Below are positions 1 through 64,000 of a stretch of 64,000 nt of DNA, in pieces. The notes under the pieces were generated by a model, which made no database searches, was not told the DNA's origin, and saw nothing but the letters and a program-made list of their open reading frames with translations. The position numbers and the translations under genes were made by a program. Within the stretch, counting starts at the first letter, position 1; every line of letters starts with the position of its first letter. Source of the DNA: Clostridia bacterium (GTDB taxonomy: Bacteria; Bacillota; Clostridia; Oscillospirales; CAG-272); the NCBI GenBank assembly GCA_017631085.1, contig JAGBTY010000017.1, positions 77,448 through 141,447 of the forward strand, in the 5' to 3' direction.

Positions 1-110
1 CAACGGTATGCAAGAGTTGTTTGTTTTGGTTCAAGTATCATATTTTTTCCTTAATATCAAAAATTATTTTAATAGCGGCATCAAAGGGTTCGATGCCGCT
101 ATGTGTTTAT

Positions 111-2045
111 TTAATAGGATTTTGCTTGCTTTGCTTTTGCCGATACCTTGTCGTTTATTTCTATCGTATAGGTATTTGTCATGTTAGTGTAATATTCGTT
201 TACACTATTAGAAAATACAACGCTCTTGGCACTGTTGTACCAAAGCTCGTCTCCGTTTTCGTAGAAGAAGAGAACCGCATAAGAAGATTCAGTAGCTCCT
301 TCGGTCTTAAATGCTACAACTTCTGTTGTAATGTCACCGAGCTTTCTTGCATCATCAAAGAGCCACTCGTCTATCTCGGTAATACCGAGACCTCCCTCTG
401 AGTAGTTTTCTATCTTATCGTTTCCGCTAAATCCGGTTGCGTTGGTTGCTTCATCTTCCATAAATGCTTCGAAGTCCTCGAGTGAGAGGTCTTTCGTTGC
501 GAGAAGCTCTTCTATTGCATCTTCAGCATCTTCCTTTGAAGAATAGATAGCATATGCAAAGTTCTTGGAATTTTCTGTATCCTTGTGAGCGGTGGATTTG
601 AGCATATAAACGGTAGTATTAAAGGTCTGTGTGTCTGCCTTGACTTCTGCATTGTCAGCTCCGTCGCCCGTTTCTACTACCTTTGTGTCAAGTGCTTTTC
701 TTCCGTCAGCAAATGCCCAGTCGGAGAGAGATTCCACTTCGTCATCCTTATCATCGGTAAAGGTGACCTTCTCGGTAAGAAGCGCTTTCTTGGATGTGAG
801 AGAAGCCTTGTGGGTGTTTTCGATAATGCTTGTCATGTATACGTTAGAGCCCTCGATGGTGAGAGTAACACCGCAAATATCAAAGCTTTTATCTGTTTTG
901 TTTTCTTTTACAATAGTTGTTTTTTCCTTGTTAGCAATAATATCCTCAACTATCTTGGGTATGATCTTGTCGCGAAGAGTCTTTGCGTTTTCATCCGAGG
1001 GCTTATCGTCTTTCGTTGCAAAAGCAGCACTCTTTACGTATTTGTCATAGTTTATTTCAACTATCTTTTCTGTTGCGTACTTTTCAAAATCATTGATGCT
1101 TGTTTTACCCTTGAGGGCTGCAGCAAGCTCCTTGGTAGCAGCTATCTTTTCTGCATATGCCTTAAGAACGGCATCCTTTTTCTCTGCAAGCTCGTTAGCA
1201 TCGTAGTTATCCTTTCCGATAACCTCCTTGGCTACGTCGGTATACTTTACCGTAAACGTATAGGAGAGATAGTCAACGATATCGTATTTTGAGCTGTTTT
1301 CGTCGTATTCGTCCTTTATCTGATCATCGGTGACTTCTTCCATGAGCATATCATTGAGATGACTGATACATTTTTCAGCAAGGAGAGAAAGCTCCATTGC
1401 CTTTTTAACGTCACCCTTTGAAACGCCCTTTCCGTAAGAAGCGGAGATGTAGGAGGAAGCAGATCCGTAGCCGTACATACTTGCCATCTGGTCGAAGGAA
1501 TCAAGAGACTGATCGATATAGGCTTTATCTTCCTCGTCGAGCTCGATTCCGAGAGCAACTGCCTCTTCACAGTAACGAAGGGTATCTTTTACAGTTTCCT
1601 TCGTGCGAGCGAGAATGTAGTCGTACCATGTTTTTCCGACAAAATCTGTTCCTATGAATGAAGTCTCATAAGCCATACCGCCCTCTGTCTTCGGAACGCC
1701 GAATTGCTGGTCATCAAGAGGCTTTGTGGTATCAAGACTGTAATTGGAGAGATAATTTTTATGTTCCTCTTGGAAGCTTTGGTATTCAAGGTTGAAGAAA
1801 TATGACATCATATTTCCGTTCACCTTAAAATTCTCACTGGAAGCAGCCGTCTGCATACGGAGGATAACACCGTTTGCTATAAGTAAGCTGGACACTACCG
1901 AAATAATAACGGTAAGAGTAATAAGTATAGCGATGAGAGACATCGCCCAGCTTGGCATCCCCTTTTTTTCCTTGGTTTTTATACCGTAAGAATTTGCAAG
2001 CTTTTCGTTTGCTCTGTTATTTCTGATTCTGTTTGATTTTCCCAT
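111..2045 (-). CDS. Membrane-anchored extracytoplasmic protein, PrsA/SurA-like foldase (degenerate parvulin modules)
   Basis: Basic N-terminus, one TM helix, SurA-N-like segment (LRYCEEAVALGIELDEED), two similar motifs LSDWAFADGRKALD and IDEWLFDDARKLGD. Confidence 0.5.
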   Translation of the reverse strand: MGKSNRIRNNRANEKLANSYGIKTKEKKGMPSWAMSLIAILITLTVIISVVSSLLIANGVILRMQTAASSENFKVNGNMMSYFFNLEYQSFQEEHKNYLSNYSLDTTKPLDDQQFGVPKTEGGMAYETSFIGTDFVGKTWYDYILARTKETVKDTLRYCEEAVALGIELDEEDKAYIDQSLDSFDQMASMYGYGSASSYISASYGKGVSKGDVKKAMELSLLAEKCISHLNDMLMEEVTDDQIKDEYDENSSKYDIVDYLSYTFTVKYTDVAKEVIGKDNYDANELAEKKDAVLKAYAEKIAATKELAAALKGKTSINDFEKYATEKIVEINYDKYVKSAAFATKDDKPSDENAKTLRDKIIPKIVEDIIANKEKTTIVKENKTDKSFDICGVTLTIEGSNVYMTSIIENTHKASLTSKKALLTEKVTFTDDKDDEVESLSDWAFADGRKALDTKVVETGDGADNAEVKADTQTFNTTVYMLKSTAHKDTENSKNFAYAIYSSKEDAEDAIEELLATKDLSLEDFEAFMEDEATNATGFSGNDKIENYSEGGLGITEIDEWLFDDARKLGDITTEVVAFKTEGATESSYAVLFFYENGDELWYNSAKSVVFSNSVNEYYTNMTNTYTIEINDKVSAKAKQAKSY

Positions 2046-2173
2046 GGGGGTTTTCCACCTTTATTTTTATTTTCTTTCAGCCTTTGCTGAAGCTATCAAT
2101 ATATTATACAATTATTGAGTGATAAAATCTTGAATTAGATATGAATATACTATGAATTTATAGATTTTTTTGA

Positions 2174-3850
2174 TCAAACATTCATAATTACGGGGAGTAC
2201 CATAGGCTTACGTTTGGTTTTCGAATAAAGATATTTTGAAAGATCGTCCTTAACGCACGCCTTGAGTTCCATTCTGTCGATCTTGTCTCTTCGGAGCAGA
2301 CAGTCGTTTATAGCCTCTGCTGCAATAGAGCGAACGTCTTCCATAAGCTCTTCCGATTCTCTGACGTAAACGAATCCCCTGGATACTACGTCAGGGCCTG
2401 AAAGAAGAAGTCTGGATTCGGTATCTACCGTTGCGACTACAACAATAAGACCGTCTTGAGCCAGATGACGTCTGTCTCGAAGAACAATATTTCCAACGTC
2501 ACCCACGCCGTAGCCGTCAACGAGTATCTTGCCCGATGGAACAGTTCCTGCGAATCTCGCACCCTTTGAGTCTATCTCAAGCACTTTTCCAATTTCGGAA
2601 ATAAAGATATTTCGGTCTTCAATTCCCATGTCGAGCGCAAGTGCTCTGTTTGCCGCAAGATGTCTGTATTCTCCGTGAACGGGAAGAAAATACTTGGGCT
2701 TGACAAGCGCTTGCATGAGCTTAAGCTCTTCCTGACAAGCGTGTCCCGAAACGTGTACTTCAGCAACGGCGTCGTGAAGGACGTTTACTCCGTTCTTTAT
2801 AAGCTCATTTATTATTCTTCCTACAAGCTTTTCGTTTCCCGGAATAGCGCTTGAGGAGAGTACAACAAGGTCATTCCTTCCGAGTGTGACTTGAGCATGA
2901 TCGGAAAATGCCATTCTGTAAAGAGCCGACATGGGCTCTCCTTGGCTTCCTGTAGTAACCAGAGTCAGCTCTTCAGGACGGAAACGCTTTATTTCATTTA
3001 TGTCAACGAGAACGCCCTCGGGAACGGTCATATAGCCAAGCTCGATAGCGGCACTGATTATATTCTGCATACTGCGTCCCGTAATAGCGACACGTCTGCC
3101 GTGATTTAGGCTTACGTTTATTATTTGCTGAACTCTGTGAACGTTAGAGGAAAAGGTCGCTATGACTATTCTCTTGTCTTTGTTAGCGTTGAAAATATAT
3201 TCGAGCGATCTTCCCACGTTTTTTTCCGAGGGAGTATATCCGGGTCTTTCTGCGTTTGTTGACTCACACATAAGAAGGAGAGTGCCTCTTCTTCCTATTT
3301 CTCCAAGACGGGTAATGTTCATCATGTCTCCGTCTATTGGGCTTATGTCAAGCTTAAAGTCTCCCGAATGAACTACCATTCCGAGAGGAGTAGAGATAGC
3401 GAGACAGCAAGCATCTGCTATGGAGTGGTTGACATGGATAAATTCAGCTGCAAAAGAGCCGAGTCTTACCGTTTGACCTGCCTTTACGCAATTAAGCTGG
3501 GGCTCGAAAGGAAGCTGATGCTCTTCGAGCTTGTATTTTATAATACCGAGAGTCAGCTTCGTGCCGTATATAGGTGCATTTATTTGTCTTAAAAAGTATG
3601 GAATACCGCCGATATGGTCTTCATGTCCATGGGTGAGAAGTATTCCTCTTATTTTTTCCTTGTTGGCTTCGAGATAAGATATATCGGGGATCACAAGGTC
3701 AATACCCGGCATTTCCTCGTCGGGAAAGCCAAGACCGCAGTCTATTATTATTATATCGTCTCCGTATTCAAGGACGGTAAGGTTTTTTCCTATCTCGTTA
3801 AGACCGCCGAGAGGAATTATACGGAGCTTGCCTTTTTCTTTTTTGGGCAT
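2174..3850 (-). CDS. rnj: Ribonuclease J
   Basis: LGGLNEIGKN, THGHEDHIGG, HVSGHA, PVHGEYRH motifs; 558 aa. Confidence 0.97.
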   Translation of the reverse strand: MPKKEKGKLRIIPLGGLNEIGKNLTVLEYGDDIIIIDCGLGFPDEEMPGIDLVIPDISYLEANKEKIRGILLTHGHEDHIGGIPYFLRQINAPIYGTKLTLGIIKYKLEEHQLPFEPQLNCVKAGQTVRLGSFAAEFIHVNHSIADACCLAISTPLGMVVHSGDFKLDISPIDGDMMNITRLGEIGRRGTLLLMCESTNAERPGYTPSEKNVGRSLEYIFNANKDKRIVIATFSSNVHRVQQIINVSLNHGRRVAITGRSMQNIISAAIELGYMTVPEGVLVDINEIKRFRPEELTLVTTGSQGEPMSALYRMAFSDHAQVTLGRNDLVVLSSSAIPGNEKLVGRIINELIKNGVNVLHDAVAEVHVSGHACQEELKLMQALVKPKYFLPVHGEYRHLAANRALALDMGIEDRNIFISEIGKVLEIDSKGARFAGTVPSGKILVDGYGVGDVGNIVLRDRRHLAQDGLIVVVATVDTESRLLLSGPDVVSRGFVYVRESEELMEDVRSIAAEAINDCLLRRDKIDRMELKACVKDDLSKYLYSKTKRKPMVLPVIMNV

Positions 3851-4047
3851 AGATACAGTTATGCTTCCTTTCTGTGATTTTTATAATTTTATAGTAAAGC
3901 TTTGCGGTATTTACGCCCTTGACGCATCGGCGTAAATCCTTGCAAAAGAAGTGATACGGAGCAGAGGGTGTTGCCTTTGCTGTCAATAGAAAAAGCAGTA
4001 CCGCTCTCTGCTATTTCCTTGACTTCCTAAATTTAAATCCAATGAAC

Positions 4048-4076
4048 ATTATACCATAACCAAGAAATTTTGTCAA
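4048..4076 (-). promoter_or_regulatory. sigmaA promoter of rnj
   Basis: Minus strand TTGACA-17-TATAAT with extended TG; about 190 nt upstream of the rnj start. Confidence 0.7.
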
Positions 4077-4086
4077 TAGAGAGGAG

Positions 4087-4365
4087 TTAGGATAGGAATA
4101 GCATCAATCCCCATAAAATACCAATCATAGATGCTCCGAAAAGAGCACCGATAATGAACATAATAAAACGCGAGGGGCATTTTTTTCTGTGCTTGTGCGT
4201 TAGTATTCCGCTGTCTGTTATGATCCTGTTAGCTTCCTTTATCATTTCAGATTTATCGCATCTGGAAGGTTTTTTGTCGTCCTTGATTATAAAATACGCT
4301 CTCTCGAATATATTGCTGGATTTCGGTTGTATCATAATAACGTTTTTTTGAATTCCCTTTAGCAT
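4087..4365 (-). CDS. Small hypothetical protein with C-terminal TM helix
   Basis: 92 aa ORF with RBS (AAGGAAAGG) and hydrophobic C-terminus. Confidence 0.7.
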   Translation of the reverse strand: MLKGIQKNVIMIQPKSSNIFERAYFIIKDDKKPSRCDKSEMIKEANRIITDSGILTHKHRKKCPSRFIMFIIGALFGASMIGILWGLMLFLS

Positions 4366-4586
4366 TTTTAGATAGCCTTTCCTTAATATTTATGTATCCT
4401 TGAGGAAAAGTATTTCCAAAAAAGTGCAGTATAATTCTAAAAAAAGAATAAAAAAAGTAAATATCCAAAAAATGTAAAATAAATGTTAACATTCAAAAAG
4501 TGTATTGATAAATAAAATAAAAAAATGTATAATAATGTCAATCAGAAAAATATATAGTCGAATTTTTGAAAAAGGAGGAAATGAAA

Positions 4587-4832
4587 ATGAAATCAACAGG
4601 TGTAGTTAGAAAAGTAGATGAACTTGGAAGAATAGTTTTACCGATCGAAATAAGAAAGGTCCTCGACATAAATCAAAAGGACGCTATTGAGATATTTACC
4701 GACGAGGACAAAATAATTCTCCAGAAGTATCAGCCTGCATGTGTATTCTGCAATAATGTAACCGACGTTATTTACTTTAACGGCAAAAGAATATGCAAGG
4801 ATTGTATTGCGAAACTTAAAGAGCAAATGTGA
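4587..4832 (+). CDS. abrB: AbrB/SpoVT-family transition-state regulator
   Basis: MKSTGVVRKVDELGRIVLPIEIR, C-terminal CVFC..CKDC; AGGAGG 8 nt upstream of ATG 4587. Confidence 0.93.
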   Translation: MKSTGVVRKVDELGRIVLPIEIRKVLDINQKDAIEIFTDEDKIILQKYQPACVFCNNVTDVIYFNGKRICKDCIAKLKEQM

Positions 4833-4879
4833 ATAAATATTAAGTGGGGAACGGTTTGATCCGTTCCCCGTTTAATATT

Positions 4880-5713
4880 TTATACTTTAAACCTTTTTGC
4901 GTATCCGCAACGGCGGCAAAGCTCCGAGACGGCTTTTCTATTTTTGAATCCGTCCTTTATTTTTTGAGCTTTTTCCGAAGAAAGAATTTCGGACAGAGGA
5001 GTATCAAATATATTTCCGAGAGTGAGTAGTCCGTCGCTGTCAAGACAGCAGGGAACGACGCTTCCGTCCGAGAGAATACCGAAATGGTCGGAGAGTCCGT
5101 AGCAAAATACGTTTTCTCCACCGTCGGAAGCCGAAAGCGATGGCCATTCAAACCGTTCTCCGTATTCAAGGTGAAGCCTATGGCGTATTCTTGCGCCTCT
5201 GTCGGAGTCGTGCCACGCGTTGATCCCAAAGGCATCTTTTATCATTTTGAGCGCTTTTTCGTTTCTTTCTTTGTCAAAATCTCCGTTCCAAAGACGAAGA
5301 ACCGTAAGTATTCCTTTGTCATTTGCTTTTTTTGCAAAATCAAGACAGGATAGAGTGTATTTTTCAAATTCTTCTTCAGAAAGGTCAGCGAAGCTGTGGA
5401 GCGATATATTGACCTTGTAAACACCCGATTCAATAAGAGTGTCACCAACGGTTGGAAGAATAGTTCCGTTTGTCGTAACTGCCGAATTAAATCCGCGAGA
5501 CGAGGCAAGTTTTATAAATTCGGGAAGCTCCTTATGGAGCAAGGGTTCTCCCATAAGGTGATAGTATATATATTTCGTTACTCCCTCGAGCTCGGAAAGG
5601 ATATGCTCAAAATTTTCTTTTTGCATCATAATAGGAGTTCTTTTTGTTTTGGGACAAAACGAGCAATTTTTATTGCAGATATTGGTGATCTCAACGTAAA
5701 CTCTTGAATACAT
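4880..5713 (-). CDS. Radical SAM protein with SPASM/twitch domain
   Basis: CNKNCSFC motif, GEPLLH, C-terminal C..PCCLD..CRRC. Confidence 0.9.
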   Translation of the reverse strand: MYSRVYVEITNICNKNCSFCPKTKRTPIMMQKENFEHILSELEGVTKYIYYHLMGEPLLHKELPEFIKLASSRGFNSAVTTNGTILPTVGDTLIESGVYKVNISLHSFADLSEEEFEKYTLSCLDFAKKANDKGILTVLRLWNGDFDKERNEKALKMIKDAFGINAWHDSDRGARIRHRLHLEYGERFEWPSLSASDGGENVFCYGLSDHFGILSDGSVVPCCLDSDGLLTLGNIFDTPLSEILSSEKAQKIKDGFKNRKAVSELCRRCGYAKRFKV

Positions 5714-5895
5714 TTTAGGTCTCCTTGTTTTTTATAAAACTATTTTATCACTCATTTTATTCTGTGTCAAGAAAGGTCGGAAAAATATAGGCGTCAACCT
5801 AAAAAAATGTAACAATATGCGTAATATTTGCTTGACAATTACGGTCAATTTGAGTTATAATGTGTATGATAATAAATAGAAAAAGAGGAGATATT

Positions 5896-7182
5896 ATGGA
5901 TCTTACAGCCATACTTAAAAATCTTGAAAATTGTCCTTGCGGAAAGAAACATACTTTTTATACCGAAAGAGTAGAAATATCCTCGGGTGCAACGAAAAAA
6001 ACAGGAGCGATACTGTCGGAAGTGAATTTTCCTAAAAACGTACTGTTAGTTGCTGACGAGAAGACATGGGGTGTAGCAGATGCCGAAGGGTTGTCCGCAT
6101 CTCTTGCAGAGTGTGGATTTACGGTAAAGAAGCTCATATACAGCAGCATGATGTACGCACGTATCGAGCAGGTTGTAGAACTGAAGGCTCTTGCGGCAGA
6201 CGTAGACGGAATTATTTCGGTGGGTACAGGCTCTCTTAACGATATCTGCAGAGTTACGTCACACGAAATGGGCAAAAAGTTCTGTATCTTCGCCACTGCG
6301 CCCTCAATGGACGGCTTTGCGTCGGATACTGCGCCCATAATCGAAAACAACTTCAAGACCTCGTGGTTCGTAGAGCAGCCCTACGTCATAATTGCCGATA
6401 CAAAGATCCTTGCAGAGTCTCCCGCAGAGCTTAAGGCTGCAGGATACGGAGACATGGTCGCAAAGTATATGGGACTTGCCGATTGGCGTATTGCAAACGT
6501 TCTCACGGGCGAATATTACTGCGAAAATATCGCAAAGGTCACCGAGGACGCACTTGCAAAGATGGTAGCTCTTACCGACAGAGTGCAGAGCAATGACGAG
6601 GAAGCGGCAGGAGCTATTATGGAGGCTCTCGTTCTTTCGGGACTCGCAATGAAGCTTGCAGGCTGTTCACGCCCCGCATCTGGTTCTGAGCACGTTGTTT
6701 CTCACTATTGGGAATGCTATAAGCTGGCACGTGGCATCTGGCCCGAATTCCACGGAAAGAAAGTAGGCGTCGCATCGCTTATTATCAACGATCTCTATAG
6801 AAACCTTGCAGATAAACTTCCTGAAGTAAAGGCAACGGCTGATCCTACCGATTGGGAAGATGTATATTCTAAATTCTCTCCGGACCAGCTTCCCGAAGTA
6901 AAGAAGCTCAATACTCCCACGATAACCGATAAGGTAGATCCAAAGAAGCTTGAGGAGTGCTGGGGTGAGATAAGAAAAATAATATATGAGTCTCTTCCCG
7001 AGACAGAAAAGCTTCGTGAGCTTATGAAGAGAGCAGGATGCGTTACCGAGATAGAGGATATTAATGTAAGTCAGGAGCTTTTCGAGACGGGAATACGTTA
7101 TCATTCCTATATGCGTTATCGCATACTTCTTACGCGTTTGTTGCCAATGATCGGTGTTGATCCCATAGATTATATAGGCTGA
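5896..7182 (+). CDS. sn-glycerol-1-phosphate dehydrogenase (EgsA/AraM family)
   Basis: GTGSLNDICR, TAPSMDGFAS, SRPASGSEHVVSHYWE, HGKKVG; RBS GAGGAG before ATG 5896. Confidence 0.88.
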   Translation: MDLTAILKNLENCPCGKKHTFYTERVEISSGATKKTGAILSEVNFPKNVLLVADEKTWGVADAEGLSASLAECGFTVKKLIYSSMMYARIEQVVELKALAADVDGIISVGTGSLNDICRVTSHEMGKKFCIFATAPSMDGFASDTAPIIENNFKTSWFVEQPYVIIADTKILAESPAELKAAGYGDMVAKYMGLADWRIANVLTGEYYCENIAKVTEDALAKMVALTDRVQSNDEEAAGAIMEALVLSGLAMKLAGCSRPASGSEHVVSHYWECYKLARGIWPEFHGKKVGVASLIINDLYRNLADKLPEVKATADPTDWEDVYSKFSPDQLPEVKKLNTPTITDKVDPKKLEECWGEIRKIIYESLPETEKLRELMKRAGCVTEIEDINVSQELFETGIRYHSYMRYRILLTRLLPMIGVDPIDYIG

Positions 7183-7186
7183 TCGT

Positions 7187-7225
7187 AAAAGCCCATAAGA
7201 ACGTATCAAGTTCTTATGGGTTTTT
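7187..7225 (+). terminator. Intrinsic terminator
   Basis: CCCATAAGAAC-loop-GTTCTTATGGG followed by T tract. Confidence 0.75.
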
Positions 7226-7307
7226 GCTTTGACATTCTTAAATTTTTAAGAAACGGCAGAATATTTTTTCCGTACGGGCAAAGAATAATTTTATAAAACA
7301 GCGGCGT

Positions 7308-8483
7308 ATGGGGGAAAGAATGAAGGTCATAGCGGGTAAAGAGGGAAGCGGGAACGGAAAGGCAGTTATGGGAAGGATCGTTTTCCCTTATGACGAAAGA
7401 TATGATACGGTAAAGATGGGGGAGGCATTGATCCCTATTGTATATGACTTGAATTCGGAGATACTTGAAGATACTTGCGTGGTGGGGGCGGTATTGATAT
7501 CTTCGAAAAACGAAACCTCACTTCAATTTGATACTTCTTTTCCTTTTTTGGTCGTGGAGAGAGGAAATGAAAAAACACTTAAAGAGATAAGCGGGAAGCT
7601 TGCCTATCTTGACGCACAAAGCAGACTGCTTATTTCCACCCCTGATATTGATACGGTAAATAAATACGAGAATCAAAAGCGAAGGGAAGAAGATATAAAG
7701 TATCGGTTGCCTGTGATATCAACCAAAATGCCTTTATTGTCGTGCGATATAAAAAATATAACCGACACAGAAGGAGCACGCGGTATACTTGTGGATATGG
7801 ATAAAATTGGGTTAAAGGACGAAGATGCGGTTTTTAATTTTTTAACAAAAATATGCGATACGTCTCCCACCAAGCCTTTGAGTGTCAAGCTCTCATACTC
7901 TAATTCAAAGGAAGAAGTGGAAAAAAACGGGGCTATGATCAGAGGAATATATAGGGCATCTGTATATGGGAACATATCAATAATGTGTGCCGGATTTTCT
8001 CATATTGAGGAGATAGAAGAATACGGAAAGCTTCTTTCCGAGAGCTTTTGTAGGCTTGAGGAGTCGGGGAGAGAAATAAATGGATTTATGGAAAGAGGAA
8101 TAGTTTGCGACAGTTACGTGATTTTGTTTTCACTATTGTCAAAACGCGTATCCAAGGGAGTAGGAAAGGGAAGTAGAATTCTTGATGGAGTTGATTTTAT
8201 CTGCTTTGATATGGATAAGCTTTCGGAAAAGTGGCTGATAAAAGAAAAGGGAAGATTCCTTACCTCTCCCATTTGGGGTATAAAATATATTATTGATAAT
8301 TTTCCGAAATATAAGCTCATTGTAAAAAAGGCAGAGACCGCAAGGCTTTTGAGGGCCTTGTCGGTGGAAAACGGCTGGGAAAATATTTTGCCCCCCTGTG
8401 AGATATACGTGTTGCCCAAAAGCATTGACAGCGTAAAGTCGGCAGTGTCGATGTGGGGGGAGAAGAATACTGATAGAGAATGA
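7308..8483 (+). CDS. Divergent homolog of PTS enzyme I / PEP-utilising enzyme, probably non-catalytic
   Basis: MIRGIYRASVYGNISIMCAG..EEIEE and VDFICFDMDKL resemble PtsI RAILRASAYGNLRIMFP and VDFFSIGTNDL; catalytic motifs not seen. Confidence 0.55.
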   Translation: MGERMKVIAGKEGSGNGKAVMGRIVFPYDERYDTVKMGEALIPIVYDLNSEILEDTCVVGAVLISSKNETSLQFDTSFPFLVVERGNEKTLKEISGKLAYLDAQSRLLISTPDIDTVNKYENQKRREEDIKYRLPVISTKMPLLSCDIKNITDTEGARGILVDMDKIGLKDEDAVFNFLTKICDTSPTKPLSVKLSYSNSKEEVEKNGAMIRGIYRASVYGNISIMCAGFSHIEEIEEYGKLLSESFCRLEESGREINGFMERGIVCDSYVILFSLLSKRVSKGVGKGSRILDGVDFICFDMDKLSEKWLIKEKGRFLTSPIWGIKYIIDNFPKYKLIVKKAETARLLRALSVENGWENILPPCEIYVLPKSIDSVKSAVSMWGEKNTDRE

Positions 8484-8492
8484 AATTTTGTG

Positions 8493-8767
8493 GCTACTTC
8501 GAATCCCTTTTTGCAATGCGCGCAACAAAAAAGGCGGATGCTTTTTGCATCCACCTTTTTAGTGGCACGCCGTAAGGGATTCTTCTCGAATTTTGCAAAC
8601 CTGTTCTATTATTTTTTTGAAAGCTTTGCAAAATTCTTTAGTCAACGCCAAAAAACGATTCACAGGATCGTTTTTTTGCTACTTCGAATCCCTTTTTGTA
8701 TGCGCGCAACAAAAAAAGGCGGATGCTTTTTGCATCCACCTTTTTAGTGGCACGCCGTAAGGGATTC
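8493..8767 (-). repeat. About 90 bp direct repeat (period 185 bp) containing the tRNA-Arg 3' end and its terminator
   Basis: 8493-8582 nearly identical to 8678-8767; TGGCACGCCGTAAGGGATTC at 8563 and 8748. Confidence 0.92.
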
Positions 8768-8824
8768 GAACCCCCGACCTTTTGGTTCGTAGCCAAACAC
8801 TCTATCCAGCTGAGCTAACGGCGC
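8748..8824 (-). tRNA. tRNA-Arg(ACG)
   Basis: GCGCCGTTAGCTCAGCTGGATAGAG..TTTGG-CT-ACG-AA-CCAAA..GGTTCGAATCC..GCCA, 77 nt cloverleaf with encoded CCA. Confidence 0.97.
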
Positions 8825-8938
8825 TTTTTTACGCATACTACTTTCTGCGTACCTAATTATTATACCACAAATTTTTTTGATGTCAATAGTTTTTTAAAAA
8901 TTTATTTGCGTTTTATTTTTTGTAGCGCAAAAACAGAA

Positions 8939-9553
8939 TCATTTATATACCGCTCTCGGACCGCCGATGTATTTAGGACGGGTGTAGGCACAGATCACGT
9001 TTGCAAATCCGAGCTTTGAGGCAGAGAGCCTTATCGGAACGGCAACGTGGCGGAGGTGCATACCTATAAGTGTTCCTCCAATATCAAGTCCTGCGTGTCC
9101 TTTTATTGTTTCTACCGCTACGGGATCGGTCATGCGGTCGTATACGGCAGTCGCAAATGAGCCTCCCGCTTTTGGCATGGGGCGTACCGAAACAGGATCA
9201 AGTCCGTATTTTTCGGCACACTCACGCTCTACGATAATGGCTCTGTTTAGATGCTCACAGCACTGTGCCGCAAGGTATATGCCCTTTCCCTCAAGAGCGG
9301 ACATTATTCCGTCGAGCAGAGTATCGGCTACCTCGGGAACAGATGCTTTGCCTATAGTGTTCCCAATAATTTCCGACGTTGAACAGCCGATCACGAGAAT
9401 TTGCCTTTCTTTTAATTCTGTCTTTTCTAAAAGCTCCTCGACCAGTGCTTTTGCGTCTTTTTTTAGCTCTGCCAGAAATTTTTCTGCAGAATCCGAAAGA
9501 GAAGCGGTTCCGTTTTCATTAAGCATTACCAGATCACTCATTTTATCCTCCAA
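8939..9553 (-). CDS. TIGR01440 / YwlG family protein
   Basis: GCSTSEIIG, QCCEHLNRA, PKAGGSFAT, GLDIGGTLIGMHL, RPKYIGGPRA; start may be 9541. Confidence 0.9.
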   Translation of the reverse strand: MEDKMSDLVMLNENGTASLSDSAEKFLAELKKDAKALVEELLEKTELKERQILVIGCSTSEIIGNTIGKASVPEVADTLLDGIMSALEGKGIYLAAQCCEHLNRAIIVERECAEKYGLDPVSVRPMPKAGGSFATAVYDRMTDPVAVETIKGHAGLDIGGTLIGMHLRHVAVPIRLSASKLGFANVICAYTRPKYIGGPRAVYK

Positions 9554-9596
9554 AAATGGCTGTCACAAATTTTAAATTTGTGACAGCCAATATTTA

Positions 9597-11627
9597 TTAC
9601 TCTGCGTCAGTAGCTTCTACAACTGCCTCTTCAGCATCAGCGGGCATAGCCTCTGCTTCTGCCTGTGCTTCGTCAAGGAGAGCTCTGATGGAAAGACTTA
9701 TTCTCTTTGTCTCCTCGTCGATGGCGATGATCTTTGCATCAACTACCTGACCGATCTCAAGAACGTCAGCAGGCTTTGCTATCTTTTCCTGAGCTATCTG
9801 GGAGATGTGGATGAGTCCGTCAACACCGTCAACGATCTCTGCGAATGCACCGAAGGGCATCATGCTTACGATCTTAACCGAAACAACGTCGCCTACTGCG
9901 TAGTTGTTTGTGAAGATGTACCAGGGGTTTGTATCGTCTGTCTTATATCCGAGAGATATTCTCTTCTTTTCTGCGTCAAAGCTCTTAACGAATACTGTGA
10001 TTTCCTGACCTACGGAAACAACTGCCGCGGGAGAGGAGATAGGACGCCAAGAGAGCTCGGTCTTATGTACCATACCGTCAACGCCGCCAAGGTCTACGAA
10101 AGCACCGAATGCGGTCATGCTCTTGACCTTACCGGTATATACTTTGCCCTCTTCGATAGAAGCCCAGAAAGCTTCTTCAGCAGCTTTTCTTTCTTCCTTA
10201 AGAACTGCCTTAATAGAACCGATAGCCTTTTTGCCCTTGATCTCGATGACCTTAAGCTTTACGTCAGTTCCCTTAAGAGTAGAGAGGTCTCCATCCTTTG
10301 GAACACCTGTTTGTGATGCGGGAACGAATACTCTGTTGGAGTTGACGATAACGGATACACCGCCTTTTACAACGTCAACGACCTTACCTGTGAGTATCTC
10401 ACCGTTAGCTTCAGCGGCAACGACACTCTGCCAATTCTTGTCGGAATCAACACGCTTCTTGGAAAGCTCAGCAAAGCCCTCGATATCGCTAACGCGGATA
10501 ACGAAAGCCTCGATCTCGTCACCGGGCTTAAACATCTCGGTGAGCTTTACAGATGAATCATCCGTAATCTGTTCGGCCTTGATAAAGCCGGTAACCTGTG
10601 CGCCCAGATCAAGATAAAGATCTGCATCTGTAACGGATGTTACGATACCGACTACGGTGTCTCCTGTATTTAAAGTTTTGAGTTCTGTGGACTCAAGCAG
10701 TTCAGCAAAATTTTCATTCATTTCGCTCATGGTTTTGTATACCTCCTGAATTATGCCTGACGGAGTCGATGCTCCGGCGGCTATGCCCACTCTCGTGTGG
10801 GTAGACGTTATTAAATTGTTATCCGCAAGTTCTTCGGGTCGTTCGATCCAAAGGGTGTGCGGGCAATTTTCTTTACAAATGGCGAAAAGCTTCGCCGTGT
10901 TGGAGCTTTCTCTTCCGCCGATGACTATCATGACGTCGCTCCGTGTGGACAGATCGTTGACTTCGGTCTGTCTCATTTCAGTAACACTACATATTGTATC
11001 AAAAATTAATGGATTTGTATATAGTTTTTTGAAAATTTTTTGAGTTTTTTTCCACTCTTCCAGTTTTTGAGTGGTCTGTGCCGCAATTATGGGTGTTTTC
11101 TTGCCAAATTTTTCAAAAAAACCTGATTCGGCGGCGTTTTCTATTTCTGCAGATGATCCAAAAACTACCTTATCTCCTGAAAAACGGCTCATGATGCCCA
11201 CTACTTCTGGGTGCTCTTTAGCTCCGAGTAGGACGAAAAAATTATCGGGAGAAGAATTTTTCTCGGCAATGTCATGTATTTTTTTTACAAATGGGCAGGT
11301 GCAGTCAACGTAAGAAAAGAAGGGATTATTTTCCGAAGCCTGTGAGAGTATCGCTTCATGCTCAACGGGTATACCGTGAGCTCTGACGAACACTTTGACC
11401 GGTGACTGCTCGCCCGCGGAAAGAGCAAGGTCGGGAATATCGGCAATATCCGTAACGCGCACTCCGCGCTCATGAAGAGTGCGGTTGTATACGTCGTTGT
11501 GGATAAGATTTCCGAGTGTATAGAGACTTTCCTCTCCGTTTTTTTCTTCAATTGCGGCTTCAAGGCTATCGGTGGCTCTTTTCACGCCAAAGCAAAAGCC
11601 TGCGTTTTTTGCAACGGTTATCTCCAT
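9597..11627 (-). CDS. ispH-rpsA: Bifunctional HMBPP reductase / 30S ribosomal protein S1
   Basis: AGFCFGVKRA, DCTCPFV, TICSVT, GASTP followed by four S1 repeats (FGAFVDLGGVDG). Confidence 0.95.
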   Translation of the reverse strand: MEITVAKNAGFCFGVKRATDSLEAAIEEKNGEESLYTLGNLIHNDVYNRTLHERGVRVTDIADIPDLALSAGEQSPVKVFVRAHGIPVEHEAILSQASENNPFFSYVDCTCPFVKKIHDIAEKNSSPDNFFVLLGAKEHPEVVGIMSRFSGDKVVFGSSAEIENAAESGFFEKFGKKTPIIAAQTTQKLEEWKKTQKIFKKLYTNPLIFDTICSVTEMRQTEVNDLSTRSDVMIVIGGRESSNTAKLFAICKENCPHTLWIERPEELADNNLITSTHTRVGIAAGASTPSGIIQEVYKTMSEMNENFAELLESTELKTLNTGDTVVGIVTSVTDADLYLDLGAQVTGFIKAEQITDDSSVKLTEMFKPGDEIEAFVIRVSDIEGFAELSKKRVDSDKNWQSVVAAEANGEILTGKVVDVVKGGVSVIVNSNRVFVPASQTGVPKDGDLSTLKGTDVKLKVIEIKGKKAIGSIKAVLKEERKAAEEAFWASIEEGKVYTGKVKSMTAFGAFVDLGGVDGMVHKTELSWRPISSPAAVVSVGQEITVFVKSFDAEKKRISLGYKTDDTNPWYIFTNNYAVGDVVSVKIVSMMPFGAFAEIVDGVDGLIHISQIAQEKIAKPADVLEIGQVVDAKIIAIDEETKRISLSIRALLDEAQAEAEAMPADAEEAVVEATDAE

Positions 11628-12328
11628 TATTTTTTACCCTTTTTCTTTTTTTCGTTATCCAGCTTTTCTCTGAAATCCTCTCCGATAGTACAAATTCTGT
11701 CAAAGATAAGATTTGATATTCTTGCATATTCTCCCGAAGCTTCGGGGTCGTATCCGAGGCTTTCAAAGGGGATCCTGTCACCGATGACGACGTATGTCTT
11801 TCTGAAAAGTTTTGACGTGTTATTTTTTTTGTGTATGTAAACGGGGACGATGTCTGCCGAGGTCTTGGTACTTATAAGCGCCGCTCCGTTTTTGACCTTT
11901 GTGGTTCTTGGATCAACTGCGGGATATCTGTGTCCTTGAGGGAATAGTCCCATGCTGTTGCCCGATTCGAGAATTGATATGGAGGTCTTGATAGCTCCAA
12001 CGTCTTTTCCCGATCTGTCTACTGGGAAAGCGCCAAGCATCTTGATAAGAGAAGAGAGAAGCGGAATCTTGAAAAGCTCTTTTTTTGCCATATAGCGTAT
12101 CTGTCTTTTTTTGAATGAGTAGCAGATGGCTACAACGTCGGATGCGGCTATATGGTTTGAGCAAACGATAAATCTTCCCTCGTCGGGCTCTTTTTCCGCT
12201 CCGACTACCTTTATTCTGAACAGTACCTTAACTATTTTTGAGAAAAGAGCATAACAAATTCTGTAGAATCTCGAGCCTTCTCTTTTTTTCGAATTTTTAT
12301 TTTTACCCAAGATATTTTCCTCTTTCAA
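11627..12328 (-). CDS. plsC: 1-acyl-sn-glycerol-3-phosphate acyltransferase
   Basis: SNHIAASD, AKKELF, FPQGHR; lies between cmk and ispH. Confidence 0.88.
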   Translation of the reverse strand: MKEENILGKNKNSKKREGSRFYRICYALFSKIVKVLFRIKVVGAEKEPDEGRFIVCSNHIAASDVVAICYSFKKRQIRYMAKKELFKIPLLSSLIKMLGAFPVDRSGKDVGAIKTSISILESGNSMGLFPQGHRYPAVDPRTTKVKNGAALISTKTSADIVPVYIHKKNNTSKLFRKTYVVIGDRIPFESLGYDPEASGEYARISNLIFDRICTIGEDFREKLDNEKKKKGKK

Positions 12329-12330
12329 AT

Positions 12331-13002
12331 TTATTTTGATTCGGTCTTTTCTTTTACTATTGCAATTATCGCATCTGCCGTGCCCTCAAGGTCGAGGTCG
12401 GAGTTATCAAGCATTATAGCGTCCTCTGCCGGCTTTGCGGGAGCAATTTCACGCTCGCTGTCGTTTTTATCTCTTTCGTTCATTTCACGAAGAACGTCCT
12501 CAAAAGAGACGTCCTGTCCCTTTGCACGAAGCTCTTCGTAACGGCGTTTTGCTCTGCATTCGGGAGAAGCAAAAAGGAATATTTTTACCTCTGCATCGGG
12601 AAGAATTACCGTTCCGATGTCTCTGCCGTCCATAATAACGCTGTTCTTTTTAGCAATATCTCTCTGGGTGTCAAGAAGAAAGCTTCTTACTTCTCCTATG
12701 GCGGATACAGCTGATGCGTACATAGACATTTCGGGTGTACGTATCTTGTCACCAAGGTCCTCTTCGTTTAAAAACACCTTTTGAGTGCCATCAACGAATT
12801 TGACTTCTATTTTTATATTGGGAAGACAGGAAACCACAGATGGTGCGTCCTTGGGGTCAATGCCTTTTTCCTTTACGTAATAACCTATAGTACGGTAAAG
12901 CGCTCCCGTGTCAACGTAAACGATGCCGAGCTTTTTCGCTACCAGCTTTGCTACCGAACTTTTTCCCGCACCTCCGGGTCCGTCAATTGCTATTTTTATC
13001 AT
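12331..13002 (-). CDS. cmk: Cytidylate kinase
   Basis: IAIDGPGGAGKS, DTGALYR, MDGRDIGTV. Confidence 0.97.
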   Translation of the reverse strand: MIKIAIDGPGGAGKSSVAKLVAKKLGIVYVDTGALYRTIGYYVKEKGIDPKDAPSVVSCLPNIKIEVKFVDGTQKVFLNEEDLGDKIRTPEMSMYASAVSAIGEVRSFLLDTQRDIAKKNSVIMDGRDIGTVILPDAEVKIFLFASPECRAKRRYEELRAKGQDVSFEDVLREMNERDKNDSEREIAPAKPAEDAIMLDNSDLDLEGTADAIIAIVKEKTESK

Positions 13003-13029
13003 GATATTTTCCTCTTTTTCTTTTATTTT

Positions 13030-14289
13030 TTAGCTCCAAGCGGCTCTCTTGCCTGCGAGAGCTCCCGTGGAGAAGGCTATCTGAAGATTAAATCCGCCAG
13101 TGTAGGCATCAAGGTCTATTACCTCACCTGCAAAGTAAAGCCCAGAGCAGAGCTTTGACTCCATAGTACCAGGTGTTATACCGTCCACCGAAACACCGCC
13201 CTTGGTAATGATAGCTTCCTTGATAGGACGGAAGCCGTCAACCGATATACGAATGTCTTTAAGTACTGCAGCCAAGGCGTGTCTTTCTTCTTTTGTTATG
13301 GAATTTACTTTTTTGTGCGGGGATATCCCCGAAAGACTTATGATAACGGGTATCAGCTTTTGAGGAAGAAGGTCACCGAGTGAATTTGCAAAGTCCTTAT
13401 TACCGTATTTTGAAAAATCCGAAAGAAGTCTTGCGTCAAGAGTCTTGTCGTCAAGAGCAGGCTTAAGGTCTATGTGTGCATCGTATTTGCAGTTCGACGA
13501 GCCGTATACGTCTGAAAGGTGAGCTGATGCTGAAAGTATCATAGGTCCTGTCATTCCGAAGTGGGTAAACATCATTTCACCAAAATCCTCATATACCTTT
13601 TTTCCCGTTTCCCGTGAAGTTACCGAGAGTGAGACGTTTTTGAGCGAAAGACCTTGAAGAGAAGGGCATATTTTGCTTTTTGAAACTATGGGAACAAGGG
13701 AGGGTATAAGGGGAGTTACTTTATGTCCTACTGACTTTGCCAGAGCGTAACCGTCTCCGTCCGAGCCTGTAAGGGGATAGGAAAGACCTCCAGTAGCGAT
13801 TATGACTGCTTTTCCCAGATATATCTTGCCGTTTTCAGAAATGCAACCCTTTACCGTTCCGTTTTCTGTTATAAGCTCTGAGATACGGTCGGTTACTGTG
13901 GTAACACCTCTGTTTTTACAAGCTCTTACCATGGCGCTAACGATATCCTCTGCTTTGTCGGATACGGGAAAAACCCGTCTGCCTCGCTCGACCTTGAGAG
14001 GAACACCCTCGTTCTCGAAAAATAACTTTGTGTCCTCGGAAGAGAAATTGTCGAATGCGCTGTAAAGAAATTTTTGATTTGTGGGAACGTTTTTAAGAAA
14101 TTCGCCGAGGTAGCAGTCGTTGGTCACGTTGCATCTGCCCTTTCCTGTTATCCTCAGTTTTTTTCCGCAGGTCTTATTCCTTTCGATAATGAGAACGTCA
14201 GCTCCGTTTTCAGAGGCGTGGATCGCCGCCATCATTCCTGCCGCTCCGCCGCCTATTATGATAACTCGGTTTTCATTTTCGCCAAGCAT
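13030..14289 (-). CDS. HI0933/YhiN-family FAD-dependent oxidoreductase
   Basis: GGGAAGMMAA, GKGRCNVTN, TGGLSYPLTGSDGDG, YTGGFNLQIA. Confidence 0.92.
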   Translation of the reverse strand: MLGENENRVIIIGGGAAGMMAAIHASENGADVLIIERNKTCGKKLRITGKGRCNVTNDCYLGEFLKNVPTNQKFLYSAFDNFSSEDTKLFFENEGVPLKVERGRRVFPVSDKAEDIVSAMVRACKNRGVTTVTDRISELITENGTVKGCISENGKIYLGKAVIIATGGLSYPLTGSDGDGYALAKSVGHKVTPLIPSLVPIVSKSKICPSLQGLSLKNVSLSVTSRETGKKVYEDFGEMMFTHFGMTGPMILSASAHLSDVYGSSNCKYDAHIDLKPALDDKTLDARLLSDFSKYGNKDFANSLGDLLPQKLIPVIISLSGISPHKKVNSITKEERHALAAVLKDIRISVDGFRPIKEAIITKGGVSVDGITPGTMESKLCSGLYFAGEVIDLDAYTGGFNLQIAFSTGALAGKRAAWS

Positions 14290-14295
14290 TCTTTT

Positions 14296-15159
14296 TTACT
14301 CCTGATTTTTGTCGTATACGTCGTATTCGTCCCAAATTTCTTCAAGACGCTTCAGGCGATCGGTAAGCTCGTCATGCTTTCTTCTTGAAAGCTCAACGAT
14401 AATAGCGTTTATTATGCTGAGGGGGGCTGCCAATGAGTCAACGAAGGATGCCATATCGCTTTTCGCGATAAGGAGCTGGTTGGCTTTAGACGCGATCGGT
14501 GACATAGCACTGTCGGTTATGGCGATAATGTCTGCTCCCGAATGACTTGCATAGTCTACGGCATTGATAACGCTCTTGGAATATCGGGGAAAGCTTATAG
14601 CAATTACCGTGTCGTTTTCGTTCATTCCCATAAGCTGCTCAAACATTTCGCTTCCCGAGGTGGTCTGTACGAATTTTATATTATCGAACATCATTCGAAG
14701 ATTGTAGTTGAGAAAACCGGCCAAGAAAGAGCAGGAGCGAACTCCCATTATATATACGTTTTTCGAAGCAATTATTTTATCTATCGCTTCGTTAAATGTG
14801 TCTCTGTCGATTTCGTCAAGCGTACGCTTTATCTTGTCCGAGTCGGCAAGAAGGACCTTGGTCAGTACGTCGGAGTCACCGATAAGGTTATTACTGACCT
14901 CCATTCTTTGAAAAGAGGTGAGCTTTGTGCGTACTATTTCCTGAAGGGCGTGTTGAAAATCGGGATAACCGTCAAATCCAAGCTCAATTGCGAATCTGAC
15001 GACCGTCGATTCTGATACGTTAACGTGAGAACCGAGCTTTGCCGCGGTCATATACGCCGCCTTATCGTAATTTTCAATTATAAAATTTGAAATAAGCTTT
15101 TGTCCCTTGGAAAAGGTGGACATTTTGTCTTCTATTTCTTTGAGAAGGTTTCTGTTCAT
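14296..15159 (-). CDS. MurR/RpiR-family transcriptional regulator
   Basis: VSESTVVRFAIELGFDGY HTH plus SIS domain (ISFPRYS). Confidence 0.93.
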   Translation of the reverse strand: MNRNLLKEIEDKMSTFSKGQKLISNFIIENYDKAAYMTAAKLGSHVNVSESTVVRFAIELGFDGYPDFQHALQEIVRTKLTSFQRMEVSNNLIGDSDVLTKVLLADSDKIKRTLDEIDRDTFNEAIDKIIASKNVYIMGVRSCSFLAGFLNYNLRMMFDNIKFVQTTSGSEMFEQLMGMNENDTVIAISFPRYSKSVINAVDYASHSGADIIAITDSAMSPIASKANQLLIAKSDMASFVDSLAAPLSIINAIIVELSRRKHDELTDRLKRLEEIWDEYDVYDKNQE

Positions 15160-15348
15160 TTTTCTTTTTCCTTGTCTTTATCACGTTATAGCTTTTTTAA
15201 TAAAGGACATACATATTATATTATATATCGTAAAGTGAAAAAAGTCAAGTGTAAAATAAATGTTGATAAAATGGGAAGGGAACAAGAAAGGTTCAAAAAG
15301 ATTTTTGAAATGTGTTTACTTTTTTATTTTTTTGTGATATACTATATT

Positions 15349-15527
15349 TGCTACACAAACTGAATAGATTTATGATCACGGTATTTTTTTATTTTCGCAT
15401 AATGGCATAATTATACCTTTTTTTAACAATCATAACTTCGTTAAGAATTTGGCAAAAGCGCAAATTCCATGACGGAGTTATGATTAAAGGTACAAATACC
15501 CTGATCCTATCTTCGGTTTGTGTAGCA
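15349..15527 (+). ncRNA. ssrS: Probable 6S RNA (rod-like RNA of about 180 nt)
   Basis: Ends pair (TGCTACACAAAC / GTTTGTGTAGCA); inner stems TACCTTT/AAAGGTA and AATCATAACTTCGT/ACGGAGTTATGATT; central bulge about 40 nt from 5' end; promoter TTTACT-17-TATACT upstream and terminator downstream; no ORF. Confidence 0.62.
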
Positions 15528-15549
15528 GCAATCGGAGTTTGCGTTTTTC

Positions 15550-15582
15550 GGTGCGTATGGCTTCGGTCGTGCGCACTTTTTT
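15550..15582 (+). terminator. Intrinsic terminator after the 6S-like RNA
   Basis: GTGCGTATGGC-TTCG-GTCGTGCGCAC followed by T tract. Confidence 0.8.
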
Positions 15583-15640
15583 AGTTTAAAAGAAAAAGGA
15601 ACCGCTCTTGCATAAACGATTCCTTTTGAAATTATTGAAA

Positions 15641-16978
15641 TTATCTTTCAAGCTCGGATATGAGGTTGGATAAATACACAGCTGCATCAGCTCGCGTTAG
15701 CGAGGCGTTGGGTGAGAGCTTTTCACCCGAGGCGGTGGGTATAACGCCTATACCGCAAAGAGAGTAAACAGAAGATGCCGCCCATGCTGGAATATCGCCT
15801 GAATCTGCAAAGACGGGGGTGACGGTGGGTGTGGGTGCATCGAGGATATTTCCGAGAAGGACAGCCGCTTCCGCAACGGTGATAGGTCTGTCCGGCTCAA
15901 AGCATAGCTTTCCGTCCTTTTCTATTCCTTTTATGTAGCCGAGGTCATATGCAGTGGATATATATTCTCTCATTTCTTCGGGGATAAGGTCACAATCGGA
16001 GAAAACAGTATAGGAATTTCCTATTCCTTCGTTTATTCCTGCGGCATGGAGAGCCATTACGGTAAATTCACCTCTTGAGACGGTACGGTCGGGATAAAAG
16101 TACGTATTTCCACCTATCTCACTGCCACTCATTACACCCGCTTCGGTTACTGAAAGAGCCGCGCTGTATGCGGGGGAGTTCTTCATGTCGGTATAGGTTA
16201 TAGCCGATGAAGGCTTTTTGACTGTAAGCGAGACGGTAGCCGAGGAGCTGTAATTGCCATATTTATCACGTGCTACGTAGGTAAACGAATCCTTTCCCGA
16301 AAAATTTTCGGAAGGGGTGAAGATATAATCACCAACTGCACTGTCAGAAAGCTCGATGGTACCTGATTTTGGGTAGGAGACTATTTCTATTCTCACATCG
16401 TCTCCCTCGGGGTCATGAACAGGAAGATTGCCGTAAAGGCTTACGTTTTTATACGTGCTGACGTTCAGCGAAAGCTCACTTGCAACAGATAAGGTGGGGC
16501 AAAGATTTGGAGAGTCGAGCATATAGAGCTTACAGGTCATAACGTATGATGCTCCTGACGGGCGGAAGGTAAATTCGGATTCACGGATATTTGAGGAAGG
16601 GAAATAAGCAAGCTTTGAAAGAGATGCGGCGCTTATCTCCTCGCCGCCCTTAAGGACTGTAGAGGTAAGTCTCAATTCGCCGTCGCTTATGGGGGGAGCT
16701 TCGGTTATTGTAATGCTATCGATGTGGGATAGATTGAGGCAACGCAGAAAATCGTCCTTCTCAAATTCGATACTTTCGCCAACAAGTCCTGCCATTGCCA
16801 TGTTGTTTTTTTCGGCTAATACATTCAGTGCTACGGACACGGGGGCATCGCTGGTTTCTCCGTTTGACGAAATTCCGACGACAGCAGTAATAATAAGAAG
16901 GATAAGACCAAAGGAAAAGAGTACGCCTCCTTTTTTGCCGAGCCGAATGATGCCCTTTCTTTTATTTTCTTTTTTCAT
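15641..16978 (-). CDS. S-layer homology (SLH) domain protein with cadherin/Ig-like domain
   Basis: N-terminal TM, DPEGD..DSFTYVARDKYGNYS Ig/cadherin-like segment, three SLH repeats (FYPDRTVSRGE, FEPDRPITVAE, LSPNASLTRAD); start moved to RBS-preceded ATG. Confidence 0.85.
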   Translation of the reverse strand: MKKENKRKGIIRLGKKGGVLFSFGLILLIITAVVGISSNGETSDAPVSVALNVLAEKNNMAMAGLVGESIEFEKDDFLRCLNLSHIDSITITEAPPISDGELRLTSTVLKGGEEISAASLSKLAYFPSSNIRESEFTFRPSGASYVMTCKLYMLDSPNLCPTLSVASELSLNVSTYKNVSLYGNLPVHDPEGDDVRIEIVSYPKSGTIELSDSAVGDYIFTPSENFSGKDSFTYVARDKYGNYSSSATVSLTVKKPSSAITYTDMKNSPAYSAALSVTEAGVMSGSEIGGNTYFYPDRTVSRGEFTVMALHAAGINEGIGNSYTVFSDCDLIPEEMREYISTAYDLGYIKGIEKDGKLCFEPDRPITVAEAAVLLGNILDAPTPTVTPVFADSGDIPAWAASSVYSLCGIGVIPTASGEKLSPNASLTRADAAVYLSNLISELER

Positions 16979-17123
16979 AACATATCTCCTTTCAAGGCGT
17001 TTTACGTTCAATTAATTTTATAGCACATGAAAGCTTTTTATGACAAAGAAAAATTAAAAAAACACTTTATTTTTTTTGATAAATGTTATATAATTATTAT
17101 AATAGTAACTGTGAGGAAAAGAT

Positions 17124-17618
17124 ATGGAAGATTTAAAAAGAAAGACCTGTTGTTTTACGGGGCATAGAAATATTGATAAAGAAAGACTCTGTGAACTTGA
17201 GGAGCTGCTTGAAGCCTCCATAGAGAAATTTATAATGGCAGGTATAACAGTCTACAGAGCAGGGGGAGCTTTGGGGTTTGATACGAGTGCGGCACAAAAG
17301 GTATTAAAGCTTCGAAAGACTTATCCTGAAATATCCCTTGAGCTTATACTTCCATGCAAGGACCAGACGAGAGGCTGGAGTGCAAAAGACAAACAAATAT
17401 ATGAAGAAATACTTTCAGAGGCGAACAGCGTGGTATTTTTACACGATAAATACAGAAGGGGTTGTATGCACGAGCGAAACAGAGCTCTTGTTGACGGAAG
17501 CGGGGTTTGTCTTGCATACTGCACGTCAAGAACAGGTGGAACGGCGTATACGGTAGATTATGCCAAAAGTAACGATGTGTGTGTTATCAATCTTGCAAGG
17601 CTTTTGAAAAAAACATAA
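17124..17618 (+). CDS. DUF1273 / YspA SLOG-family protein
   Basis: CCFTGHR, GGALGFDT, CMHERNR, GGTAYTV. Confidence 0.85.
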   Translation: MEDLKRKTCCFTGHRNIDKERLCELEELLEASIEKFIMAGITVYRAGGALGFDTSAAQKVLKLRKTYPEISLELILPCKDQTRGWSAKDKQIYEEILSEANSVVFLHDKYRRGCMHERNRALVDGSGVCLAYCTSRTGGTAYTVDYAKSNDVCVINLARLLKKT

Positions 17619-17670
17619 AAAGAAACGGTAAGCCGTGAAGAAATTTTGCTTCATGACTTACCGTTTTTGC

Positions 17671-18378
17671 TTATTTTATAATATTTTTTATTGCTGCCGA
17701 TGCGGCAAGAAGTCCTGCTACAGAAGGAACAAAAGATATGCTTCCGGGCGGGATCTTTTTGCTTTCTTCTCCGTCGATCGATTTGATGATCGGAGAAATT
17801 GGCATTTCCTCGGAGTATACTACGGGCAAATGAGTAATTCCTCTTTTTTTCAGCTCACGGCGCATAACTCTTGCGAGCGGACACCCGGATGTCTTTGAAA
17901 GATCGGATATTTTAAGGGCAGACGGGTCAAGCTTATTTCCCGTTCCCATACTGCTTATCATGGGTATTCCCAGCTCTGCAGCTTTTACAGCAATAGCTAT
18001 CTTGGCGCTGACGGTATCAATAGCATCGATAATAAAGCTACAGCCGTTCATATCGAGCTCGTCTATATTTTCAGGCAACACGAACATTGAGACACATTCG
18101 ACGTTAATTGACGAGTCTATATCTTTCAGACGCTCTGCTGTGACTTCGGTCTTGAGCTTACCCACGGTGCTCTCAAGCGCACAAAGCTGTCTGTTGATAT
18201 TCGTGACCGATACGGTATCGTTATCAACGAGAACTATATTTCCCACGCCTGCTCTGCCAAGAGCTTCGGCGGCGTAGCTTCCGACTCCGCCCACACCGAA
18301 AAGCATGACCTTTGCTTCTTTGAGCTTTGCCATAGCCTCGTCGCCAATGAGCATCCTTTCTCTTTCATATCTTTTCAT
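17671..18378 (-). CDS. tcdA: tRNA threonylcarbamoyladenosine dehydratase (ThiF family)
   Basis: GVGGVGSY, TNINRQ, SSMGTGNKLDP, CPLARVMRRELKKRGI. Confidence 0.88.
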   Translation of the reverse strand: MKRYERERMLIGDEAMAKLKEAKVMLFGVGGVGSYAAEALGRAGVGNIVLVDNDTVSVTNINRQLCALESTVGKLKTEVTAERLKDIDSSINVECVSMFVLPENIDELDMNGCSFIIDAIDTVSAKIAIAVKAAELGIPMISSMGTGNKLDPSALKISDLSKTSGCPLARVMRRELKKRGITHLPVVYSEEMPISPIIKSIDGEESKKIPPGSISFVPSVAGLLAASAAIKNIIK

Positions 18379-18388
18379 GCTACTGTTC

Positions 18389-21300
18389 CTATTCGTTATC
18401 TATATCCTTTTTTTCGGTGTTGCTCTTCGCGAGCTTCTTTTTCTTATGTCTTTTTACCGCAATAAATGTTATTCCGCCTGACAGCAGGAGGATTCCAATA
18501 GCCATCGGTAAAATTTGACCTATGATTATGGAGCGAAGCGCGTTGCCCTCTCCGCTTCCTCTGTTTGCATCATATACCTCTCGGTAATATGTTGCGCTAT
18601 AAACCGTATCCTCGGTAACGCCTACAACGGTAGGCGACCAGCCTGTGAATGTGTAGATGTAACCGTCCTCTTCATAGCTTGAAGGTACGTCGGGGGGATC
18701 AGGTATATCACCAAGATAATATTTTTCCGTGCTTACTGTTTCTCCGTGACAAACAAAGGACACGGTATAAGTGCGCCGCTCAAATATTATTGATACCTCT
18801 ATATCAGAATACGGCATAAGGTATCCTTCCAGTGAGTCAAGCTCTACCTTGGTGTTGTCAGACATATTGGTTATGATTATCTTTGAGACAAAATACTCAC
18901 TGTTAGGGTGAAAGACCAAGGGAATAGCCTCGCCCGCCGTTATTTTTTCTCCGTTAATGAAAACAGCACCGTTTTTCGAGGGCGATATATTTACCGTAAA
19001 TTGTCTTTTCAGCTTATAATATACGTTTGCGTTTGCAACAAATTCAGCGAATCCTTCATTTACGATACATGAGGACTTCTTTGTTGCTCCCGAAAAATAG
19101 CTTCCGAAAACAAATGCGCCATTGCTCTGCTCATCGGAGCAGACGAGTCTCATTTTTATCTCGTCTGGAGGGGATATGCTTTCTCCGTTATAATCTATCA
19201 GGGAGAAGGCTATTCCGTTATTACTTTCCGACAGCTTGAAAGATACGATACCGTATCTTTCAAAAGCCTTTACCGTTTCTTCGGGAAAGATTATTTCTGC
19301 TCCGTTATAGACAAATTGCAATCTCTTGTTTTCATTTTTTGCAAGTTTCAGGAGGGTGGAAAATTCAATTTCTTCTATGCCATTACACATTACCGTATAG
19401 TCGTAAAGTGAGCCCACGACCACTGCGGTATCTTCCGTTTCTCCCGATATGACAGGAGAGATGAGTCGTTCGGAGTCAAAGAGTGCCGTATATTCGGCAT
19501 CTGACGACACGGCAGAAATGCTCTTGTCCCACCCCTTGAAGCTATAGCGGAACGAGCCTTTATATATGTGTCCGGTTATTATAGGCGGTTGGGGAGTTAC
19601 ACCATAGGGAAGTGTCTTTTCTGTCTTTTCGCCGAGAACGTCAAAGGTTATTTTATACATTCTGTGAGACGATGTATAAATTGCATTGTATACCGTATCC
19701 TTCGTTACTTTACGTATCTGTGGGTAAAATCCCGCCAGACTATAGGTAGCATCTGCGGTATCTTCTTTTGAAAAATTATGGGATATATCGGTAATATCGG
19801 GGATCTCACCGTAAAGATAAGTTTTCTTAAGTACTGTTTTTCCTTCGCTTTTGAAGGTGACCTCATAACTTCTCGGTGTTTTTTCATACAATGCGTAAAG
19901 ATATACGTCCGAAACGCTTCTCGTGAGGCTTACACTCTGCATTTCATAGGGTGAATATGACCAGCCGAGGAATCTGTATTCGTATGCCTCGTCCTTTTCT
20001 CTTTCGGGAGCTTCTGGGGGGAGCGTTATCTCTCCGTCAAAGGTTTTATCGGAATACACGCTTCCGTCGAAAGAGATAAAATAAATTCCTCTCTCGCCCG
20101 ATTCTCTGACCGTTCTCATAGCACTTGCTTTAAGAATCAGTTCAACATCCGAGACATATTCGTTTCTTGCCTTTATTTTTCCGTTATTGAAGGCATTTAC
20201 TATTTCTTCCGCTTGGTTTACAAAGGCTTTTTTTTCCTCGGACGGAGCTTCCGGAGGAAGCACCGCTGTCGGTTTTGTTGGCTTCTGGACCTCCATCGGT
20301 ACGTCCTTCGGCTCATTCACCTTCGTAGGAGGAACAGGTTCGTCGACCGGAGTAGGAGGGATGGGCATTTCAGGGGGGATTCCTTCCTTTACCTCGTCCA
20401 TCCACTTAAGGTTTTCGGGGGATGCGGCGTTATGATCGGCGATTATAAGATTTGTATCAAGAAGATCGCTGAAATAATATGAATATACCGCTCCCGTATC
20501 TGAATAAAAGTCGAATTTTCCTGCGAGATTTTTTTCGTCGTCAAGGCAGTTGCTTATAATGTAGATATGGCAAAGTACGTTTTTTATTCGCCATTTTTTG
20601 TAGCTTGCCATTTCCTTGTCATTCTCGTATTCAAGCTCCACGAGTCCGCACATATGATTATAGAGCGTTCTCGTCATTATTAATGTCAGTTTTTCGTAAA
20701 GATAATTGAATTTAAAGGTTATCTCTTCATAATTTTTTGAGTAAAACGTAAACGCTTCCTTTTTAGAGATCTTTCTTGCCTCTGAATATCCCCTGAGAAG
20801 CTCATTGAGCTCGTCGGATACCTTCCGCATGTCATTTATGTCAGCTTCTTTTACACCGTAAAGACTTACAAGCTTATCTTTGTATTTTTCAAACATTGCT
20901 ACAAGCTCGGCATTTTGAAGAGCATTGAAAAGAGTGCCTGTTTTTTTGCTTGACGGGGAGATAAACAGCGCTTCCATTGCGGTCATTGCGGAATTTATTT
21001 TTTGAGAATTTACAATATATTTCTTGTGTTTTTCTATGTTTTCCAAATATTTTGCGTATTCGGTCTCATAATTGGCTTTTGCTTCAATGTATGCGTTATG
21101 GTCAGCGTTGTATTTGTCATATTTCGCACGTTCTTGCTCGTAAGCGGCAAGCTTTGAAAGATAGTCCGCATACTTTGCATATTCTTTGTCGTACTCTGCC
21201 TTTACAACAAGATATTCCTCATAAGCGGCAAGGTCTCCCTCATAGCTTTCCAGCTTGTTAAGATATTCTCTGTATGCTTTGAGCGATTCGGAATAGCTCC

Positions 21301-21916
21301 CAAGAGTGTCGGAATATTCCCGCGCAAGCTCTATTGCTTGATTTGCATCGTTATAGGCAAAATTAAGGAGACTGTTTACGGTATCCTTGGGGAGCAAGAT
21401 CTTGCAGGAGTACTCCGCCTTTGCAACTTCGCCGTAAGGAGACGAGGAAAGCTCCATGCTGCACTCATAGTCACCTGTTTTCGACAGTACAAATGCTTCT
21501 TTTTCGCTTCCAAGCGTCAAAAACGTCGGTATCCATTCTACGAGAGTACCGTTTTTTGCTGTATAGCTTACCCTTTTTGCACGAGCGCTTACAAGGTAGC
21601 GTCCTTCGTCTGAAGTAAAGCTTACTTCAAAGTTCTTTGCCGTAACGAAATCGTTGTATAAAAACACTTCGTCAAAATAGCTGTCCAAATATTCGGATTC
21701 TTCTTGGCATATACTTTCGTCTACAAGCATAGAGAGAAGCTTCGATGGGGAGAGCTTTTTATTATTATCAAGACGGCTATCTGAAAAATCAAGACCGAAA
21801 TTCTCGTTGCTGCTTCTTTCGGTTTTGTCGGCAAACGACAAAAAGGAGAGGGAGGGTACGAACATCAGGATCGTGAGGACAAGGCACAAAAGTCTTGTTG
21901 TTCCTCTTTTTTTCAT
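18389..21916 (-). CDS. Large surface protein: signal peptide, Tyr/Ala-rich coiled coil, Pro-rich tract, InlB-B/Flg_new-like repeats, C-terminal TM anchor
   Basis: Repeats YEYRFLGWS, YSFKGWDK, YTFTGWSP; C-terminal TM plus KRHKKKK. Confidence 0.75.
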   Translation of the reverse strand: MKKRGTTRLLCLVLTILMFVPSLSFLSFADKTERSSNENFGLDFSDSRLDNNKKLSPSKLLSMLVDESICQEESEYLDSYFDEVFLYNDFVTAKNFEVSFTSDEGRYLVSARAKRVSYTAKNGTLVEWIPTFLTLGSEKEAFVLSKTGDYECSMELSSSPYGEVAKAEYSCKILLPKDTVNSLLNFAYNDANQAIELAREYSDTLGSYSESLKAYREYLNKLESYEGDLAAYEEYLVVKAEYDKEYAKYADYLSKLAAYEQERAKYDKYNADHNAYIEAKANYETEYAKYLENIEKHKKYIVNSQKINSAMTAMEALFISPSSKKTGTLFNALQNAELVAMFEKYKDKLVSLYGVKEADINDMRKVSDELNELLRGYSEARKISKKEAFTFYSKNYEEITFKFNYLYEKLTLIMTRTLYNHMCGLVELEYENDKEMASYKKWRIKNVLCHIYIISNCLDDEKNLAGKFDFYSDTGAVYSYYFSDLLDTNLIIADHNAASPENLKWMDEVKEGIPPEMPIPPTPVDEPVPPTKVNEPKDVPMEVQKPTKPTAVLPPEAPSEEKKAFVNQAEEIVNAFNNGKIKARNEYVSDVELILKASAMRTVRESGERGIYFISFDGSVYSDKTFDGEITLPPEAPEREKDEAYEYRFLGWSYSPYEMQSVSLTRSVSDVYLYALYEKTPRSYEVTFKSEGKTVLKKTYLYGEIPDITDISHNFSKEDTADATYSLAGFYPQIRKVTKDTVYNAIYTSSHRMYKITFDVLGEKTEKTLPYGVTPQPPIITGHIYKGSFRYSFKGWDKSISAVSSDAEYTALFDSERLISPVISGETEDTAVVVGSLYDYTVMCNGIEEIEFSTLLKLAKNENKRLQFVYNGAEIIFPEETVKAFERYGIVSFKLSESNNGIAFSLIDYNGESISPPDEIKMRLVCSDEQSNGAFVFGSYFSGATKKSSCIVNEGFAEFVANANVYYKLKRQFTVNISPSKNGAVFINGEKITAGEAIPLVFHPNSEYFVSKIIITNMSDNTKVELDSLEGYLMPYSDIEVSIIFERRTYTVSFVCHGETVSTEKYYLGDIPDPPDVPSSYEEDGYIYTFTGWSPTVVGVTEDTVYSATYYREVYDANRGSGEGNALRSIIIGQILPMAIGILLLSGGITFIAVKRHKKKKLAKSNTEKKDIDNE

Positions 21917-21957
21917 GACAGGTATCCTCCCTCGTTTAATTTTTGGAGTTATTTACA

Positions 21958-22776
21958 TTAAAGTTTCAATGTCTCGCCAGAAGCTATTGAATAAGTTTTT
22001 CCATCTTTTTGGAACCAAAGAGTTCTGCAAGTCGGATTGAAGACAGCAGAGGAATCTGCGCGCCATATGAGCTGGTTGTACGCTTCTACATATTCGTATA
22101 TCTCGGTGTTCGAAGCATACCAGATGTCATCGCGTCCGCTCATATACTCGCAAAACTCCTCAATGACGTTCCAGTTGTCGTTGTTGTCAAATTCGTAAGA
22201 GTGACCCCAGAGATAGAACATGGCCGATCCGTATCTGATCTCGTGCTCTGCGAAGGTCTTTGCAAGTTCCATGAGCCTTGGATTGTTGTGGTGAGCCGTG
22301 GGATCGAGCTTCAGCCAATCGGATGGAAGCCCGAAGCTCTCGGTAGAACGTGTCGTTCTCGCATAGCAAAAGCCGCATGAACGAAGCATATCTACGACCT
22401 TATCGTTGTATGCGCCGTAAGCGTACGCCATTCCTCTTACGCTTCTGTCAAATTCTTTTTCAAGTGCGGCTCTGTCGGTTATCATGTCGTAAGCCATCTG
22501 CGCGGGAGAGATCCCGCTGAGATTCATATGGCGGTATCCGTGAGCGGCAATATCCTGACCGTATTTTGTGAACAGCTCCTTGGCATCCGAGACGGATAGA
22601 TTCCAGTGCTTAACGCCGTCATCGGGAGCGAGCTGACCTCCACCCAGATTAAATGTACACTTTATTCCGTACTTATCGAGTATCTCGCACAGTCTCTTGT
22701 CCTGCTGAACTCCGTCGTCATAGCTGAGTGTCAGTGTCTTTTTTCTTCCCTCTGGAAATCGCATCCATATTATCAT
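21958..22776 (-). CDS. Polysaccharide deacetylase family protein
   Basis: TLSYDDG, AAHGYRH, YLWGHSYEFD. Confidence 0.88.
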   Translation of the reverse strand: MIIWMRFPEGRKKTLTLSYDDGVQQDKRLCEILDKYGIKCTFNLGGGQLAPDDGVKHWNLSVSDAKELFTKYGQDIAAHGYRHMNLSGISPAQMAYDMITDRAALEKEFDRSVRGMAYAYGAYNDKVVDMLRSCGFCYARTTRSTESFGLPSDWLKLDPTAHHNNPRLMELAKTFAEHEIRYGSAMFYLWGHSYEFDNNDNWNVIEEFCEYMSGRDDIWYASNTEIYEYVEAYNQLIWRADSSAVFNPTCRTLWFQKDGKTYSIASGETLKL

Positions 22777-22793
22777 TTTTAGCTATCTCCTTA

Positions 22794-25595
22794 TTATTCT
22801 TCTCCTGAAGCTCCGCCCTCAAGTGTACCATCGGCGGACCTTCTCATAAATTCGTCCATTGTGAGAAGCACTCTTCTTGGCTTGTTTCCGTCGGGTTTGC
22901 TGACGTATCCAAGCTCTTCCATCGTATCTATTATTTTAGCTGCGCGTCCGTATCCCACGCCAAGACGTCTTTGCATCAGGGATGTGGATATCTTTCCTTC
23001 CTCTACGGCAAGCTTTATGGCGTCTCTGAGTTTGTTGTCTCCTCCATCTCCGTCAGAGGATGGAAAATCGGACATTGAAGAAGCACCCTTCTTGCCCATA
23101 CCGCATTTTGCCGCTTCTTCTTCTATTCTGTTGATAAATTCGGTATTGTATCTTGCCTGGCCGTTATTTTCCTTGACGAAGCTTACTATCTTGTCTATCT
23201 CGACCTCGCTGACAAATGCACCCTGAACTCTCATAGGCTTGGATGCGCCTACGGGAGCGAAGAGCATATCTCCTCGACCAATAAGGCTTTCAGCGCCAGC
23301 CACGTCGATAATTGTTCTTGAATCCACCTGTGACATAACGGTACAAGCGATTCTCGATGGAACGTTTGCTTTGATAAGACCTGTAATTACGTCAACCGAA
23401 GGTCTTTGAGTACCGAGTATCATGTGTATTCCGGCGGCTCTTGCCTTTTGAGCAATACGGCATATAGAGCTTTCGACCTCGTCTCTTGCTGTCATCATGA
23501 GGTCGGCGAGCTCGTCTATGATTATGACCATGTGGGGCATAAACTCCATGTCGGGATTATTTTCAGCTGCAGCATTATAGCTTGCTATATCACGAACCCC
23601 CGCTTTTTCGATAAGCTCAAATCTTCTTTCCATTTCGCCAACAGCAGATGCCAGCGCACCTGCAGCCTTTTTGGGCTCGCTGACGATAGGACAGTAAAGA
23701 TGAGGAATGTTCTTATACATATTAAACTCTACTTTTTTCGGGTCAATAAGTATAAGCTTCAGCTCTTCGGGCTTTGCTTTATAAAGTATACTTACGATGA
23801 TGCAGTTGATGCATATCGACTTACCCGAACCCGTTGTTCCCGCAATAAGCAGGTGAGGCATCTTTCCAATATCGAAATGTATGGGATTTCCGCCAACATC
23901 CATGCCGAGACAAGCGGTCAGCTTGCTCTTGGATTCGGTAAATTTGGGGCTTTCGATAAGGTCTCTGAGATATACCGTCGCTCTCGTTCTGTTTGGAACT
24001 TCGATTCCGACAGCGGGCTTTCCCGGTATAGGTGCTTCTATACGCACACCAGACGTAGCAAGGCTGAGCGCGATGTCGTCAACAAGATTTGCTATTGCCC
24101 TGACGCGTATACCGACCTCGGGCTTCAGCTCGTATCTGGTTATGGTAGGACCTCTTGAATAGGTTATCTCCTTAACACCTACTCTGAAACTCTTAAGTGT
24201 TTCAACAAGGTTTCTGGCGTTTTCCTTAAGCTCTTCCGAGTGGTCCTCGTCCACTGCGTTTTTATTTTCGGAGAGAAGCTCTATGGGAGGATAGATATAG
24301 GGCGTTATTATTTCGGGTTCTTCCTCGTCGTCCTCATTTGGCGCAACAGCCGCTACGTCGGACAGAAGTTCCTCGTTCTCTATTTCGCCAAGGTCAAGCT
24401 CATTAGCCGCTTCGGTCGGAACGGACTGGTTCTTCATGTCCTCTGTAGGTAATCCGCCAAGTACGTCTTCAAGACTTGTAAATTCGTTTGAATCATACGC
24501 CGTGTCGTCACCGTAATCCTTTGGAGCGTCGTCTCCTATATCAAGTTTGTTGAAATCAAGATCATTAGTATTTTTTGAAGAATTTTTAAGAGCTTTTTCG
24601 CTTTCCTCGACTGAAGGTCCTATGTATACCTCTTTTTCGGGCGCGTTTTCATAATTGGGCGCTGCTTCCGGTTGAATGTCTCCGAACAATCCATCGAGAA
24701 CTTCTTTTTCGTTATTTGTCCTATCGTTTTTGTTCTCTTTGTTTTCGAAAGCTACTCTTGCCCCTGCCGCTGCCATTCTATTGCGGCGTTTGCGGTCGTC
24801 TTCGCTATCGTCGGAAATATCCTCTTCGATCTTTCTTCCGTTTCTGCCCATAGCCGACATTTTTTCTTCTGCTTCGCGTTCTGCCCGCTGAAGTTTTGCA
24901 TCTCTTTGTTTTTGCTGGAGTTTTTCGATTATGTAATCGGGGGTCAGACCAATCATAAGTATTGCGAAGAACACGAGAAGGACAACAAGTATTATGGTAG
25001 ATACCAGCTGCTTGAAGCATAGTACCATAAGTGCCCCGAAAAGACTTCCGACGATACCGCCTCCGTGACCGTTCTCTGCTGCGTCTGTCCACATTTCCGG
25101 AATATCAACTCCTCCGTAATCGGCAAAAACGCCAAACATAGAGGCAATGGTAAAGATAACGAGAGCCGACATAACTCCTTGAGTTATAAGTCTTTTTCTC
25201 GCCTTTTTGTATTCGGGATAATCGGGAGCACCCTCTCCGAGAGGAGATTTCCAGGTGATATTATAAAGACACCATTTTACGCCGACGTAACCGAATATCA
25301 GCGGTAGTCCGTAAGCGGCAGGACCTAAAAGGCCGCAAAGGATAAACTGTATCCAATATCCCAGTACTCCTACTCCGTCGTCGATATTAAGAAGCTTTAC
25401 GGTAACGAAGAAGATACACAGTATCAAAGCAAATACCATAAAGAAATATGGCATTGCCTTTTTTATCGCACTTCTTACTGCTTTTTTGTGGGAAACGTTC
25501 CCTGTGTTTCCTTTTTTATTGGACTGCATATTACCGCCTATCTTTTCCTGTTGCGTTTTGTTTCGGTTGTTTTGCGGTTTTCTTTTTTCAGGCAT
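22794..25595 (-). CDS. ftsK: DNA translocase FtsK/SpoIIIE
   Basis: N-terminal TMs, PHLLIAGTTGSGKS, DELADLMM, TQRPSVDVITG, gamma domain STSLMQRRLGVGYGRAA. Confidence 0.96.
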   Translation of the reverse strand: MPEKRKPQNNRNKTQQEKIGGNMQSNKKGNTGNVSHKKAVRSAIKKAMPYFFMVFALILCIFFVTVKLLNIDDGVGVLGYWIQFILCGLLGPAAYGLPLIFGYVGVKWCLYNITWKSPLGEGAPDYPEYKKARKRLITQGVMSALVIFTIASMFGVFADYGGVDIPEMWTDAAENGHGGGIVGSLFGALMVLCFKQLVSTIILVVLLVFFAILMIGLTPDYIIEKLQQKQRDAKLQRAEREAEEKMSAMGRNGRKIEEDISDDSEDDRKRRNRMAAAGARVAFENKENKNDRTNNEKEVLDGLFGDIQPEAAPNYENAPEKEVYIGPSVEESEKALKNSSKNTNDLDFNKLDIGDDAPKDYGDDTAYDSNEFTSLEDVLGGLPTEDMKNQSVPTEAANELDLGEIENEELLSDVAAVAPNEDDEEEPEIITPYIYPPIELLSENKNAVDEDHSEELKENARNLVETLKSFRVGVKEITYSRGPTITRYELKPEVGIRVRAIANLVDDIALSLATSGVRIEAPIPGKPAVGIEVPNRTRATVYLRDLIESPKFTESKSKLTACLGMDVGGNPIHFDIGKMPHLLIAGTTGSGKSICINCIIVSILYKAKPEELKLILIDPKKVEFNMYKNIPHLYCPIVSEPKKAAGALASAVGEMERRFELIEKAGVRDIASYNAAAENNPDMEFMPHMVIIIDELADLMMTARDEVESSICRIAQKARAAGIHMILGTQRPSVDVITGLIKANVPSRIACTVMSQVDSRTIIDVAGAESLIGRGDMLFAPVGASKPMRVQGAFVSEVEIDKIVSFVKENNGQARYNTEFINRIEEEAAKCGMGKKGASSMSDFPSSDGDGGDNKLRDAIKLAVEEGKISTSLMQRRLGVGYGRAAKIIDTMEELGYVSKPDGNKPRRVLLTMDEFMRRSADGTLEGGASGEE

Positions 25596-25732
25596 TTTTA
25601 CCTCCGATTTTTTAAGTGTAGATTATCTTAAAAATATTTAGTCAATAATTACTTTAATTATATCATAAAAAAAATAATGATTCAAGATATGAAAGAAAAA
25701 AATTTTCTTTTTTGAGTCGGAACGGAGAAAAT

Positions 25733-26122
25733 ATGCTCTCGTTTAAGGGGATAAAAAACAAACCTCTCACCGTCACCGTTTTGCTTGGCGCTTCCGCAGG
25801 ATTTGTAAACGGTCTTTTAGGTGCTGGGGGAGGAATACTTATAGTACTTGCTCTGAAAAAAATACTGAAAAAGGAAAGCGCTGACGAAAAAGAGATATTT
25901 GCAAATTCTCTTGCCATTATGCTTCCCGTTTCTGTTTTTTCGGCATTTCTCTATGCCGCGCGCGGAAATATTTCATTGGTTGGCTTCGATGCCTTTATAA
26001 TACCTGCGATTCTAGGTGGAATTTTTGGCGCGATCCTTCTCGGCAAGCTAAAGCCAAAGGTCATACGGATGCTTTTCGGGGTATTGGTCATAGTTTCGGG
26101 GATACTTATGATTATTAATTAA
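25733..26122 (+). CDS. TSUP (TauE/SafE) family permease, half-size
   Basis: GFVNGLLGAGGG motif, about 4 TM helices. Confidence 0.8.
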   Translation: MLSFKGIKNKPLTVTVLLGASAGFVNGLLGAGGGILIVLALKKILKKESADEKEIFANSLAIMLPVSVFSAFLYAARGNISLVGFDAFIIPAILGGIFGAILLGKLKPKVIRMLFGVLVIVSGILMIIN

Positions 26123-26143
26123 ATGTTTTTTCGGGGGATCATT

Positions 26144-26494
26144 ATGACAAACGCGATAATAAGCTTTATCATTGCAGCGCTTTCTGGAATGGGGATAGGA
26201 GGTGGAGGTCTATTCGTTATATACCTTTCTCTCTTTACAAATATCCCACAGATCACCTGTCAAGGTATAAATCTGCTTTTTTTCATTCTTTCGGGAGGTG
26301 CTGGGCTTTTTGTACACTTCAAAAAAAGACGGTTTTTTTCTGTTACACTATTGCTCGCTGTAACCGCTATGATAGGCGCTATTGTAGGAGTTATTATAGG
26401 AGGGTTTGTTTCAAATTTTATTCTTCGAAAGGCCTTTGGAACGATGCTGGTTATAACGGGAATATTTTCTTTGAAGAAGCTTTCCCGTAACTGA
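26144..26494 (+). CDS. TSUP (TauE/SafE) family permease, half-size
   Basis: LSGMGIGGGG, QGINLLFF, LRKAFG. Confidence 0.8.
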   Translation: MTNAIISFIIAALSGMGIGGGGLFVIYLSLFTNIPQITCQGINLLFFILSGGAGLFVHFKKRRFFSVTLLLAVTAMIGAIVGVIIGGFVSNFILRKAFGTMLVITGIFSLKKLSRN

Positions 26495-26541
26495 AAATTA
26501 ACATTTATTTATCTTTTTTGTTTACTTTTACCAATCAAAAG

Positions 26542-26731
26542 TTTTCCACAATGTCTTTGTTTTTCAGAATACTTTTTTCTTGATTATTGTGGAAAACATT
26601 GTGGATTCTGTGGAAAATCTTGATAGATATAGCTTTTTTTCTTAAGCGAAAAATTTTTTTATGTGGAAAACTTTTGTCTTTTCTCTGTCAATACCCTTTT
26701 TGAAAATTCTTCATTTTCCCCATTTTGCACA
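26542..26731. promoter_or_regulatory. Cluster of DnaA-box-like 9-mers
   Basis: TTTTCCACA at 26542; TGTGGAAAA at 26588, 26609, 26662; TGTGGATTC at 26600; TTTTGCACA at 26723; AT-rich gap between convergent genes. Confidence 0.7.
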
Positions 26732-26823
26732 ATTTGACATTTTTCGCAAATATTGAAGCATTTTTTGAAACATAAAAATAATAGCCGCCGGTTCAATAAA
26801 ATGACCGACGGCTTAAAATTTTT

Positions 26824-27549
26824 TTAAACAAGAGAATACGCATCCTTATCGCAAATAAAGATAACGTCGGGGTGGAGGCAGAGGAGAGACGCGGGACAAG
26901 CGGTGGAGATATTACCCTTGAGCATATCTCTTACGGCTTCGGCTTTATCTGCTCCCGATGCGAGAATAACGATTCTGCGCGCCTTGAATACGCTCTGTAT
27001 TCCCATTGTAAGCGCGTGCTTGGGTACGTCAGCCTCGGATTCGAAGAATCTTGAGTTTGCTTCTATCGTGCTTTCCGTAAGCGCGGTGAGGTGGGTGAAG
27101 GGAACAAGATAGGAGTCAGGCTCGTTAAATCCGATGTGGCCGTTTCTTCCGATACCGAGTATCTGGATATCGATACCGCCCATAGCATCTATTTTTGCCT
27201 CGTATTCGCGACAGAAGGCATCAACATCCTTTGCAGTTCCGTCGGGAACATTGGTGTTTGCCTTGTCTATGTTGGTCTTGTCGAAAAGATTTTTATTCAT
27301 GAAATAACGGTAGCTCTGCTCGTTTTCGGGAGATATGGGGTAATATTCGTCAAGGTTTACCGAGCGGACTTCGGAAAAATCAAGTCCTTCCTCAGTGCAC
27401 TTCTTTCCGAGAAGAGAGTACATTCCAACTGGGGTAGATCCTGTTGCAAGACCGATAACGCAATTCGGTTTTTCGGATATGACCTCTGCGAAATAATTTG
27501 CCGCAAGCTCGGACATCTTTTCATAATTTTCAACAACGTGTATCTGCAT
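26824..27549 (-). CDS. nagB: Glucosamine-6-phosphate deaminase
   Basis: GLATGSTP, NLDEY, GIGRNGHIGFNEP; start moved to RBS-preceded ATG. Confidence 0.96.
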   Translation of the reverse strand: MQIHVVENYEKMSELAANYFAEVISEKPNCVIGLATGSTPVGMYSLLGKKCTEEGLDFSEVRSVNLDEYYPISPENEQSYRYFMNKNLFDKTNIDKANTNVPDGTAKDVDAFCREYEAKIDAMGGIDIQILGIGRNGHIGFNEPDSYLVPFTHLTALTESTIEANSRFFESEADVPKHALTMGIQSVFKARRIVILASGADKAEAVRDMLKGNISTACPASLLCLHPDVIFICDKDAYSLV

Positions 27550-27722
27550 TTGAGTTTCCTCCAAATTAATATTATTTCAAGTATATTTTAACACAAGATT
27601 TTTGATATGTCTTTCGATAAAAGGGCAAAGTTTTTGTATATTTGGTATAATTTCATCAAAAACTTGACTTTTTGTGAAAAAAGATTTATAATTTAGAAAA
27701 AAGATAAAGGAAAAGAAATGTC

Positions 27723-28646
27723 ATGAAATATATACCGACTGTAATGAAAAGAGAGCTATCGGTGGACAGTATAATATCAATACATTACTTTGAATATACT
27801 CCGGAATTTTTCTTCCCGGGAGAGAGCCATAACTGTTGGGAGATCGTATATTGCGACAAGGGAGAGCTTACCGCTTATGCGGGAGGCGACAGACAGATAC
27901 TTTCCGAAGGTCAGGCGTATCTGCATCCGCCATATCAGTTTCACCGTATAGAAACGAGAAAAAGCTCGGCAAACTCGGTAATCATTGCCTTTGAGTCCGA
28001 CTGCAAGGAGCTATACGGTATTTCGGATAAGATACTGAACACGGATAGACATACTGTTGAAGCTTTATTTTCTATATTAAGAGAGGGAGCGGTAAGCTTT
28101 GAAAATACTCCCGGAAGAGTATACGACCCACAGCTGAAGCGAAAAAAAAGCCCGGAGCTTTTCGCGTCCGAGCAGGTAATACAGATATATATAGAACTTT
28201 TACTTATCGACCTTATAAGGCAGAGTAGGGAAACGAGGAATGTATCTTCTTCCATCACGCCTCCCCTGGTCAGACGGGAAGGGCTCATATCCGAGATAGT
28301 TGAGTATATGAACAAAAATCTATCCGAGAAGATAACCTTTCCCATGATAACCGAAAGATTTTCCATAAGTTCTACAACTCTGAAAAAGCTTTTTAAGAAA
28401 AATATGAACTGCGGGGCGATGGAATATTTGAATGAGTTGAGGATCGCGAAGAGCAAGGTCTTGCTTCGAGAGGGACTTTCGTGTACCGAAATCAGTCAGC
28501 GATGTGGATTTTGTTCTATTCATCACTTTTCAAAGAATTTTAAAGAGAGTCTAGGAATGTCTCCTACTGAATATGTTAAAAGTGTAAAATCCCTTCTTGA
28601 AGAGCCGAATGAAGAAGATCAGTTTATTTTTCTTGACACAAAATAA
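27723..28646 (+). CDS. AraC-family transcriptional regulator
   Basis: Cupin FPGESHNCWEIVY; C-terminal CGFCSIHHFSKNFK..GMSPTEY; divergent from nagB. Confidence 0.92.
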   Translation: MKYIPTVMKRELSVDSIISIHYFEYTPEFFFPGESHNCWEIVYCDKGELTAYAGGDRQILSEGQAYLHPPYQFHRIETRKSSANSVIIAFESDCKELYGISDKILNTDRHTVEALFSILREGAVSFENTPGRVYDPQLKRKKSPELFASEQVIQIYIELLLIDLIRQSRETRNVSSSITPPLVRREGLISEIVEYMNKNLSEKITFPMITERFSISSTTLKKLFKKNMNCGAMEYLNELRIAKSKVLLREGLSCTEISQRCGFCSIHHFSKNFKESLGMSPTEYVKSVKSLLEEPNEEDQFIFLDTK

Positions 28647-29686
28647 GCAACTGCTATTGCAGAAATTCCGGAAATAAGCTTTCCGACCACCACGGCGGCG
28701 GCGTACGGCGGAGCAAACATAGCGGTAAATGCCAGATGATCTCCCAGAGCAAATGCGGCAGATACGGCAAACGCCATATTAATAACTATGCCGCGTGGAG
28801 CCATCTTTTCCACAAGGCCAAAGGTTGGGATAGAGCTTGCGAGAGAAGTCAAAAGTCCAAGAGATGACGTTTCGTCAAGCCCTGTTTTCTTTGAGAGAAG
28901 TCCAAGAGGTTTTTTTAAAAGTCTTGATAGGATACTTATAAGAGGGAAGACGCCCGATAGCATAAATGCCAGCTTGAAGAGCATCTCGTATGATTCGGAG
29001 GCTGGAGCGAGACCTTTTATGGGGGTATATCCTGTCATAGCTTCAAGTATAGCGAGACCGAGGCCGAGCATTATAAGAGCAAAAAGGATTTTTCCGAACA
29101 CGGACACGATCTTTACCGATACTCTTGGAGCTTTGATAAGTCCGAGGATTATGACCGTGGAGAATATAAGCAAAGGAATAAGGTCAACGATAAGAGCTAT
29201 GGGGTGGAGTTTTAGCATAAGTCCCGACACAAAACAGCCTACGGGAATCGTTGAAACACCCGAAAGAAGACCGAGGATCACATACTTATGAGAGCTTTCG
29301 GGAGTGGTCTTTAATACGGTGGGAAGTGTAAAGGATATAGTAACTCCCATCATTGACGAGACGACGGTCGCGTTGAACAATCCAATAGATCCGTCAAGTG
29401 CAAGCTCAGAAGAAAGTGCAGCACCACCCATGTCGTTAGCAACGAGCATTGCCGAAAAGATCGACGGATCGATGTGTAAAAAGCTTGACAAGGGGATTAT
29501 TGCAGGTGATATAAATGTTTTTATTAAGGGAACGAGACATATCATTCCAAGCATGGATAGAGTCAACGCGCCTACAAGCTTTATGCCCTTTTCAAATTCC
29601 TCGCCCAGACCAAAATGATTTCCCGTTATGGCATCAAGGATGCCTATTATTGAAAAAATTGAAAATATCAACATCAATACGTTCAT
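28619..29686 (-). CDS. eutH: EutH-family permease
   Basis: GLGEEFEKG, ANDMGGA, SMMGVTISFTLP, AFALGDHLAFT. Confidence 0.85.
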   Translation of the reverse strand: MNVLMLIFSIFSIIGILDAITGNHFGLGEEFEKGIKLVGALTLSMLGMICLVPLIKTFISPAIIPLSSFLHIDPSIFSAMLVANDMGGAALSSELALDGSIGLFNATVVSSMMGVTISFTLPTVLKTTPESSHKYVILGLLSGVSTIPVGCFVSGLMLKLHPIALIVDLIPLLIFSTVIILGLIKAPRVSVKIVSVFGKILFALIMLGLGLAILEAMTGYTPIKGLAPASESYEMLFKLAFMLSGVFPLISILSRLLKKPLGLLSKKTGLDETSSLGLLTSLASSIPTFGLVEKMAPRGIVINMAFAVSAAFALGDHLAFTAMFAPPYAAAVVVGKLISGISAIAVAYFVSRKIN

Positions 29687-29880
29687 TTTGACTTTTGTGA
29701 CCTTTCACGGTTTTGATAGAGACATTATAGCACACAAATCACCTTTTTTCAATAGAAACTATATAAAAATAATGGAGCAAAATAAAAAATTCCATTGACT
29801 ATTCTAAATCTGTATGATATAATAAATAAGATTTGTTATAAAATATATGCGGGGCGAAGGCTCTGCTTTGGAGGATATTT

Positions 29881-30972
29881 TTGAAGAACGAAATGAAGCT
29901 TCGCTCGGGAACTACCATCAAGCAGATGGGAAGCGCCGAGGCGATTAAAAAGAACTATTTGTCACGAAAAACGCTCTCGGATATGCACCTGATGCCCTCG
30001 GGAGAGCCTATTGCATACGATATTGCTCCGGATGGCAGCATAATCTACTATTTTGATCCCGAAAAGGTGATAGAAGCACCGCCTGAAACATGGTATTTTC
30101 CGAATTCCAAAAAAGAGAGCATGACACTTCCCGGTGGAAGTATCATTCACAGAATGAGCATAAGGAATGCGGCGTCTTGCGGATATTATACGGCAGACAG
30201 GCTTGAAAAGATGCACTATGAGCCCATAGAAGAGCCTGTGGCATATACATATAAGGCAGATAAGAGCGTTCTTTACTTTTACGACAAGAAGACTGCCAAA
30301 AGACTTCCGCTGCTTTGCGTAAGGTGTGGAAAAGACATACGCTATAAGAAAAAGCTTTGTGAGGGCTGTTATGAGGTCGAGCTTGAAAAGAGAAGAGTCG
30401 AGGGCAATGAAAAAAGACAAGCGTACTACGGTATGGATAGAGAAAAGGTGTTGTTTTTTGACCTTGAGCTTACGGGATTTTACGACAGAGACGAGATACT
30501 TTCGATTACTATAGTTGACGGGACGGGAAGATCTATAATGGACACTTTTGTCCGCCCTGAGCACACCAAGAGCTGGAAAAAGACCGAAAAGGTGCACGGT
30601 ATAACGCCCGATATGGTTACAGATTCCCCCACTCTTAAGGAGCTCACGCCTGAAATAAAAAGGATCTTTCAGGGAGCAGACAATATAATCGCATACGGTG
30701 TTTCTACCGATTACAGTCATATCAAATACATATATGACACCGAAGAGGAGAGGGAGGAGCTGCACGGAAAGGTTCGTTGCTGTGCCAACGAGTTTGTACG
30801 CTTTGCTCATGAAAACCGTCCTGATGTAGTACACGCATCGCTTACCGATGCTATGAGCTGCTTCGAGATAGAATGGGAGGGTGTTCCTCACTCGTCGGTT
30901 GCCGATACTCTTGCCTGTAGAAAGGTATGGGAGACGCTTTTCCCCAATTATTATAACGCAAAACCCGAATAA
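29881..30972 (+). CDS. DEDDh 3'-5' exonuclease with N-terminal tandem repeat and Zn finger
   Basis: FFDLELTG, VHGITPDMV, HSSVADT; CVRC..CEGC; start may be 29893. Confidence 0.82.
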   Translation: MKNEMKLRSGTTIKQMGSAEAIKKNYLSRKTLSDMHLMPSGEPIAYDIAPDGSIIYYFDPEKVIEAPPETWYFPNSKKESMTLPGGSIIHRMSIRNAASCGYYTADRLEKMHYEPIEEPVAYTYKADKSVLYFYDKKTAKRLPLLCVRCGKDIRYKKKLCEGCYEVELEKRRVEGNEKRQAYYGMDREKVLFFDLELTGFYDRDEILSITIVDGTGRSIMDTFVRPEHTKSWKKTEKVHGITPDMVTDSPTLKELTPEIKRIFQGADNIIAYGVSTDYSHIKYIYDTEEEREELHGKVRCCANEFVRFAHENRPDVVHASLTDAMSCFEIEWEGVPHSSVADTLACRKVWETLFPNYYNAKPE

Positions 30973-30988
30973 AGAAAGGTAGATGCGA

Positions 30989-32167
30989 ATGAAAGAGATA
31001 TTACTTTGTAAATATGGCGAGATAGTTCTGAAGGGTGCGAACAGAAAGTATTTTGAGGACCTTCTTTGCCGAGAAATGAAAAAAAGAGTAGCCGGATACG
31101 GTGATTTTGACGTGTACAGAGCACAAAGCACCATATATATTGAGCCAAAGAACGAAGACTCGGATATTGACGGAGCTTTCAATGCTGCTTGTAAGGTTTT
31201 TGGAATAGTTGCCGTTTCAAGAGCAGCTGTGTGCGAGAAGAACATGGAGGATATCTCGAGAGTTGCCGCAGAATACATTCCTGCATTCCTTGACGGAAAA
31301 AGAAGCTTTAAGGTTGAAGCGAAGCGTTCTGACAAGTCGTTTCCTCTTGATTCCATGGAGATATCGAGAGAGATAGGCGGAGTTATTCTTGACAGCTGTC
31401 CGAGAATGAAGGTGGACGTACACACCCCCGATGTTACGGTAAGAGTTGAGATAAGGGAATTTGGCGCATACGTAAGCGCCGGATCATTCAAGGGCGCGGG
31501 CGGAATGCCTATAGGAAGCAACGGAAGAGCTATGCTTCTCCTTTCAGGAGGAATAGATTCCCCTGTTGCCGGCTATATGATAGCCAAAAGAGGTGTTCGT
31601 CTTGATGCTGTACATTTTGAGTCCTTTCCGTATACCAGTGAGATGGCAAGAGAAAAGGTTCTTGACCTTGCAAAGATAGTTTCCGAATATGCGGGAGATA
31701 TTTACGTTCATGTCGTATCCTTGACGCATATTCAGGAGGAGCTTGTCAGAAATTGCGAGGAGGATTATTTTACCCTGCTTCTCAGAAGATATATGATGAC
31801 GATCGCCGAAAGGATAGCAAAAGATAAGGGCTGTTCGGCTCTCGTAACGGGAGAAAGTCTCGGTCAGGTGGCGTCACAGACAATGATGGCGCTGGGAGTG
31901 ACCGATTCGGCGGTAAATATGCCGGTGTTCAGACCATGTATAGGAATGGATAAGGAAGAGATAGTCACGATAGCAAGAAAGATCGGAACGTTTGAGACGT
32001 CTATCCAGCCCTATGAGGATTGTTGTACTGTGTTTACTCCGAAGCATCCGAAAACCAAGCCTGAGCTTGAAAAGGTCCTCGTGCAAGAAAACAAGCTTGA
32101 TTTTGAGGGGCTTGTGGCAGAAGCCATGGAAAATATCAACACGGTTCATATTTTTCCCGATTATTGA
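30989..32167 (+). CDS. thiI: tRNA 4-thiouridine(8) synthase
   Basis: YGEIVLKGANR, LSGGIDSPVA, TGESLGQVASQT, EDCC. Confidence 0.96.
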   Translation: MKEILLCKYGEIVLKGANRKYFEDLLCREMKKRVAGYGDFDVYRAQSTIYIEPKNEDSDIDGAFNAACKVFGIVAVSRAAVCEKNMEDISRVAAEYIPAFLDGKRSFKVEAKRSDKSFPLDSMEISREIGGVILDSCPRMKVDVHTPDVTVRVEIREFGAYVSAGSFKGAGGMPIGSNGRAMLLLSGGIDSPVAGYMIAKRGVRLDAVHFESFPYTSEMAREKVLDLAKIVSEYAGDIYVHVVSLTHIQEELVRNCEEDYFTLLLRRYMMTIAERIAKDKGCSALVTGESLGQVASQTMMALGVTDSAVNMPVFRPCIGMDKEEIVTIARKIGTFETSIQPYEDCCTVFTPKHPKTKPELEKVLVQENKLDFEGLVAEAMENINTVHIFPDY

Positions 32168-32305
32168 TCGGTCTCTGCATATTTAATGTGGCAAAAGAGT
32201 CTGTGAAGGGGTATATTGCCCCTTCACAGAAAAAAATAAAAAAATTTTTAAAAAACTATTGCATTTTTAAAAAAGATGTGGTATAATAATCAAGCTGTAT
32301 AAAAC

Positions 32306-32380
32306 GGCCCCTTGGTCAAGCGGCTAAGACATCGCCCTCTCACGGCGAAAACATGGGTTCGATTCCCGTAGGGGTCACCA
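32306..32380 (+). tRNA. tRNA-Glu(CTC)
   Basis: GGCCCCTTGGTCAAGCGG..TCGCC-CT-CTC-AC-GGCGA..GGTTCGATTCC..ACCA, 75 nt. Confidence 0.96.
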
Positions 32381-32514
32381 AAAAGAAAAACACACCACGG
32401 TGTGTTTTTTTTCTTTTTGGTGATTTGTCTCGGTATGAGAACTCCCGAACTTGTTCGGGGAGGGTTGCAACGTTTTGCATTAGCAAAACTTGCCGTTGAG
32501 CGAAGCGAAACATT

Positions 32515-32534
32515 GATTCCCGTAGGGGTCACCA
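32515..32534 (+). repeat. Duplicate of the tRNA-Glu 3' end (20 bp)
   Basis: GATTCCCGTAGGGGTCACCA identical to 32361-32380. Confidence 0.93.
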
Positions 32535-32767
32535 AACGTAACAAATCCGAACTGTTTCATAAATCGAAATTGGTTCGGATTTGTTTTTTTATTGCAATTA
32601 TTCAAAGCATTGCTAAAATAACTGATAGGTGATTTTATTTTAAAAGAGAAAAATATGTTATTTTTTAAAAGAAATTGACAAAGCATGTTCTATGTGGTAT
32701 ACTATATAGTGAGTTAATACTGCATATGTAAAGAAAAGCTTAATTTTTTTAGTGGGTGAGAAAGAAA

Positions 32768-34048
32768 ATGGCAATAAACGGAGAGAAAAGCAAGCTGAAG
32801 AATGTCCTCGGTGATTCTGTTTTAAGCATCGCGGGGCTTATTCTTATGAACGTTGTTCTTCAATTTATTGTTTATCCTTCATGGCGCTCCGAATATAATG
32901 CTGAAATATATGGGGACATACTTTATCTTATCTCGCTTATGAATATAATTGCCGTCTCAATGGGGGTTGCTTGTAATTATGCACGAATGACCGAGGTACA
33001 AACGGGGAAAAATAAAAATCTACCCTATATTGCTATACTTGGGCTTTCTTCACTTTACGGGATAATTGCTGCGATAATTTTTGGTGTGTTTGGCGGCGTC
33101 GAAATGTCTGTCCTGGAGATAATTCTTTATGCCGTATTGCTTTGTCTTACTATGTGGCGGTATTATGCAGACGTAGAGTTCAGAATGTCCTTGAATTATA
33201 AAGGATTTTTCCTTTATTATTTCTTGATAAGCATTGGATACGGTGTAGGAATATTTCTGTTTAAGCTTACGGGACTTTGGGCAATGGCGCTTATTCCCGG
33301 AGAGCTTTTTGGAATTTTGCTGGTCTTTATCTTTGGACACGTTTTTGAACTTGATACGCTGTCAGATAAAAAATATTTTAATGCTGTTTTAAGAACGGTG
33401 CTACTGCTTTTTGGCGCGGAGATATTGTCAACGATAGTATTTAACGGAGACAGAGTTGTTCTGAAGCACTTCGTTGGTTCTTCTGCCGTAACTATTTACT
33501 ATCTTGCGTCACTTCTCGGAAAGACGATAGCATTATTGACAACACCGCTTAACGGGGTAATAGTAGGGTATCTGTCGCGTTATAAAGGGCGGCTTACTCT
33601 AAAAATAATGAATATAGTTCTTGCACTGTCTTTGGGGGCGGTCATAATTGCGACCTTTGCTTGTACCGTAGGCTCTCATATAATTATTTCAAGGCTTTAC
33701 CCGGATGATTACGAAAGTGCGAAGACATATTTCATTATTGCAAATCTTGCCCAAGTCTTGTATTTTGCGGCCGGAGTTGTTACGGTGGTATTGCTTAAAT
33801 TTTCAAAATCAAGATATCAGATATATGTAAACGTAGCGTTTGCGGTAGCATTTGCGGTCATTTGTATACCAATGAGCTATTTTGGCGGACTCCTGGGATT
33901 TTGCTGGGGAATGATTTTAAGCTGCGGAGTAAGGTATATATCGGGTATTTTATTAGGATACAAGGACGCTCTAATTCAAACATCGGTTTCACAGAAGTGT
34001 GAAAAAATCGTTAGTGAAAGTAACAGAGGGGGAAAAAATGACTATTGA
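32768..34048 (+). CDS. Polysaccharide/teichoic acid flippase-like (MOP/Wzx) membrane protein
   Basis: About 12 TM helices, DRVVLKHFVGSSAVTIYY; overlaps licD. Confidence 0.7.
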   Translation: MAINGEKSKLKNVLGDSVLSIAGLILMNVVLQFIVYPSWRSEYNAEIYGDILYLISLMNIIAVSMGVACNYARMTEVQTGKNKNLPYIAILGLSSLYGIIAAIIFGVFGGVEMSVLEIILYAVLLCLTMWRYYADVEFRMSLNYKGFFLYYFLISIGYGVGIFLFKLTGLWAMALIPGELFGILLVFIFGHVFELDTLSDKKYFNAVLRTVLLLFGAEILSTIVFNGDRVVLKHFVGSSAVTIYYLASLLGKTIALLTTPLNGVIVGYLSRYKGRLTLKIMNIVLALSLGAVIIATFACTVGSHIIISRLYPDDYESAKTYFIIANLAQVLYFAAGVVTVVLLKFSKSRYQIYVNVAFAVAFAVICIPMSYFGGLLGFCWGMILSCGVRYISGILLGYKDALIQTSVSQKCEKIVSESNRGGKNDY

Positions 34049-34838
34049 AGTTTTGCACGACCAACTTTTTGAGGTAATGCTTCTTGTTGACGAGATATGT
34101 AGAAAAGAAGGAGTAAGATACTTTATTGACAGTGGTACGGCAATAGGTGCTGTAAGAGAAAAGAATTTTATCCCGTGGGACGACGACGTTGACTTTAAGG
34201 TCTTGCGTGAAGATTGGCCGCGTTTCAAGGAGGCTATGAACAAGCATTTGCCCTCAAACTACCGTCTCGTAGAGCCTATCGACATGGCACCGGCTTTTTA
34301 CGATTTCGTTCCAAGGGTAATAAACATGGACAAGCCCTTGAGAGAAGAGACCGAAGAGGATAAGTTTTATAAAAATTATCAGAACAGAGTAGGTCTTGAT
34401 ATATTTATTTTTGACAAAGCACCGAATTCTTCACTAAAGCAGAAATCGATGCTGCTCAAATGCAAAATACTTTACGGAATGGCAATGTCAAAGCGTTATA
34501 AGGTTGATATGTCAGGATATAGCTTTATGCAAAAGCTTGAGTCCAGAGTGTGTATGTTCATGGGAAAATTCTTTTCCACCGAAAAGATATTGAAAAAGCA
34601 TGAAAAAGCAATGACGAAATATTCATCGCTTACAGACAATAAGTACCGCTTCCCCGGAAACTATCTCTTGAGAGAGCTTGGATTTTTCAATGAGGAGTGG
34701 TATGAGGATACCGTTTATATGCCTATTCGCGATCACGATTTTCCTATGCCTGTGGGTTACGACGGAGAGCTTACCAAGATGTATGGAGATTATATGCATC
34801 CTCCTAAAGATAGGTCTATATATAAAACACATATATGA
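34038..34838 (+). CDS. licD: LicD-family phosphotransferase
   Basis: GTAIGAVREKNFIPWDDDVD, LDIFIFD, YGDYMHPP. Confidence 0.9.
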   Translation: MTIEVLHDQLFEVMLLVDEICRKEGVRYFIDSGTAIGAVREKNFIPWDDDVDFKVLREDWPRFKEAMNKHLPSNYRLVEPIDMAPAFYDFVPRVINMDKPLREETEEDKFYKNYQNRVGLDIFIFDKAPNSSLKQKSMLLKCKILYGMAMSKRYKVDMSGYSFMQKLESRVCMFMGKFFSTEKILKKHEKAMTKYSSLTDNKYRFPGNYLLRELGFFNEEWYEDTVYMPIRDHDFPMPVGYDGELTKMYGDYMHPPKDRSIYKTHI

Positions 34839-35032
34839 GTAAAGCGGTGAGGTCGAGGTTTATAGAATATTGACCTGCCGGTAAAAAGGACAGAGAATTT
34901 TGGGTTTTACCCGAGTTCTCTGTCTTTTTTTATGTTGGTTTTGTATTTCGAAACATAGCTATCATTCTGCTGTTTCAAAATGTTTTGATGTAGCAATATA
35001 CATTATACTCTTTAAATAAACAGTTTTTTAAA

Positions 35033-35063
35033 GTCATACCTTAAAGCGAGCTTTACATATAGT
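35033..35063 (+). promoter_or_regulatory. sigmaE-like (mother-cell) promoter of the ATPase gene
   Basis: GTCATAC at 35033 and CATATAGT at 35056, spacing matching the sigmaE consensus TCATATT-N15-CATACGAT. Confidence 0.55.
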
Positions 35064-35123
35064 AATGTATAAGTATTATGCACACAAAGGCAAACAAATA
35101 AAACGGAAAAGGGGAAATCCTAA

Positions 35124-36032
35124 ATGATAGAACGAACAGAAGATATACGGAAGGGACTTGGCGGCGAGGAGGTGGCATTATCTGCGCAAAAAAACGGTGT
35201 CAACCGTTTAAGTGTTGGTAAGAAAAAAAGCTTTTTGAGACATTTTCTTACAAATCTTGGTGACCCCGTTATAAAAATATTACTTTGTGCTCTTGTTGTA
35301 AATCTAATATTTGTATTCAAGGGTGGGGATATATTTGAAACGGTCGGCATAGGAATATCGATCTTTTTGGCGGTGACCATATCCACTGTTTCCGAAAGGG
35401 GAAGCGAAGCTGCCTTTAAACGATTATCCGAGGAGTGTGCGCGGGCAGAGTACAGAGTAAGACGCGACGGAAAAATAACTCTTATACCCATAGAAGATAT
35501 AGTTGTAGGAGACGTAGTAGTGTTAAGCGCGGGAGAACAAATACCTGCTGACGGTTACGTGATATGGGGCCATCTTGGAGTAGATCAATCTTCTATGACA
35601 GGAGAGAGCCGCGAGGTTGAAAAGCAACCTAATAAGGATAAAATAAAAAGCCCCGAGTCGAAGACATCGGTGCTAAAGGGAAGTCTCGTGTTATCGGGTG
35701 AGGGAGAGATCGTTGTTTTTGCTGTTGGTGATAACACTTTTCTTGGAGAAATATCAAAGGAAGTTCAGATTGCAACACGAGAAAGTCCTTTAAAGGTAAG
35801 ACTTACGAAGTTGGCAAAGCAGATAAGTCGACTTGGTTACATCGCGGCGATCCTTGTGGCTGTCGCTTTTTTTGTCAGTAGCCTTGTAGGAGACAGCGGT
35901 TGGAATAGAGAGCTGATCCTAACAAAGCTTGCTGACAAAGGCTACATGTGGCAAAATCTGCTCCATGCTTTTATGCTTGGTCTTACTGTTATCGTGGTTG
36001 CTGTTCCTGATGGAATGTCTTACTATAACTGA
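35124..36032 (+). pseudogene. 5' half of a Ca2+-type P-type ATPase, interrupted at the M4 PEG motif
   Basis: Cation_ATPase_N, IVVGDVV..GEQIPADG, DQSSMTGES, then VVAVPDGMSYYN* instead of VAVPEGLP; no DKTGT domain anywhere in the window. Confidence 0.88.
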
Positions 36033-36081
36033 TAATAGTCCAAATTTAATGTTTTCTCTAAAAAGCAGATGGTTGATTTGT

Positions 36082-37458
36082 TTAATTAAATGTTATAGAT
36101 ATTTCTCCGTTTTCGGAAAGGTAGATCTTATTTAGCGTTCTTGACCAGAATGCTTTTTTGGCTATGGGGGTAAGGTCACGGTATGAAATATGAAAGTCGT
36201 TGAATTGTTCCAGATCTATCGGATCGCGCATAGGCTCTTTTTTCTCGTTTTCCGCATCTTTTAATGACGCCATTAGTGCGGTATATTCCTTTTCATACAT
36301 TTCCTTGGGTAGAAGATCGTTAATATACAGATCCTTTAGCTTTTCTATTTTTGCATAAATTTTTGAAGTATCTATGTGTTTTGGCGGAGATAAGGCTTTT
36401 CTGCTTTGAAATGACAGGTTTATCTTTTCTATCTCGGAAAGAAGATTGTCAGATAACCACTCCTCAAGCTTGTCCTGGTTGAATTGCTTTGACATATCGC
36501 AAAGATGCATCGTATGGGCAGGACAACGGTAATAGACAAATGTCTGCTTGACCGTTCCGTCTTTGTTTTTATTATGGCAAGTATAGGTCGTCATTCGTCT
36601 GTCGCAAGAAGAACAGAAAACAAGTCCCGTGAAAAGATAAACTCTGTCAGAGCGACTTCCATCGTGTCTTGCAGAACGGACATTTATTATAGCGGAAACA
36701 ATATCAAAGGTGTTTTTGTCGATTATGACAGGACACCAATTTTCAATTCCGTAGGCTTCTCCGATATACCATTTGTTTTGAAGTATGTGTTTCATTGATT
36801 TTGTGTCGATGCTTTTTCCGTATTTGTTGAGTATATATCGCGAGGTGGCTTTCATTGAACGCAGGTCTATATATTTCTGAAACAGATCTCTGACGATATT
36901 AGCCTCATCTTCGTTTACCACTGCTTTTTTATCTCTGATCTCGTATCCGAGCGGTGTTTTGCCGGAAATGACCCTTCCTTCTTTGACCATATTGGAAAAG
37001 ACGAATTTTATACGCTCTGACGTTCTGTCGGATTCATCTTGCGCAATGGCAAGCTTTATGTTGAGCGCTAATCTGCCGTTGGCGGTAGTGGTGTCGTAAT
37101 CTTCCTCGGTCGCTATCCATTGGACGTTGTTTTTATCAAGTATGCTTTGCACTTCATAATAATCGGCAATATTACGAAACCATCTGTCCAGCTTGATAAA
37201 AAGCACAACGTCTATCTTTTGAGCCTTGATGTCATCGAGCATTCTAATAAATTCAGGACGCTTTGTATAACGCTTTCTCGCTGAAATTCCTTCGTCGATA
37301 TAAAGATCTACTATTACCAGATCGTTTTCTTTTGCGTATTGAATAAGACGCTCCCTTTGTGCATCAAGGGACAGACCTCTTTGAGCCTGTTCTTCTGTTG
37401 AAACTCTGGTATACAGTGCTGCGCGTTTCAGGGTACTGTTGATTCTGTTTGTTTTCAT
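36082..37458 (-). CDS. Large serine recombinase (integrase)
   Basis: ALYTRVSTEEQ catalytic Ser, KLDRWFRN, PLGY, Zn ribbon CSSC..CPAHTMHLC, coiled coil; intact 458 aa. Confidence 0.95.
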   Translation of the reverse strand: MKTNRINSTLKRAALYTRVSTEEQAQRGLSLDAQRERLIQYAKENDLVIVDLYIDEGISARKRYTKRPEFIRMLDDIKAQKIDVVLFIKLDRWFRNIADYYEVQSILDKNNVQWIATEEDYDTTTANGRLALNIKLAIAQDESDRTSERIKFVFSNMVKEGRVISGKTPLGYEIRDKKAVVNEDEANIVRDLFQKYIDLRSMKATSRYILNKYGKSIDTKSMKHILQNKWYIGEAYGIENWCPVIIDKNTFDIVSAIINVRSARHDGSRSDRVYLFTGLVFCSSCDRRMTTYTCHNKNKDGTVKQTFVYYRCPAHTMHLCDMSKQFNQDKLEEWLSDNLLSEIEKINLSFQSRKALSPPKHIDTSKIYAKIEKLKDLYINDLLPKEMYEKEYTALMASLKDAENEKKEPMRDPIDLEQFNDFHISYRDLTPIAKKAFWSRTLNKIYLSENGEISITFN

Positions 37459-37478
37459 GTATCCCCTTATTATAATAA

Positions 37479-38057
37479 TTATCTTTTGAAAGTTTTTTCT
37501 TTAGTTATGTATTCTTCAAAATTTTTATACAGTTGTTTTTCTGTGGGGTCGGTCAAAAATTTTCCTCGCTTATATAGCTCTTTCATTCTCCGAGCTCTGG
37601 TGATGGAAATATCACTTTCAACTCGGCAGTATCTTGCTATCTCATCTGCAGAGTGTAGATCCAGCCCCCAAAGTACGCAGGCGGGGCAGAGAAGGCGCAG
37701 GGCGAACATGTCGGCTTGTTGTTCGGATTTCGGTTTCGTGGATACTTCCTTTGCTTGAGGGAAATGACCAAGACAGAGGTCATGACCGAGGAAAATGTGT
37801 CCAAGCTCATGGGCGACGGTGAAACGTGAAAGCTCTGTAGGGTTATTGTCGTTGTAAACAATTATCCAATTAGTACCGTCAAAAAATGATTTGCCGTTTT
37901 CATTTGGCTGCAAGACGTTGACCGACGTATCTCTGATAACGCGTACACCTGCGGTACGTGCGATCTTCAGAACGTCAACAGGAAGACGGTCAATATTAAA
38001 ATCGATCAAGCACTGCCATGCGCTATGTCGAATATTTTTATACAGTCCGTAGTACAT
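37479..38057 (-). CDS. ImmA/IrrE-family metalloendopeptidase (anti-repressor)
   Basis: RFTVAHELGHIFLGH, EQQADMFALRLLCP. Confidence 0.92.
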   Translation of the reverse strand: MYYGLYKNIRHSAWQCLIDFNIDRLPVDVLKIARTAGVRVIRDTSVNVLQPNENGKSFFDGTNWIIVYNDNNPTELSRFTVAHELGHIFLGHDLCLGHFPQAKEVSTKPKSEQQADMFALRLLCPACVLWGLDLHSADEIARYCRVESDISITRARRMKELYKRGKFLTDPTEKQLYKNFEEYITKEKTFKR

Positions 38058-38059
38058 TT

Positions 38060-38590
38060 TTATAACAAGGGATCATCAGTATCCTTGGCGGATTTGATCT
38101 TTTCCCATTCTTCCTTTTTTATAGTGATTATCTGATCAGGGCGGTTATCTTTCGAAGAAGCTGCAGAATATATCTGCACATAACCGTCGCTTTCCACACC
38201 AAGTAAATGGTCAACTGCGCTTTGGAATTCGGGGTGGAGTCGGTAAGCGGTGATCACATTCAATTCGTGCTGCGAAAGAGTGAGTGGGCTGGGTGTTATC
38301 TTCGAATTTATGCTTTCTTTTTGTAAAACTTTATTGTCGCTGTCCAAAAGTCGGGTATCAAGGTCGGAGGATCTTGTATCCGGATTTTTTTCTTCGCCTA
38401 AAAGATGACCGACCGAAACGTCAAAATATGAAGCGATCTTTTGTGCTGTTACGGCAGATACGCCCGAACGCCTCCCCATCTTCAGATCTGTCAGAAGTCC
38501 TTTGCTGATTCCAAGGTCGGTGCACATTTTTCCCCCTTTGACCCCTTTCTTCTCGCACAATGAGATAATATTCTCGTACAAAGTGCTCAA
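38060..38590 (-). CDS. XRE-family (ImmR/CI-like) repressor
   Basis: HTH (MCTDLGISKGLLTDLK..QKIASYFDVSVGHLLG); TTG start at 38590 with AGGAGG 8 nt upstream. Confidence 0.88.
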   Translation of the reverse strand: MSTLYENIISLCEKKGVKGGKMCTDLGISKGLLTDLKMGRRSGVSAVTAQKIASYFDVSVGHLLGEEKNPDTRSSDLDTRLLDSDNKVLQKESINSKITPSPLTLSQHELNVITAYRLHPEFQSAVDHLLGVESDGYVQIYSAASSKDNRPDQIITIKKEEWEKIKSAKDTDDPLL

Positions 38591-38626
38591 TTGAACGCCC
38601 TCCTTTTTGGTTGTTGTTTCCAAAAA

Positions 38627-38765
38627 TACTCAAAAAAGTATTTTTTGACTTGACAAATTCTCGAACAAGTACTAAAATATACCCGATAGGTACTCGAACG
38701 AGTAATATATATTCCTTTTGATAATCCGTTAATATAATTATAGTACTTAAATAGGAGATTGTCAA
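38627..38765. promoter_or_regulatory. Face-to-face promoter switch with three operators
   Basis: Rightward TTGACA(38650)-17-TAAAAT(38673); leftward TTGACA(38765-38760)-17-TATAAT(38742-38737); 14-bp sites at 38627, 38658, 38691 related to TACTCGNNCGAGTA. Confidence 0.8.
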
Positions 38766-38902
38766 GATTAAAATAAATAAGGAAGAAAATTTTTAAAAGG
38801 TGAGAAGCAAATATGAAAAATAGTCGAAATATAAAAAATACTTCTTTAATAGCTTGTTCGTTCATATGATAGAATAGTGCTGATTGTTCTTAGGAGGGGA
38901 AA

Positions 38903-39109
38903 ATGAAAATAAAATTCGTCAATCAACCCGATCCGGTGCGTATAATGAAGATACTTGCTGATCTTATGACAGATGAAAGCGGGGGAGAATACATATATGA
39001 GGTATGCAAAGACGGAAAACCGATAATCGAAGAAGAGAGCAACCAAAAAGAAGCCGATATTAAAAACGAGAATGACGTAGAAAAGGAAAAAGATACCGAA
39101 ATGGTTTAA
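38903..39109 (+). CDS. Small acidic hypothetical protein of the element
   Basis: 68 aa, strong RBS GGAGGGG, first substantial ORF downstream of the rightward promoter. Confidence 0.65.
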   Translation: MKIKFVNQPDPVRIMKILADLMTDESGGEYIYEVCKDGKPIIEEESNQKEADIKNENDVEKEKDTEMV

Positions 39110-39136
39110 AAATGCAGGAGGCATCTTTTCGATCAA

Positions 39137-40117
39137 CTATGCCAAATTGTTTTTGCAGGAACCTTTCGTTGAAAATTCGATAATATTTTCCACGGTAGTT
39201 TCGGCAATGTTATTGAGAGCTTCCTCGGTGAGAAAGGCTTGATGAGATGTGACGATAACGTTTGGCATGGAAATGAGCCTTGCAAGAGTGTCATCGTCCA
39301 TGATATGCCCGGAGTTGTCTCTGAAGAAAACGTCCGATTCTTCCTCGTAAACGTCAAGACACGCGGCACCTACCCGGCGGTCTTTTATGCTTTCGATAAG
39401 GGCATTGGTATCGATCAACGCTCCCCGAGAGGTGTTCACGATAATGACTCCTTTTTTCATCATATCAAGAGTTTTTTCGTTGATAATATGATATGTTTCC
39501 TCGGTCAAGGGGCAGTGGAGAGATATAATGTCGCTGTCTTGGAAAATAGTGTCGGTATCTGTATAGGTAACATCAAGAGATTTGTTGGGAAATTTGTCAT
39601 AGGCTAAAATATTCATACCAAAGCCGCGGCAAAGGTCGATAAAGGCTCTGCCTATTCTTCCTGTGCCAATAACGCCCACGGTTTTTCCGTGAAGGTCAAA
39701 TCCGGCAAGTCCTGTGAGGCTGAAGTTAAAATCCTTGCTTCTGATATATGCCTTGTGTATACGTCGTACGGAGCAAAGGAGCAGAGCCATGGCATGTTCG
39801 GCAACGGCGTAGGGGGAATAAGCGGGAACGTGAAGGACAGCTATCTGCCTCTCACGTGCGCGGTCAAGGTCTACGTTGTTAAATCCCGCGCATCGAAGAG
39901 CGATGATCTTCACGTCAAGCTCGGAAAGTTTATCTATGACAGCGGCATTTACAGTATCGTTAACGAAAACGCAAACCGCTTCAGCGCCTTTGGCGAGAGC
40001 ACAGGTGTCGAGCGATAGCTTTGTTTCGAAATATTTGATCGAAATATTCGCTGTGTCTTTTATTTTGTCAAATGAGGCGATATCGTATGGCTTTGTGTCA
40101 AAAAAAGCTATTTTCAT
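39137..40117 (-). CDS. ldhA: D-lactate dehydrogenase-like 2-hydroxyacid dehydrogenase
   Basis: MKIAFFDTKPYD, LRCAGFNNVD, GTGRIG, NTSRGALID, TSHQAFLT. Confidence 0.88.
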   Translation of the reverse strand: MKIAFFDTKPYDIASFDKIKDTANISIKYFETKLSLDTCALAKGAEAVCVFVNDTVNAAVIDKLSELDVKIIALRCAGFNNVDLDRARERQIAVLHVPAYSPYAVAEHAMALLLCSVRRIHKAYIRSKDFNFSLTGLAGFDLHGKTVGVIGTGRIGRAFIDLCRGFGMNILAYDKFPNKSLDVTYTDTDTIFQDSDIISLHCPLTEETYHIINEKTLDMMKKGVIIVNTSRGALIDTNALIESIKDRRVGAACLDVYEEESDVFFRDNSGHIMDDDTLARLISMPNVIVTSHQAFLTEEALNNIAETTVENIIEFSTKGSCKNNLA

Positions 40118-40492
40118 AAAAACTCCAAAAATTATAATTCTAAAGTATTTTTAATCCGAGAGCGATGTAAGAGAATATGCTCTCGGATGTAATTATTTTA
40201 TCATGTCGCGCGTGATTTTTCAAGTGTATTTGACTTTAAATGGAAAAATTTACGTTTAATCGCAAAACAAATCAGTCCATACCTATTTTTTGCAAAAAGT
40301 TGTAGTTTATTCATAGCCGTTTAAGCTTGAATAGTATTTGATTTTAAGGGACGGCAATTTTTGAAAAAATGTTAAAAAGTCCATGTTTTCTTAAAAAATA
40401 TTCACTTTTGTACATTTACAAAAGAGTTTTAATATGATAAAATTATATTGACAAGGTCCGTAAAGGGCAAAAATAAAATGTGAGGTACGAAA

Positions 40493-42301
40493 ATGAGAAA
40501 GAATAATCTTGTAGGTGAATATCCCGTTATCGGTATCCGTCCTTGTATCGACGGCAGACGCGGAATACTTGGCGTCCGCGAATCTCTTGAAGATCAGACT
40601 ATGAATATGGCGAAGAGCGCTGCAAAGCTCTTCCGTGAAAATCTCCGCTATTCCGACGGAACGCCAGTTAAGGTAGTTATTGCTGACACCACTATCGGAC
40701 GAGTTGGAGAGACAGCAGCTTGCGCTGAAAAGTTCAGACGTGAGGGTGTTTCCATTACCCTTTCGGTAACTCCTTGTTGGTGCTACGGCTCGGAAACTAT
40801 GGACATGGACACACAGACTATAAAGGGTGTTTGGGGATTTAACGGAACAGAGCGTCCCGGTGCGGTATACCTTGCAGCTGTTCTTGCGGCTCATGCACAA
40901 AAGGGACTTCCTGCATTTGGAATCTACGGTAAGGACGTTCAGGATATGGACGACACTTCTATTCCCGATGACGTAAAGGAAAAGCTCCTCCGCTTTGGTA
41001 GAGCAGCGATCGCTGCAGCAACCATGAGAGGCAAATCCTATCTCCAGATAGGCTCTCTCTGTATGGGCATTGCGGGCTCTCAAATAAATACCGACTTTAT
41101 AGAGGACTATCTTGGAATGAGAGTTGAATCGGTTGACGAGGTCGAGGTAATTCGCCGTATGACCGAGGGCATCTACGACAAAGACGAGTATGAAAGAGCA
41201 ATTGCTTGGGCAAAAGAAAACTGCATTATAGGCTTTGACAAGAATCCTGACTTTATCCGCAGAAGCGACGAGCAGAAGGATAAGGACCTTGAGTTCTGTG
41301 TTCTTACCGCAATGATAATTCAGGACCTTATGAACGGAAACGAAAAGCTTCCCAAGGGTTGTGAGGAAGAGAGAGTCGGACATAATGCAATTGCAGCGGG
41401 CTTCCAGGGCCAGAGACAGTGGACAGACTTTTATCCTAACTGTGATTTCGGTGAGGCGATACTCAATTCTTCCTTCGACTGGAACGGAACGAGAGAGCCC
41501 TACATACTTGCAACAGAAAACGATACGCTCAACGGTATCGGTATGCTTTTTATGAAGCTGCTTACCAACCGTCCTCAGATATTTGCAGACGTACGTACCT
41601 ATTGGTCGGCTGACGCTGTAAGACGCGCTACGGGCGGATATGAAATAGAAGGCAGAGCAAAGGAGGCAGGCGGATTTATTCACCTTATCAATTCGGGTGC
41701 AGCTTGTCTTGATGCAAACTGCCGCGCGACAGACGAGAACGGAAACGGTATCATGAAGGAATGGTACGACGTGACCGAAGAGGACAAGAAGGCTATCATG
41801 GCAAACGTTGAGTGGTGTCCCGCTGACAACGGATATTTCAGAGGCGGCGGATTCTCATCGAGATTCGTTACGAAGGCAGAAATTCCTTGTACTATGATCC
41901 GTCTCAATATGGTAAAGGGACTTGGTCCTGTACTTCAGATAGCCGAGGGTTATACCATTGATCTTCCTGATGAAGTCACCGATGTTCTTTGGAAGAGAAC
42001 AGACTATACATGGCCTTGTACTTGGTTCGCACCTATATGCGACGGACGCGAGGGCTCGCCTTTCGAGAACGCATACGAGGTCATGAACCATTGGGGAGCA
42101 AATCACGGAGCTATCAGCTACGGACATATCGGAGCTGACCTTATCACTCTCTGTTCCATGCTCCGCATACCCGTTTGTATGCACAACGTGCCCGAAAAGG
42201 ACATCTTCCGCCCTGCAGTATGGAATGCATTCGGCTCGGACAAGGAAGGACAGGATTACAGAGCTTGTGCGGCATACGGCCCTCTCTTTAAGAAGAACTG
42301 A
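40493..42301 (+). CDS. fucI: L-fucose isomerase
   Basis: [41 protein letters not shown]. Confidence 0.96.
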
Positions 42302-42312
42302 TGAGGTAGGTT

Positions 42313-43554
42313 ATGGATCGCTCTAAAAATAAACTTTATGGCGATGGAATACACGATGACCTTCCTGCAATTCAGGAAATGATAGATAGTGGAAAAGGGG
42401 AGCTTCGGCTTCCCTTTCCTGAAAAATGCTATCTTATAACCGCTCCCATTGTTATTCCATCTAATTTCAAGCTGGTACTTCCAAGATTTGCAGAGATAAA
42501 GCTTAAGGGCGGATCGAATTGCTTTATGCTTCAGAATAAGACTGTCGCTAAGCCAGAAAAGAGATTGAGAGACTACATTCCTTCCGACACCAAGGAGCTT
42601 TGGAAATTTTACGACCTTCTCTCTCCTGACGAGAATGATACCTGTCACGATTTTGAGATAGAGGGAGGCATCTGGAATTTCAATAATATGAACCAGAAGC
42701 CAAATCCCATATACTTGCGTGAATATGACGAAAACAACTATCTTGGACACTGCATGTTTTTCTATAACGTCAAAAATTTCAGGCTGTCAAATATGACCAT
42801 TAAAGATCCTGCCAATTACGCGGTGATGATCGACACAGGCTCGTATTTTACCGTGGAAAATATTGTTTTTGATTTCAACGATGGAAACCCCATAGCCTCC
42901 AATATGGACGGAATACACCTTAATGGAAGCTGTCATTTCGGAACTATCCGTAATCTTAGGGGGGCATGTTACGACGACCTTGTGGCTCTCAATGCTTACG
43001 AGGGATCGGCGGGCGACATTACAGATATCGAGATAGACGGACTTTTTGCCGAGGGTTGTCACAGTGCTGTCAGACTTCTGACGGTGGAGCAGAACGTAAG
43101 AAATATACGCATCTCAAACGTGTACGGAACGTACTACCAGTATTGTATTGGTCTTACCAAGTTTTATGCCGGAAAAACCACCGGTTGTTTTGATGCCATT
43201 ACTCTTGACGGGATATATGCCTCAAAAGCAAAGAGATTGCCAATACAAGAAGCGCACATGACCGATAAAAGCTATTCCTTCCCGTTTGTTTGGATTCAGG
43301 AGGATACGGTAGTAAAGTCCTTGACTGTAAACGAGCTTCACCGCAGGGAATATGTAAACACGGCGGATACGATACACATAGGAAAGGGTGCACTGGTCGA
43401 GAAAATGACGCTTGGTACGGTGACGGTCGAAAATCATGTGGGAGGACATCTTGCTACGTTTGTAAATAACGGCAGGATAGGAAAGCTTGTTGCGGGCGGA
43501 CTGTCTCGGTCGGACATGGAGGGCGACGGCGAGATCGAGACTGTATGTATTTAA
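42313..43554 (+). CDS. Right-handed beta-helix protein, GH28/pectate-lyase-3-like
   Basis: GDGIHDDLPAIQ, NMDGIHLNG, YDDLVALNA; no signal peptide. Confidence 0.7.
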   Translation: MDRSKNKLYGDGIHDDLPAIQEMIDSGKGELRLPFPEKCYLITAPIVIPSNFKLVLPRFAEIKLKGGSNCFMLQNKTVAKPEKRLRDYIPSDTKELWKFYDLLSPDENDTCHDFEIEGGIWNFNNMNQKPNPIYLREYDENNYLGHCMFFYNVKNFRLSNMTIKDPANYAVMIDTGSYFTVENIVFDFNDGNPIASNMDGIHLNGSCHFGTIRNLRGACYDDLVALNAYEGSAGDITDIEIDGLFAEGCHSAVRLLTVEQNVRNIRISNVYGTYYQYCIGLTKFYAGKTTGCFDAITLDGIYASKAKRLPIQEAHMTDKSYSFPFVWIQEDTVVKSLTVNELHRREYVNTADTIHIGKGALVEKMTLGTVTVENHVGGHLATFVNNGRIGKLVAGGLSRSDMEGDGEIETVCI

Positions 43555-43700
43555 TAAAAAAGGAGCTTTCGCTTGAAAGCCCCTTTTTTTATATTGGAGG
43601 GGGGAGATAATTTTCTATTAAATAAAATAAAAAACACTTGCGTAATTATAAAATGAATGATATAATAGTATTTGTAAATATGTTATTGGAGGACATAATC

Positions 43701-44984
43701 ATGAATATTGAACAGACAAAAAAGGCTTTACGTGAGGGTGCTATTGACGAGAAAATTGCTTATATTTACGGCAAAGAGGCAGTAGAGGCTCAAAAAGCAA
43801 GATATGAAGCGGCTATCAACGAGTTTGCCGCAATATACGGTGCTGACAGAGAAATTTCTCTTTTCTCGGTTGCAGGAAGAAGTGAGCTTTCGGGCAACCA
43901 CACAGACCATAACCACGGATGTGTTATAGCGGCATCTATCGACCTTGATATAATTGCTGTCGCATCAGAGAGAGAGGACAGCGTTATTCGCGTTAAGAGC
44001 GCGGGATTCCCCGAGGACGTTGTCGATATATCTGAATATACTGCTCCTGTAGAGAAAAAATTCGGCTCGTCGGAATCTATAATTGCGGGAATGTGCGCAG
44101 GATTTCGTAAGGACGGATATTCGGTAGGAGGATTTGATGCATATACTACCTCAAGCGTTCTTAAGGGGTCGGGACTTTCTTCTTCCGCGGCTTTTGAGGA
44201 TATGATAGGAAATATCCTCAGCCATTTCTACAACGATGGCGGTGTAGATAACGTAGAGATAGCAAAGCTTGCGCAGTATTCCGAGAACGTATTCTTCGGT
44301 AAGCCCTGCGGACTTATGGATCAGGTCGCTTGTGCTGTTGGCGGTATTGTAGCTATTGATTTTAAAGATCCCAAGACTCCTGTTATCGAAAAGATGGGGG
44401 TTGACATTTCCGGACATGGATTTAATCTTTGTATTGTAAATACGGGTGGAAACCATGCAGACCTTACAGACGACTATGCATCTGTACCTGCTGAAATGAA
44501 GTCGGTTGCAAAACTTCTCGGCTGTGAGGTGCTTCGTGATGCCGATGAGGATAAGCTTATGTCTTCTGCCGCTTCAATTCGTGAGCAGGTGGGCGACAGA
44601 GCGCTTCTTCGTGCATTCCACTTCTTTAATGAAAACCGCAGAGTTGCAAAGCAAAAGGCAGCTCTTATGGCAGAGGACCTTGATGCCTTTTTCGAGCAGG
44701 TAAAGGCTTCGGGACGCTCTTCATTCTGCTATTTGCAGAACGTATATACGACCAAGAACGTAAACGAACAGGGACTTTCTTTAGCTCTCTGCGTTGCTGA
44801 AAATTACCTTTCGGACAAGAGAGGTGCTTTCAGAGTTCACGGAGGCGGATTTGCGGGAACGATACAGGCATTTGTGGCTTCAAATGAAGTAGAAGGCTTC
44901 CGTCAGAGAATGGATAGCATATTCGGAGACGGAAAGTGCATAGTGCTCAGAATCCGTCCCGTTGGAGCAGTAAAAGTATTTTAA
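43701..44984 (+). CDS. galK: Galactokinase
   Basis: GRSELSGNHTDHN, GSGLSSSAA, GKPCGLMDQ, RVHGGGFAG. Confidence 0.9.
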   Translation: MNIEQTKKALREGAIDEKIAYIYGKEAVEAQKARYEAAINEFAAIYGADREISLFSVAGRSELSGNHTDHNHGCVIAASIDLDIIAVASEREDSVIRVKSAGFPEDVVDISEYTAPVEKKFGSSESIIAGMCAGFRKDGYSVGGFDAYTTSSVLKGSGLSSSAAFEDMIGNILSHFYNDGGVDNVEIAKLAQYSENVFFGKPCGLMDQVACAVGGIVAIDFKDPKTPVIEKMGVDISGHGFNLCIVNTGGNHADLTDDYASVPAEMKSVAKLLGCEVLRDADEDKLMSSAASIREQVGDRALLRAFHFFNENRRVAKQKAALMAEDLDAFFEQVKASGRSSFCYLQNVYTTKNVNEQGLSLALCVAENYLSDKRGAFRVHGGGFAGTIQAFVASNEVEGFRQRMDSIFGDGKCIVLRIRPVGAVKVF

Positions 44985-45002
44985 TTTAAAAAGAGAGTGC
45001 AA

Positions 45003-45788
45003 ATGGGAAAAAATTACAGGCTTGTTGCTCTCTATTCGGGTTCACGAGGCAATGCGACCTACTTTTCGGCAAAGGGTACGTCGATACTCATAGATGCTGG
45101 GAAAAGCGCATCAGCTCTTTCCTCTGCACTTAAAAGCATCGGCTCGTCTATTGACGAGATAAGCGCTGTGTTTGTTACCCACGAGCATTGTGACCATACT
45201 TCAGCTCTTGATGTTATTTCAAAAAAATCACCGAGACCGATACATATAATGGAAGGGTCGGCGCAGCTTTTTGACAGACGTCCCGATTCATTCGTGCATA
45301 ACGCTATGATACGTCACGGTGAGCTTTTTTCGGAAAGGATCGGAGAGCTTACGATAAAAGCTTTCAGGACCTCTCACGACAGTCGAATGAGTGTAGGTTA
45401 CAGAATAGAATTTGAGGACGGCGGGGAGAATGTAGCGGTGGGAGTTGCCACCGATATGGGATACGTGTCCGACGAGGTCATAGAAGGGCTTTCGGGTTGC
45501 GAAGCGGTGGTGATTGAGGCAAATCACGACGTGGAGATGCTAAAGGAGGGAAGATATCCCTACGAGCTAAAAAAGAGGATACTCTCGAGGAAAGGACATC
45601 TTTCAAACACCGATAGCGCATCTCTTGCTCTGACACTTGCTGACAGAGGAACAAAGGGATTTATACTTGCGCATTTGAGCGAGGAAAATAATCGTCCTGA
45701 AATAGCATACGACGAGATAAGCTCTGTACTTGCGGATGTGGACGTCAGACTTGCAGTAGCAACACCAGATGCCCCTGTGGAGCTTTAA
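45003..45788 (+). CDS. MBL-fold metallo-hydrolase (YycJ/WalJ-like)
   Basis: SGSRGNA, THEHCDH, EANHD, GHLSN, LAHLSEENN; precedes rlmH. Confidence 0.88.
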   Translation: MGKNYRLVALYSGSRGNATYFSAKGTSILIDAGKSASALSSALKSIGSSIDEISAVFVTHEHCDHTSALDVISKKSPRPIHIMEGSAQLFDRRPDSFVHNAMIRHGELFSERIGELTIKAFRTSHDSRMSVGYRIEFEDGGENVAVGVATDMGYVSDEVIEGLSGCEAVVIEANHDVEMLKEGRYPYELKKRILSRKGHLSNTDSASLALTLADRGTKGFILAHLSEENNRPEIAYDEISSVLADVDVRLAVATPDAPVEL

Positions 45789-45796
45789 GGAGAAAA

Positions 45797-46276
45797 ATGG
45801 TAAACGTAAAGCTGATAACGGTAGGAAATCTCAAAGAAAGTTATTTGCGTGAAGCAGCAGCCGAGTACGTAAAAAGGCTTGGAGGCTTTTGCAAATTCGA
45901 GGAGATACAGCTAAAAGAGGAAAGAGTGTCGGAAGATCCGAGTGAGAACGAAATAAAGAACGTTCTTGAAAAGGAAGCCGATAAAATACTTCGAGAGCTG
46001 CCGACGAGAGCACTTAAGATTGCCATGTGTGTTGAAGGCAAACAATATTCTTCGGAGGAGCTTGCGAGACTGCTCGATAAGGGTGCAGAGGAAGCGGGAA
46101 GCATATGCTTTATTATCGGAAGCTCATACGGACTTTCGGAAAGAGTAAAGTCGAGCTGTGACATTCGTATGTCGGTGTCAAAGCTGACCTTTCCCCATCA
46201 GCTCATGAGAGTGTTGCTTCTTGAAGCGGTATACAGAGGATTTAATATTTCAAAGGGTACGAAGTACCATAAATAA
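45797..46276 (+). CDS. rlmH: 23S rRNA (pseudouridine1915-N3)-methyltransferase
   Basis: FIIGSSYGL, LTFPHQLMRVLLLEAVYRGF, KYHK end. Confidence 0.96.
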   Translation: MVNVKLITVGNLKESYLREAAAEYVKRLGGFCKFEEIQLKEERVSEDPSENEIKNVLEKEADKILRELPTRALKIAMCVEGKQYSSEELARLLDKGAEEAGSICFIIGSSYGLSERVKSSCDIRMSVSKLTFPHQLMRVLLLEAVYRGFNISKGTKYHK

Positions 46277-46356
46277 CAAAAAAGCAAGGCGTGAAATACC
46301 GCCTTGTTTTTTTTATAGTCATATCTACCGTTTTCGAAAATTTTATTCCTTTAACC

Positions 46357-46926
46357 GCGCGGGACGCCGAGGACGTCGTCCCCTACAATTAAATAAGGAA
46401 AAACCCGAAAAAGAGGTTAACCATATGTTCACGTCGAGAGGTATGTATAAAATTTATTCTATCTCGGTGTGCGGACAGTCGAGACGCCTGTCCCTACAAT
46501 CAAATATAGGTGTTCCTCAAAAATATTGGTTAACCCCTCGTTTACGGCGAACGATATGTGAAAATTATATCTATTCACCGTAGGGGACGACGTCCTCGGC
46601 GTCCCGCAAAAACAATGGTTCTCGCGAAACACATATAATATTTTTTATGCGTTGACAAATAGCTCCAAGCATGATATAATAAATATGCCAAACAAACTTA
46701 ATATACAGTCAAGGTCGGAATCCAATCCTTCAAAATGATGAAGCTTGCCTTTCTTCCCTTCGGCGCTTCTGTAAATAACCCTCGGAAATAAATACATTAA
46801 TTAAAAAAGACCACCTGCACGATGCAGATGGTCTTTTTTTCAGGATTTTACCCTTTCATCGCGCGGGACGCCGAGGACGTCGTGAGACGGGACGCCGAGG
46901 ACGTCGTCCCCTACAATTAAATAAGG
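46357..46926. repeat. Cluster of GTAG-type REP-like palindromes
   Basis: GTAGGGGACGACGTCCTCGGCGTCCCG at 46580 (+); reverse copies at 46357-46386 and 46888-46914; truncated copy 46861-46883; variant 46471-46497. Confidence 0.88.
46687..46840 (+). ncRNA. Candidate small RNA (about 150 nt)
   Basis: TTGACA(46652)-17-TATAAT(46675) and terminator AAAAAAGACCACCTGC..GCAGATGGTCTTTTTT; no RBS-led ORF between them. Confidence 0.55.
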
Positions 46927-47966
46927 CCCCCCTTGCAATTACATAAAAATTGAGAAATGACAAGAAGTAAAAGAAAGGAAATGGCGGACGCGAGCAGCTT
47001 GGCACAGAAAAGGGGAAGATATTTTACCGTCTCGCCGTTTTTTGTGTCGCATACGCTGATTATCTGAAAATGCACCGACAGTCCTGAAAAACCGAGAATC
47101 GCTCCGTATAAGGACAAAAGGACGGAGTGTGGCAGTGCGGTATCAAGTGAAAAGAGTCCGCCTGTAAGCTCGAGAGCTCCGAAAATGAGTGAGATAATGG
47201 CGTCGGGCATAGAAAAATACGACTTGAATATTGCTCCGAGGCTTCCCGATACGGTTGAAAAAAATGTGACGAAGCCGCAAACGTAAAGCATGGCAAGTGA
47301 GGAGGACTTGACCGACTCTGTAAGCAACAAGGCAATCGATGGGGTAGTTGTTTTTTTTTCTTTCAAATAATAAGATGCTTTTTCGGAAAAGGACGGAGGA
47401 AATGCCCACTTTGCTATAACTCCAACCATAATTGACGATAAAACTATTGCCGAATAGAGCAAAATTCCTATTTTTGTGCTTCCTAACCGTTCTCTCCCAA
47501 GAGTTATTACAGTAAACGCAAGTCCTGCGTTTGACGAAAGACAGACGAGTCTTGTCAGCTCAGACAAGGTCAGCTTTCCTTGCTCGTAAAGACTCATTCC
47601 CATCCTTGCACCGATAGGAAAACCGCATAGTGTTCCAACAACGAAGGCGCATCCTGCGTCACCCGACATACCGAGTATTTTACGTGACGGTTTTTCGAGA
47701 AGCCTTGCAGGATATGAAGCAAGACCCGATTTCACAGATAGCTCTGACACTATCATAAAGGGAAAGAGTGATGGCAGAAGGCTTCCGACACAAAGAGACA
47801 GTCCTTTTTTTACGGAGGCAGTTGCGATCGCCGGATTTTTTAGAAGAAGGAAAAGGATAAATCCACACATAAGAGCGGATATGATAGGTTTTTTTGCAAC
47901 ACTATCCCGATTTGTCTTTAAAGGTTTATATCTGTTTTTTGTGACGTGTATTTCCTCTCGTGTCAT
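46917..47966 (-). CDS. ylbJ: Sporulation integral membrane protein YlbJ-like
   Basis: LLPSLFPFMIVSEL, GTLCGFPIGA, LELTGG, GFSGLSVHFQ; start reassigned to ATG 47966 with GAGGG RBS. Confidence 0.8.
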   Translation of the reverse strand: MTREEIHVTKNRYKPLKTNRDSVAKKPIISALMCGFILFLLLKNPAIATASVKKGLSLCVGSLLPSLFPFMIVSELSVKSGLASYPARLLEKPSRKILGMSGDAGCAFVVGTLCGFPIGARMGMSLYEQGKLTLSELTRLVCLSSNAGLAFTVITLGRERLGSTKIGILLYSAIVLSSIMVGVIAKWAFPPSFSEKASYYLKEKKTTTPSIALLLTESVKSSSLAMLYVCGFVTFFSTVSGSLGAIFKSYFSMPDAIISLIFGALELTGGLFSLDTALPHSVLLSLYGAILGFSGLSVHFQIISVCDTKNGETVKYLPLFCAKLLASAISFLLLLVISQFLCNCKGGLI

Positions 47967-48053
47967 TTGGAGTACCCTCTTTCGCATAAAATAAATTGCT
48001 GTTTGGTTAAAATTTACGGACAGTTGGATAATTTTATGCGGGAGGTCATGGGT

Positions 48054-48347
48054 ATGAAAGAAAAAAAGAAAGACAAGGGAGCTCTTGAGCGTATATGTCG
48101 CCGTTTTGATATTCCATGCGACGTACTTCCCGGGGGAAGTCTTGTTACGGTACGCGGCAGAGGTCAGGTGACAGTGGGCGGAAGCCGAAGAATACTCGAA
48201 TATACAAAAGAGAGGATAAGGATAGGTTTGTCCTCCGGGCAGGTGGTCATATGCGGAAGAGAGCTTGAGTGTATATCCTACGGAGTTGGGCAAATATCTG
48301 CCGAGGGAATCATTGATTCGGTAAGCTTTTCGGAGGAGGATTTTTAA
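48054..48347 (+). CDS. yqfC: YabP/YqfC-family sporulation protein
   Basis: RRILEYTKERIRI..ICGRELE..GIIDSVSF; directly upstream of yqfD. Confidence 0.82.
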   Translation: MKEKKKDKGALERICRRFDIPCDVLPGGSLVTVRGRGQVTVGGSRRILEYTKERIRIGLSSGQVVICGRELECISYGVGQISAEGIIDSVSFSEEDF

Positions 48348-49547
48348 GTGAGACCTTTTCTTTTTTTGTTTGGATATAAGCACATGAGAGTAAAAAAACG
48401 TGACCTTGAAAGATTTATAGAGCTTTGCGGTAAAGCGGGGCTCGTATACCGAGACATGAGGTTTAGGGAGGCTTATTGCGAATTTATCTGTACCTATTTT
48501 ACTGCGCGGAGCATTATCGCGTTATCGGTCAGCCATGGGATAGAGGTCGAGACGGTGAGAGAGGCGGGAATCCCCGCGCTCTTTAGCAGATACAAAAAAA
48601 GATATGGGTTGATCATTGGCGCGGCTGCTTTCGTTTTTATAATTTTTTTGTCGTCGTCAGTCATATGGGATATAAGGATAGACGGAGAACGACGTCTTTC
48701 TGAAAAAGAGGCTAAGGAGATCCTTCGGGAGAACGGACTTTACGTAGGAAAGTTAAAAAGAGGACTTGACACCGACAAGATAGAAAATAGAACGCTTATT
48801 TTCTCCGATGATATTTCATGGATAAGTGTAAATATTACGGGAACTGTGGCAGAGGTGGAGATACGCGAGACAGAACCATTTCCCGAGGAGGACGAAAGCG
48901 ATGCGTGGGATGCGGGAAACCTCGTAGCATCGCGGGGTGGCAAGATACTTTATTTTGAGGACGTAAGAGGAAATATTGTCACCGAGGTTGGAGAGACGGT
49001 CAGCGAAGGACAGCTTCTTGTTGGAGGAGTTTACGGCTCGGAGACGTCGGGTGACCGTTATACCGTGGCGAAAGGCAGGGTGATTGCCGAGACCGAAAGA
49101 GAATTTCGAGTGGAGATACCCCTTTATTACGAGGAAAAAATGTTTACGGGGCGTATGTGGAGCGAAAAATATTTGATTTTTTTTGAAAAAGAAGTAAAAT
49201 TTTTCTCAAACTGTGGAAATTCATATAAGAGTTGTGATACAATATATAAGGAAGAGGAATATACCCCTTTAAATCCATTCGAACTCGGAGAGCTTCCCAT
49301 AGGAATAAAGACGGTCAGATATATGGAATATACGGCGGTGAGGCTTGAGAGAGCCGAGGAAACGGCGGCGGGGATGGCAAAGAGCCGTCTCGGCGAGATG
49401 ATACGCGAGGAGCTTCTCGACGGTGAGGTAATGAGCATGAGCTACGAGGGGTATATTGAAGGAGAGAATTACGTTCTTATTTGTCGCGCAAGATGCCGTG
49501 AAAATATAGCGCAAGAGGTGGAAATAGAACTGTCCTTCATAAAATAA
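48348..49547 (+). CDS. yqfD: Sporulation protein YqfD
   Basis: IWDIRIDG, ISWISVNITGTVAEVEIRE, GNLVASRGG; yqfC-yqfD-phoH synteny. Confidence 0.9.
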   Translation: MRPFLFLFGYKHMRVKKRDLERFIELCGKAGLVYRDMRFREAYCEFICTYFTARSIIALSVSHGIEVETVREAGIPALFSRYKKRYGLIIGAAAFVFIIFLSSSVIWDIRIDGERRLSEKEAKEILRENGLYVGKLKRGLDTDKIENRTLIFSDDISWISVNITGTVAEVEIRETEPFPEEDESDAWDAGNLVASRGGKILYFEDVRGNIVTEVGETVSEGQLLVGGVYGSETSGDRYTVAKGRVIAETEREFRVEIPLYYEEKMFTGRMWSEKYLIFFEKEVKFFSNCGNSYKSCDTIYKEEEYTPLNPFELGELPIGIKTVRYMEYTAVRLERAEETAAGMAKSRLGEMIREELLDGEVMSMSYEGYIEGENYVLICRARCRENIAQEVEIELSFIK

Positions 49548-49558
49548 CGGAGGTTTAG

Positions 49559-50599
49559 ATGGAGCAGGTAACAGTAAAGATAGACAACAGCGAAATAACG
49601 GCAAGGCTTTTTGGAAGCTTTGATATAAATGTGAGAATGGTCGAAAAGGCGTTTGGCGTAAAGATACACAACAGACAGGGAGAGGGAAGCGATGCTGTGG
49701 TCATAAGCGGAGAAGACAGAGAAAGTCTTCGGATGGCGTCTGATGCTGTAAGATATCTTAAAAATATGGCGAACTACAACGAGGAGCTTTCCGAGCAGCA
49801 GGTTGGGTACGTTATCAATATGGTAAGAGACGGCAAGGAAAAAGAGCTTGACGGACTTGACGGAGACTGTATATGCATAACCACTCGCGGCAGACCTATA
49901 AAGGCAAAGACGGTAGGTCAGAGACGATACGTTGAGGCTATTGAGAAAAACACCATCGTATTTGGTATAGGCCCTGCGGGAACGGGAAAGACCTTTCTTG
50001 CAGTGGCAATGGCTGTAAAGGCTTTGCGTGATAAGCAGGTGTCGAGAATAATTCTCACAAGACCAGCGATCGAGGCGGGGGAGAAGCTTGGATTTCTGCC
50101 GGGTGATCTTCAAAGCAAGATAGACCCCTATCTTCGTCCCTTGTACGACGCAATGTTCGAGATGATGGGAGCTGAGAATTATGCCCGTCAGCTTGAAAAG
50201 GGAATTATTGAAATAGCGCCTCTTGCCTACATGAGAGGTCGAACGCTTGACGATTGTTTCATAATTCTTGACGAAGCGCAGAACGCCACTCCCGAGCAGA
50301 TGAAGATGTTTCTCACAAGACTCGGAGGAGGCTCAAAGGCGGTAATAACGGGAGACCTTACCCAGACTGACCTGCCATCAGGACAGAAGAGTGGACTTTC
50401 GGTGGCTGTAAAGATACTTGCGGAGGTAGAGGACATAGCCATACACGCGTTTACCGACAGAGACGTGGTAAGACACAAGCTTGTGCAAAGAATAATTCAG
50501 GCTTATGAAAAATACGAAAAGGCGGGAGCGGAGAGACGCGCCGCTGCAGTTCAGAATAAAAAACAAGACAGACAGGAAAGGAACGGGTACGGAAGATGA
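49559..50599 (+). CDS. phoH: PhoH-family ATPase
   Basis: GPAGTGKT, LGFLPGDL, YMRGRTL, DEAQN, GDLTQTDL. Confidence 0.96.
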   Translation: MEQVTVKIDNSEITARLFGSFDINVRMVEKAFGVKIHNRQGEGSDAVVISGEDRESLRMASDAVRYLKNMANYNEELSEQQVGYVINMVRDGKEKELDGLDGDCICITTRGRPIKAKTVGQRRYVEAIEKNTIVFGIGPAGTGKTFLAVAMAVKALRDKQVSRIILTRPAIEAGEKLGFLPGDLQSKIDPYLRPLYDAMFEMMGAENYARQLEKGIIEIAPLAYMRGRTLDDCFIILDEAQNATPEQMKMFLTRLGGGSKAVITGDLTQTDLPSGQKSGLSVAVKILAEVEDIAIHAFTDRDVVRHKLVQRIIQAYEKYEKAGAERRAAAVQNKKQDRQERNGYGR

Positions 50600-51081
50600 A
50601 GCCAAAGACAATGATATATTTTATGAACGATCAGGATAAAAATGAGATAAGCTATAAGCTCAAAATGCTTATGCGCAGTGCGGTGGTTGCAACTCTTGCG
50701 TATGAGAATTTTCACAACGACTGTCAGGTGTCCCTGACATTTACCGACAATGAGGGTATAAAGAAGCTTAATAGCGAATTCAGAGGGATAGACTCTGCCA
50801 CCGATGTGCTCTCATTTCCTCTTATTGATTTCTGCGGAGGTGAAGAGCCGCCTGCAGACGAGCATGAGATAATGCTCGGAGATATAGTTATCTCTCTCCA
50901 GCGTGCAGAGGAGCAGGCGAAGGAATTCGGACACAGCTTCGAGCGAGAGGCGGCATTCCTTTGCGTTCATTCCATGCTTCACCTCCTTGGTTATGACCAC
51001 GTAGACAGCGAGGAGGACGACCTTGAAATGAGAAGAAGACAGAGCGAGATACTTGATAGTATTGGACTTTCGGTAAAATAA
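50596..51081 (+). CDS. ybeY: rRNA maturation RNase YbeY
   Basis: ATDVLSFP, HSMLHLLGYDH. Confidence 0.96.
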   Translation: MKPKTMIYFMNDQDKNEISYKLKMLMRSAVVATLAYENFHNDCQVSLTFTDNEGIKKLNSEFRGIDSATDVLSFPLIDFCGGEEPPADEHEIMLGDIVISLQRAEEQAKEFGHSFEREAAFLCVHSMLHLLGYDHVDSEEDDLEMRRRQSEILDSIGLSVK

Positions 51082-51094
51082 GGAGAGATAGGAC

Positions 51095-51982
51095 ATGAAA
51101 AGAACGGGATTTATTGCAATAGTAGGACGTCCAAACGTAGGAAAATCAACTCTGCTCAATTCCTTTTTGGGTGAGAAGGTGGCAATAGTATCGAATAAGC
51201 CACAGACTACGAGAAACAGAATAACGGGAATATGTACAAAGGGCGAGGATCAGTATGTTTTCCTTGATACACCCGGTATGCACGAGCCGAAGAATCGACT
51301 TGGTGAATTTATGGTAAAGGAAGCCGACTCCTCAATGAGAAGCGCAGATGCGGTAATTCTCGTAGTAGACGTTGCCAAGGAGGTAACGGCAGTCGAGAAG
51401 AACGTTATCGATTTTCTGAAAAAGAGCGAGACACCAAGTGTTCTCGCAATAAACAAGATAGATATGTGTCAGCGAGAGGAGCTTGCCGAGAAGATAAGCG
51501 AATATGCGGCGTTGCATGATTTTGACGCCTTTGTACCGATATGCGCGAAGAACGGAAAGAACGTGGATGAGGTTCTCGGAGAATGCTCGAAATTCCTCTC
51601 GGAATCTCAGTGGTTCTTTCCCGAGGACATGATAACCGACCAGCCCGAGAGACAGATAGCTGCCGAGATAATAAGAGAAAAGATACTCAGAACTCTCAAC
51701 AAGGAGGTACCTCACGGAACAGCGGTAGTCATAGAGGAATTTAAGGACGAGGGAACTCTTGTCAGTATCAGAGCCGAGATATTCTGCGAAAAAACTTCTC
51801 ATAAGGGAATAATCGTTGGCAAGGGTGGTGCGTCGCTGAAGCTTATCGGAAGCTATGCGAGAGCGGACCTTGAAAAGCTTCTCGGTACAAAGGTATATCT
51901 TAACCTTTGGGTAAAGGTAAAAGAAAACTGGAGAGAAAGCGCGAATACTGTAGGAAACTTCGGATACAGAAGCGAAGAGTGA
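51095..51982 (+). CDS. era: GTPase Era
   Basis: GRPNVGKSTL, DTPG, NKID, KH domain GIIVGKGG, WVKVKENWR. Confidence 0.97.
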   Translation: MKRTGFIAIVGRPNVGKSTLLNSFLGEKVAIVSNKPQTTRNRITGICTKGEDQYVFLDTPGMHEPKNRLGEFMVKEADSSMRSADAVILVVDVAKEVTAVEKNVIDFLKKSETPSVLAINKIDMCQREELAEKISEYAALHDFDAFVPICAKNGKNVDEVLGECSKFLSESQWFFPEDMITDQPERQIAAEIIREKILRTLNKEVPHGTAVVIEEFKDEGTLVSIRAEIFCEKTSHKGIIVGKGGASLKLIGSYARADLEKLLGTKVYLNLWVKVKENWRESANTVGNFGYRSEE

Positions 51983-52104
51983 CTATCTTCGGTTGCAACA
52001 AGTCTTTGCGGAAAATCCGATCCGGCTCGCTAGCGGAGGGGATCGCTCCTCCCGCAAGAGAGCCTTAAACACAAAAACAAACCAAGAAAAAGAGGGGATA
52101 GCCG

Positions 52105-52890
52105 ATGAGCAACAAAGCGGTAGCGGACGGACTGATAATTCGGTCATATGCTTTGGGAAATGACAAAATACTTACCGTGCTTACTAAGGACGGACGGATA
52201 AGCATCATTGCCAAGGGTGCTACGACTCCCAGAAGCAAGCTGTTGGCGGCTACAAATCTCTTTTCCTACGGAAACTTTGAGTTTTACGAAAAAAACGGCA
52301 AGAAATGGCTGTCGAACGGTTCGATAAAGGAGAAATTTTCGGGAGTATATAATGATATACAAAGTCTGGCTCTTGCTTCCTACATAGTTGAGCTTGCAGT
52401 GGAGATAAGCGGTGAGGAGTGTGAGGCGTCCGAGCTTCTGGCTATGACTCTGAATACTCTTTACGTAATAGCCAACAGACTGAAGCCCGTGGACGTGATA
52501 AAAGCGGTATACGAGCTTTTCGCAGTTGACATATCCGGCTTTGCTCCTGACCTTTCGGGTTGCATCAGATGCGGAGGAACAGAGGGGAACGGGTTTTGGC
52601 TTGACGTTATGAACGGAGGAATCATTTGTGAGAGGTGTATGAGCCGTAGTGGTGGAATAGAAAACACCGCAGAGCTTGATCCTCTTGATACGAGAAATAT
52701 TTTGCTCCCTATTGACGCGTCCTCTTTAAGCGCGATGAGGTATTGCTTCAGAGCGTTGCCCAAAAGAAAATTCGCGTTTGAGCTGTCGGGCGGTGAAAGT
52801 CTTGCGAAATTCACAAGGGCATGTGAGGTATATCTTGTAAATCATCTTGAAAAATGCATATCACCTCTTGAATTTTATAGAAAAATGTAA
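52105..52890 (+). CDS. recO: DNA repair protein RecO
   Basis: DKILTVLTKDGRISIIAKGA, Zn finger CIRC..CERC; follows era. Confidence 0.92.
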   Translation: MSNKAVADGLIIRSYALGNDKILTVLTKDGRISIIAKGATTPRSKLLAATNLFSYGNFEFYEKNGKKWLSNGSIKEKFSGVYNDIQSLALASYIVELAVEISGEECEASELLAMTLNTLYVIANRLKPVDVIKAVYELFAVDISGFAPDLSGCIRCGGTEGNGFWLDVMNGGIICERCMSRSGGIENTAELDPLDTRNILLPIDASSLSAMRYCFRALPKRKFAFELSGGESLAKFTRACEVYLVNHLEKCISPLEFYRKM

Positions 52891-52933
52891 TTTCAACCGA
52901 TATTTATAATAATTGACAAATATAGGATAGAAA

Positions 52934-55318
52934 ATGAAAATAACCGAAAAAACATTAAAGACACTTGAATTTGATAAAATAAGGCAGATGCTTTCGGATG
53001 TTTGTCCTACCGAGGGGGCATCAAAGCATGCTTTGTCTTTAAATCCTACAGATAGAGAAGACCTGGTAAGACAGAGACAGAGACGTACTACCGATGCAAG
53101 AAGGCTGTCTGACGCAAAGGGTATGCCATCGTTCGGGCAGGTCACTGATATAGAAGATGTTTGTGAGAGAGCTCTCAAGGGAGCTATTCTTACTCCAAGA
53201 GAGTTGCTTGACGTAGCGACTGTATTGAGAAGCTCAAGAATGCTTCTCGAGTATATTCGCTCAAACAAGCTTTTTGATACGGTACTTGACGAAATATTCG
53301 AAAGACTTATTCCAAATCGTCAGCTTGAGGACAGAATAAGCCGTTCCATAATATCAGAAGAACTTATTTCGGACGAAGCAAGTCCTACCCTCTCGGAGAT
53401 AAGACGAAAGATAAGAGCAGGTAATGCAAAGATAAAGGAAACACTTGCAAAATATATAGGTGGCTCTTACTCTAAATATCTGCAGGAAAATATAGTTACC
53501 CAACGAGGCGGCCGCTATGTTATTCCCGTAAAAGCAGAATGCAGAAACGATATAAAAGGACTTATACACGACACGTCCTCATCCGGAGCTACTATTTTCG
53601 TAGAGCCAATGGCAGTTGTAGAAGCCAACAATGAGCTAAGAATGCTTGAGGCAAAAGAGGCTCATGAGATAGAAAGAATACTCGGAGAGCTTTCGGAGCT
53701 TGTTGGGAGTATCGCGCCAAGCCTTTCGCTTAATTACAGAAACATAACCGAGCTTGCTTTCATTTTCGGTTGCGGAGAGCTTTCAAGGAAAATGGAAGCG
53801 GTAGAGCCGAGTATCAATGAAGCAAAAAGGGAGTGTACGCTTATACGGGCAAGGCACCCTCTTATAGATAAAAAGCAGGTAGTGCCCATAAGCTTTGACA
53901 TAGGAAATGAATACGATACACTTATAATTACCGGACCTAATACCGGCGGAAAAACTGTAACACTGAAAACCCTTGGACTTTTCGCCGCTATGGCACAGTC
54001 GGGACTTCATATTCCCGCAGATGAGGGAAGTGGGCTTTGCATTTTTGAAAAAATACTTGTTGACCTCGGTGACGAGCAGAGCATAGAGCAGTCCCTCTCC
54101 ACCTTCTCGTCTCACATGGTGAGTATTGTTTCGATGATCGAGGAGAAAAACGAACGATCTCTGGTGCTTTTTGACGAGCTTGGTGCGGGAACAGATCCGG
54201 TTGAGGGTGCGGCACTCGCAGTAGCTATTATTGAGGATGTAAGAGCTGCGGGAGCTTTCTGTCTTGCTACTACTCACTATACCGAGCTCAAGACTTATGC
54301 TATGGATACCGATGGGGTGTGTAATGCCTCCTGCGAGTTTGATGTGGAGACATTGAAGCCTACCTATAAGCTGATAATAGGAACACCGGGTAAATCTAAC
54401 GCCTTTGCCATTTCGGAAAAGCTTGGACTTCCCGAAAGGATAATAAAAAGAGCCTCGTCATATGTTGGAAGCGACTCAAAGCAGCTTGAGCGAATACTCG
54501 GTGAGCTTGAGGAAACAAGGCAGGCTGCAGAGAAAGAAAGACTCCAATCAATACGTGAACGTGAGGAATACGAGAGCTTTAAAAAAGAAGCAGAAGCAGA
54601 GTTGAAAAAGAGACTTGAGGCTTCTGAAAAAGAGACGGAGAGAGCTTCGAGAAAAGCGAGGGAGATGGTAGACAGTGCCAGGGCCACCTCCGACTTTATC
54701 ATGGAGCAGCTTGAAAAGGTCAAAAAAGAGAGAGAGTCTCAAAAGCTCGGAGAGGAGCTTGAAAAGGCTCGACGCGAGATAAGAGAAAATCTCAGAATAT
54801 ACGGAGATAAGTTTGATCCCGTTGAGGATAGAGTGATCGAGAATTACAAGCTGCCGAGAGCACTCAAGCGCGGAGACGAAGTATTTATAGTGAGTCTCGG
54901 AAAGAGAGCAATACTTACTGAAGATCCTGTCGGCTCAAAGGTAGAGGTTCAGGCGGGAATAATCAAGACAAGAGTAAAGGTATCAGACCTTCAGCTTGTT
55001 GAAAACGAGGTCACAGTCTCAAGCAACGGCAAAAAGAAAAAGACGTCGGAATATAAGGTTACGGTAAGTCGCGATTTCAGAGACGAGATAGATCTCAGAG
55101 GAATGACGGGTGACGAGGCGTGGAGCGCTGTGGATAAATATTTTGACGAAGCGGCTATGGCAGGATTTCATAACGTCAGACTAATTCACGGAAAGGGAAC
55201 GGGCGCACTGCGAAACGCCATTTGGGGTTATCTTAAATCCGACAAGCGAGTAGCTACTTTCAGGATAGGTCGTTTCGGAGAGGGAGACGGCGGAGTTACT
55301 GTCGTAGAGCTGAAATGA
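52934..55318 (+). CDS. mutS2: Endonuclease MutS2
   Basis: ITGPNTGGKT, QSLSTFSSHM, DELGAGTDP, C-terminal Smr IHGKGTG. Confidence 0.97.
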   Translation: MKITEKTLKTLEFDKIRQMLSDVCPTEGASKHALSLNPTDREDLVRQRQRRTTDARRLSDAKGMPSFGQVTDIEDVCERALKGAILTPRELLDVATVLRSSRMLLEYIRSNKLFDTVLDEIFERLIPNRQLEDRISRSIISEELISDEASPTLSEIRRKIRAGNAKIKETLAKYIGGSYSKYLQENIVTQRGGRYVIPVKAECRNDIKGLIHDTSSSGATIFVEPMAVVEANNELRMLEAKEAHEIERILGELSELVGSIAPSLSLNYRNITELAFIFGCGELSRKMEAVEPSINEAKRECTLIRARHPLIDKKQVVPISFDIGNEYDTLIITGPNTGGKTVTLKTLGLFAAMAQSGLHIPADEGSGLCIFEKILVDLGDEQSIEQSLSTFSSHMVSIVSMIEEKNERSLVLFDELGAGTDPVEGAALAVAIIEDVRAAGAFCLATTHYTELKTYAMDTDGVCNASCEFDVETLKPTYKLIIGTPGKSNAFAISEKLGLPERIIKRASSYVGSDSKQLERILGELEETRQAAEKERLQSIREREEYESFKKEAEAELKKRLEASEKETERASRKAREMVDSARATSDFIMEQLEKVKKERESQKLGEELEKARREIRENLRIYGDKFDPVEDRVIENYKLPRALKRGDEVFIVSLGKRAILTEDPVGSKVEVQAGIIKTRVKVSDLQLVENEVTVSSNGKKKKTSEYKVTVSRDFRDEIDLRGMTGDEAWSAVDKYFDEAAMAGFHNVRLIHGKGTGALRNAIWGYLKSDKRVATFRIGRFGEGDGGVTVVELK

Positions 55319-55505
55319 TATTTAAGGGATATGGGGAAACTTTTTTATAAAGTTTCCCCATAATAATTGCTACTAAAAATAAAGGTCAAAAATTATCGAA
55401 AAATTTCTCAAGGTACTTGTTAAAAAAGAAAAAATGTGTTATAATAAAGGCAATCGGAGAGTTCGTACTACTTTTCGACACGCGGATAAAACAATATGAA
55501 TATAA

Positions 55506-56681
55506 ATGGCAAAAAAGAGTGCAGGGGGTTACAAAATGAAAGAATCACAATATGCAGAGCTTAGTGTTATCGGTATGAAGGGTTGCGAGGAATTCGCGTC
55601 TCAGGTGGACTACTACCTCAAGGAGTGGAGACGCCACGGAGGAGACGAATCCTTTTTAGTAAATGTTGACTGCCCAAGATTTGGTACAGGCGAGGCAAAG
55701 GGACTCTTGCACCATTCGCTCAGAGGACACGATCTCTACATAATCTGCGATATGTTCAACCACGGAGTTAAGTATAAGATGTACGGTCAGGAAGTGCCTA
55801 TGAGTCCTGATGACCACTATGCCGACCTTAAGAGAATAATTTCAGCAGCAATGGGAAAGACTCGCAGAATAACCGTAATAATGCCTATGCTTTACGAGGG
55901 TAGACAGCACAAGAGAAGCGGAAGAGAGTCTCTCGACTGTGCGTATATGCTTCAGGAGCTGGTTGCGATGGGAGTCAGCAATATCATAACCTTTGACGCA
56001 CACGACCCAAGAGTTCAGAATGCTATCCCTCTTTCAGGCTTTGATGACGTAAGACCTACATACCAAATGATAAAATCGCTCGTCAAAAACGTTCCCGATG
56101 TTGTGATCGATAAGGAAGAGCTTATGATAATTTCTCCTGACGAGGGCGCAATGGGAAGATGTATGTACTTCTCGTCGGTTCTCGGACTTGACATTGGTAT
56201 GTTCTATAAGCGCCGCAACTATTCTGTGGTCGTAAACGGAAGAAACCCCATTGAAGCACACGAGTACCTCGGAAAAGACCTTACGGGTAAGGACGTTATA
56301 ATCGTTGACGATATGATAGCATCAGGAGAGTCACTTATCGACGTAGCTCTTCAGCTCAAGGAAAAGGGAGCAAAGAGAATATTTGCGTTTGCTACATTCG
56401 GACTCTTTACCGACGGCCCTGAAAAATTCGACAAGGCACATGCAGATGGAATAATAGATAAGGTATTTACCACTAACCTCGTATACCGCCGTCCCGAACT
56501 CTTCTCGAGAGAATGGTACGTTGAGGTAAATATGTGTAAGTATGTTGCGTATATTGTAGACACACTTAACCACGACGAAACCCTTAGCGAACTTCTCAAT
56601 CCCGTTAAGAGAATTCACAATCTTGTCGATAAGCACAAAAAGGGACATGATACTCAAATCAAGATGAGCTTTGACAACTAA
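55506..56681 (+). CDS. prs: Ribose-phosphate pyrophosphokinase
   Basis: PRFGTGEAK, DAHDPRVQN, SPDEG, VDDMIASG; start may be 55536. Confidence 0.93.
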   Translation: MAKKSAGGYKMKESQYAELSVIGMKGCEEFASQVDYYLKEWRRHGGDESFLVNVDCPRFGTGEAKGLLHHSLRGHDLYIICDMFNHGVKYKMYGQEVPMSPDDHYADLKRIISAAMGKTRRITVIMPMLYEGRQHKRSGRESLDCAYMLQELVAMGVSNIITFDAHDPRVQNAIPLSGFDDVRPTYQMIKSLVKNVPDVVIDKEELMIISPDEGAMGRCMYFSSVLGLDIGMFYKRRNYSVVVNGRNPIEAHEYLGKDLTGKDVIIVDDMIASGESLIDVALQLKEKGAKRIFAFATFGLFTDGPEKFDKAHADGIIDKVFTTNLVYRRPELFSREWYVEVNMCKYVAYIVDTLNHDETLSELLNPVKRIHNLVDKHKKGHDTQIKMSFDN

Positions 56682-56780
56682 TAAAAATATTACAAAAAAG
56701 GACATTTCAAAATGTCCTTTTTTTTAACTTTTTTGTCGAAAGCCATTGATTTTCCAAACGATGTATGATAAAATAAAAGC

Positions 56781-57668
56781 ATGAACGAAAAAAATAAAAC
56801 ATCAGACTCAATATTTAAGCTTGACATAGGAGATGTCAGAGTTTCGGTGGTCAGATCCGATGGAAGTTTTAAAACGAGCCACGTGGATTCGGCGTCACGC
56901 AATGATTCTACACATTGGCTCAAAACTATCCATTCTCATGCGGGTTACGAGGTGTTCTTCATCTTAAACGGCAATCTCGACGTATACACAGAGGAGGGTA
57001 CGGATAGCTATTCGCGTAAGGTAGTGATAATACCGCCGGGATTCAATCATTATACCCTGTCAAATGACAATAAATGCTATGTTTTGCTTTTTAGCATTTC
57101 ACCGATTCAGAACAGAAGTGACGAGCAGTTCAGAAAGATCAGCAAATCTACTTTGGGTAATATTCTTGTGATGCCTATTTCTTCAAACGTGGAATTTTAC
57201 GTGAGAAGACTGTCGGAAGCATTTGGAAGCGGAGAGTCTTACGACAAGGAATATATAGAGCCGCTTTTGACACTTGCGTTCCACGAAATATTCAAGTCGG
57301 TTTATACGGGAGAATCCGTATCTGCCGAACAGAACGAGACAAGAAGCAAGAAGGCAAGTCATTCGAGATACGTCAGTCTTATAGAAGCATACGTACAGAA
57401 GAATTATGCCGAAAGGATAAACCTTTCAACACTTGCAGGTGAGCTGTATCTCAGTACCAAACAAGTGTCGAGAATTATCAAAAAGGAATATGACTGCACC
57501 TTTTCCGAGCTTATTAACAGAAAAAGAATGTCTGCAGCGTGTATGCTTCTTAAAAACACTGATATGAAGATAAGTGATATAATAAAGCAGCTTAATTACA
57601 CGTCTGAAAATTACTTTTACGTGCTCTTTAAGAAATATTACGGGGTATCTCCGAGAAATTACAGATAG
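56781..57668 (+). CDS. AraC-family transcriptional regulator
   Basis: HSHAGYEVF cupin; C-terminal YFYVLFKKYYGVSPRNYR. Confidence 0.9.
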   Translation: MNEKNKTSDSIFKLDIGDVRVSVVRSDGSFKTSHVDSASRNDSTHWLKTIHSHAGYEVFFILNGNLDVYTEEGTDSYSRKVVIIPPGFNHYTLSNDNKCYVLLFSISPIQNRSDEQFRKISKSTLGNILVMPISSNVEFYVRRLSEAFGSGESYDKEYIEPLLTLAFHEIFKSVYTGESVSAEQNETRSKKASHSRYVSLIEAYVQKNYAERINLSTLAGELYLSTKQVSRIIKKEYDCTFSELINRKRMSAACMLLKNTDMKISDIIKQLNYTSENYFYVLFKKYYGVSPRNYR

Positions 57669-57690
57669 TTACAAGGGAAATCCAAAGAAA

Positions 57691-58263
57691 ATGAAAAAGA
57701 CCGTATGGAAAGGCGGAGCTCTTGTAGCTCCCGTGCCGCCCTGCATGGTAAGTTGCGGCGATGGCGAAAATTCAAACATAATAACTGTAGCGTGGACGGG
57801 AATAATAAACACCGTACCGCCAAAGACCTATATATCGGTAAGACCGACAAGACACTCTTACGGTCTTATAAAGGAGAGTGGGGAATTTGTTATAAACCTG
57901 ACGCCCGCCTCGCTTGTCAGAGCAGCTGATAGTTGCGGTGTGTATACGGGAGCAAAGGTGGACAAATTCAAGAAATTCGGACTTACAAAAGAGGAAGCAT
58001 CAGAGGTAAAGTGCCCTCTCATATCTGAAAGCCCTTTGTCTCTTGAATGTAAGGTTACAGAAATAATTCCTCTCGGCTCGCATGACATGTTCCTTGCTGA
58101 TGTGGTTGCTGTTGACGTTGATCCGTCGCTTATCGACGACAAAGGAAAGCTCCGGCTTGACAAGGCAGGACTTGCTGCCTTTGCTCACGGAGATTACTTT
58201 GAGCTTGGCAGAAAAATAGGAAGCTTTGGCTTTTCGGTAAGAAAAAAGAATAAACGGAAATAA
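57691..58263 (+). CDS. Flavin reductase family protein (flavoredoxin-like)
   Basis: PVPPCMVSC, NIITVAWTG, LGSHDMF. Confidence 0.9.
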   Translation: MKKTVWKGGALVAPVPPCMVSCGDGENSNIITVAWTGIINTVPPKTYISVRPTRHSYGLIKESGEFVINLTPASLVRAADSCGVYTGAKVDKFKKFGLTKEEASEVKCPLISESPLSLECKVTEIIPLGSHDMFLADVVAVDVDPSLIDDKGKLRLDKAGLAAFAHGDYFELGRKIGSFGFSVRKKNKRK

Positions 58264-58327
58264 AAATAACGCGAAGCCGTTTCAAGTGCTTCGCGTTGTT
58301 TTTTATTTGTGAGCGATGTTAGTTGAA

Positions 58328-58537
58328 CTATCTGTCGTATGGCTTTCGCACGTCGGTGAGACCAAGAATATAGTCTGTTGATGTCTTGTAATATCTTGCA
58401 AGTGCAATTAAAAAATCAAGAGGGAGTTGTCTTTGCCCGTTTTCATATTGGGAATAAGTATTTTGCTTTATATGAAGAAGCTCGGCTATTTCTTTTTGCG
58501 TTTTGTCTGCGTCTTCTCTAAGGTCTCTGATCCTCAT
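58328..58537 (-). CDS. Small XRE-family HTH regulator
   Basis: MRIRDLREDADKTQKEIA..YSQYENG..STDYILGLTD. Confidence 0.9.
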   Translation of the reverse strand: MRIRDLREDADKTQKEIAELLHIKQNTYSQYENGQRQLPLDFLIALARYYKTSTDYILGLTDVRKPYDR

Positions 58538-58580
58538 TTCTTATACCTCCAAAAATGCTTCTGTAAAATAATTATATGAA

Positions 58581-58625
58581 ATCTCATAATGAGATATTGA
58601 CAAATATCTCAATTTGTGATAAAAT
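58581..58625. promoter_or_regulatory. Two ATCTCA-N3-TGAGAT operators overlapping a sigmaA promoter
   Basis: ATCTCATAATGAGAT at 58581, ATCTCAATTTGTGAT at 58606; TTGACA(58597)-17-TAAAAT(58620). Confidence 0.75.
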
Positions 58626-58657
58626 AATCTTGCAAAATAATTTTTGGAGGTTATTTT

Positions 58658-58963
58658 ATGAAATTTTGTTCGCATTGCGGAAAAGAAATTGTAGATGAGG
58701 CAATTGTTTGTCCACATTGTGGCTGTAGCGTTGTTTTAAATGATGTTAAAGGTCTTGAGCCTGACGAGATAAGTGTAGGATTTTGTATCCTGTCTGCGCT
58801 TATTCCTTTATTCGGGTTAATATATTGGGGAGTGAAGCATAAAGATACTCCAAGGAAAGCCAAGGCGTGTGGGATTACAGCCTTGATATCTTGGGGCGTG
58901 GGGCTGATCATATCCATTGCATCATGCGCTTCAATGTTGTCTATCTTAGGAATGTATTTCTGA
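58658..58963 (+). CDS. Zinc-ribbon membrane protein
   Basis: FCSHCG..CPHCG followed by two TM helices. Confidence 0.85.
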   Translation: MKFCSHCGKEIVDEAIVCPHCGCSVVLNDVKGLEPDEISVGFCILSALIPLFGLIYWGVKHKDTPRKAKACGITALISWGVGLIISIASCASMLSILGMYF

Positions 58964-59192
58964 ATCAAAAAAGACCGTACCATTGATTTTGGTACGGTCC
59001 TTTTTTGTCGTATAATTGAAAAACGTGGAATTCTTAGTTGATTTTACCGAAACTAATATTGTTAACGTCGAACAAGGTCGATAAAAAAATGAAATACGAT
59101 GAAGAATTTTTAAAAATGATACTAAAAACGACAAAGCTTTCATATACTTTTTGATAAAATATCCGTAACAGGTAAAACGGAGGTCAAAAGAA

Positions 59193-61412
59193 ATGGAAAA
59201 AACCGAAAAGGAAATAAACAATAACGCCACGGAACCGAAAACAGAAAAAGAAAAGAGCCCACTATCTTTTGTTGGCAGAGGATTGCTATATACAGGAGCG
59301 GGGCTTTTGCTGGGAACGGCAGAGGTTGGTTTTTCAGCCGCACCTCTCGGCATGTCGCTTCTTTGTGCATCAGGTGTGGGAAATATACTTTTTGTTCTTC
59401 TCGGACTTTGCGTTGCCGTGCTTGAAACTTCAGCACCTCTGGTATATGTTACTTCATATGGCATTGCATTTTTGTTAAGACTTCTCGTATGTCTCAGTTT
59501 TTATACTCCCAACAAGGTGGGAGATGAAAGAGAAAACAGACTTGGAGATGCGCTTCCGTTTCTATTTGATGAAAGCGTGGCATGGCGCGCTCTTGCGGCT
59601 GCAATAGGTGGCTTTCTTATTGGATTTTACAGACTTGTTACAGGCGGTTTTCTGTATTACGACGTCTATTCCACTCTTGTTTTTTCTCTTGGTGGCGCAG
59701 CAGGTTGTATACTTCTTTCGGGACTTTGGCGAAAAAGATACGGCAAGGTTGGAAGTTTTCCGTGGCAGATAGGATATATCTCACTTGTGTCCGCCCTTGT
59801 CTTTTCAAGCAACGATCTGAATATTTACGGTATCTCACTTTCCTGCCTTGTTTGTTTTATGGGAACTCTTATCGCTTCTTACAGATACGGTGTATTTTGC
59901 GGAGTACTCGTGGGACTTGTAGGAGGACTTGTTTTTTCGGTAAGCTACGCCCCTCTATTTGTTTTTGCGGCGCTTACTGCTTCGGTTATCAGAAAAGCAC
60001 CCATAGGTCTCGTTTCATTTGCTTCTTTTTGCGTTGGAATGGGTATAGCTTTTTACGTCAGACGGATAGCGGCTCTCGGTGAAGTAATGGGTGCATTGTT
60101 TACAGCATCGGTCCTTTTTTATATGCTTGTCAAGATCTCGGCAATAAAGATAGCTGAAAAGAGCGATAAAACAGATACGACTGACGAGGTTATTGATACG
60201 GTGTACGAAGATGCTGACAGTGTAAGAGTCGTTAAAGCGGAGAGCTATTGCGATAGGGAATTGCTGGAGAAAAAAAGACTTGAGAGTGTTAGTGAGCGAA
60301 TGAAGAGAATAGGGTATGCTTTTTCTTCGTTGTCGTCGGTAATGAGTGAAATGAACAAACGAATGGGCAAGGTCGGAAACAGAACTTCTGTGCGAACGGG
60401 TATGGATACCCTTGACAGAACCGAGATCTTTGCCGCTGATTACGATGCAATATCGGACCTTTTGGCAGATGCTATGGTGGTTGCAGAAAGTGATTGCGAC
60501 ATATCCCGTGAGTTTGAAGCTCGGATAATGGAAGAAATAGAAAAGGAATTTACAGAGATGGATATTCCCACGGTCGGAGTGTCTGTGTGGGGACAGAGAA
60601 AGAAGGTGGTTTCCTTCAGATGTGCGGAAAATGACTTTTTAAAACAAAACAAAAAAAGTTTTGATAGCATAGTAGAAAGAGTTCTTCCGGAGGTGACCTT
60701 CAAGAGCGAATTTTTAGGAGGTGAAAAGCTGGAATACTGTTGTACCGAAAAAATAAAAATATCCTTTGCTCATAGGATCGTGTCGGCTGCCGCTGAGGAA
60801 GAATATTGTGGTGACAGTGTGGGGGCGCTTTATGATGACGACGACAGATTTTTTGCATTTATCAGCGATGGAATGGGTTCGGGCAGGGAAGCGGCAGTCA
60901 CTTCGGGATACGTATCTTTGTTTTTGTGCAAGCTCTTGGGGGCATCATGCCCGGCAAGCTCGGTAATAAAAATGATAAATTCCTTTTTAAGAGGAAGAAA
61001 TTCGTCCAGCGAAGACGAGTGCTCGGCAACGGTTGACCTTATGGAGCTTGACACTTTAAGCGGAGCGGCAACCTTTTATAAGAGTGGCGCGTCACCCACG
61101 TACGTTTTCAGGAACGGCACGCTTTTCAAATTAAGGGCGAAATCGGCTCCTCTTGGAATACTTCGCGAGATGGGCGCGAGAAAGGTGAGCTTTGAAGTAA
61201 GCGAGGGAGATCTTATCGTTATGGTAAGTGACGGGGTTACGGGTGGAAAAGAGGAATGTCCGAGGCTTTTTGATACTGTGAGAGGTCTTTCAAAAAGCAG
61301 CTCGCCTGAGGACGTTGCAGATGCCATAGTAAAGTATGCAAAAAGTGAAGCGTCATGCGACGATATTTCGGTCATAGCAATACGTGTATCAAGTGAGGCA
61401 AAGGGAGCATAG
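59193..61412 (+). CDS. spoIIE: SpoIIE-like membrane PP2C phosphatase
   Basis: About 10 N-terminal TMs; CGDS, ISDGMGSG, ATVDL, MVSDGV, DDISV. Confidence 0.72.
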   Translation: MEKTEKEINNNATEPKTEKEKSPLSFVGRGLLYTGAGLLLGTAEVGFSAAPLGMSLLCASGVGNILFVLLGLCVAVLETSAPLVYVTSYGIAFLLRLLVCLSFYTPNKVGDERENRLGDALPFLFDESVAWRALAAAIGGFLIGFYRLVTGGFLYYDVYSTLVFSLGGAAGCILLSGLWRKRYGKVGSFPWQIGYISLVSALVFSSNDLNIYGISLSCLVCFMGTLIASYRYGVFCGVLVGLVGGLVFSVSYAPLFVFAALTASVIRKAPIGLVSFASFCVGMGIAFYVRRIAALGEVMGALFTASVLFYMLVKISAIKIAEKSDKTDTTDEVIDTVYEDADSVRVVKAESYCDRELLEKKRLESVSERMKRIGYAFSSLSSVMSEMNKRMGKVGNRTSVRTGMDTLDRTEIFAADYDAISDLLADAMVVAESDCDISREFEARIMEEIEKEFTEMDIPTVGVSVWGQRKKVVSFRCAENDFLKQNKKSFDSIVERVLPEVTFKSEFLGGEKLEYCCTEKIKISFAHRIVSAAAEEEYCGDSVGALYDDDDRFFAFISDGMGSGREAAVTSGYVSLFLCKLLGASCPASSVIKMINSFLRGRNSSSEDECSATVDLMELDTLSGAATFYKSGASPTYVFRNGTLFKLRAKSAPLGILREMGARKVSFEVSEGDLIVMVSDGVTGGKEECPRLFDTVRGLSKSSSPEDVADAIVKYAKSEASCDDISVIAIRVSSEAKGA

Positions 61413-61488
61413 TGTTTCTTCCGTGAGAAACTTTAAATATTGGTGTGATTTAAATTATTAAAAGGGCAGGATATCCTGCCCTTTTGGT

Positions 61489-61692
61489 TTATTCCGAGTA
61501 TTCGGAAACATCTATTTTCTTAAGCTCTGCGTCGGGTATCTTTCCCTTGGTCTTTTCGTAATACGCTACGTTATTGCGAAGCATAAACGAAAACTGTGCG
61601 TCCGGCGATCTGTTATCTGCCTCCGAGACGTAAAGGAATTTTTTCAAAAGGTCTTCCGACACTCTAAGGGTTATTTTACAGTTTTGTTTCAT
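61489..61692 (-). CDS. Small ribbon-helix-helix-like protein
   Basis: KITLRVSEDLLKKF..ADNRS pattern; 67 aa with RBS. Confidence 0.65.
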   Translation of the reverse strand: MKQNCKITLRVSEDLLKKFLYVSEADNRSPDAQFSFMLRNNVAYYEKTKGKIPDAELKKIDVSEYSE

Positions 61693-61704
61693 TTTCGTTC
61701 TCTC

Positions 61705-62850
61705 TTATTTCTTCCTTTTGCCGTTCTTGTTAGTATTATCTTTTTTTACGACCGTCTGGTTGGTCTTTTTCTTGTCGGAGCGAACGAGAAGTATTGCCGC
61801 AACTACTATTGCCGCGATAACGACACCAAGAATAACTACCGAGACTATAAGCATGGTCTTTGAAGGCTCCTCTTCCTGCTCTCCATCGTCGGTGGTCTCC
61901 GTATCGGTTGTCGCTTCACTCTCTGTCTCGGTCTCCTCTTCCTCTGCTGCGTCCTTGGTATAGGTTACGTTGACGGTTATGTCCTCACCCTCCATCATTC
62001 CGCTGACGGTCAGTCGGTCTGCCGTATATCCCTCTATCTTAGGAGATACGACCTTATATCTTTCACCGTATGACAGCCCTTCTTCGACGACGGTGTCCTC
62101 AATAGCTTTCCCATCTTCGTCAACGTAATTGACGGTAAGAGTTGCTTTTGCGTCGGCAGATTTTGTAAGCTTCGCGGAAGAATAGTCCATTTCTGCGCCC
62201 TCAAATGCGTTATCGGCAATCTTATCCTCGACGATTCCCGCATTGAATGTCAGCTTTTCAAGAGAAGAACAGTTTTTGAAGCACCAATCACCTATACTTT
62301 CTACGTTTCCGAGAATGAGAGCAGTCTCAAGAGACGAGCAGTATGCGAATGCTCTCTCTCCGAGCTCTGTAACAGTAGTGGGTAACATTATTGCTTCAAG
62401 TGATGCGCAACCCTCAAAGGCAGAGTCGCCGACCGATGTTACGCCAAGCGGTACTTCGAAAGAATCGAGTTTTTTGCAGAATGCAAATGCACAGTCTCCA
62501 ATTGCTGTAATTCCTTCGGGAAGGTCAATGTCGGTAAGCTCGGGCATATAGTAGAAGGCATAGTCACCTATATAGGTAACATCATCAGATATTTTTACCT
62601 TTTTGACGCTATGTCTCACCTCAGCCCACGGAACATCTTCGGAGCTGTCGCTGTCGGGTATCTCTCCCTCTCCTATTATGGTAAGGGTATTATCGTCCTT
62701 TGTGTATTTCCATTCAAGGTCGCCTGCCTCTCCCTCGGCGTCCTTTGCCGCGGGGAGTCCGCCTGCCGCACATGATGCCATTGAAAGCACCATGATAAGC
62801 ACCAAGGCTATTCCTAAAATCTTTTTCATTGTTCCATTTGCTTTTTTCAT
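61705..62850 (-). CDS. BspA-type LRR protein with MucBP-like domain, lipobox-like N-terminus and C-terminal TM
   Basis: LSMASC, repeats IGDYAF/IGDCAF/VGDSAF, LTVNYVDEDG..SPKIEGYT, acidic linker, TM plus basic tail. Confidence 0.85.
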   Translation of the reverse strand: MKKANGTMKKILGIALVLIMVLSMASCAAGGLPAAKDAEGEAGDLEWKYTKDDNTLTIIGEGEIPDSDSSEDVPWAEVRHSVKKVKISDDVTYIGDYAFYYMPELTDIDLPEGITAIGDCAFAFCKKLDSFEVPLGVTSVGDSAFEGCASLEAIMLPTTVTELGERAFAYCSSLETALILGNVESIGDWCFKNCSSLEKLTFNAGIVEDKIADNAFEGAEMDYSSAKLTKSADAKATLTVNYVDEDGKAIEDTVVEEGLSYGERYKVVSPKIEGYTADRLTVSGMMEGEDITVNVTYTKDAAEEEETETESEATTDTETTDDGEQEEEPSKTMLIVSVVILGVVIAAIVVAAILLVRSDKKKTNQTVVKKDNTNKNGKRKK

Positions 62851-62943
62851 TTCTTTTCCTCCGAAAACTTCCAAATTATTTTGTTGCAATTTTTTTACGT
62901 AATAAACGGGGTAGCGTTTTTTTACACGTGTTGATGTATTACA

Positions 62944-63750
62944 TCAATATTCTATATCCGAACGGGATATTGTGGAGATAAATCCCGATCCTGTAAATAT
63001 TTTATATCCGAATATCTTCGCCCCGGTTCCCGTAGCCTCTGTTCTTCCGTCAGGGAGCTTCAAGTCGGTCATTTTGGGGGCGGGGTTCATGATCACTGCA
63101 AGTTCACATTTATCCGAAAAGCCGTCAGGTAACGAGAAAGAAAAAAATTTCTCACGTCTTCTTGGGGACGGTATGCCGTATGCCTCTTTGATGCGATTCG
63201 GTGTAAGACCTTTAAAAAAGGTTATCCGCTCGGGTGTGTCAAACTGTATAAGACGGTCTCTCGTGGGGGAGGTAAGATATTTGCATATCCATGTTTTGTT
63301 GCTTGTTTTGACCGTAAAGTCATATGTTCCTTTTTTATAGAAAAACGAAGCAAAAAAATTTCTGCGAAATTTTAACTCGAAGTGTTTTTCGCGGCATAGT
63401 TTTTTTAAACGTTTTATAAATTTCCTTCGCTTAAGGAGTACTCTTACGGGAACGAAAAGAAGTGGTACGAGGACCACCGTAGCGAACAGTACCTTTCCAA
63501 ACTCGGTAGCTACCGCTATCAGAAAAAGCCCAAACAAAAGTACACCTACGGGAAGTCCGATGATAAAAGTAGTGGCAATCGCCAGAAGCACCTTTTTCAC
63601 CCGCTCCGCTGCGGGATAAACTTTCTTTGTTACGCCGTATGCACGGTACATGGGAGTTCCTTCCTCATGTATCTTTACCCTCTTTTTTGGCTTTTGTGTC
63701 CTTTCGGCGTCACTATCTCTGCCGACCTTGTATTTATCGTAGTTTGCCAT
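62944..63750 (-). CDS. Hypothetical membrane protein
   Basis: 268 aa ORF, two TM helices, RBS AAGGAG. Confidence 0.7.
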   Translation of the reverse strand: MANYDKYKVGRDSDAERTQKPKKRVKIHEEGTPMYRAYGVTKKVYPAAERVKKVLLAIATTFIIGLPVGVLLFGLFLIAVATEFGKVLFATVVLVPLLFVPVRVLLKRRKFIKRLKKLCREKHFELKFRRNFFASFFYKKGTYDFTVKTSNKTWICKYLTSPTRDRLIQFDTPERITFFKGLTPNRIKEAYGIPSPRRREKFFSFSLPDGFSDKCELAVIMNPAPKMTDLKLPDGRTEATGTGAKIFGYKIFTGSGFISTISRSDIEY

Positions 63751-63900
63751 AGAACGCTCCTTGATTTATACATTAATATATTATAGCACAACAAAACTGC
63801 AATGTCAATAGAAGTGCATCCTAAAGGGAGCTTTAATGAGCGGTATTCACCAAGTTTTTGTCGTTTTGTTTTTGTTTAAAACAGAAAGGCGATGTGATCC

Positions 63901-63999
63901 TCACATCGCCTTAAATATTGTATTTGAAGCTTTTTTTATTTCGTCGGAGCTGAACCCTCGCCTCAAGAGAGAAGAGTATAGCTTTTTTAATTCGTCCGA
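63901..63999 (-). CDS. recX: C-terminus of probable RecX (partial, runs off window)
   Basis: Reads SDELKKLYSSLLRRGFSSDEIKKASNTIFKAM*, matching the RecX C-terminal RRGF pattern; only 32 aa visible. Confidence 0.6.
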   Translation of the reverse strand, partial: SDELKKLYSSLLRRGFSSDEIKKASNTIFKAM

Positions 64000-64000
64000 G

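What the first reader, a model, noticed from the sequence alone, without database searches (positions are those of the whole stretch)
35033..39109. Sporulation-type P-type ATPase gene split at its PEG motif by an intact serine-recombinase element: candidate skin-like gene-reassembly system
Seen: the ATPase ORF is clean up to GTT GCT GTT CCT GA (about 36010), where VAVPEGLP is expected, then stops within 7 codons. About 70 bp later lies the 3' end of an intact large serine recombinase, followed by immA and an XRE repressor. The ATPase has a sigmaE-like promoter (35033-35063). Known: large serine recombinases rebuild split mother-cell genes during sporulation (skin in sigK, SPbeta in spsM). Inference: the junction near 36010 is attL, and a Ca2+ pump gene is rebuilt by excision or inversion in the mother cell. 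The lack of frameshifts in the 5' half and in the recombinase fits retained function or a recent insertion.
Basis: partly seen in the sequence, partly recalled or inferred. Interest (0 to 1): 0.85.

Follow-up and report, generated by a model that had tools for sequence, protein, structure and literature searches.

The report
Phage remnant splits sporulation calcium-pump gene
A calcium-pump gene that looks switched on during spore formation is cut in two by the leftover of a virus, and here the two halves face opposite ways on either side of the replication origin, so only flipping a 109,000-base stretch could rebuild the gene.

Summary
A PMCA-type Ca2+ P-type ATPase ORF (window 35124-36032) ends 7 codons after VAVP. 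An intact 458-aa large serine recombinase (LSR), an ImmA protease and an XRE repressor follow.

The missing 3' half exists, with no frameshift or internal stop. It lies on the same contig, 108,952 bp away, on the opposite strand. The joints have the same layout as in related prophages: CAGTTATA-N10-CC(T/C)GA-N13-TATAACTG, with the crossover at GA of the Glu codon. So only inversion, not excision, could rebuild the gene. The segment holds dnaA-dnaN-recF-gyrB near its middle.

The element is a 3.5-kb remnant: recombinase, ImmA, XRE, a 68-aa ORF, and DUF6514 at the other joint. Related elements sit in the same codon:
- 5 of 61 genomes of the genus, including a 34-kb prophage and a 3.3-kb mini-element, both in direct orientation.
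- A 45.7-kb provirus record.
- 66 of 120 near-length database hits, which are 5' halves cut at this codon.

Orthologues carry a conserved mother-cell-type promoter (13 of 19).

Rebuilding during sporulation is untested: no directionality factor and no sporulation promoter were found in the element. I read this as a new variant of a known kind, with reassembly at about 0.4.

The parts
35034..35063 (+). Mother-cell (sigmaE/sigmaK)-type promoter-like site TCATACC-N15-CATATAGT upstream of the ATPase gene
   Evidence: Read directly. The same two-part motif occurs in 13 of 19 distinct orthologue upstream regions, and CATATA in 17 of 19. Background in the G000 genome is 0.007 per 163 nt. Two other split alleles, G430 and G460, also keep it. 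The paper PMC3789822 (passages) says sigmaE and sigmaK share the -10 box and gives CATATAAT as an example.
35124..36032 (+). 5' half of a PMCA-type Ca2+ P-type ATPase (302 aa), ending in 7 residues plus a stop encoded by the phage arm
   Evidence: It scores 167.3 bits on TIGR01517. It is 73-74% identical to residues 10-302 of the intact 889-aa homologue P0001.
35986..36031 (+). attL: gene arm, core CCTGA (36006-36010; inferred crossover GA at 36009-36010), 13 nt, then TATAACTG (36024-36031)
   Evidence: The same N13-TATAACTG arm is seen in the provirus record G425, with a close variant in G021. The partner site on contig C20 (core at C20:4505-4509, CAGTTATA-N10 before it) was read.
36082..37458 (-). 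Large serine recombinase, 458 aa, intact
   Evidence: Pfam Resolvase, Recombinase and Zn_ribbon_recom. PHROG 95 integrase, 5.7e-109. It has every invariant residue of a 20-sequence alignment. It is single copy in the genome.
37479..38057 (-). ImmA-type metalloprotease (Peptidase_M78, HEXXH present)
   Evidence: It is 53-60% identical to the protein at the same position in related elements.
38060..38623 (-). XRE/ImmR-type repressor
   Evidence: Pfam HTH_26. PHROG 8 transcriptional regulator.
38650..38704 (+). Rightward sigma-70-like promoter TTGACA-N17-TAAAAT overlapped by two CTCGAAC(A/G)AGTA repeats; putative operator of the repressor
   Evidence: Read directly. No function was tested.
38903..39109 (+). 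68-aa acidic ORF, first gene behind the rightward promoter; phage-derived; one candidate directionality factor
   Evidence: Weak homologues lie to the right of XRE in the elements of G430, G437 and G432. It has no Pfam or PHROG match.
39110..39136 (.). Right boundary of the element on this side. Host 2-hydroxyacid dehydrogenase (39137-40117, -) follows directly.
   Evidence: One 8871-bp Logan contig in each of runs X1 and X2 spans 33500-41000 with 0 differences.

Best explanation
SHOWN (about 0.9)
The gene is a PMCA-type Ca2+ P-type ATPase. In this genus it carries a conserved mother-cell-type promoter. It is cut at the GA of the Glu codon of VAVPEGLP by the remnant of a temperate phage. That phage's large serine recombinase (LSR) family uses exactly this site as attB.

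What remains of the phage:
- At the 5' half: recombinase, ImmA, XRE and a 68-aa ORF (window 36011-39136).
- At the 3' half: DUF6514 (contig C20:4593-4889).

The two joints are a matched attL and attR, but in inverted orientation. They lie 108,952 bp apart, on either side of dnaA-dnaN-recF-gyrB.

INFERRED (about 0.4)
The system still works like skin or SPbeta, with excision replaced by inversion.
1. The recombinase is made together with XRE and ImmA.
2. When a directionality factor is supplied, attL x attR recombination flips the 109-kb origin-containing segment. Candidate factors are the 68-aa ORF behind the XRE-controlled promoter, or DUF6514.
3. This joins the halves in frame behind the mother-cell promoter and forms attP between DUF6514 and the recombinase gene.
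4. In a terminal mother cell the flip costs nothing, and the germ line keeps the split state.

The inverted layout itself arose in one of two ways. Either an ordinary mini-element insertion was followed by an origin-spanning inversion, with one breakpoint inside the element. Or an attP-bearing remnant recombined with attB on the other replichore.
For: The 3' half:
- It was found at C20:2740-4512 (-) as an open frame of 586-592 aa with no stop inside the gene part.
- TIGR01517 bits of the two halves are 167.3 + 366.8, against a cut-off of 507.

Joint layout:
- The pattern CAGTTATA-N10-core-N13-TATAACTG is shared with the provirus record G425, which holds a 43-kb prophage in direct orientation in the same codon.
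- Variants are seen in G021 and G437.

Census:
- The ATPase is present in 61 of 61 genus genomes.
- It is split at residues about 285-302, next to this recombinase family, in 5 of 61.
- G021 has a 3.3-kb mini-element with the same gene set (recombinase, ImmA, XRE, DUF6514) in direct orientation.
- 66 of 120 near-length database hits end within 13 aa after xVP.

Sporulation context:
- Promoter conservation is 13 of 19.
- Spo0A, SpoIIGA and SpoVAC/EB are present.
- A sigE-like gene lies next to spoIIGA, and there is a sigK-like gene.
- YloB, a Ca2+ ATPase, is mother-cell expressed and needed for heat-resistant spores in Solibacillus (PMC12999246, passages).

Constraint: among four split alleles of the G000 clade, only 2-4 of 23-59 differences fall in columns conserved in intact orthologues, against 35% expected.

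Origin: dnaA-dnaN-recF-gyrB lie at C20:65048-71493, and the midpoint of the segment is 58,981.

No second Ca-ATPase was found in G000. There was one PF00689 match, and only the two halves matched.
Against: - No rearranged (attB or attP) form was seen. Only Logan contigs could be laid, and these drop rare variants.
- No directionality factor was identified.
- The mother-cell two-part motif is absent from the element and from the DUF6514 region. Control looks phage-type (ImmA/XRE), not sporulation-type.
- SpoIVA was not found, though the genome is 88% complete.
- The sigE and sigK matches lie under the curated cut-offs: 336.2 vs 348.6 and 261.4 vs 298.65.
- Unmatched, split 5' halves break conserved columns more often than intact ones, mean 5.57 vs 0.88. 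The gap nearly closes only after matching by distance: 2.42 vs 1.94 in the best-populated bin, and 1.00 vs 0.54 and 0.85 in the two closer bins.
- The constraint among the four clade alleles says nothing about the split state if each lineage was infected separately. The recombinase is more alike (96%) than the 5' half (92%), which fits that reading.
- Only the attL side of the assembly was checked against independent contigs.
- I found no case in print of inversion rebuilding a sporulation gene.
Confidence: 0.4

Rival explanations
1. Dead end. A prophage integrated and decayed, and an origin-spanning inversion then separated attL from attR. The pump gene is permanently off and is never rebuilt. 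The parts are intact only because the events are recent.
For: - No directionality factor or sporulation promoter was found in the element.
- The inverted att layout has no described precedent in the sporulation papers I read.
- The strain was seen in one study only.
- Recombinase identity (96%) above host-gene identity (92%) fits recent spread of the element.
Against: - 888 codons in the two halves, plus five element ORFs, carry no frameshift or stop.
- The gene is kept in 61 of 61 genus genomes, and no second copy was found in G000.
- G021 kept the same four-gene set in its own 3.3-kb mini-element.
- Differences among the four related split alleles avoid conserved columns.
Confidence: 0.35
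2. The flip happens, but as a phage-type or stochastic switch in growing cells rather than as a mother-cell programme. ImmA cleaves XRE after DNA damage or another signal, and the small ORF is then expressed. The result would be a reversible on/off state of the pump gene in the germ line.
For: The recombinase-ImmA-XRE order, with a divergent repressed promoter, is the classic induction module. No mother-cell promoter was found in the element. An origin-centred inversion is tolerable in growing cells.
Against: The target gene has a mother-cell-type promoter, so it would be silent in growing cells either way. Integrase alone would drive attB x attP straight back, so the 'on' state would not last (general LSR behaviour; abstract of PMC3783163 in the listing). 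Both runs assembled only the split form.
Confidence: 0.1
3. Assembly artefact. The contig is chimeric, and in the real genome the halves flank an ordinary insertion in direct orientation.
For: The genome is a metagenome-assembled draft of 57 contigs, 88% complete. The attR side (3' half, DUF6514, ileS) could not be checked against independent contigs, because read laying is capped at one call.
Against: - No repeat is shared by the two element/host boundaries, and contig C20 has no long repeat near them.
- One 8871-bp contig in each of two runs joins XRE, the 68-aa ORF and the dehydrogenase with 0 differences. They may be the source samples.
- No other part of a related phage is in the draft.
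- The breakpoints sit at roughly similar distances on either side of dnaA, a layout I recall as common for real inversions.
Confidence: 0.05
4. The two halves are made as separate polypeptides that assemble into a working pump without any DNA rearrangement.
For: Both halves are open. A GAGG lies 9-10 nt before the ATG ATG of the 3' half.
Against: The cut lies inside the PEGL motif, which by general knowledge of P-type ATPases (recalled) sits in the ion-binding M4 helix. The GAGG is simply the Glu-Gly codons present in every orthologue. No promoter facing the 3' half was seen; the nearby promoter-like site faces DUF6514.
Confidence: 0.02

Closest known systems
skin element with SpoIVCA in sigK (Bacillus subtilis, Clostridioides difficile)
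   Same: A decayed prophage with a large serine recombinase interrupts a mother-cell gene. Both gene halves are intact and can be rejoined in frame. The host is a spore former (PMC5025042 abstract; the rest recalled).
   Different: The target is a Ca2+ pump, not a sigma factor. attL and attR are inverted and 109 kb apart around oriC, so the product would be an inversion, not an excised circle. The recombinase sits in an ImmA/XRE operon. No sporulation promoter or directionality factor was found.
SPbeta prophage with SprA/SprB in spsM (B. subtilis)
   Same: A phage LSR integrates into a symmetric site inside a sporulation gene, and a small directionality factor decides the direction (PMC4191935 and PMC5499854, abstracts and passages). 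The full-size relatives here, G430 at 34 kb and G425 at 43 kb, look like this case.
   Different: G000 keeps only about 3.5 kb of the phage. The att core is 5 bp with GA, against 16 bp in SPbeta. The orientation is inverted.
gin element with GirC/GirX in gerE (Bacillus cereus ATCC 10987)
   Same: A small element without phage structural genes carries a serine recombinase plus a small accessory factor and rebuilds a sporulation gene (PMC5595907, abstract and passages). The 3.3-kb element of G021 and the G000 remnant are of similar size and content.
   Different: gin is excised. It has three recombinase genes and no ImmA/XRE pair. Here the descent from a phage is visible.
XisF and the fdxN element of Anabaena
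   Same: This is the best NCBIfam model for the recombinase (137 bits). An LSR rebuilds a gene in a terminally differentiated cell (the biology is recalled).
   Different: The score is far under the 375-bit cut-off, so this is not an XisF orthologue. XisF belongs to cyanobacterial heterocysts and works by excision.
Engineered serine-integrase inversion switches (Bxb1, phiC31 memory devices)
   Same: attL and attR, or attB and attP, placed head to head give inversion, and the direction is set by the directionality factor (PMC11891168 abstract).
   Different: Those switches are man-made and span short cassettes. Here the layout is natural and spans 109 kb including dnaA.
ICEBs1-type ImmR/ImmA control module
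   Same: The order int-immA-immR with a divergent repressed promoter whose first gene is small (recalled). Pfam M78 and HTH domains are present.
   Different: ICEBs1 uses a tyrosine integrase. Cleavage of XRE by ImmA was not tested here.

Membership tests
Large serine recombinase (phage integrase type) | N-terminal resolvase catalytic domain with the serine nucleophile | tested here: met
   PF00239 at 2.9e-31 over residues 13-162. S20 is invariant in the 20-sequence alignment.
Large serine recombinase (phage integrase type) | C-terminal recombinase domain plus zinc ribbon | tested here: met
   PF07508 at 6.1e-08 and PF13408 at 2.9e-09. PHROG 95 integrase at 5.7e-109.
Large serine recombinase (phage integrase type) | Short att sites with imperfect inverted repeats around a 2-bp crossover; attL and attR are hybrids of attB and attP | tested here: met
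   CAGTTATA-N10-CCTGA-N13-TATAACTG can be assembled from the two phage arms, with its centre at GA. The same layout is seen in G425, G021 and G437.
Large serine recombinase (phage integrase type) | attL x attR needs a directionality factor | not testable with these tools
   The job for recombinase with DUF6514 gave no verdict.
Sporulation gene-intervening element (skin / SPbeta / gin kind) | The element interrupts the coding frame of a gene, and both halves can be rejoined in frame | tested here: met
   Joining at the shared CCTGA gives VAVPEGLPMM, as in the intact homologues.
Sporulation gene-intervening element (skin / SPbeta / gin kind) | The target gene is expressed in the mother cell | tested here: inconclusive
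   There is a conserved TCATnnn-N14-CATATAnT motif in 13 of 19 upstream regions. A YloB precedent exists in another genus. No expression data exist, and orthology to YloB was not tested.
Sporulation gene-intervening element (skin / SPbeta / gin kind) | attL and attR in direct orientation, so that excision rejoins the gene | tested here: not met
   The halves lie on opposite strands of contig C20. This feature is met in the relatives G430, G021 and G425.
Sporulation gene-intervening element (skin / SPbeta / gin kind) | The rearrangement occurs during sporulation | not testable with these tools
   Only assembled contigs of two runs were available. No RNA run was listed.
Sporulation gene-intervening element (skin / SPbeta / gin kind) | The host forms endospores | tested here: inconclusive
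   Spo0A_C, Peptidase_U4 (SpoIIGA) and SpoVAC/EB were found. SpoIVA was not found in an 88%-complete genome. The sigE- and sigK-like genes score just under the cut-offs.
PMCA-type Ca2+ P-type ATPase (TIGR01517) | Whole-protein score over the curated cut-off | tested here: met
   The intact homologue P0001 scores 553 against 507. The two G000 halves score 167.3 + 366.8 as a simple sum.
PMCA-type Ca2+ P-type ATPase (TIGR01517) | TGES, DKTGT and GDGxND motifs (names recalled) | tested here: met
   SMTGES is in the 5' half. FTDKTGTLT and MTGDGINDAP are in the 3' half.
Small serine DNA invertase (Hin/Gin) phase switch | A recombinase of about 190 aa acting on two like sites in inverted repeat | tested here: not met
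   The recombinase is 458 aa with a zinc ribbon. The two sites are unlike hybrids, attL and attR.

The most novel reading that the evidence does not exclude
In this gut Clostridia species, the sporulating mother cell rebuilds its only PMCA-type calcium pump gene by flipping a 109-kb chromosome segment that contains oriC. The flip is catalysed by a domesticated phage serine integrase. This would be the first natural developmental gene assembly by integrase-driven inversion rather than excision. It would also belong to a widespread, undescribed family of phages and mini-elements that all use the PEGL codon of this pump gene as their attachment site.
Probability: 0.3. Interest if true: 0.85.

Novelty: new variant of a known kind. 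Interest (0 to 1): 0.65.

Why it matters
- It adds a Ca2+ pump to the short list of spore genes known to be interrupted by mobile elements (sigK, spsM, spoVFB, spoVR, gerE, yabG). The Ca2+ pump belongs to a class of protein shown in 2026 to be needed for heat-resistant spores. My six literature searches found no paper linking a Ca2+ ATPase with such an element.
- The site is used often: in 5 of 61 genomes of the genus, and in 66 of 120 near-length database hits. It could therefore shape spore quality and transmission in gut Clostridia.
- The G000 layout is a natural test of whether a gene-rebuilding system survives when excision is turned into a large origin-spanning inversion.
- The family offers a graded set of integrase and att pairs with a common GA crossover.
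- It provides a compact four-gene module in which to look for the directionality factor. DUF6514, a family of unknown function present in 181 of 401 genomes of the order, is a candidate.

Tried and rejected
- Synteny in relatives, to find the ancestral arrangement. The 3' flank genes are shared in 4 of 8 relatives. Nothing on the 5' side or around ileS is shared. This could not decide.
- GC skew and strand bias along C20 were too noisy to say which orientation is ancestral.
- The search for related loci with the single recombinase gave only distant hits: 2 viral loci and 1 genome locus. The alignment-based scans worked.
- Order-wide search for the recombinase: 4 of 401 genomes at E<=1e-80. This draw did not sample genus g1 apart from G000, so it missed the genus cases found later.
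- Complex prediction of recombinase with DUF6514: no verdict, score 0.02 against a mark of 0.32. This is neither for nor against binding.
- DUF6514 structure model: pLDDT 74.5, three strands and two helices. Foldseek against the PDB gave 0 matches at E<=0.001, best 0.36.
- PHROGs and NCBIfam gave nothing for DUF6514. Pfam and PHROGs gave nothing for the 68-aa ORF.
- The mother-cell promoter motif was not found inside the element or near DUF6514.
- The look-up of sequencing runs listed no RNA holder.
- Read laying: no loose end at 36010 among the 17 rows shown, with 50 more not shown. Contigs drop rare variants, so this says nothing about a rejoined form.
- Run X3 has identical short pieces at 34404-35303 and 38879-40376, and none over 35508-38770. 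A hole proves nothing.
- A search for the rest of the phage in the draft found only ImmA, XRE and DUF6514, plus two weak hits on contig C40.
- The unmatched comparison of conserved-column violations (split 5.57 vs intact 0.88) is confounded by distance. I replaced it with the matched one.
- dnaA in five relatives lies on other contigs than the ATPase, so distance to the origin could not be compared.
- Rows dropped before counts. In some searches, five duplicate loci (L015, L016, L017, L021, L173) were dropped, and L175 for lack of upstream sequence. In one search, hits outside 270-330 aa, or running on through EGLPM/EGLPP, were not counted as split.
- Supplementary tables of the papers were closed. 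Table S7 of PMC3789822 (promoter lists) and the supplements of PMC4191935 (lists of interrupted genes) may bear on the promoter reading and on novelty.

Full report
1. THE OBSERVATION

The window holds an ORF at 35124-36032 (+) of 302 aa that ends ...VIVVAVPDGMSYYN*. Pfam finds Cation_ATPase_N and E1-E2_ATPase in it. Downstream, on the other strand, lie three genes:
- a 458-aa protein with Resolvase, Recombinase and Zn_ribbon_recom domains (36082-37458);
- a Peptidase_M78/ImmA protein (37479-38057);
- an HTH/XRE protein (38060-38623).

The recombinase gene ends 72 bp from the point where the ATPase reading leaves VAVPEGLP.

2. THE MISSING HALF

A Pfam search of the whole draft genome (57 contigs, 1.59 Mb, 88% complete) found one Cation_ATPase_C match. 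It lies on the same contig as the window, at C20:2773-3294, on the minus strand, in an open frame of 592 aa. The frame reads (PEGL)PMMIAVVLS... and then carries DKTGTLT and GDGINDAP.

The intact 889-aa homologue P0001 aligns as follows:
- residues 10-302 to the window ORF;
- residues 285-889 to the second piece. The only stop lies upstream of the joint.

On the PMCA-type model TIGR01517, P0001 scores 553 bits against a cut-off of 507. The two halves score 167.3 and 366.8.

The window is C20:77448-141447. The 5' half therefore lies on the plus strand at C20:112571-113479, and the 3' half on the minus strand at C20:2740-4512. The two crossover points are 108,952 bp apart and the halves face opposite ways. 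No excision can join them. Only inversion of the stretch between them can.

3. THE JOINTS

- At the 5' half the gene runs into CCTGA, then 13 nt, then TATAACTG.
- At the 3' half CAGTTATA, then 10 nt, then CCTGA, run into GGG ATT GCC TAT G....

The two foreign arms together form an imperfect palindrome whose centre falls on the GA of CCTGA. That is the usual build of a serine-integrase attP. Joining the two gene arms at the shared CCTGA gives VAVPEGLPMM, the sequence of every intact orthologue.

The same build recurs elsewhere:
- In a provirus record of 45,662 bp (G425, which CheckV rates 100% complete), the 5' half (52-930, +) and 3' half (43830-45656, +) flank about 43 kb of phage in direct orientation. 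The arms are N13-TATAACTG and CAGTTATA-N10, with core CCCGA.
- Variants of the arms, always with GA at the centre, are seen in G021, G437 and G460.

The junction at 36010 is therefore a true attL, and its attR partner is at C20:4505-4509.

4. HOW COMMON THE SITE IS

Recombinase relatives abound in metagenomes. Homologues of 52-96% identity fill the first 120 rows.

Of the 138 loci I screened (L033-L170), five viral loci have the ATPase 5' half directly behind the recombinase gene, as in the window. These are L116-L120, two sequence types, with 65% identical recombinases.

In 61 genomes of the genus, G000 included:
- The ATPase is present in all 61.
- A recombinase homologue at E<=1e-60 is present in 6.
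- The ATPase is split at residues about 285-302 in 5: G000, G430, G437, G460 and G021.

The individual cases differ:
- G430 carries a prophage of about 34.4 kb in direct orientation on one contig.
- G021 carries a 3.3-kb mini-element in direct orientation on one contig. Its only genes are recombinase, ImmA, XRE and DUF6514.
- G437 has the prophage the other way round, with the recombinase gene next to the 3' half.
- In G437 and G460 the halves lie on separate contigs.

A search for proteins of near the length of the 5' half gave a further count. Of the 120 listed, 66 end within 13 residues after xVP. Of these, 46 have the 7-residue tail, and 24 of those end in YN, which is what TATAACTGA encodes. 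The PEGL codon of this pump gene is thus a much-used attachment site.

5. SPORULATION CONTEXT

I took the 160 nt upstream of the gene in 19 distinct orthologues, after dropping five loci fetched twice and one without upstream sequence.
- A two-part motif ([GTA]CATNNN, 12-16 nt, CATA[TC]ANN) is present in 13, with a spacer of exactly 14 in 12 of them.
- CATATA is present in 17.
- The motif occurs 141 times on both strands of the whole genome, or 0.007 per 163 nt.
- Two further split alleles keep it (G430, G460). G437 does not.

According to PMC3789822 (passages read), sigmaE and sigmaK promoters of C. difficile share their -10 box. CATATAAT is given as an example. They differ at -35, with ATA for sigmaE and AC for sigmaK. 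That TCAT fits the Bacillus sigmaE -35 box is my recollection, not a tool result.

Sporulation genes in the genome:
- Spo0A_C, SpoIIGA and two SpoVAC/EB genes are present.
- A sigE-like gene lies right next to spoIIGA (336.2 bits, cut-off 348.6), and there is a sigK-like gene (261.4 bits, cut-off 298.65).
- SpoIVA was not found.

A 2026 paper (PMC12999246, passages) reports that the Ca2+ ATPase YloB of Solibacillus is made in the mother cell at engulfment, sits around the forespore and is needed for heat-resistant spores. I did not test whether the gene here is the YloB orthologue.

6. WHAT IS LEFT OF THE ELEMENT IN G000

On the attL side:
- recombinase, ImmA and XRE in one direction;
- a sigma-70-like promoter TTGACA-N17-TAAAAT facing the other way, overlapped by two CTCGAAC(A/G)AGTA repeats;
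- a 68-aa acidic ORF (38903-39109);
- 27 bp later, the stop of a host 2-hydroxyacid dehydrogenase.

On the attR side, 80 bp from the core, starts DUF6514 (C20:4593-4889). After it come a sigma-70-like promoter and ileS, which is single copy.

The 68-aa ORF has weak homologues to the right of XRE in the elements of G430, G437 and G432, so it is phage-derived.

DUF6514 lies close to the att site or to the recombinase/XRE genes in all nine elements where that end could be seen: G000, G425, G430, G437, G460, G021, G432, L036 and G022. It is also widespread, in 181 of 401 genomes of the order and 31 of 61 of the genus. It has no PHROG match.

No other part of a related phage is in the draft. The recombinase has every residue that is invariant in a 20-sequence alignment.

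7. IS THE SPLIT GENE STILL UNDER SELECTION?

I aligned the part up to VAVP from 120 intact homologues and 67 split alleles. I then counted departures at the 102 columns that are at least 95% conserved among the intact ones.
- Taken raw, split alleles depart more often: mean 5.57 against 0.88. This comparison is confounded, because the split set reaches further out in the tree.
- Matched by identity to the nearest intact sequence, the difference nearly vanishes. In the 0.68-0.75 bin it is 2.42 (n=31) against 1.94 (n=18). In the two closer bins it is 1.00 (n=5 and n=2) against 0.54 (n=54) and 0.85 (n=46).
- G000 itself has two departures, both conservative.

Three database proteins form a clade with G000: P0241, P0242 and P0243 (92, 87 and 80% identical).
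- All four share the same two departures.
- P0241 and P0243 end in a similar phage-arm tail. P0242 ends at VAVPEG. All four count as split by the rule.
- Among the four, only 2-4 of 23-59 pairwise differences fall in the conserved columns, where 35% are expected. The binomial p ranges from 0.005 to 8e-9.
This suggests, but does not prove, the same contigs.

If the split is older than this clade, the 5' half has been kept by selection while split, which would argue for reassembly. If each lineage was infected on its own, the pattern only reflects the time before insertion. The recombinase is more alike than the host gene, which leaves that reading open.

8. THE INVERSION SPANS THE ORIGIN

The genes dnaA, dnaN, recF and gyrB lie at C20:65048-71493. 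This is inside the 4,506-113,456 segment, whose midpoint is 58,981. The arms are about 60.5 and 48.4 kb.

I recall inversions around the origin as the commonest tolerated large rearrangements in bacteria. This fits a real event rather than an assembly error.

The element/host boundaries fall between convergent or tandem genes and break none of them.

Two histories fit:
(a) An ordinary insertion of a mini-element like that of G021, followed by an inversion with one breakpoint between the 68-aa ORF and DUF6514 and the other between the dehydrogenase and ileS.
(b) A remnant carrying attP, sitting between ileS and the dehydrogenase, recombined with attB on the other replichore. The integrase does this without any helper.

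Gene order in relatives is too scrambled to choose between them.

9. ASSEMBLY CHECK

Two runs of one study hold the stretch. Each has one 8871-bp Logan contig covering window 33500-41000 with no difference, so attL and the join to the dehydrogenase are real. These runs may be the source of the draft and are not independent. There is no repeat at or shared by the boundaries.

10. MECHANISM AND ODDS

Shown: the anatomy, the family, the target site, the promoter conservation and the inverted geometry. Not shown: any rearrangement.

| Reading | Odds |
|---|---|
| Reassembly by recombinase-driven inversion in the mother cell | about 0.4 |
| Dead gene | 0.35 |
| Phage-type or stochastic switching in growing cells | 0.1 |
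| Contig error | 0.05 |
| Two-polypeptide pump | 0.02 |

In favour of reassembly:
- every part is intact;
- the gene is kept in 61 of 61 genomes of the genus;
- no second Ca2+ ATPase was found in G000;
- the same four-gene set survives in the mini-element of G021;
- differences among related split alleles avoid conserved columns.

Against reassembly:
- no directionality factor was identified;
- the control module is phage-type;
- no mother-cell promoter was found in the element;
- I found no described precedent for inversion.

11. COMPARISON WITH WHAT IS KNOWN, AND NOVELTY

The kind is known. Prophages and their remnants interrupt mother-cell genes and are removed by serine recombinases: skin in sigK, SPbeta in spsM, gin in gerE, yin in yabG (abstracts listed; passages of PMC4191935 and PMC5595907).

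In those two papers the words ATPase and inversion do not occur. In the listings, none of the listed papers held the Ca-ATPase terms together with the prophage terms. Supplementary tables were closed, so a mention there cannot be excluded.

What is new:
- the target gene;
- the size of the family;
- the recurrent four-gene mini-element with DUF6514;
- in G000, the head-to-head attL/attR pair around oriC.

I file it as a new variant of a known kind.

12. CAVEATS

- The genome is a draft from a metagenome.
- Kin are not independent, and G430 and the viral loci L119-L121 share the same upstream sequence.
- The sigma-factor assignment rests on motifs.

Noticed in passing
L223 = G021:C35:1-3993: This is a complete 3.3-kb mini-element in the same PEGL codon, in direct orientation. 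It runs 5' half (to 517), recombinase (601-1950, -), ImmA, XRE, DUF6514 (3353-3643, +), attR at about 3808, then the 3' half. It has no phage structural genes. It resembles gin of B. cereus in size.
   Followed up: partly
L227 = G437:C37:44000-60000 and L229 = G437:C16:24200-26100: Here attP is flipped relative to the recombinase-DUF6514 axis, so the prophage sits the other way round. The recombinase gene runs straight into the 3' half. DUF6514 starts about 110 nt after the truncated 5' half on the same strand, where read-through from the ATPase promoter could reach it.
   Followed up: partly
L017 = G022:C23, 5372-6828: A DUF6514 gene lies divergent from an XRE-ImmA pair (ImmA 57% identical to the window's), with no recombinase. 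It sits 2.5 kb downstream of an intact ATPase gene. It may be another remnant.
   Followed up: no
L224 = G432:C163 6278-9312, and L036 790-3869: In these two related elements XRE, ImmA, recombinase and DUF6514 run in one direction. The spacer after the recombinase gene is shared, and no CAGTTATA-type site lies between recombinase and DUF6514. Their att site was not found.
   Followed up: no
G000:C20:65048-71493 (outside the window): The dnaA-dnaN-recF-gyrB cluster lies here, with the lowest G+C of the contig (0.358) in the 4-kb bin at 64001. It marks the likely origin of replication, about 6 kb from the midpoint of the segment between the two ATPase halves.
   Followed up: yes
window 46348-46926: In the gap between two genes there are several copies, direct and inverted, of a G+C-rich palindromic unit of about 28-39 nt. 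It looks like a REP-like or terminator-like repeat.
   Followed up: no
G000:C20:38996-41699 (outside the window): Two adjacent 1.3-kb stretches are 77% identical, which points to a tandem gene duplication.
   Followed up: no
window 35508-38770, run X3: A third run of the same study has identical short contigs on both sides (34404-35303 and 38879-40376) but none over the end of the 5' half and the recombinase-ImmA-XRE genes. It may hold a strain without the element, or it may simply be low depth.
   Followed up: no
G000:C20:4593-4889 and the order at large: DUF6514 occurs in 181 of 401 genomes of the order, mostly once per genome. It has no PHROG match and no fold match in the PDB. The model shows three strands and two helices. 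Its function is unknown.
   Followed up: partly
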